Virus record (IMG/VR): IMGVR_UViG_2690316148_000014 | Source of the DNA: a virus | Lineage: Duplodnaviria; Heunggongvirae; Uroviricota; Caudoviricetes | Length of the DNA: 4,443 nucleotides | Direction: 5' to 3' (one strand) | In this document: piece by piece, positions 1-4,443 of the stretch | Numbering within the stretch: position 1 is the stretch's first letter | Layout: each line of letters opens with the position of its first letter | The notes under the pieces: generated by a model | Seen by the model: the letters and a program-made list of their open reading frames with translations, nothing else | Databases searched by the model: none | Told to the model about the DNA's origin: nothing | Position numbers and translations under genes: made by a program

Positions 1-12
1 AGTGTAGCGGTA

Positions 13-1221
13 TTAAGCGCAGCTATTTAGTGAATTAAGTAAATTAGTCAGTGACCTTGTAAAGTCTGTTAAACCTTCCTGTGAACCATCGAACATTAAG
101 GCCAGATTATTATTCCATGAATTACTTAAGCGGCCTAACTGCGTCTGAGTAGAGTTAATAATCTTTTCCCATCCACCAGCTTTATCAATCATCCTTCCCA
201 TTTCAGCGGATACTTTAGGAAGAACATCTTTAGAAAGAACCTTACCGTCTTTCATGGCCTTGTCTAATTCTTCCGTAGTCATCCCAAGACTTCTGGCAAA
301 TAACTGAAAAGCACCTGCCATTCTGTCACCTAATTGACCGCGTAGCTCTTCAGCCTGAATCTTTCCTTTAGATGCCATCTGCTCGAAAGCTTTTAAAATC
401 CCGTTAATTTCATCGGTGCTTAGCCCCATTAATCTGGATGTACCAATCACATTAGAAAATAAGGATTCTTTCTGGTCTGCATTCATATCACCAGCACCAG
501 CGGAAAACTTAGCAAAACTGCTTAATGTTTCAATCTGGTCTACACCACTACTATCAGCAAGATTCTTAACAAATTCTGTAGCTCGTTTAGCACCTTCATC
601 ACCTAAAACGAATTGTGCCGCTCGTTGTGATGCTTCTTTTTTCAGACCAACCTCCATAATCCGCCTGTAAGCTTCTAAGGCTGTCTGAAAACTATAAATG
701 GCTGTACCTGCTTTGATTGCACTCGTAGCTAATACATCCAGACTATTTGAAGCATTTTCACTGTGATTATTTTTGCTGGTGGTCTTGTTAAACTTAGAAA
801 GTGTTTCACGAAGAGACTGATTTAACTTTGCTAACTCACGATTAAAAGTTTCGTTTCCAAGTGTCTTGGATTTACTGCTTAAGCTGTAATACTGGCTTTT
901 AAAATACTTCTCAAGCATAGGATTAAAGTCACGAAGCTTGCTCATATTCGCTGAGTAAGCTGCTGTGATTGCTCTGCTTCCGCTAATTCGTGGCTGTCTT
1001 GGTTGTCTAAGTGGCTTTAAAGTATCCTCAATTTCAGTTTTAATCTTAAACGCTCTAGTGTTTTTAAGACGCTGCTCAATCTTGGAAACAGTTTTATCGA
1101 CATTTCTTTCCATTAGTTTGAGAGAATCATTTAAAGGCGTAGGATTAACTCTAAACGACTTATTCAATCGCTTCTCAATTCGTGATGCTACCTGCATCGT
1201 TTGTTTCTCGGCTTTTTCCAA
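13..1221 (-). CDS. Tape-measure-domain protein (phage tail length tape measure-like); 402-aa ORF as given, true 5' end probably at 1315 across the N16 gap
   Basis: Long minus-strand ORF with stop TAA at 15..13. The track start at 1221 is a TTG; the same frame stays open upstream to the gap. The C-terminal third (ASKGKIQAEELRGQLGDRMAGAFQLFARSLGMTTEELDKAMKDGKVLSKDVLPKV...KAGGWEK) matches, from memory, the conserved tape-measure domain of lambda gpH-type tail proteins. The N-terminal two thirds are low-complexity and K/S/N-rich. Not verified by HMM search. Confidence 0.7.
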   Translation of the reverse strand: MEKAEKQTMQVASRIEKRLNKSFRVNPTPLNDSLKLMERNVDKTVSKIEQRLKNTRAFKIKTEIEDTLKPLRQPRQPRISGSRAITAAYSANMSKLRDFNPMLEKYFKSQYYSLSSKSKTLGNETFNRELAKLNQSLRETLSKFNKTTSKNNHSENASNSLDVLATSAIKAGTAIYSFQTALEAYRRIMEVGLKKEASQRAAQFVLGDEGAKRATEFVKNLADSSGVDQIETLSSFAKFSAGAGDMNADQKESLFSNVIGTSRLMGLSTDEINGILKAFEQMASKGKIQAEELRGQLGDRMAGAFQLFARSLGMTTEELDKAMKDGKVLSKDVLPKVSAEMGRMIDKAGGWEKIINSTQTQLGRLSNSWNNNLALMFDGSQEGLTDFTRSLTNLLNSLNSCA

Positions 1222-1244
1222 GCCTTTTAAAACTTTCTGAGAGT

Positions 1245-1260
1245 NNNNNNNNNNNNNNNN
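1245..1260. other. Run of 16 N (assembly gap or mask) flanked by a duplicated 9-mer
   Basis: Ns are directly visible. The flanks read ttaaaactt-tctgagagt-[N16]-tctgagagt-taaaactta, which is typical of an unmerged contig overlap. Confidence 0.9.
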
Positions 1261-1315
1261 TCTGAGAGTTAAAACTTAACTCAATCAGAAAATCATCAAC
1301 TTTAAATTGTGCCAT
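1261..1315 (-). CDS. Probable 5' end of the tape-measure-domain gene, separated from the main ORF by the N16 gap
   Basis: ATG at 1315..1313 preceded by AGAGGTG 10 nt upstream. It encodes MAQFKVDDFLIELSFNSQ up to the gap. The 9-mer tctgagagt at 1261-1269 is repeated at 1236-1244 on the other side of the Ns; collapsing one copy and the Ns gives an uninterrupted frame ...SFNSQKVLKGLEKAEKQ... into the 13..1221 ORF. Confidence 0.45.
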
Positions 1316-1339
1316 TCATATTTTTCACCTCTTTAAGCG

Positions 1340-1594
1340 NNNNNNNNNNNNNNNNNNNNNNNNNNNNNNNNNNNNNNNNNNNNNNNNNNNNNNNNNNNNN
1401 NNNNNNNNNNNNNNNNNNNNNNNNNNNNNNNNNNNNNNNNNNNNNNNNNNNNNNNNNNNNNNNNNNNNNNNNNNNNNNNNNNNNNNNNNNNNNNNNNNNN
1501 NNNNNNNNNNNNNNNNNNNNNNNNNNNNNNNNNNNNNNNNNNNNNNNNNNNNNNNNNNNNNNNNNNNNNNNNNNNNNNNNNNNNNNNNNNNNNN
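1340..1594. other. Run of 255 N (gap or masked sequence); content unknown
   Basis: Directly visible; the flanks show no duplicated sequence. Confidence 0.95.
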
Positions 1595-1617
1595 GGTGAT
1601 AACTTGACGTTTGTTTT

Positions 1618-1865
1618 NNNNNNNNNNNNNNNNNNNNNNNNNNNNNNNNNNNNNNNNNNNNNNNNNNNNNNNNNNNNNNNNNNNNNNNNNNNNNNNNNNN
1701 NNNNNNNNNNNNNNNNNNNNNNNNNNNNNNNNNNNNNNNNNNNNNNNNNNNNNNNNNNNNNNNNNNNNNNNNNNNNNNNNNNNNNNNNNNNNNNNNNNNN
1801 NNNNNNNNNNNNNNNNNNNNNNNNNNNNNNNNNNNNNNNNNNNNNNNNNNNNNNNNNNNNNNNNN
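1618..1865. other. Run of 248 N (gap or masked sequence); content unknown
   Basis: Directly visible. It is separated from the previous N run by a 23-nt island, ggtgataacttgacgtttgtttt. Confidence 0.95.
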
Positions 1866-2478
1866 CTTTCATAGTATCAAGTTCTTTTTTAAGCTTTTGC
1901 TTTAACTTATCCAGTTTACCGGAATAATGCTTAGTCAAATTAGCTTCAGCTAACTGAAGAATCTCTTCATCTGTTTTATCAGTCATCAGAATAAATTGAC
2001 CAGAACCCCTTAATGCTTGTCTGACATCAATTAACCGGAACCCTTCAGGGATACTTTGAAGAACTTTAGGAACGTCTTCAATCGCTGTACCAAAACCATC
2101 ATTAAAGTTTCCTTCATAATAGATAAACGGGTTTGACTTAATCTCGTAAGCAATATCATATTCTGAAGGTTTCGAGGTTTCTTCGAAGTTCTTAACAGCA
2201 TCGTAAGCGACATCAAGTCTAAGACGCTGTGATTTTAAAGCTGGGTAATATTCACGCTCAAGCTCAAATAGTGCTTCAGTTTTGCAGATATCAGGCATTT
2301 CTTGAGGCTCAGGAGACACAAAGGAAATTACCTTTGGTGACATCTTTAGCTCTTGCTCAAGCTCAATGCGCTTGTCATGCTCTTGACGCTGAATAGTATG
2401 TAGCGGATGTTCACCCTGTGGTGACCAGTCTCCGAAGCTATCAACCTTTTTACCGTTAATATATAAATCGTTTGTCAT
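1866..2478 (-). CDS. Hypothetical acidic protein, 5' end intact, 3' end lost in the N run (204 codons visible)
   Basis: ATG at 2478..2476 with GAGGAAA Shine-Dalgarno 5-8 nt upstream. The frame is open for 204 codons until it hits the Ns at 1865. The protein is charged and acidic (MTNDLYINGKKVDSFGDWSPQGEHPLH...LDKLKQKLKKELDTMK). The 381-aa track ORF spans two N runs, so its length and whether it is one gene or two cannot be known. No family recognised. Confidence 0.65.
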
Positions 2479-2502
2479 TATAATTTCCTCTAAGTGTGGT
2501 TA

Positions 2503-2580
2503 TTTCTTAATAGAGCACCTTCAACGCCAATACACTTAGAAGATGACTTAACGATTTATTAAAGATGCTCTATTAAGAAA
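2503..2580. repeat. Perfect 15-bp inverted repeat (tttcttaatagagca / tgctctattaagaaa) with a 48-bp spacer
   Basis: Arms at 2503-2517 and 2566-2580 are exact reverse complements. A 15-bp perfect inverted repeat is unlikely by chance in a window this size. It lies 25-100 nt upstream of the ATG at 2478. Confidence 0.8.
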
Positions 2581-2609
2581 AGCCCTAAACATAATCTGTG
2601 AAGGGCTTT
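2573..2609 (-). terminator. Intrinsic-terminator-like hairpin with U-tract (second of a tandem pair)
   Basis: On the minus strand: AAAGCCCT, a 15-nt loop, AGGGCTTT (8-bp stem, 2609..2579), then TCTTAAT. The loop is long for a canonical terminator and the U-tract is interrupted. Confidence 0.4.
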
Positions 2610-2671
2610 GGAGGTTTGCTTATAACGTTAACGAAGTTTCAGGAAAACTTTCTTTAAAAGCTCTGTTTAAA

Positions 2672-2706
2672 AACTCTTAAAGAAAGCCCTAACTCATGAT
2701 TAGGGC
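2672..2706 (-). terminator. Rho-independent terminator (first of a tandem pair)
   Basis: On the minus strand: GCCCTAA, loop TCATGAG, TTAGGGC (7-bp stem, 2706..2686), followed by TTTCTTTAAGAGTTTTT. No U-run follows the hairpin on the plus strand, so it is strand-specific. Confidence 0.55.
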
Positions 2707-2875
2707 AAAGCTGTAAAGGATTCAATAATGAATGAACAAAGACTTTTTGAGATAGCCTCTCAGACCAACCTGAAAGGCTAGGACGAAAAGCATTGCACCT
2801 TTCCAACTCAGAATATCCATCCATCGGATTATTGAAAGAAAAAATAAGAGAGAATTGCTCTCCCCCATATATACA

Positions 2876-2904
2876 ATTATGTCATGCTCAAGGTTGTTTG
2901 TCAA
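2876..2904 (-). promoter_or_regulatory. Sigma70-type promoter: -35 TTGACA, 17-bp spacer, extended -10 TGaCATAAT
   Basis: Minus-strand reading: TTGACA at 2904..2899, spacer aacaaccttgagcatga (17 nt), CATAAT at 2881..2876 preceded by TG. An A/T-rich stretch lies upstream. Predicted transcription start near 2869, reading toward the terminators and the gene at 2478. Confidence 0.55.
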
Positions 2905-2928
2905 CAGCTTTTAACAGATTGGTAACAT

Positions 2929-2994
2929 TTATACTTTAATAGATGCACCTGCAATCATACCAATCAATACAAAACAGATAATCACCAATTCCAT
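2929..2994 (-). CDS. 21-aa hydrophobic peptide MELVIICFVLIGMIAGASIKV, translationally coupled to the upstream gene
   Basis: The ATG at 2994..2992 overlaps the upstream TAA as TAATG. AAGGTGGTG lies 6-7 nt upstream of the ATG. The peptide is a single predicted membrane-spanning segment. It is below the ORF-track length cut-off. Confidence 0.4.
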   Translation of the reverse strand: MELVIICFVLIGMIAGASIKV

Positions 2995-3317
2995 TAATGC
3001 ACCACCTTCGAATCCGTCACCAGAATATTATCGCTATACAAAATTGCTATAGCCGCCTTGAGATATTTTTCAGGGCTAACGCTGTATTTGTTCGTTTCTT
3101 CGATAATAAGACGCTTCATGTTTGAGTCGGTAACAGGAAACATAAAACGCGGTTCACCAGTTTCAATTTCCTGAATAAAGTCTTCAATTTCTTCTGAGTT
3201 TTCAGCCATTAGCTTTAGTAATTTATCAAGGTCAATTGATACACCGGAATCAGCGAAAGCCTGCACCATCATAGCAGTGTCGCTATCAATGAAAATCTGT
3301 AATTCATATTCGTTCAT
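2994..3317 (-). CDS. Hypothetical strongly acidic 107-aa protein
   Basis: ATG at 3317..3315 with AAGGAG 9 nt upstream; the track's longer TTG start at 3350 is less likely. Stop TAA at 2996..2994. By my count 21 Asp+Glu against 9 Lys+Arg, and no Cys. No family recognised. Confidence 0.75.
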   Translation of the reverse strand: MNEYELQIFIDSDTAMMVQAFADSGVSIDLDKLLKLMAENSEEIEDFIQEIETGEPRFMFPVTDSNMKRLIIEETNKYSVSPEKYLKAAIAILYSDNILVTDSKVVH

Positions 3318-3495
3318 TTTTAAAATCTCCTTTTTACCAGACCTCCTCAATCGCTCTGTAACGAGCTAAACAGTCTTTTTCAGGGGTAGCCTGTACAGTG
3401 GTATTACCCACCCTAAAATAAGATAGTTTTTTGCGTTAGAATGCGATTGAGAGCGTCTGATAAGCTGTTTTTCTAATTTCTCTTAAAGTCTCGGA

Positions 3496-3696
3496 CTACC
3501 AATAACCTAATTCCGCTTTATTTCGTTCAAACCATTCCGCTGTAACTGCTGTCTTTAGTGTTGCGTTTGGGCTGGTGGCATGAATGAAGATATCTTTTGG
3601 ATTGCAAGCATCACCGAAACCACCTTCTTTGATGAGCAGGTCTGATACATGCTTAATCATTTTATCTGTCAAATATTCGAATTTAATACATAACAT
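3496..3696 (-). CDS. Hypothetical 66-aa protein
   Basis: ATG at 3696..3694 overlaps the upstream stop as TAATG and has GGAGA 5 nt upstream. The track's 77-aa version starts at a TTG inside the upstream gene and has no Shine-Dalgarno. Stop TAG at 3498..3496. Confidence 0.6.
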   Translation of the reverse strand: MLCIKFEYLTDKMIKHVSDLLIKEGGFGDACNPKDIFIHATSPNATLKTAVTAEWFERNKAELGYW

Positions 3697-3968
3697 TAAA
3701 TCTCCAGGAGTAAATTGTTTGGGTGGCAATTTCTTTTATTACCATCCCTGAAGATAATCTTTTTAGTTGCCTGAACTTCATGATGCAAAAACCAGATGAC
3801 ATACTTCAGATAATAATCACGAGTGCCATAACGAATCATTGGATTACCGTAAGCATCATCTCTTGTCTTAACCTCTCCACCATCAATCCATTCAAGCATT
3901 CCTGTCTCATAATTAATCATGAAGTAAGTTGCAAAGAACCGTTTAATATCATCTCGCCATTGCTTCAT
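3696..3968 (-). CDS. 90-aa protein with a degenerate HNH-like motif (possible HNH_3-type His-Me finger remnant)
   Basis: ATG at 3968..3966 with GGAGG 7 nt upstream. The C-terminal IIFRDGNKRNCHPNNLLLEI resembles, from memory, the HNH_3 core (vdHiDGNKxNNrxxNLrw), but F-R replaces the first His and the protein ends right after the motif. The upstream region (EWIDGGEV...YGNPMIRYG) is NUMOD-like. Confidence 0.7.
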   Translation of the reverse strand: MKQWRDDIKRFFATYFMINYETGMLEWIDGGEVKTRDDAYGNPMIRYGTRDYYLKYVIWFLHHEVQATKKIIFRDGNKRNCHPNNLLLEI

Positions 3969-3970
3969 AA

Positions 3971-4249
3971 TCAGACCTCCTGAGACAGTTTGTGAATTTT
4001 GATACTTAGTAACCTTGCTAAATCCAGTCCAAAAGCATTTAAGGATTTCAGACTATCAAGGTCATCTTGCTTAATCCTGATATGGTGTCTTGCAGCCTCT
4101 AAGCGACTATTAAGCAAATCCTGTTCGTTAATATCACGGTTAATTGCAAGCTTCATCACTGCTGAGTGTGGCAGACCTGTAATGTTTTTGATTCGGTTCA
4201 GTTCATCAAAGGCTGTCTTTGTAACTCTGGTTAATGTGTGTTTATTCAT
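3971..4249 (-). CDS. 92-aa putative ribbon-helix-helix (CopG/Arc-like) DNA-binding protein
   Basis: ATG at 4249..4247 with AGAGGA 7 nt upstream, directly after the upstream stop (TAAATG). The N-terminal RVTKTAFDELNRIKNITGLPHSAVMKLAI follows the beta-strand/helix/G-L-x-x-S-A/helix pattern of ribbon-helix-helix regulators (compare CopG ...MGLSKSAMISVAL, from memory). The C-terminal half is helical and charged. Confidence 0.7.
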   Translation of the reverse strand: MNKHTLTRVTKTAFDELNRIKNITGLPHSAVMKLAINRDINEQDLLNSRLEAARHHIRIKQDDLDSLKSLNAFGLDLARLLSIKIHKLSQEV

Positions 4250-4443
4250 TTAAAAATCCTCTGTAACTAAATAGGGGTCAAACTCGAAATCTGGTTGCTC
4301 GTTTTCCATTGGCTCAATATTCCCAACGGCAATATGATGTTCAACAATGCCAATTAATTTCGCGCACATCACAGCAAGCAAAGCGCAATATTTATCGCTT
4401 GGTAATTCGTAACTGGATTTGCCCCTATATTTCCAGACATCTG
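4250..4443 (-). CDS. 3' end of a hypothetical protein (5' end beyond the window)
   Basis: The minus-strand frame is open from the window edge to TAA at 4252..4250 (64 codons: ...DVWKYRGKSSYELPSDKYCALLAVMCAKLIGIVEHHIAVGNIEPMENEQPDFEFDPYLVTEDF). Its stop abuts the ATG of the ribbon-helix-helix gene. It is not in the ORF track, probably because it is edge-truncated. Confidence 0.5.
   Translation of the reverse strand, partial: DVWKYRGKSSYELPSDKYCALLAVMCAKLIGIVEHHIAVGNIEPMENEQPDFEFDPYLVTEDF

Follow-up and report, generated by a model that had tools for sequence, protein, structure and literature searches.

The tail tape measure gene on the minus strand of the 4,443-nt stretch of DNA that we analyzed (IMG/VR record IMGVR_UViG_2690316148_000014; here called the window) is almost certainly a Shigella sonnei copy, truncated by IS630, of a gene that belongs to an island of ~11.5 kb, and the run of 16 Ns close to its 5' end is a spurious gap. 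The window itself would be a short and poorly scaffolded S. sonnei contig that is bounded by IS630 on the left and by IS2 on the right. Its tape measure ORF would correspond to the first 421 codons of a 688- to 689-codon tail tape measure gene from an E. coli/Shigella island, into which IS630 presumably transposed at a CTAG located at codon 421/422. Translation would then enter IS630 for four codons (N-S-C-A) and stop, with the loss of the C-terminal 268 residues. We infer that the remaining fragment is a non-functional pseudogene in a decaying, IS-riddled element.

The first-pass annotation of this DNA had recognized a tape measure domain at about residues 280 to 370 of a short protein, and all the elements that it described were found at the positions given. 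In the ORF list, the gene appears as a 402-aa ORF on the minus strand (13..1221), with a TAA stop at 15..13. Together, the ORF list, two domain profiles and 99% identity to a 689-aa homologue (P0002) define a truncated gene body at 13..1244 (minus strand), of which 28..1244 are tape measure codons, up to Leu421. Profile searches with PF20155 (TMP_3) matched residues 206 to 373 of the 402-aa ORF, equivalent to residues 229 to 396 of the merged 425-aa protein described below, with a score of 75.9 bits (E = 4.5e-21; curated cut-off, 41 bits). TIGR02675 matched residues 264 to 332 (287 to 355 in the merged numbering) with 61 bits (E = 1e-16; curated cut-off, 21.35 bits). Both matches are above the curated cut-offs, and the position proposed for the domain agrees with the TIGR02675 core.

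How does this short gene compare with its relatives? The search retrieved more than 5000 homologues among 5.8 billion proteins. Nearly all of the E. coli homologues listed carry the name tape measure protein and have 684 to 690 aa; they are 95 to 99% identical to the query, with the identity limited to query residues 1 to 421. The gene encodes 688 to 689 aa in hundreds of E. coli genomes, and the 99% identity between the window protein and P0002 likewise covers residues 1 to 421. All non-Shigella alleles run on for 268 residues past this point. The window ORF thus represents the front 61% of a 689-residue gene product, as expected from a truncated gene, which was one of the options that the first-pass annotation had considered. 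In the intact protein, PF20155 occupies residues 229 to 396 of 688 to 689, from the second quarter to the middle, and it is only the loss of the last 39% of the protein that makes the domain seem C-terminal in the window. The missing part holds the only strongly hydrophobic segments of the protein, as the Kyte-Doolittle profile of P0002 peaks only at residues ~475 to 520 and ~545 to 565, both past the truncation point; the window ORF is left without the hydrophobic segments expected in the distal half of tape measure proteins. Over its full length (residues 1 to 689), P0002 aligns to residues 1 to 741 of a solved tape measure protein, gp017 (PDB 9ndy chain F; E = 4e-74), whereas the window ORF, which breaks off at residue 421, is not collinear with the full length of this structure.

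Homology ends at residue 421 because positions 1 to 27 of the window are the terminus of an IS630 element. This right terminus (1..27, plus strand) comprises the last transposase codons, with the stop codon at 5..7, and the terminal inverted repeat. Window positions 1 to 30 are identical at 30 of 30 positions to IS630 copies on Shigella plasmids and E. coli chromosomes, where the features under the matches are annotated 'IS630 family transposase' and the matches fall at the 3' end of the transposase CDS. The partner of the terminal inverted repeat lies 1153 bp away in these copies, and IS630 is a 1153-bp element. IS630 inserts into CTAG and duplicates the TA. In the window, TAG at 28..30 is kept beside the IS630 end as a remnant of this target; the TA at 28..29 is one copy of the target-site duplication, and the minus-strand triplet at 30..28 (CTA) is the codon for Leu421. 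In E. coli 873.10 (L006), whose allele is uninterrupted, the sequence is ...CACCTAGTGAATT and CTAG falls precisely on the junction; the DNA homology to E. coli tape measure genes begins at window position 28/29. Past Leu421, the minus strand continues with the IS630-derived codons AAT AGC TGC GCT (27..16), encoding N S C A, and then with the TAA stop at 15..13. Hence, the IS630 site is the CTAG at codon 421/422 of a 688- to 689-aa E. coli gene. Directly after the tape measure stop, the sister S. sonnei contig L029 has an IS630-type transposase ORF of 289 aa with DDE_3 and HTH_32 domains. The first-pass annotation had mentioned neither IS630 as the cause of the short gene nor the IS2 at the far end of the window.

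The suggestion that the gene continues elsewhere was borne out in part. A search with the missing C-terminal 268 residues led to a partial S. sonnei protein (P0133) on a separate contig (L009), whose first 106 nt match the end of IS600 with 100% identity and are followed by tape measure residues ~556 to 689, the C-terminal 134 residues. Codons 422 to 555 may lie between IS630 and IS600 or may have been deleted. The next gene on this contig, which encodes a tube initiator, is interrupted in turn by the end of an IS2 copy (L009 position 1073). A further IS2 end is present at the other end of the window (4414..4443, plus strand), inside an island gene for a 185-aa protein. Window positions 4408 to 4443 are a 100% match to sequences under 'IS3-like element IS2 family transposase' features, and this match is multicopy in 4501 of 5426 E. 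coli genomes. The homology to the S. sonnei contigs L026 to L030 stops at position 4414, and since the 185-aa gene is intact in these five assemblies, the IS2 insertion in the window is strain- or sublineage-specific. The element has therefore received at least four IS hits: IS630 and IS600 in the tape measure gene, IS2 in the tube initiator gene and IS2 in the 185-aa gene. An exact IS630 terminus in a CTAG target, contigs that break at IS copies and several ISs within one element are all features of the IS-mediated pseudogenization that accompanied the expansions of IS630, IS600 and IS2 in Shigella. Nothing is unusual in comparison, and the window gene is a textbook instance.

The 5' end of the tape measure gene lies beyond the 16 Ns (1245..1260). 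The true 5' end is at 1261..1315 (minus strand), with the ATG at 1315..1313, and comprises codons 1 to 18 plus one base; reading of the sequence reveals a Shine-Dalgarno-like AGAGGTG (1326..1332, minus strand) 10 nt upstream of the ATG. The 9-mer tctgagagt is found on both sides of the gap, at 1236..1244 and at 1261..1269, and the probability that two adjacent 9-mers match exactly by chance is ~4e-6. When the 16 Ns are counted as bases, the ATG and the main ORF are in different frames. When the Ns and one copy of the 9-mer are removed, the ATG is in frame and the merged protein begins with MAQFKVDDFLIELSFNSQKVLKGLEKAEK..., which is identical across the joint to the N-terminus of the full-length homologues; MAQFKVDDFLIELSFNSQ is the N-terminus common to all of them. 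Three contigs from independent S. sonnei assemblies (L026, L028 and L029) match the window at 100% identity over positions 1 to 1244 and 1261 to 1339 and at 99.9 to 100% identity over 1866 to 4414. In a blastn comparison with these contigs the flanks of the 16 Ns overlap by 9 nt, and the same overlap occurs in L002 (99.8% identical) and L001 and was also seen in E. coli GB089. The 16-N run and one 9-mer copy thus hold no real sequence; they are a 9-nt overlap that the scaffolder left unmerged, and the gene is continuous from the ATG at 1315. This is what the first-pass annotation had proposed for both the gap and the in-frame, Shine-Dalgarno-preceded start, and the exact merged protein has been deposited in the public databases.

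All three N runs in the window are scaffold gaps. The 255 Ns at 1340..1594 stand for 240 real bases (blastn against L026 and L002), which contain part of a 69-aa gene and its surroundings, and the 248 Ns at 1618..1865 stand for 199 real bases with the 3' end of a 236-aa gene, according to identical S. sonnei contigs. The runs are off by 15 and 49 nt, respectively, and therefore the numbers of Ns are estimates of the scaffolder and not masked bases; a one-to-one masking of bases was considered and rejected, as the gap lengths disagree with those in identical contigs. A 381-aa ORF listed at 1333..2478 was likewise discarded as an artifact of the Ns, the real genes in this region being the 236-aa and 69-aa genes that are called in L026. 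Between the two long runs there are 23 nt of real sequence (1595 to 1617), which fit their expected position in the 69-aa gene of the identical contigs. Such a piece points to a consensus made from low coverage or with the guidance of a reference, and less to ordinary scaffolding.

Could the 16 Ns nevertheless conceal real bases, such as a tandem duplication of 25 bp, that shift the frame of the gene in this particular strain? A 25-bp duplication would be expected to leave the same repeated 9-mer, and a gap of 16 bases would indeed put the ATG at 1315 out of frame with the main ORF. However, five independent S. sonnei contigs that are 99.8 to 100% identical to the window are continuous at this position, and the other N runs, being off by 15 and 49 nt, show that numbers of Ns in this scaffold are estimates and not bases, which makes hidden sequence extremely improbable. 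The idea that the 425-aa protein is a genuine, naturally short tape measure-like protein with a C-terminal domain has practically no chance of being correct. It could appeal to an intact start codon, ribosome-binding site and stop codon and to the deposition of the protein from many S. sonnei assemblies, but the last four codons and the stop are IS630 sequence, all non-Shigella alleles encode 268 more residues and the remaining C-terminal piece is found elsewhere in S. sonnei. The IS630 terminus at window positions 1 to 27 thus rules out the naturally short protein that the first-pass annotation had entertained.

The merged 425-aa protein, which ends with ...LNSLNSCA, is encoded on at least 24 S. 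sonnei contigs and has already been deposited for S. sonnei (P0185; 'tape measure domain/protein [Shigella sonnei]'); the protein cluster of the truncated S. sonnei fragment contains 667 sequences. The 425-aa ORF retains its start codon, ribosome-binding site and upstream promoter region, and because of this the expression of the truncated protein could persist. Does the cell then keep the N-terminal fragment for a function, such as a dominant-negative interference with the tail assembly of Ounavirinae-type phages? The retained expression signals and the fixation of the fragment in many S. sonnei isolates, as reflected by the 667-sequence cluster, would be consistent with such a role. However, fixation is expected anyway in a clonal lineage, and the element has suffered at least three further IS hits (IS600, IS2 and IS2), a pattern of neutral decay. 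We consider a retained function to be very unlikely and favor the reading of the fragment as an IS630-truncated remnant.

The closest described relatives of the intact protein are the tape measure proteins of the Ounavirinae (FelixO1-like myophages), with the protein of PDB 9ndy chain F as a solved example and gp120 of Hafnia phage Zyzzx as a genomic one; with the proteins of this group it shares the PF20155/TIGR02675 domain and 32 to 44% identity. The downstream neighbor is shared as well: in intact islands, the tape measure gene is followed by a tube initiator homologue, a 257-aa protein that is 47% identical to Zyzzx gp121, while in the window it is followed by IS630. There are clear differences from these phages. 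The window copy covers only the first 421 of 689 residues, and the gene resides in a chromosomal island of ~11.5 kb with a serine recombinase and not in a virulent phage of 86 kb. Moreover, the island has no recognizable tape measure chaperone genes upstream of the tape measure gene, the 236-aa and 69-aa genes at this position being without similarity to phage chaperones. A megablast search of 50,697 phage records with the tape measure gene gave no match, which places the gene outside any sequenced phage, and the tape measure protein of a variant island (L018) is at most 37% identical to phage proteins, giving no sign of recent exchange with sequenced phages.

The intact gene is part of a conserved island of ~11.5 kb in E. 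coli that is bounded by a gene for a 507-aa large serine recombinase (L005, 6735 to 17975; L006, 7641 to 19260; L007, 7699 to ~19400), and window positions 28 to 4413 are the S. sonnei remnant of its middle part. The island opens with one or more variable genes and ~2.6 kb of ORF-poor, conserved DNA with a 95-bp tandem repeat, followed by genes for proteins of 185, 92, 59 to 66, 90 to 95 (HNH) and 102 to 107 aa; after these come a conserved intergenic element, the 236-aa gene, a gene for 69 to 71 aa, the tape measure gene, the gene for the 257-aa Dit-like protein and finally the 507-aa recombinase. The Dit-like protein matches the tube initiator protein gp018 (PDB 9ndy chain A, 'Tube initiator protein (gp018)'; E = 9e-108), besides being related to the product of the gene after the tape measure gene in Zyzzx. 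At least three chromosomal sites harbor the island: it lies in yecE in E. coli H2, E. coli 873.10 and S. sonnei (L026), between tonB and yciI in strain 47-1826, and next to dinB, where the large recombinase is absent, in GB089. In island copies derived from IMG/VR, the recombinase is 91 to 97% identical, while the identity falls to 42 to 48% for the tape measure protein and to 22 to 24% for the 236-aa protein; the tape measure, tube initiator and 236-aa genes are far more diverged between island copies than the recombinase gene. The IMG/VR hits were considered as evidence for packaging and rejected, because the provirus calls fuse part of the island with an unrelated tyrosine-integrase prophage at yecE. 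One such record (L013, 7058 to 14082) has boundaries that are not those of a single element, and a tyrosine-integrase prophage lies there beside a split yecE.

Scans of the island proteins against Pfam, PHROGs, NCBIfam and PADLOC returned profile matches for only the serine recombinase, the tape measure protein, the Dit-like/tube initiator protein, an HNH endonuclease and a Dam methylase, and detected no capsid, terminase, sheath or tube gene. The only recognizable virion genes of the island are those for the tape measure protein and the tube initiator, both of which are related to the Ounavirinae. The island resembles the large-serine-recombinase satellites of virulent myophages, such as PLE of Vibrio cholerae, in that the intact form has ~11.5 kb and a terminal large serine recombinase. 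Like PLE and other satellite classes, it consists mostly of small genes of no assigned function, has an ORF-poor conserved stretch that carries repeats, and contains a few genes homologous to virion proteins of virulent myophages. It differs from P4-like elements, PICIs, cfPICIs and PLEs in that the scans detected no hallmark gene of any described class (the P4 alpha primase, Psu, Sid and delta; the PICI AlpA, primase and Rpp or TerS; and the cfPICI capsid module). Among described satellites, none is known to carry a tape measure protein and a tube initiator alone, and we found no description in the literature of a satellite or island of this kind. We hypothesize, with considerable doubt, that the intact parent is a satellite or an anti-phage island of an undescribed kind, which would exploit or sabotage tail assembly in Ounavirinae-like myophages.

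Several other features of the island deserve mention. In each of the 16 island copies that we compared, the intergenic element of ~250 nt (window positions 2680 to 2935, minus strand) is 77 to 92% conserved, including copies whose adjoining 236-aa gene product has just 22% identity. A sigma-70 promoter (TTGACA-17-CATAAT with TG; 2904..2876) is invariant in the element and is immediately followed by a hairpin with compensatory changes, then by a second hairpin that is itself invariant (GAAAGGTGCAATGCTTTTC) and finally by a terminator (2706..2686). Indels whose lengths cannot be divided by three speak against a coding function, and the element is a candidate for a leader RNA or small RNA of ~190 nt (2869 to 2680); a search of the window and L006 against Rfam at gathering thresholds gave no match in the island. 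The ORF-poor stretch of 2.6 kb, which lies outside the window (L006, 15727 to 18332) and in which no ORF exceeds 91 aa, is 83 to 88% conserved between copies and has a 95-bp unit repeated 1.8 times at L006 16334 to 16505. It could be an origin of replication or a packaging region, or it could carry genes for non-coding RNAs.

The 236-aa gene (1866 to 2478, minus strand, continuing into the N run) bears the PGAP name 'transposase', as does its product in thousands of E. coli and Shigella records. Its product had no match in Pfam, PHROGs, NCBIfam, PADLOC or the PDB sequences, and an AlphaFold2 model built with 15 close homologues was poor apart from a long C-terminal helix (mean pLDDT, 61; pTM, 0.38). 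The name looks unsupported. A 90-aa ORF at 3696 to 3968 (minus strand), which shares 34 nt with the next ORF (3496 to 3729), is annotated as an HNH endonuclease in E. coli islands; its match to HNH_3 is weak (E = 7.5e-5) and narrowly misses the Pfam cut-off.

In summary, the finding itself is ordinary: the protein can already be found in public databases, and the decay of Shigella genes through ISs is well known. The 'short tape measure protein' annotations of S. sonnei describe an IS630-generated pseudogene, the N runs in this scaffold are artifacts, and no biological meaning should be read into either. More broadly, the truncated copy is of value as a pointer to its parent island, which is the more interesting of the two. 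If functional, the island would be a small mobile element that retains only the two core tail-tube proteins of a myophage and diversifies them, and it would illustrate a new way in which mobile elements interact with virulent phages.

Follow-up and report, generated by a model that had tools for sequence, protein, structure and literature searches.

What is the perfect inverted repeat that lies just upstream of a start codon in this viral DNA: a pair of protein-binding sites on the double strand, or a hairpin that acts in the mRNA, and if a hairpin, what does it control? The window, meaning the whole stretch of 4,443 nucleotides analysed, carries all of its recognisable genes on the minus strand. 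Within it, positions 2503-2517 (TTTCTTAATAGAGCA) are the exact reverse complement of positions 2566-2580 (TGCTCTATTAAGAAA), with a spacer of 48 nt. No longer perfect inverted repeat with a spacer of up to 100 nt exists in the window, the runner-up measuring 10 bp, and dinucleotide-preserving shuffles of the non-masked parts of the window gave a longest repeat of only 8-14 bp, with 15 bp reached in 0 of 200. The repeat that the earlier note had described, 15 perfect base pairs around a 48-bp spacer, is therefore borne out. The distances given there were roughly right: the downstream arm ends at 2503, which is 24 nt from the start codon and 12 nt from the GAGGA core of the Shine-Dalgarno box, where 25 and 15 nt had been claimed. 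The upstream arm adjoins a terminator-like hairpin at 2579-2609, with which it has 2 nt in common. When the arms are extended inwards to 2503-2524 and 2559-2580, 22 nt each, the DNA complementarity is 91%, and both mismatches become G·U pairs in RNA of the mRNA sense. The RNA of 2615..2470 folds at -49.7 kcal/mol, with z = -7.1.

Read on the minus strand, the repeat forms a hairpin that we call S1. Its 5' arm (UUUCUUAAUAGAGCA, 2566..2580, mRNA sense) is paired with the exactly complementary 2503-2517 in the minimum-free-energy fold, and the 3' arm (UGCUCUAUUAAGAAA, 2503..2517) was recovered both by the repeat search and by the predicted fold. The inner extension of the 5' arm (2559..2565) adds seven pairs, two of them G·U, with that of the 3' arm (2518..2524), as indicated by complementarity, fold and alignment; the same columns are paired in hairpin types B and C introduced below. 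S1 of the window is accordingly a 22-bp stem enclosing 34 nt. In minimum-free-energy folds of the window and of at least 30 type-A leaders, the apical region (2525..2558) contains a small inner stem-loop with CUUCUAA as a 7-nt apical loop. Three central stem pairs, with the 5' half GCA at 2566-2568 and the 3' half UGC at 2515..2517, form a candidate RNase III cleavage centre. S1 was rejected as an intrinsic terminator, its interior being 34-48 nt long and the stem being followed by UAACCACAC, without a U-run.

To place the hairpin in a comparative frame, we gathered about 100 related loci from genomes, viral contigs and metagenomes, comprising 75 distinct leaders. These leaders fall into three sequence-divergent hairpin types at an identical position, namely type A (the window's form, 22-bp stem), type B (about 28 bp) and type C (about 25 bp), all of which lie behind a terminator-like GCCC...GGGC hairpin and end 5-25 nt before the Shine-Dalgarno box. 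S1 is far more conserved than its flanking genes: the type-A hairpin is identical at 76-78 of 78 nt in 46 loci, whose downstream proteins are 54-91% identical, apart from one shortened locus among the 46 (L100), scored at 30%. The hairpin types are shuffled relative to both the downstream protein class and the upstream genes, so that the hairpin module behaves as an independent mosaic unit. A query of 242 nt from the leader found matches in 365 of 5426 complete E. coli genomes, as a rule a single one in each; a dispersed repeat of the REP or MITE kind was dismissed, the median being one place per genome and the maximum two. In viral contigs, hairpin cores occur solely upstream of the homologous gene. 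A scan of a genome collection returned three loci only, all from Escherichia, and the element thus shows no deep phylogenetic spread. Two genomic sources hold the locus twice: E. albertii NBRC 107761 (L007, L009) has two loci with different protein classes and one hairpin type, and metagenome contig OOBX01000469.1 (L073, L075) has two copies of the island's gene about 11.5 kb apart, which suggests tandem islands.

The three types share a helix rather than a sequence. In alignment A4 of 49 distinct leaders, 95.9% of the cells in 27 stem pairs are paired, and in 13 of the 27 pairs both sides have changed with pairing kept; these compensatory changes lie between three lineages and hence represent few independent events. 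The covariation score is 0.321, as compared with 0.175 in shuffles (none of 500 reaching 0.321) and at most 0.109 with slid partners. RNAalifold found the same helix independently, with 12 compensatory pairs among 23 predicted, 4 of them beyond S1. The only pairs that never vary among the 49 leaders are one U-A pair and the central G-C, C-G and A-U pairs (alignment columns 25-27 / 84-86).

We then considered at which level, DNA or RNA, this structure is likely to act. The sense strand of types A and B folds much better than the antisense strand owing to the G·U pairs, with minimum free energies of about -34 versus -20 kcal/mol for type A and about -40 versus -29 kcal/mol for type B; for type C the comparison is mixed. 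The earlier note had also proposed that the arms could be operator half-sites for a DNA-binding protein such as the one of 92 aa encoded upstream. Perfect 15-bp dyad symmetry near a gene start is what such an operator would look like, yet several findings speak against it. Which arm type a locus carries does not depend on its 92-aa allele: one and the same arm sequence accompanies alleles that are 96% or about 58% identical, in many loci with these arms the 2.5 kb upstream contain no homologue, and one allele was found with all three arm types. Moreover, 63 bp separate the centres of the two half-sites, the stem departs from perfect symmetry through G·U pairs that are valid in sense RNA only, and the nearest promoter lies about 300 bp upstream. 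The 92-aa protein itself matched no Pfam, NCBIfam or PHROG family, which leaves its ribbon-helix-helix label unverified. Strand bias, a fixed loop orientation and arms independent of the 92-aa gene all favour an RNA element and argue against an operator, which we regard as hardly credible.

The loop orientation also bears on whether the palindrome has any function at all. Template switching at a quasi-palindrome could keep it perfect, or it could hitch-hike with the conserved recombination junction of a mosaic element; mosaicism is strong in this region, and DNA-level hairpin events have taken place next door, where the 15-nt loop of the adjacent terminator-like hairpin (T2) is exactly inverted in L058 and L065. 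In sharp contrast, the S1 interior has a single orientation in all 75 of the 75 distinct leaders, which led us to reject an invertible DNA switch and indicates that loop content matters for S1 and not for T2. Together with a helix register, length and position common to three divergent sequences, the strand bias of folding, and a conservation of the hairpin far above that of the flanking genes, this makes a lack of function very improbable. The inverted repeat is a real, selected RNA hairpin, and very probably an RNA-level cis element in translational or processing control.

S1 is the last element of a leader of about 390 nt. The leader begins at a near-consensus sigma-70 promoter (TTGACA-17-TGaCATAAT, 2904..2876, minus strand), conserved in every locus checked, and runs through a covarying 5' hairpin, a conserved structured domain, an optional terminator with a small hairpin (T1-H1), T2 and S1. 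T2 (2579..2609, minus strand; AAAGCCCU...AGGGCUUU plus a U-run) has the stem and the U-run of a terminator with a 15-nt loop above the limit of the terminator scan, and its GCCC...GGGC hairpin precedes S1 in every locus. T1 (2706..2686) fits the intrinsic terminator pattern and, with the small hairpin H1 (2686..2648), makes up a minus-strand segment (2648..2706) that is missing from many loci. The first U residues of the S1 5' arm are the T-run of the terminator-like hairpin before it. Because this last U-run starts the 5' arm, S1 can form only in transcripts that read through the terminator or terminators. The coupling to the adjacent terminator hairpin that had been surmised from the window alone thus recurs in every locus. 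On the gene's strand, no other promoter-like site was found in the leader, including inside and near S1, in types A, B and C. A candidate antisense promoter on the plus strand (2456-2484) was discarded, as it rests on bases that vary among loci.

Several further features of the leader deserve mention in their own right. H1 is a 13-bp hairpin whose 5' arm again coincides with a terminator U-run, that of T1, and T1-H1 looks like a shortened duplicate of T2-S1, with a 19-nt direct repeat at 2570-2588 / 2674-2692. The minus-strand segment 2686-2904 would give a structured RNA of about 185 nt, a length estimated from the promoter (2904..2876) and T1 (2706..2686); besides the covarying 5' hairpin it contains the conserved motif GAAAGGUGCAAUGCUUUUCG, its folding energy is -60 kcal/mol, and it ends at T1 and has no Rfam match. 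In the two loci with an inverted T2 loop, AAACATAATCTGTGA stands in place of TCACAGATTATGTTT, a small hairpin-loop inversion polymorphism, and in other loci the T2 loop has insertions of about 11 or about 30 nt, some with a Shine-Dalgarno sequence and a mini-ORF. Such mini-ORFs, running into the 5' arm, were rejected as a conserved mechanism, as they occur, with a Shine-Dalgarno sequence, in some variants only and are absent from the window. Upstream of the promoter, at 2929-2994 on the minus strand, lies a hydrophobic ORF of 21 codons (MELVIICFVLIGMIAGASIKV) whose start overlaps the stop of a 107-aa gene (TAATG); other loci have a hydrophobic counterpart of 25 aa. The window contains no tRNA or tmRNA.

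The gene that S1 precedes encodes a protein of 236 aa and occupies approximately 1768..2478 on the minus strand (ATG at 2476..2478), partly N-masked in the window. Masked runs at 1245-1260, 1340-1594 and 1618-1865 fuse reading frames, and an apparent 381-aa ORF is an artefact of this masking. In related loci the gene is followed by a 67-aa gene, a tape measure gene (start at 1315 in the window) and a Dit-like gene. The N-terminal 204 aa have 2958 relatives, the best 120 of which all come from Escherichia, Shigella or Salmonella and measure 235-237 aa. No match to the 236-aa protein was obtained in PHROGs, Pfam, NCBIfam, PADLOC or PDB sequences; its clusters are named 'hypothetical' or 'transposase' only, the latter being a PGAP label of some relatives that we rejected for want of HMM support, and its AlphaFold model is poor (pLDDT 63). 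A tblastn search of a phage database found no match for the gene, and the sole DNA match there was an IS2 end. The last 35 bases of the window (4409-4443) are this IS2 end, present in many E. coli genomes; the window therefore ends at an IS2 insertion into the island described below, and the genome count of a broad DNA search is inflated by it.

The window belongs to a phage-like island of about 11 kb, which in both of the complete E. coli genomes inspected lies in yecE (DUF72), between yecD and yecN (L001 7058-18246; L104). The island encodes a large serine recombinase, the Dit-like protein, the tape measure protein, the 67-aa and 236-aa proteins, several small ORFs, an HNH nuclease, an adenine methylase and a small serine recombinase. 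Tail genes are represented by those for the tape measure and Dit-like proteins, whereas genes for capsid, portal and terminase are missing, and the island may be either a decaying prophage or a satellite-like element. In some strains the island is peppered with IS elements, and every small gene is extremely allele-shuffled. Searches of the literature by keywords and by protein accessions found nothing on it.

What the loop of S1 might do is suggested by its complementarity to the ribosome-binding site of this gene. In the window, the segment UCUUCUAAGUGU (2543..2532, minus strand) forms 12 contiguous pairs, one of them G·U, with the Shine-Dalgarno box ACACUUAGAGGA (2497..2486; core GAGGA, 2490..2486). 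The contiguous pairing amounts to 12 pairs in type A, 12-13 in type B (CCUCUUCUAAGU : ACUUAGAAGAGG) and 9 in type C (UUCACCUCU : AGAGGUGAA); nearly all distinct leaders have 9-13 and one type-B leader has 6. In every type the core of the anti-Shine-Dalgarno segment lies within the predicted apical loop, and on alignment A4 the loop-box helix, a pseudoknot, is 91% paired. More importantly, the complementarity is kept as both partners change, from UCUUCUAAG : CUUAGA(A)G in types A and B to the type-C pair, and cross-type energies show that loops prefer the box of their own group (A/B versus C). Both complementary segments are conserved, whereas the remainder of the loop is hypervariable, as are the linker and the spacing up to the ATG; in types A and B the conservation takes in the CUUAG that flanks the box and is dispensable for ribosome binding. 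Of the ribosome-binding sites of 11 island genes, the cognate one alone shows such a contiguous match.

Shuffled loops give a measure of chance, since they already form about 7 contiguous Watson-Crick or G·U pairs with the ribosome-binding region. The type-A duplex energy of -17.3 kcal/mol was equalled by 4 of 2000 loop shuffles and the type-B energies by 1-6 of 2000, while those of type C were reached by 61-81 of 2000, a modest significance when taken alone (p about 0.03-0.04). Given the common ancestry of types A and B, there are about two independent instances. The upstream leader RNA showed no complementarity to S1 above shuffled controls. A second pairing, a perfect 10 bp between 2550-2559 and 2463-2472 (codons 3-6), is present in the window and absent from L001 and most loci, and is probably due to chance. 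Compensatory changes, the sense-strand bias in types A and B and the loop-to-box complementarity thus together uphold the earlier proposal of a 5' UTR stem-loop in translational or processing control, and S1 most likely acts on translation rather than as a protein-binding site on DNA.

Given this complementarity, we asked whether loop and box could pair within one molecule. In the minimum-free-energy structure of the intact leader, S1 is formed and the Shine-Dalgarno box stays unpaired; to pair the box in a nested structure instead takes another 10-15 kcal/mol. Once the 5' arm is left out, in contrast, the predicted folds of all three types sequester the box, with energies of -16 to -24 kcal/mol. 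A loop-box helix atop an intact S1 would be 5-12 kcal/mol more stable, if sterically possible. The linker is 5 nt in type A and 17-25 nt in type C, and by a geometric estimate the former looks unable to span a 22-bp helix whereas the latter could. A static pseudoknot thus looks sterically impossible in type A, where repression would need processing, partial opening or action in trans. With linkers of such variable length, the three types are unlikely to share a fixed pseudoknot as their mechanism. If the loop-bearing part were first detached, or acted in trans, pairing would be feasible in all types.

The stem itself offers a possible route to such detachment. In all types it has at least 22 bp with few or no bulges, beyond the two helical turns (at least 20 bp) of a regular substrate, and, counted along the regular helix, 12-16 bp separate the invariant G-C/C-G pairs from its base and 7-10 bp from its top, in a stem otherwise rich in A/U. 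The two halves of this invariant core are 51 nt apart. For comparison, at its in-vivo sites E. coli RNase III cuts both strands of a stem and leaves a 2-nt overhang, the pair of positions enclosed by the cuts is usually base-paired with a G-C or C-G among them, and the median distance between cuts is 58 nt (PMC6212723). The core and spacing of S1 are compatible with these rules, which is not proof of cleavage, and S1 is probably a substrate of RNase III.

We tentatively propose, at somewhat less than an even chance, that loop-to-box pairing damps translation and that the stem is an RNase III site by which the loop is freed. The leader of the tail-gene operon (236-aa, 67-aa, tape measure and Dit-like genes) would be transcribed from the strong constitutive promoter about 390 nt upstream, and S1, in its long untranslated part, would be made only after read-through of one or two terminator hairpins. 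The 22-28 bp stem would then display an anti-Shine-Dalgarno segment of 9-12 nt in its apical loop, and pairing of the loop with the box 5-25 nt downstream would reduce translation initiation of the 236-aa gene. That the pairing represses, rather than serving as a fail-safe, we infer, and the loss of ribosome cover may by polarity lower expression of the downstream tail genes too. In the same scheme, the long regular stem would present and stabilise the loop and probably be cut by RNase III at the invariant central G-C/C-G pairs, and the predicted cut would detach the loop-bearing stem-loop from the mRNA, such that the box could be reached whatever the linker length.

The main rival turns this logic around: S1 would be a protective 'ON' switch that locks the anti-Shine-Dalgarno segment away, so that only full-length read-through transcripts with the 5' arm are translated, while RNA without that arm, 5'-processed or spuriously initiated, silences itself by pairing segment and box. 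The folds just described fit this reading, the box being free in the intact leader and sequestered in all three types once the 5' arm is gone. It leaves unexplained, however, why the stem should be 22-28 bp long with an invariant G-C/C-G core, and with no promoter-like site on the gene's strand in or near S1, 5'-truncated RNA would have no obvious source; we judge it unlikely. A simpler account keeps the cleavage and drops the pairing, S1 being a hairpin that merely serves RNase III processing or stability and divides the leader RNA from the mRNA, with a pyrimidine-rich loop facing a purine-rich ribosome-binding site by coincidence. The long regular stem and its invariant central pairs, set against the in-vivo rules (PMC6212723), agree with it, as do the 7 or so pairs formed by shuffled loops and the modest significance of type C. 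Four observations nevertheless speak for a meaningful match: the 12-nt matches of types A and B extend past the Shine-Dalgarno core into the conserved CUUAG flank, loop and box change in concert between A/B and C, every type places the segment in its apical loop, and the complementary segments stay conserved amid a hypervariable loop and linker. An incidental match thus appears quite improbable.

Besides the proposed control in cis, S1 might be the precursor of a type-specific antisense RNA that is excised by RNase III and acts in trans, a putative role that we consider distinctly unlikely. The freed stem-loop would silence the ribosome-binding site of the tail operon on its own island and on co-resident or incoming islands of the same group (A/B versus C). 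If true, this would amount to an immunity circuit like that of c4/CI, unrelated in sequence, in a previously undescribed satellite-like island that has only tape-measure and Dit tail genes, with tandem terminators behind a constitutive promoter as a gate. If the cis-acting role is borne out, S1 would be an uncatalogued cis-regulatory RNA on a mobile island, with no Rfam family and a design in which a terminator is immediately followed by a stem of a size suited to RNase III, with an anti-Shine-Dalgarno segment displayed at its tip. One compact module would then link transcriptional read-through, RNA processing and translation. Three natural sequence variants and many natural swaps of flanking genes make the element directly testable by reporters, and the whole leader of about 390 nt, with its strong promoter, structured RNA and tandem terminators, is a probable control region of the tail genes.

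Comparison with known systems places S1 outside the catalogued families. Rfam cmscan gave no match to C4 or any other bacterial family for the window (E<=10) or for loci of all three types (E<=5); the only sub-threshold matches were eukaryotic miRNA, snoRNA and lncRNA models and Streptococcus SpF44 (21 bits versus a gathering threshold of 70). In the late leader of lambdoid phages, the PR' promoter is followed by 6S RNA, the tR' terminator and Q antitermination. The present leader, likewise upstream of structural (tail) genes, has a strong constitutive promoter and an RNA of about 185 nt ending at a terminator; this likeness concerns the leader context and not S1, and no Q-like gene or qut site was identified. 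A further parallel is the fold-back inhibition of IS10 transposase mRNA and the anti-Shine-Dalgarno sequestration in the type I toxin mRNAs hok and aapA3, in which a pyrimidine-rich segment lying upstream pairs with the Shine-Dalgarno sequence and thereby restricts translation to certain forms of the transcript. Metastable anti-Shine-Dalgarno hairpins have been described in toxin mRNA (bioRxiv 10.1101/615682). In S1, by contrast, a more stable hairpin keeps the segment in its apical loop, and the primary transcript is predicted to leave the box unpaired; the locus has no evident toxin or antisense gene.

Two other groups offer parallels to S1 itself. One comprises RNase III-processed leaders such as the lambda N leader, T7 early mRNAs and E. 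coli adhE, with which S1 shares a long hairpin in the 5' leader beside the ribosome-binding site; in adhE that site is inside the cleaved stem, whereas in S1 it lies outside the predicted substrate stem and is complementary to the loop. The other comprises c4 of P1/P7 and CI RNA of P4, in which loop and target co-vary between heteroimmune relatives, as the S1 loop and box do between A/B and C. In S1 as in these RNAs, the operon leader encodes a structured RNA whose loop is complementary to a ribosome-binding region downstream in the same transcript. P1 has c4, icd and ant1/2 in a single operon, and ant is not fully repressed without C4 RNA (PMC8198154, citing Citron and Schuster 1990). S1 differs from these RNAs in having one complementary segment where C4 has two, a much longer stem (22-28 bp), a target merely 5-25 nt downstream and no indication of release by RNase P. 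Although a member of no catalogued family, S1 would, by analogy, work like the c4/CI leader antisense RNAs and the RNase III-processed leaders.

Follow-up and report, generated by a model that had tools for sequence, protein, structure and literature searches.

A conserved, structured leader RNA with serial terminators and a putative translational lock in a satellite-like island of Escherichia coli

Described leader systems and the island locus

In phage lambda, the Q gene normally lies just upstream of the late promoter, and a -10-like element after this promoter pauses RNA polymerase. The put RNA of phage HK022 is a cis-acting, protein-independent processive antiterminator. The P1/P7 c4 and P4 CI immunity RNAs (Rfam C4, RF01695) are embedded in leaders, where their loops pair with downstream sites that include the Shine-Dalgarno (SD) sequence of the same transcript, and the heteroimmune types differ by matched changes. 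Hairpins processed by RNase III control translation from the lambda N leader and the T7 early mRNAs, promoter-derived RNAs are used at some virulent-phage origins (T4 oriF/oriG), and small RNAs (sRNAs) of the 3'-UTR type that have their own promoter share the terminator of the upstream operon. From the PR' of Stx phages, a constitutive late promoter, transcription terminates early and the RNA by-product is the sRNA StxS (PMC7547250), and the PLE satellite encodes an sRNA, SviR, that acts on both phage and satellite transcripts (10.1101/2022.04.08.487710).

The leader analyzed here lies on the minus strand of a 4,443-nt stretch of DNA (the window) from a virus of the Caudoviricetes (IMG/VR record IMGVR_UViG_2690316148_000014). 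It is present in 402-446 of 5,426 complete E. coli genomes (~8%, roughly one in twelve) and also in Shigella, E. albertii, Citrobacter, and gut metagenomes, and it is annotated nowhere. Its host is a phage-related island of ~12 kb that encodes a large serine integrase and occupies a site in yecE or one between yciI and tonB; in it, HNH-AP2 is followed by the small genes, the RNA, orphan genes, the tape measure, the Dit-like protein, and the integrase. The Dit-like protein is 82% identical to that of Felixounavirus, and as the tape-measure and post-tape-measure genes resemble Felixounavirus genes, the island looks, from its sequence, like a satellite. It has a tape-measure gene of its own, together with a copy of one Felixounavirus tail gene, and lacks capsid and packaging genes. 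A literature search for the island or for strings of the RNA sequence returned nothing, and the leader DNA has no match in INPHARED (near and distant mode) or in PLSDB.

The initial annotation had likened the locus to the lambda PR'/tR' late leader, and this likeness is only partly supported. As in the PR'-6S RNA-tR' unit of lambdoid phages, a strong, apparently constitutive sigma-70 promoter stands at the end of the regulatory genes, here a cassette of small genes, and is followed by a terminated transcript of ~200 nt, further terminators in series, and structural-type genes beyond, with no later promoter flagged. The likeness fails in other respects. No protein of the window or the island has a Pfam, PHROG, or NCBIfam hit to a Q, N, or other antiterminator family, in line with the earlier remark that no Q-like protein is recognizable; a helper may encode such a factor. 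The position of Q is taken by a 107-aa protein predicted to be tandem ribbon-helix-helix-like. The first downstream gene is an orphan. Unlike the lambda late leader, the island RNA has a conserved covarying structure, an invariant hairpin, and a hairpin that could lock translation by an anti-SD sequence; a mere by-product transcript would not need the conserved structure or the invariant hairpin. The host element, finally, is a 12-kb island related to virulent Felixounaviruses and not a lambdoid prophage.

Promoter and structure of the leader RNA

The promoter (2876..2904, minus strand) consists of the -35 hexamer TTGACA (2904-2899), a spacer of 17 nt, and the extended -10 element TG-a-CATAAT (2884-2876), and transcription is predicted to start near 2869. 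A match of this quality (11/12, in addition to the extended -10 TG) is expected 0.04 times per window, and any such match was seen in 8 of 200 shuffles, which bears out the earlier claim of a near-consensus minus-strand promoter after the small-gene cassette. It is probably constitutive for the host sigma-70 RNA polymerase, to judge from its elements. Absence of the architecture from homologous elements had been named as an outcome that would count against the late-leader or small-RNA reading; instead, the promoter-leader unit is kept in 117 homologous loci. TTGACA, present in all of them, was a requirement for extracting these leaders, and CATAAT is kept in 102 of the 117, with a weaker -10 (GATGAT) in 13. 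Across the 117 loci, the promoter spacer and the 45 nt upstream are nearly invariant, including an A-tract (..AAUCUGUUAAAAGCUG) directly before the -35, and the transcribed region is mosaic. The upstream region (2905..2928) may be an UP-like element or an operator, and the pattern AAAAG-TGTTGACA recurs at several intergenic promoter-like sites of the Felixounavirus VpaE1. A possible further likeness to the lambdoid late leader is that all three versions of the initially transcribed sequence have a -10-like hexamer directly after the -10 (TGTATAT, TTTAAT, and GGTAAT), which in AT-rich sequence is weak evidence.

The gene next upstream of the promoter (2994..3317, minus strand) encodes the 107-aa protein, an orphan that has 18 representatives and no hit to any family. 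In the AF2 model (pLDDT 79), the protein has two beta-alpha-alpha units, and its best PDB matches are weak ones to small chains of the F-plasmid relaxosome (E 0.08, TM about 0.45). It therefore looks, on the basis of this model, like a tandem ribbon-helix-helix-like DNA binder and is a candidate regulator; DNA binders of this fold more often act in promoter repression. A hydrophobic ORF of 21 codons (MELVIICFVLIGMIAGASIKV; 2929..2994, minus strand) overlaps the 107-aa gene at its stop (TAATG), its own end lies 25 nt short of the -35, and relatives have in the same place either the 21-codon peptide or a different hydrophobic 25-mer.

The RNA would begin with H1, a 5'-terminal purine/pyrimidine hairpin (2844..2868, minus strand; -10 kcal/mol) followed by a U-run at 2843-2833. 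H1 folds in all 32 sequence variants, with 87% of cells paired against 49-68% when the partners are slid, and five of its eight pairs have changes on both sides. Relatives keep the hairpin and often have no U-run. The earlier picture of the terminators must be amended here, as the 5'-end hairpin (2868-2844) and the UUUUUUCUUUC after it also score as a weak terminator in this sequence. The variable 5' module that follows (2804..2843, minus strand), with (GAUG)2-GAU at 2825-2815 in the window, is replaced by alternative modules and joined by optional inserted hairpins in relatives; among 92 unique variants there are three alternative modules, and the number of GATG copies ranges from 2 to 5.

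Next to this module stands H4 (2784..2803, minus strand), an invariant 20-mer (GAAAGGUGCAAUGCUUUUCG) that folds into a hairpin of 7 bp, two of them G-U, with GCAAU as its loop. The exact 20-mer occurs in 6 of 6 loci retrieved via flanking proteins, in 12 of 13 island loci retrieved via the Dit-like protein, the lone exception being disrupted upstream, and in all three of the most divergent BLAST hits, so that H4 is invariant in every independently retrieved intact locus. H5 (2753..2780, minus strand; -17.1 kcal/mol) is a hairpin of 11-12 bp that keeps its pairing and changes its sequence. On alignment A1, 93% of cells are paired against 43-55% in slid controls, 6 of 12 pairs have changes on both sides, and five different stem sequences occur among relatives. 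A comparison of covariance and folding across homologues had been proposed with the initial annotation, and in it the pairing of H1 and H5 is retained with double changes. A search of Felixounavirus DNA with an H4-H5 covariance model found nothing convincing, and in a BLAST-short comparison with VpaE1 the leader and promoter had no matches beyond chance and generic promoter ones.

In H5, G-U pairs are common and A-C pairs are not. As the helices tolerate the former and not the latter, selection acts on them in the minus-sense RNA rather than on DNA cruciforms. This selection speaks against a role at the DNA level or in replication, which we regard as very improbable, where the transcript would prime or activate an origin or the segment would serve as a packaging or recombination site. 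Among the hairpin-rich, AT-rich intergenic regions the segment is the largest, no recognizable replication protein was found in the island, and the origins of some virulent phages offer a parallel in their promoter-derived RNAs. The U-tracts of the terminators T2 and T3 described below are nevertheless strand-specific, being present on the minus strand only, the terminators would release a primer RNA, and the integrase gene, which attachment sites normally adjoin, is at the far end of the island.

The RNA continues with a conserved 3' tail (2707..2752, minus strand) of AUCUCAAAAAGU, (CAUU)n, and UUGAAUCCUUUACAGCUUUG, which pairs back to the 5' module in this variant. Tail variants and 5' modules combine freely, however, so that the stem closing the predicted multibranch fold (2836-2721) is unsupported by covariation: when relatives exchange the 5' module, the 3' tail does not change to match. 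A functional coupling of the 5' hairpin with the long hairpin described below was likewise rejected, since the association between modules merely decays with distance. Over 392 nt, the fold of the leader has a z-score of -8.1.

We conclude that the leader is a structured non-coding RNA on the transcribed strand. An ORF of 56 aa, considered as a small protein-coding gene, is broken in 97 of 98 unique variants, which lack the ATG or stop after 12-21 codons. A search for tRNA or tmRNA found none. Rfam 15, which includes the C4/CI immunity RNA and known E. coli sRNAs, gave no match in 2672-2904 at E up to 10 and none across the whole island at E up to 0.1; permissive thresholds returned chance microRNA and snoRNA hits near or at the long hairpin, none of which reached the gathering score.

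These features would also suit a stand-alone sRNA acting in trans, a possible though doubtful reading in which the RNA is transcribed from a promoter of its own where the upstream operon ends, shares that operon's terminator, and pairs with host, island, or helper mRNAs or binds a protein via H4, the downstream genes being controlled separately. Consistent with it are the strong promoter, the hairpin that would protect the 5' end, the conserved structure, a single-stranded U-rich stretch ahead of a U-tailed terminator, and the length of ~190 nt, and the invariance of H4 amid mosaic surroundings suggests an interaction partner that does not vary. StxS (PMC7547250) and SviR (10.1101/2022.04.08.487710) are precedents, and SviR, from the PLE of Vibrio cholerae with its virulent phage ICP1, is, like the present RNA, a non-coding RNA of an island with a large serine recombinase that is tied to a virulent myovirus. 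SviR has no sequence relation to the island RNA, though, and no complementarity of the latter to the putative helper genome was found; satellite status is here a likeness read from the gene content. When four conserved segments were compared with 207 start regions of VpaE1 and 26 of the island, predicted duplexes were no better than those of shuffled seeds, and BLAST-short gave only AT-rich chance matches. Moreover, relatives have alternative modules in place of most of the RNA outside H4, which would be unusual for an sRNA that works through a seed.

The arrangement of H4 and H5 raises a different idea, that of a cis-acting antiterminator RNA of the HK022 put type, in which the adjacent hairpins would bind the polymerase that has just transcribed them and let it pass T2, T3, and T4 with no dedicated protein involved. 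As in HK022, two adjacent stem-loops follow a strong promoter and precede serial terminators, and no antiterminator protein is detectable. An invariant H4 would be expected of a contact with an invariant host enzyme, with H5 keeping its shape only. The switch may hinge on alternative pairings of GCUUUUCG, which can pair upstream within H4 or with CGAAAAGU downstream of H5; the latter pairing contains a C-A mismatch in most variants and is not backed by covariation. Constitutive activity would, however, leave the terminators purposeless for transcripts that cross the element, so that, unlike in HK022, the terminators would be meaningful only if antitermination were conditional. Together with the missing Rfam match, this makes the put-type reading quite unlikely.

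Terminators, long hairpin, and downstream genes

The intrinsic terminator T2 (2676..2706, minus strand; -11.4 kcal/mol) has the form GCCCUAAU-CAUGA-GUUAGGGC, with an 8-bp stem at 2706-2686, followed by UUUCUUUAAG. Counted from a start near 2869, its stem ends at +184 and its U-tract at ~+191, in agreement with the terminator placed 165-200 nt downstream by the initial annotation, which had overlooked two more. T3 (2573..2609, minus strand; hairpin 2609-2579, -14 kcal/mol), which is followed by UUUUCUU, would end transcripts at ~+288 to +295, and T4, a strong terminator (15-bp stem followed by T6) that separates the 67-aa gene from the tape-measure gene, occurs in 47 of 47 variants. There are thus three intrinsic terminators in series, the last just before the tape-measure gene, as a design based on processive antitermination predicts. 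In a promoter scan, neither the stretch from T3 to the first downstream ATG nor that from T4 to the tape-measure gene was flagged for a sigma-70-like promoter.

In each of the 117 leaders the RNA is followed by a terminator-type hairpin, which is canonical with a U-tract in 104 and has the U-run displaced by 4-6 nt, giving a poorer U-tract, in the other 13. T2 is conserved in the type-I architecture, which accounts for 75 of 104 unique leaders; among the leaders there are also variants with a single terminator and variants with a weaker one, and it is the terminator in the T3 position that the minimal variants L010 and L017 retain. Between T2 and T3 lie an AU-rich hairpin (2648..2686, minus strand; -15.8 kcal/mol), whose 5' arm is the T2 U-tract, and a sequence-conserved spacer (..CCUGAAACUUCGUUAACGUUAUAAGCAAACCUCC..; 2610..2647, minus strand) that is absent from single-terminator variants. 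A direct repeat, D1, links 2570-2588 to 2674-2692, and the AU-rich hairpin looks, by its sequence, like a degenerate copy of the junction between T3 and the long hairpin. A type III toxin-antitoxin locus (ToxI-like) was considered and rejected: there is no tandem array of 30-45-nt repeats, only a weak 13-nt array of 2.6 copies in the AU hairpin and tetranucleotide repeats, and PADLOC gave no hit for the protein encoded downstream.

Beyond T3, a feature of ~90 nt that the initial description of the region had missed is complementary to the SD of the next gene. This long hairpin, LH (2503..2580, minus strand; -33.9 kcal/mol), has a 22-bp lower stem, its 5' arm starts in the T3 U-tract, and its apical part contains an anti-SD sequence, UCUUCUAAGUGU (2543-2532, minus strand). 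The segment complementary to this apex (2476..2497, minus strand) takes in both the SD region ACACUUAGAGGA (2497-2486) of the first downstream gene and its AUG (2478-2476). Five unrelated types of stem sequence occur among relatives, all of which fold into hairpins (median 32 bp over 88 nt). Duplexes between a cognate LH apex and SD have a median energy of -16.9 kcal/mol, which shuffling of the apex weakens to -7.5, and in a matrix of anti-SD and SD types the cognate diagonal lies at -14 to -18 and the off-diagonal values at -6 to -13.7. The complementarity thus covaries by type, giving matched specificity types, and the anti-SD hairpin is most likely a translational lock on the first downstream gene.

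In this respect the locus resembles the P1 c4 and P4 CI systems, which also have a leader hairpin loop complementary to the next SD, several matched anti-SD/SD types, a constitutive promoter, and termination nearby. The island RNA has no match to the C4 covariance model, however, and its anti-SD lies downstream of the terminators and thus outside the short RNA. The c4 and CI RNAs are processed into separate small RNAs that act in trans in immunity; nothing here indicates such processing, and the pairing could be purely in cis. With the RNase III-processed leader hairpins of lambda and T7 the LH shares a near-perfect stem of 22-32 bp, in a hairpin that lies immediately upstream of the SD and would sequester it, the difference being that the partner of the island SD is the apical loop rather than the stem.

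The genes that follow are less clearly structural than had been thought. The initial annotation had tail-type genes begin ~190 nt past the terminator, and the gene that starts at ATG 2478 is not recognizable as a tail gene. The 381-aa ORF seen in the window is an artifact of N masking, which unmasked relatives resolve into three genes of 236, 102, and 67 aa. All three are orphans; the name "transposase" given to the 236-aa protein in RefSeq is unsupported in Pfam, NCBIfam, and PADLOC, and its structure model is poor (pLDDT 64). The tape-measure gene, which starts at 1315, and the Dit-like gene come after T4, and the label "late/structural" is secure only from the tape-measure gene onward.

The locus could also be viewed as an ordinary operon boundary, a reading we think unlikely, where T2 and T3 terminate the cassette and the promoter belongs to the downstream operon, which would have a long structured 5' UTR and be expressed by leaky read-through at a low constitutive level with no special factor. 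No terminator was found between the last small gene and the promoter, so transcripts of the cassette must end at T2/T3, which agrees with such a boundary, as do the variants with a single or weaker terminator, and the anti-SD hairpin alone could tune translation. In every variant, though, one to two good terminators lie between the promoter and its only genes, with T4 in addition, an arrangement that would be wasteful unless read-through were conditional, and the invariance of H4 is left unexplained.

A gated operon as the proposed explanation

The leader is most likely a non-coding transcription unit at the early/late boundary of a satellite-like island of ~12 kb. The explanation that we favor, and in which our confidence is evenly divided, is that a constitutive promoter yields a short stable RNA, and that the serial terminators and the translational lock gate the downstream operon pending antitermination. 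The strong promoter would fire at about 2869, and the nascent RNA would fold into the 5' hairpin H1, the invariant H4, and the covarying H5. Transcription would then stop at T2 (~185-190 nt) or T3 (~290 nt), so that by default a short structured RNA would accumulate and the operon for the 236-, 102-, and 67-aa proteins, the tape measure, and the Dit-like protein would be silent. Transcripts from the small-gene cassette upstream would run into the same two terminators. A polymerase that escaped them would transcribe the ~90-nt LH, whose apical loop would pair with the SD of the first gene, and would next meet T4 before the tape-measure gene. Expression would therefore need a signal, in the form of a terminator-resistant polymerase, an opened or cleaved LH, or both, and this signal would probably arrive with a helper phage of the Felixounavirus type. 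From the sequence we infer that the terminators are most likely efficient and read-through most likely regulated, and the identity of the trigger is proposed on the same grounds. Several findings weigh against the gate: no antiterminator came to light, the DNA-binder likeness of the 107-aa protein points rather to repression, the U-tract is poorer in 13 of the 117 leaders and the -10 weaker in 13, and the first gated gene is an orphan.

The conserved structure and the invariant H4 are superfluous for a plain gate, which hints at an extra function. It could be speculated, as an improbable extension of the gated operon, that the leader is the helper-sensing switch of an E. coli/Shigella family of satellites of virulent Felixounaviruses. 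H4, together with H5, would make the polymerase resistant to terminators through a put-like contact unmasked by infection or through an RNA-binding antiterminator encoded by the helper, so that T2, T3, and T4 would be passed only in infected cells, and the matched anti-SD/SD types would provide variant-specific translation. Such a satellite family may be previously undescribed.

The RNA is carried by about one in twelve complete E. coli genomes and yet is unannotated and without an Rfam family, and its leader is the most conspicuous regulatory element of an uncharacterized 12-kb island. The matched anti-SD/SD types and the mosaic of modules form a natural data set for the evolution of RNA structure under recombination. 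Were the RNA to act in trans as an sRNA, it would rank as an accessory regulator that is widespread among pathogenic E. coli and Shigella. If the gate is true, it would add a case of serial-terminator control without a Q-type protein, and if the gate opens on phage infection, it would give a direct handle on how a chromosomal island senses a virulent phage.

Promoter, terminators and genes around the leader

The simplest and most likely reading of the intergenic region upstream of the gene starting at 2478 is that it encodes a leader RNA acting as a gate on the downstream operon. All genes of the window lie on the minus strand. A small-gene cassette, which includes an HNH_3-like 90-aa protein (3968-3696), leads to the gene of a 107-aa protein (3317-2994) and to an unannotated 21-codon hydrophobic ORF, MELVIICFVLIGMIAGASIKV (2994-2929), which overlaps the 107-aa gene at its stop (TAATG); relatives encode in this slot either the peptide itself or a hydrophobic 25-mer unrelated to it, M[GT]LII/VILW..GLFVGCWVGNTVNKN. 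Beyond the 450-nt intergenic region (2928-2479) come the first downstream gene and, from 1315, a tape-measure gene (PF20155 and several tape-measure PHROGs). As N runs mask parts of the window (1245-1260, 1340-1594 and 1618-1865), an apparent 381-aa ORF after 2478 is an artefact; unmasked relatives show three genes here, of 236, 102 and 67 aa, and several all-X ORFs of the mechanical ORF list are likewise separate genes fused across masked stretches. The RefSeq name "transposase" for the 236-aa protein (P0139; 1870-2478, minus) looks unfounded, with no Pfam, NCBIfam, PHROG or PADLOC match; no homologue was found in cultured phages, and its poor AF2 model consists for the most part of long helices.

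The best promoter site of the window is TTGACA-17-TGaCATAAT (2904-2876, minus), with 11 of 12 matches plus the TG. Only 0.04 sites of such quality are expected per window, which bears out the strong sigma70-like promoter of the initial annotation. The terminator that it had placed downstream is equally present as T2, a stem at 2706-2686 (-11.4 kcal/mol) followed by UUUCUUUAAG; relative to a predicted start near 2869, the last position of the stem is +184 and that of the U-tract about +191. Absent from that description are further minus-strand elements: a 5'-terminal hairpin, H1 (2868-2844), which scores as a terminator too because a U-run comes after it in the window; an AU-rich hairpin on the T2 U-tract (2686-2648); a second terminator, T3 (2609-2579, -14 kcal/mol); and a long hairpin, LH (2580-2503), with a 22-bp lower stem (-33.9 kcal/mol), which ends 5 nt from the Shine-Dalgarno (SD) region. 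The 392-nt leader as a whole folds at -129 kcal/mol, versus -87 kcal/mol for shuffles (z = -8.1). A promoter scan flagged no sigma-70-like promoter after T3, nor after T4, the terminator before the tape-measure gene. On the plus strand, a promoter-like TTAATA-17-TATAAT (2456-2484, 10/12) lies within the start of the 2478 gene and faces the leader in antisense orientation. Its TATAAT is the complement of the AUUAUA preceding the AUG and is lacking in relatives with other start regions; the site is probably incidental.

Conserved structure in exchangeable modules

Two flanking proteins used as queries retrieved six IMG/VR loci, and the architecture that the initial annotation had proposed to seek in homologous elements was found in all six, with promoter and layout identical in kind. 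A 20-mer common to them, GAAAGGTGCAATGCTTTTCG, served as the next query and returned 13 viral, 5 genomic and about 100 metagenomic loci, one of which, from a Eubacteriales MAG, was a chance match and was dropped. By BLAST, the region occurs in 446 of 5,426 complete E. coli genomes with a 571-nt query and in 402 with a 235-nt query, chromosomal in every case, in up to three copies per genome and with nothing annotated under the RNA. An E. coli/Shigella sonnei protein occurring on 322 contigs has the same sequence as the window's 107-aa protein. The leader had no match in cultured phages or plasmids, and its RNA no family match in Rfam.

The folding comparison of homologues, also proposed earlier, supports conserved helices. 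In hairpin H5 (2780-2753), 93% of cells are paired, versus 43-55% in slid controls, and both sides have changed in 6 of 12 pairs; for H1 the values are 87% versus 49-68%, with double changes in 5 of 8. In these helices G-U pairs are frequent and non-pairs rare, so the selected structure is that of the minus-sense transcript and not of DNA, and a DNA-level or origin function is less likely than a gate. A protein-coding reading was rejected, the only sizeable ORF being intact in 1 of 98 variants. Hairpin H4 (2803-2784) is invariant, exact in every intact locus retrieved without H4 as query: 6/6 flanking-protein loci, 12/13 (the exception is disrupted upstream) and the three most divergent BLAST matches. 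A multibranch closing stem predicted for the window is unsupported, because in relatives the 5' module is swapped and the 3' tail shows no compensating change.

Most other parts vary by exchange. Among 117 complete leaders the 5' half exists in 92 versions. The initially transcribed sequence comes in three forms, and so does the 5' module; H1 has several alternative stems and H5 has five, and both a 27-nt hairpin insert and a second hairpin are optional. Further downstream there are three terminator architectures (T2 plus T3, a single terminator or a variant terminator) and five unrelated LH sequences. Association between modules weakens with distance, as expected under recombination. Leaders also carry tetranucleotide repeats, (GATG)2-5 and (CATT)1-3 (2815-2825 and 2725-2740, minus, in the window; homologous loci L049, L054 and others). 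As (GAUG)n and (CAUU)n are mutually complementary via G-U pairs, slippage would alter a stem in register. The palindromic insert of about 27 nt, GAGGATAG-TCTT-CTATCC.. or GAGATAGGTTCTATC.. (locus L019, about 6370-6400; L001, L002, L005 and L008, upstream of the tape-measure gene), is present or absent in both the RNA leader and the T4/tape-measure leader of different islands and behaves like a miniature mobile hairpin module.

This exchangeability bears on the main rival to a gate, a stand-alone sRNA with its own promoter that shares the terminator of the upstream operon. Such an RNA would fit the layout, and working sRNAs are known from a lambdoid late leader (StxS; PMC7547250) and from a satellite island (SviR; 10.1101/2022.04.08.487710); however, searches of Felixounavirus VpaE1 and of the island gave no target, and the bulk of the RNA is exchangeable between relatives.

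The gate reading draws further on LH: in every type, 8-13 nt of its apex are complementary to the SD region of the gene that follows, UCUUCUAAGUGU (2543-2532) to ACACUUAGAGGA (2497-2486) in the window. Across 79 unique leaders the cognate apex:SD duplex has a median of -16.9 kcal/mol versus -7.5 kcal/mol for shuffled apices, 0.06% of which reach the cognate median. Each type's apex pairs most strongly with the SD of that type (diagonal -14 to -18 kcal/mol, off-diagonal -6 to -13.7 kcal/mol). At the level of sequence comparison, this covariation across LH types shows selection on SD sequestration or loop-SD recognition, and in length the LH stem would suit RNase III. Leaky terminators at a plain operon boundary are a less likely account of the region than a gate.

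The host island

In annotated E. coli genomes the RNA unit lies in an island of about 12 kb, insertion sequences not counted, inserted in yecE or between yciI and tonB, of which window 1-4443 is a part (homologous loci L027, 14700-31000, L025 and L026). Its order begins with an HNH-AP2 protein on the opposite strand and a divergent promoter pair. Genes of 185, 92, 71, 95 (HNH) and 107 aa come next, then the hydrophobic peptide and the RNA; genes of 236, 102 and 67 aa; the strong intrinsic terminator T4; the tape-measure gene and that of a Dit-like protein; and a large serine recombinase on the opposite strand. The divergent pair upstream of the 185-aa gene is near consensus (L027 18086-18151, outside the window), and its rightward member, the cassette promoter, reads TTGACA-17-TGcTAGTAT (L027 18123-18151); TGTATATAT follows both this promoter and the RNA promoter. 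The approximately 1.5 kb left of the pair (L027 16626-18203) carries no annotation. T4 (L027 21838-21873; 15-bp stem, 6 GC pairs, T6) stands between the 67-aa and tape-measure genes in 47 of 47 variants, and its position in the window is N-masked, within about 1340-1594. A second conserved hairpin, GCUACGUGAAAU...AUUUACGUAGC, follows T4, immediately ahead of the tape-measure SD.

The Dit-like protein shares about 82% identity with the product of the gene after the tape-measure gene in Felixounaviruses, virulent myoviruses of 86-90 kb, and the tape-measure protein is 31% identical to its counterpart there. The remaining island proteins have no phage homologues, and the leader is absent from Felixounavirus DNA. 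On the strength of the two resemblances, and because capsid, terminase and replication genes are not recognisable in it, the island looks like a satellite or parasite of Felixounaviruses. A literature search found no paper describing it.

A proposed gate in the manner of a lambdoid late leader

As a gate, the leader would work as follows. Rightward transcription would begin at the cassette promoter or the RNA promoter and would have to cross T2, T3 and T4 to reach the tape-measure and Dit-like genes. By default, the promoter would yield a short, 5'-protected, structured RNA, with the downstream operon shut twice transcriptionally and once translationally, and the gate would be opened by a signal letting polymerase ignore the terminators. 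The logic is that of lambda PR'/tR'. The lambdoid late-leader reading of the initial annotation is therefore retained for promoter, terminated leader and gate logic, and its Q part is unsupported, no antiterminator family being detected among the proteins of the window and island.

The 107-aa protein, encoded at the position expected of Q, is an orphan. The model predicted for it (pLDDT 79) contains two beta-alpha-alpha units. The structures most similar to it, at weak scores (E 0.08, TM about 0.45), are small chains of the F-plasmid relaxosome, which we take to be TraY, a tandem ribbon-helix-helix protein; the usual role of such proteins is to repress promoters. With no antiterminator detected, and a 107-aa protein weakly resembling a repressor-type binder, the trigger may lie elsewhere: a helper phage may supply it, or polymerase may be modified at the invariant H4 itself. 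A put-like RNA is less likely than the gate. The 92-aa protein (3971-4249, minus; L027 18761-19039) has a strand-helix-helix pattern at its N-terminus and weakly matches DndE (NCBIfam TIGR03184; E 0.0027, well short of the cut-off), so that, counting the 107-aa protein, the cassette has two candidate DNA binders of the ribbon-helix-helix type.

The element is a structured leader RNA that is new, widespread and not annotated, and the island around it is uncharacterised as well. In regulatory terms the RNA belongs to a known kind, the promoter-proximal terminated leader, with unusual additions: terminators in series but no Q protein, a hairpin that does not vary, and another that sequesters the SD in a type-specific way.

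Follow-up and report, generated by a model that had tools for sequence, protein, structure and literature searches.

What four small, tightly packed genes on the minus strand at one end of the analysed window (the whole stretch of DNA, 4,443 nucleotides long) do, and whether they form a unit, is the question raised by this locus. An earlier note read them as one operon of a truncated ORF, a ribbon-helix-helix protein, a degenerate HNH-like protein and a 66-aa protein, possibly a toxin–antitoxin-like or anti-defence locus. We refer to the four as A′ (the remnant of a gene A), B, C and D. All four ORFs are present, and their coordinates were confirmed from the sequence and the ORF list (Table 1).

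The junctions lie where they had been placed: A′ and B meet in TAAATG (4252–4247), B and C are separated by two nucleotides (TGA-tt-ATG, 3973–3966), and C and D overlap in TAATG (3698–3694). The GGAGG ahead of C, which had been assigned to the interval 3973–3966, in fact maps to 3980–3976; like GAGGA for B and GGAG for D, it is a Shine–Dalgarno-like run within the preceding gene. The tight A–D junctions are found again in all related islands examined, and between close, unsaturated alleles the dN/dS ratios of B (0.10–0.17), C (0–0.11) and D (0–0.30) all fall at about 0–0.3, indicating purifying selection. A–D are constrained, tightly coupled true genes, beyond chance ORFs.

The genes occupy one strand, their stops and starts abut or overlap, each downstream start has its own Shine–Dalgarno-like run, and no terminator lies between them; read from the sequence, these features support an operon-like, translationally coupled arrangement. 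To this extent the claim of one coupled operon holds. Its four-gene boundary does not, since a terminator scan found no terminator-like site 3′ of D; the transcription unit therefore probably runs on through a hairpin module, a 107-aa gene and a 21-aa mini-ORF, and the limit of four genes is arbitrary.

Table 1. Features of the window, with positions counted from its first letter.
Feature	Coordinates	Strand	Remarks
IS2 end, terminal ~30 nt	4414..4443		100% match to annotated IS2 ends
A′	4413–4250 (ORF list: 4441..4250)	-	3′ remnant, codons 132–185 + stop
B	4249..3971	-	92 aa
C	3968..3696	-	90 aa, stand-alone HNH_3-like domain
D	3696..3496	-	66 aa
Hairpin module, ~127 nt	3338..3464	-	16-nt inverted arms AGACGCTCTCAATCGC ... 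GCGATTGAGGAGGTCT
107-aa gene	3317..2994	-	in every island
Mini-ORF, 21 codons	2994..2929	-	hydrophobic, MELVIICFVLIGMIAGASIKV; ATG overlaps stop of 107-aa gene (TAATG)
Putative P2 and hairpin/T-run	2844..2904	-	TTGACA-17-CATAAT with TG, then TGTATATAT
Distal operon	1..2478	-	236-aa gene, 69-aa gene, 5′ part of tape measure gene
236-aa gene	2478..1768	-	distal operon
69-aa gene	~1745..1536	-	distal operon
Tape measure gene, 5′ part	from 1315	-	TMP_3, E 4.5e-21

The first ORF had been called truncated, and it is indeed a partial gene, but the cause is an IS2 end and not merely the edge of the window. Positions 4409–4443 match the ends of an annotated ‘IS3-like element IS2 family transposase’ at 100%, and similarity to uninterrupted islands begins precisely at 4414. 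A′ represents the last 54 codons of the 185-aa A, the first gene of the operon, and is identical to the C-terminus of intact A (loci L001, L003 and L007). This part of A ends in the acidic tail ENEQPDFEFDPYLVTEDF; in 38 A alleles residues ~130–185 are nearly invariant, and the N-terminal half is variable. Homologues of A form 1090 clusters, with all of the 120 matches listed at ~85% identity or more. The AlphaFold2 model of A is all-helical and of low confidence (pLDDT 49.6). A 0.17 match of A to Ltp lipoprotein repeats in the PDB searches was not trusted and is regarded as noise. As a result of the cut at 4414, the cassette here has lost its own promoter, P1, and most of A; severed from its promoter in this way, the operon may be silent in the copies found here.

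Judged by gene order in the uninterrupted loci, A–D open the first operon, under the putative promoter P1, of a compact integrative island of ~11 kb. The order of this operon is P1, A, B, a slot for C and D, the hairpin, the 107-aa gene and the mini-ORF; a second operon, under P2, ends with a tape measure protein and a tail-tube initiator. A large serine recombinase is encoded at one end, and the island occupies three or more chromosomal integration sites, having the same layout at tonB/yciI, at wrbA/ymdF and inside yecE. Of 5426 complete E. coli genomes, 381 (~7%) have a related locus, and the island also occurs in Citrobacter, Salmonella and E. albertii. Intact copies are found, for example, in E. 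coli O111:H21 15A (NZ_CP077477, ~869.2–880.5 kb) and in A0 34/86. Its variable cargo region carries Dam, FRG-domain and HNH-AP2 genes. Profile scans of the island proteins detected no capsid, portal or large terminase genes, and no replication, packaging or capsid-remodelling genes were recognised among them. The literature searched describes no element at tonB/yciI, wrbA or yecE, and the island is apparently undescribed.

The distal operon of the window is partly masked (N runs at 1245–1260, 1340–1594 and 1618–1865). Its tape measure gene seems to contain a frameshift, and an IS630-type element interrupts it at base 1; in L007, an IS with DDE_3 is located at the point corresponding to this end of the window. 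Comparison with phages links the two structural proteins of the island to virulent myophages. The tube initiator, encoded directly 3′ of the tape measure gene, corresponds by position to gp18 of Bas63, named ‘tube initiator’ (PMC12609058). This tube-initiator homologue shows 82–83% identity to wV8 gp74 (301 phage records); residues ~41–160 are 100% identical to gp74, and the C-terminal part only 35–64%. At the nucleotide level, the gene is 95.5% identical to Felixounavirus over 558 nt, a value which, for currently circulating lytic phages, indicates recent exchange. The best matches of the tape measure protein are in phages of Felixounavirus size, with identity of ~80% over the first 40 residues, ~75% at the C-terminal tip and ~20% over most of the middle. 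By these alignments, both proteins are chimeric with their virulent Felixounavirus counterparts, the tail genes being borrowed from lytic phages of the Felix-O1 type, and they match Felix-O1-like myophages in their interaction surfaces.

A, B, D (50,697 phage records) and the 236-aa protein gave no tblastn match among phages, nucleotide searches of phages with the window (megablast, blastn) matched the IS2 end only, and the promoter motif of the island was not found in phage wV8. Early promoters of wV8 also have a GGGGAGG hairpin on their 3′ side. In the literature searched, we found no satellite or dedicated island that targets Felix-O1-like phages. From gene content, we infer that the island is satellite-like: it has its own recombinase and less than a full virion set, its structural genes being those for the tape measure and tube initiator, and its link to a specific helper phage is one of homology, to Felixounavirus proteins.

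The island copy in the window, with A cut by IS2, P1 lost and the tape measure gene broken, is decaying, and a window island so riddled with IS elements might suggest that A–D no longer have a function and merely survive from a degraded prophage. We give this little credence, as intact ~11-kb islands of the same content are found in several genera and at more than one integration site, purifying selection acts on B, C and D, and the tube-initiator gene is close to that of phages now in circulation.

According to the earlier note, none of the four products could be assigned a function, and our profile searches likewise give no firm assignment. A, B and D match nothing above threshold in Pfam, PHROGs, NCBIfam, PADLOC or PDB profiles. 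The profile and structure searches proposed at that time were thus uninformative for these three, and for C they returned a sub-cut-off HNH_3 match. Against the PDB, sequence and profile searches yielded noise for all four proteins, C included.

Homologues of B form 34 clusters at 90% identity, the named ones from E. coli, Citrobacter and Salmonella. B is always paired with A, which precedes it, and has no promoter of its own. Its sequence follows a pattern of short strand, helix, Gly-containing turn and helix, apparently twice (residues ~5–38 and ~55–90). The N-terminal half matches DndE (E 0.013) and VAPB_antitox (E 0.023) below threshold; we take both families to be clan members of the ribbon-helix-helix superfamily (Arc/MetJ/CopG). 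Searches of Pfam, NCBIfam and PHROGs yielded no significant ribbon-helix-helix match, and PDB profiles were also blank. In the AlphaFold2 model, which is unusable at pLDDT 50, helices 11–24/28–34 and 61–69/77–90 fit the pattern and the strands are absent; Foldseek with this low-confidence model found no match. Like ribbon-helix-helix regulators and antitoxins (VapB-type, tandem-RHH TraY), B is small and lies within a tightly coupled operon; unlike them, it has only sub-threshold matches (DndE at E 0.013–0.027 across the profile searches), and its internal duplication is not significant when the two halves are compared with hhalign (P 0.019, probability 2.5%). B is thus possibly a ribbon-helix-helix-like DNA binder, perhaps a tandem one. 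The earlier ribbon-helix-helix call is accordingly weak, being based on the sequence pattern and the two sub-threshold matches.

The call of a degenerate HNH-like protein fares better. C matches Pfam HNH_3 (PF13392) with E 7.5e-5 and 22.7 bits, just short of the curated cut-off of 24.8. In the alignment with a canonical HNH_3-AP2 protein, IDHIDG stands opposite IIFRDG, so that C has Phe73 (IIFRDGN) where the D-H-x-x-G motif has its general-base His; the NN motif reads RNC, the Asn–Asn pair being Asn–Cys. The Gly and the final Asn–Leu of the beta-beta-alpha-Me motif, with its metal-ligand Asn, are retained, with G76, N85 and L86 invariant across the alignment. Distant relatives carry F, Y or V at the His position; P0037 retains His. 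The 95-aa relative C′ keeps the His, scores better than C as an HNH protein, is listed under PF13392 and matches a PHROG HNH family (6.4e-9). C homologues are few (18 matches among 1.84e9 representatives); in a public collection, the identical protein turns up in 8420 indexed blocks. C is in register with HNH_3 homing endonucleases such as I-HmuI and HNH-AP2 proteins over the N-terminal strand region and the beta-beta-alpha core motif; unlike them, it has Phe in place of His, and purifying selection acts on this dead-site form. By its alignment, C is an HNH_3 domain that has lost the catalytic His and is nevertheless strongly conserved.

The position of C and D within the operon is variable. 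D homologues form 25 clusters at 90% identity, the named ones from Enterobacteriaceae; D has no match in PDB, in Pfam or in the phage records. D-like and C-like genes occur together in three island variants, with the D-like gene upstream or downstream. In locus L019, D′ (71 aa, ~66–71% identical to D) precedes C′, which is the reversed order, and elsewhere D″ (35% identical to D) lies 3′ of C, after an inserted 76-aa ORF. In Citrobacter islands, a single 128-aa HTH protein fills the slot in place of C and D, so that an island as such can do without these two genes. The gene 3′ of B is thus C, D′ or the HTH gene, depending on the island, and the two types of B allele do not keep to one downstream neighbour but are shuffled. 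This comparison shows A and B to be a fixed core and C and the D-like gene to be an exchangeable pair of swappable order. Conservation of the four genes as a single unit is not supported.

The location of a C-like gene upstream of D in one island and downstream of D′ in another is what would be expected if C and C′ were selfish passengers beside A–B(–D), that is, a decayed remnant and an intact copy, respectively, of free-standing HNH homing-endonuclease genes that entered next to D, perhaps from homing-endonuclease-rich Felix-O1-like phages. C′, with its catalytic His, scores as HNH_3, canonical HNH_3-AP2 genes sit in the variable region of these same islands, the weak matches of C′ include HNH genes of Felixounavirus-size phages, and DNA exchange between the island and such phages is evident from the tube initiator. 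We nevertheless regard such a passenger status as unlikely. Purifying selection on C, though it has no His, is strong (dN ~0–0.014 at dS 0.10–0.15), and the gene is not decaying, proteins of 90–95 aa (90 in C) are without the DNA-binding extension of functional homing endonucleases, and the start and stop of C are tightly coupled to its neighbours in all variants.

The same gene-order data bear on the toxin–antitoxin framing. If the cassette were toxin–antitoxin or abortive-infection cargo, with B as a ribbon-helix-helix antitoxin or autorepressor and C and/or D as the toxic partner, then small, overlapping genes, a VAPB-like N-terminal half of B and a neighbouring cargo region with Dam, FRG-domain and HNH-AP2 genes would be in keeping with it. 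However, no PADLOC defence model and no toxin domain was matched, the variable gene after B and the shuffled B alleles are unlike a co-evolving pair, A always stands ahead of the promoterless B, and the catalytic His is missing from C. We consider such cargo quite improbable, and the earlier toxin–antitoxin or anti-defence framing is not borne out. Type II toxin–antitoxin identity was rejected, there being no fixed pair and no recognisable toxin domain.

A packaging role was also considered, in which A or B would be a small-terminase-like or cos-binding protein and C a terminase-assisting HNH protein as in HK97-type cos phages. The location of the genes upstream of morphogenesis genes and a weak match of B to the P27-family small terminase (TIGR01558, E 0.027) point in this direction; against it, genes for a large terminase, a portal and a capsid are missing from the island, all matches of A and B are far below threshold, and C is of the homing-endonuclease HNH_3 type, without catalytic His, and not of the terminase-associated type. 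The packaging role is accordingly highly improbable. A terminase-associated HNH module was rejected on the family of C and the lack of a terminase in the island.

Downstream of D, the hairpin module, located between D and the 107-aa gene, forms the right edge of the variable slot. Its predicted RNA fold has a free energy of −51.6 kcal/mol (z −6.7). At least 80% of the module is present in 310 E. coli genomes, mostly at 95–99% identity or better and at a median of one place per genome; a second copy, 5′ of P1, is restricted to Shigella-type islands. Since the arms are invariant, covariation (an alignment of 8 sequences, two of them non-homologous) is uninformative, and an Rfam scan of the whole island gave no match. 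A genome-wide MITE was ruled out by the occurrence of about one copy per genome, in the island only. The 107-aa gene is probably co-transcribed with A–D. The mini-ORF that follows it is kept in all 14 loci in which the end of this gene could be located. It occurs there in two divergent allelic forms, of 21 and 25 aa, both of which remain open and hydrophobic.

Beyond the mini-ORF lies P2, with a promoter match of 11/12, and directly after it comes the first terminator-like hairpin 3′ of D (2868–2844). In the islands examined, P1 (upstream of A) and P2 have TGTTAAAAA, TTGACA and ATTGTATATAT in common, and P2 is a paralogue of P1; P1 has the same promoter boxes as P2 but is without the terminator.

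Taken together, these data suggest that A–D may well be part of a regulatory or hijacking operon, the first under P1, in a satellite-like island, although we advance this reading tentatively. The operon would be the own regulatory or helper-manipulating module of the island. B would be a small ribbon-helix-helix-like DNA binder, possibly acting on the boxes common to P1 and P2, C a homing-endonuclease domain that has been domesticated and has exchanged DNA cleavage for DNA binding, and D the partner of C. A, with its variable N-terminal half and invariant acidic tail, may be a specificity or adaptor protein, and possibly lets P2 transcripts pass the terminator just 3′ of P2.

A more far-reaching reading is possible but, in our estimate, on the unlikely side: virulent Felix-O1-like myophages could be parasitised by these islands, which would then be a new family of satellites, or of defence islands that hijack tails, in enterobacteria, with A–D providing early control. 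B and the catalytically dead C would then bind DNA of the island, of the helper or of both, the variable half of A would read the helper or license read-through from P2, and the chimeric tape measure protein and tube initiator would be built into, or poison, helper tails. In such a satellite, the cassette would be the most likely seat of the control or hijacking functions specific to the island. Typing, biocontrol and therapy of Salmonella and E. coli make wide use of Felix-O1-like phages. If the satellite reading is true, the island would be an E. coli/Shigella/Salmonella counterpart of the Vibrio PLE–ICP1 pair and a tractable E. coli model for the parasitism of a virulent phage, and strain-to-strain differences in susceptibility could be explained. 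If the island turns out to be inert, A–D are no more than conserved orphan genes, four in number, of a decaying element.

Among known systems, the Q-dependent late promoters of lambdoid phages consist of PR′ followed by tR′. P2 resembles them in having a near-consensus sigma-70 promoter, a −10-like TATATA run early in the predicted transcript and then an intrinsic-terminator-like hairpin; the likeness is purely architectural. No Q-family protein was detected, and A has no Pfam match.

The Tai (tail assembly inhibition) systems belong to PICIs, prophages and P4-like satellites, mobile elements of enterobacteria that interfere with other phages at the stage of tail assembly (PMC11364771). By analogy, the chimeric tape measure protein and tube initiator could interfere with or redirect the tail assembly of a helper. 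Unlike the island proteins, Tai proteins are not homologues of tail proteins, and this comparison concerns the island and not A–D.

Another parallel is the Vibrio satellite PLE. PLE integrates via a large serine recombinase (PMC6002521); PLE and our island are alike in being small chromosomal islands with such a recombinase. Both are tied to a virulent, not a temperate, myophage, the tie of the island being by homology. No sequence similarity to PLE genes was found or expected. The island is also smaller (~11 kb versus ~18 kb) and, unlike PLE, has helper-like tail genes (tape measure, tube initiator) and no recognised replication initiator or capsid-remodelling gene. Both encode a nuclease-derived protein without catalysis: CapR of PLE is a domesticated endonuclease that binds DNA and represses genes of the helper (PMC8096241), and for C the loss of catalysis is predicted. 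If the parallel is true, elements of this kind would have recruited a nuclease domain independently a second time, in C.

The interest of the cassette comes from its setting, an island with a large serine recombinase (LSR) whose related locus occurs in 381 of 5426 complete E. coli genomes (about 7%); taken alone, the cassette is four conserved orphan genes. We place it with good confidence at the head of the first operon of this island, in a broken copy in which the native promoter of the cassette has been lost.

According to the ORF list, all coding in the window is on the minus strand. The gene junctions are as the earlier note had described them (TAAATG at 4252–4247, TGA-tt-ATG at 3973–3966 and TAATG at 3698–3694, from a reading of the sequence), except that the GGAGG before C, claimed to lie inside 3973–3966, is at 3980–3976; every downstream start in the cassette has its own preceding Shine–Dalgarno-like run. 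Comparison between alleles by the Nei–Gojobori method gave dN/dS values of 0.10–0.17 for B, 0–0.11 for C (dS 0.10–0.15, dN at most 0.014) and 0–0.30 for close D alleles, with 0.07 and 0.40 for the two most distant D alleles, where dS is saturated. B, C and D are real genes, and the exact C protein is indexed in 8420 blocks of a public collection; that the cassette is inert junk is very improbable. Overall, what the earlier note observed was confirmed in part, and its interpretation is supported in part.

Coordinates of the cassette and of related features (window positions unless a locus is named; L007, L009 and L017 are related island loci, L021 is phage wV8)
Feature	Position	Strand	Remarks
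IS2 end	4414–4443		adjoins the cassette; cuts gene A after codon 131
A' (3' fragment of A)	ends at TAA 4252–4250	−	from a sequence reading of 4443 to 3300
B	4249–3971	−	92 aa
C	3968–3696	−	90 aa
D	3696–3496	−	66 aa
Hairpin module	3464–3338	−	~105–127 nt; 16-nt inverted arms, variable centre
Second hairpin copy	L007 8876–8979		Shigella-type islands; inserted upstream of P1
107-aa gene	3317–2994	−	
Hydrophobic mini-ORF	2994–2929	−	21 codons (MELVIICFVLIGMIAGASIKV); ATG overlaps the stop of the 107-aa gene
P1	L007 9075–9125	+	upstream of A
P2	2904–2876	−	near-consensus promoter
Hairpin and T-run	2868–2844	−	directly after P2
Second terminator-like hairpin	2706–2686	−	in the long leader that runs from P2 to the 236-aa gene
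22-nt inverted repeat	2503–2580; L007 11389–11466	− (window)	in the same leader
Tape measure gene, 5' part	1–1315		
Tape measure start (MAQFKVDDF...)	1175–1315	−	
Long TMP_3 ORF	13–1221	−	frame different from that of the start
N runs	1245–1260, 1340–1594, 1618–1865		519 bases in all
Tape measure and tube-initiator genes	L009 8834–11923		
62-aa ORF	L007 8690–8870; L017 8032–8220; L009 15641–15835	−; −; +	divergent from P1
Cargo region	L009 15412–17424		~2 kb, gene A to small serine recombinase
wV8 early region	L021 8100–13640		repeated early-promoter modules

The first ORF had been called truncated; it is truncated, as a gene disrupted by IS2. Window positions 4409–4443 are 100% identical to the termini of annotated IS2 copies, and homology to uninterrupted loci starts exactly at 4414 (for L007, 2549 nt at 99.96% identity). 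Where the locus is intact, A encodes a 185-aa protein, of which the window retains codons 132–185 alone, identical to those of the island loci L001, L003 and L007. At base 1 the window meets an IS630-type insertion that lies in the tape measure gene; the window is thus bounded by an IS element on each side and belongs to a decaying copy rich in such elements. This IS load, together with the names carried by near-identical proteins, points to a probable Shigella-type host. The tape measure gene itself looks frameshifted here, though not with certainty, an N run (1245–1260) lying between the two frames. The N runs hide portions of the 236-aa and 69-aa genes and of the 5' tape measure region; any ORF listed across them is an artefact.

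The genes proposed as a four-gene unit were all found, but the unit is probably longer: the same-strand hairpin module, the 107-aa gene and the mini-ORF follow D, and in the terminator scan the first terminator-like site downstream of D is the hairpin after P2. The hairpin module folds as RNA at −51.6 kcal/mol (z −6.7), and at least 80% of it is present in 310 E. coli genomes, at a median of one place per genome and mostly at 95–99% identity or better, a higher conservation across E. coli than that of the neighbouring genes. It forms the right edge of the variable slot that follows B, and in Shigella-type islands the second copy brackets the A–D block with direct copies; an RNA processing site, a protein-binding site and a recombination boundary are candidate roles. 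The mini-ORF stays open as two divergent alleles, being 25 aa and also hydrophobic in other islands (MGLIIAWT...), and is likely to encode a real, unannotated small membrane peptide.

As a single unit the four genes hold only partly: A and B stand side by side in all the islands examined, but the C/D slot is exchangeable. The order is B–C–D in this window and in L009, L002 and L016, B–D' (71 aa)–C' (95 aa, His kept) in L017–L019, and B–C–X (76 aa)–D'' (~70 aa) in L010 and L013, while in the Citrobacter locus L014 a single gene, for a 128-aa protein with an HTH at its C-terminus, takes the place after B. Thus C-like and D-like genes travel together, in either order, and are replaceable; the two allele types of B occur in shuffled combinations with the slot content.

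Protein A has no family or PDB match, and AlphaFold2 predicts it as entirely helical, with low confidence (pLDDT 49.6). Among 38 alleles its N-terminal ~130 residues are mosaic and variable and the C-terminal ~55 (residues ~130–185), with the acidic tail, nearly invariant, a pattern that would be expected of a protein with one fixed and one fast-evolving partner. B forms 34 clusters, the source-named ones from E. coli, Citrobacter and Salmonella. Its sequence is compatible with a strand–helix–Gly–helix pattern occurring twice, in line with the ribbon-helix-helix call, but the matches of its N-terminal half to DndE (E 0.013) and VAPB_antitox (E 0.023) are weak; the model has pLDDT 50, Foldseek returned no match, and the internal repeat is not significant. 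Toxin–antitoxin or defence cargo, as an account of the cassette, is quite improbable. D forms 25 clusters and matches nothing outside them.

The degenerate HNH-like call for C is borne out. Pfam HNH_3 matches at E 7.5e-5 (22.7 bits, below the cut-off of 24.8), and alignment to a canonical HNH_3-AP2 protein of the same island family puts Phe73 at the catalytic His (IIFRDG vs IDHIDG) and Asn-Cys in place of the Asn-Asn pair, with the Gly and the terminal Asn-Leu invariant. An exhaustive search of 1.84 billion representatives found only 18 matches; the distant ones among them are proteins of multiple repeats that share the His-less motif. C could also be the remnant of a selfish homing endonuclease, which we consider unlikely.

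Drawn from intact copies in the direction of transcription, the ~11-kb island comprises cargo (a small serine recombinase, or else Dam, FRG-domain or HNH-AP2 genes), the divergent gene of a 62-aa membrane peptide, P1 with A and B, the slot, the hairpin with the 107-aa gene and mini-ORF, P2 with the 236-aa and 69-aa genes, the genes of the tape measure protein (~700 aa) and a 256-aa 'Dit-like' protein, and the LSR (~506 aa) on the opposite strand. It occupies tonB–yciI, wrbA–ymdF, the inside of yecE and a further site, in E. coli, Shigella-type genomes, Salmonella, Citrobacter and E. albertii. That this content recurs at several sites favours a discrete mobile element over a random prophage remnant. 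The region is mosaic, and for this reason megablast-level matches cover 80% or more of the stretch in only 32 of the 381 genomes. The conserved 62-aa product (MVNLPPELGSPDVWAGGGVGLIAGLLLRY...) is small and hydrophobic and could be a toxin or exclusion factor. The L009 cargo region has no ORF above ~64 aa and no Rfam match; Dam, FRG-domain, TPR, HTH or HNH_3-AP2 genes stand there in other islands, which makes it a variable cargo region. The unit has no capsid, portal or terminase genes, and a packaging accessory module is hardly probable at all as the role of the cassette.

The 256-aa protein matches 301 phage records (e.g., wV8 gp74) and is 82–83% identical to the product encoded directly after the tape measure gene of Felixounavirus lytic myophages. 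In Bas63 the tape measure protein is gp17, whose C-terminal tip contacts the baseplate hub, and gp18 is a tail 'tube initiator' seen by cryo-EM (PMC12609058); from its position after the tape measure gene we equate the island protein with gp18. Its residues ~41–160 are 100% identical to wV8 gp74 and its C-terminal part 35–64%, and the 5' region of the gene is 95.5% identical in DNA to wV8 over 558 nt. The tape measure protein, whose best matches among 50,697 phage records are Felixounavirus-size phages, is ~80% identical to Felixounavirus over its first 40 residues, ~75% at the C-terminal tip and ~20% over most of the middle. By alignment, both proteins are chimeric with Felixounavirus proteins, at 75–100% in the termini and tube-like core and ~20–60% elsewhere. 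A tblastn search of the same records gave no match for A, B, D or the 236-aa protein. A literature search found no paper on such an island or on a Felix-O1 satellite, and an LSR island sharing near-identical tube-initiator sequence with lytic Felixounaviruses is an unusual and apparently undescribed setting. Pending experiments, we assign it to phage-satellite-like islands.

Taken together, these data lead us to a tentative reading, just short of an even chance, of the cassette as a module for regulation, or for manipulation of a helper, in a satellite-like island linked to phages of the Felix-O1 type. In this reading B would be a small protein that binds DNA, C an HNH domain that has been domesticated and does not cut, for which CapR of PLE is a precedent (PMC8096241), D a partner of C, and A a specificity or adaptor factor. 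In the islands examined P1 and P2 are paralogous: each has TGTTAAAAA, TTGACA, a 17-nt spacer, a −10 hexamer and then TGTATATAT, with ATTGTATATAT also common to both; a small palindrome (GTTAAC...TTAAC) follows P1, in contrast to the hairpin and T-run after P2. With its immediate terminator-like hairpin, P2 resembles antitermination-dependent late promoters, at which read-through needs a trans-acting factor, and this likeness suggests that the tail operon may be under the control of products of the P1 operon; no member of an antiterminator family was detected. In wV8, each of the repeated early-promoter modules (TTGACA...TAAATT) has a GGGGAGG...CCCC hairpin and a GGAGATTCAAAATG leader downstream of it; their architecture is similar to that of island P2 and the leader of the 107-aa gene, whereas the sequences are non-homologous.
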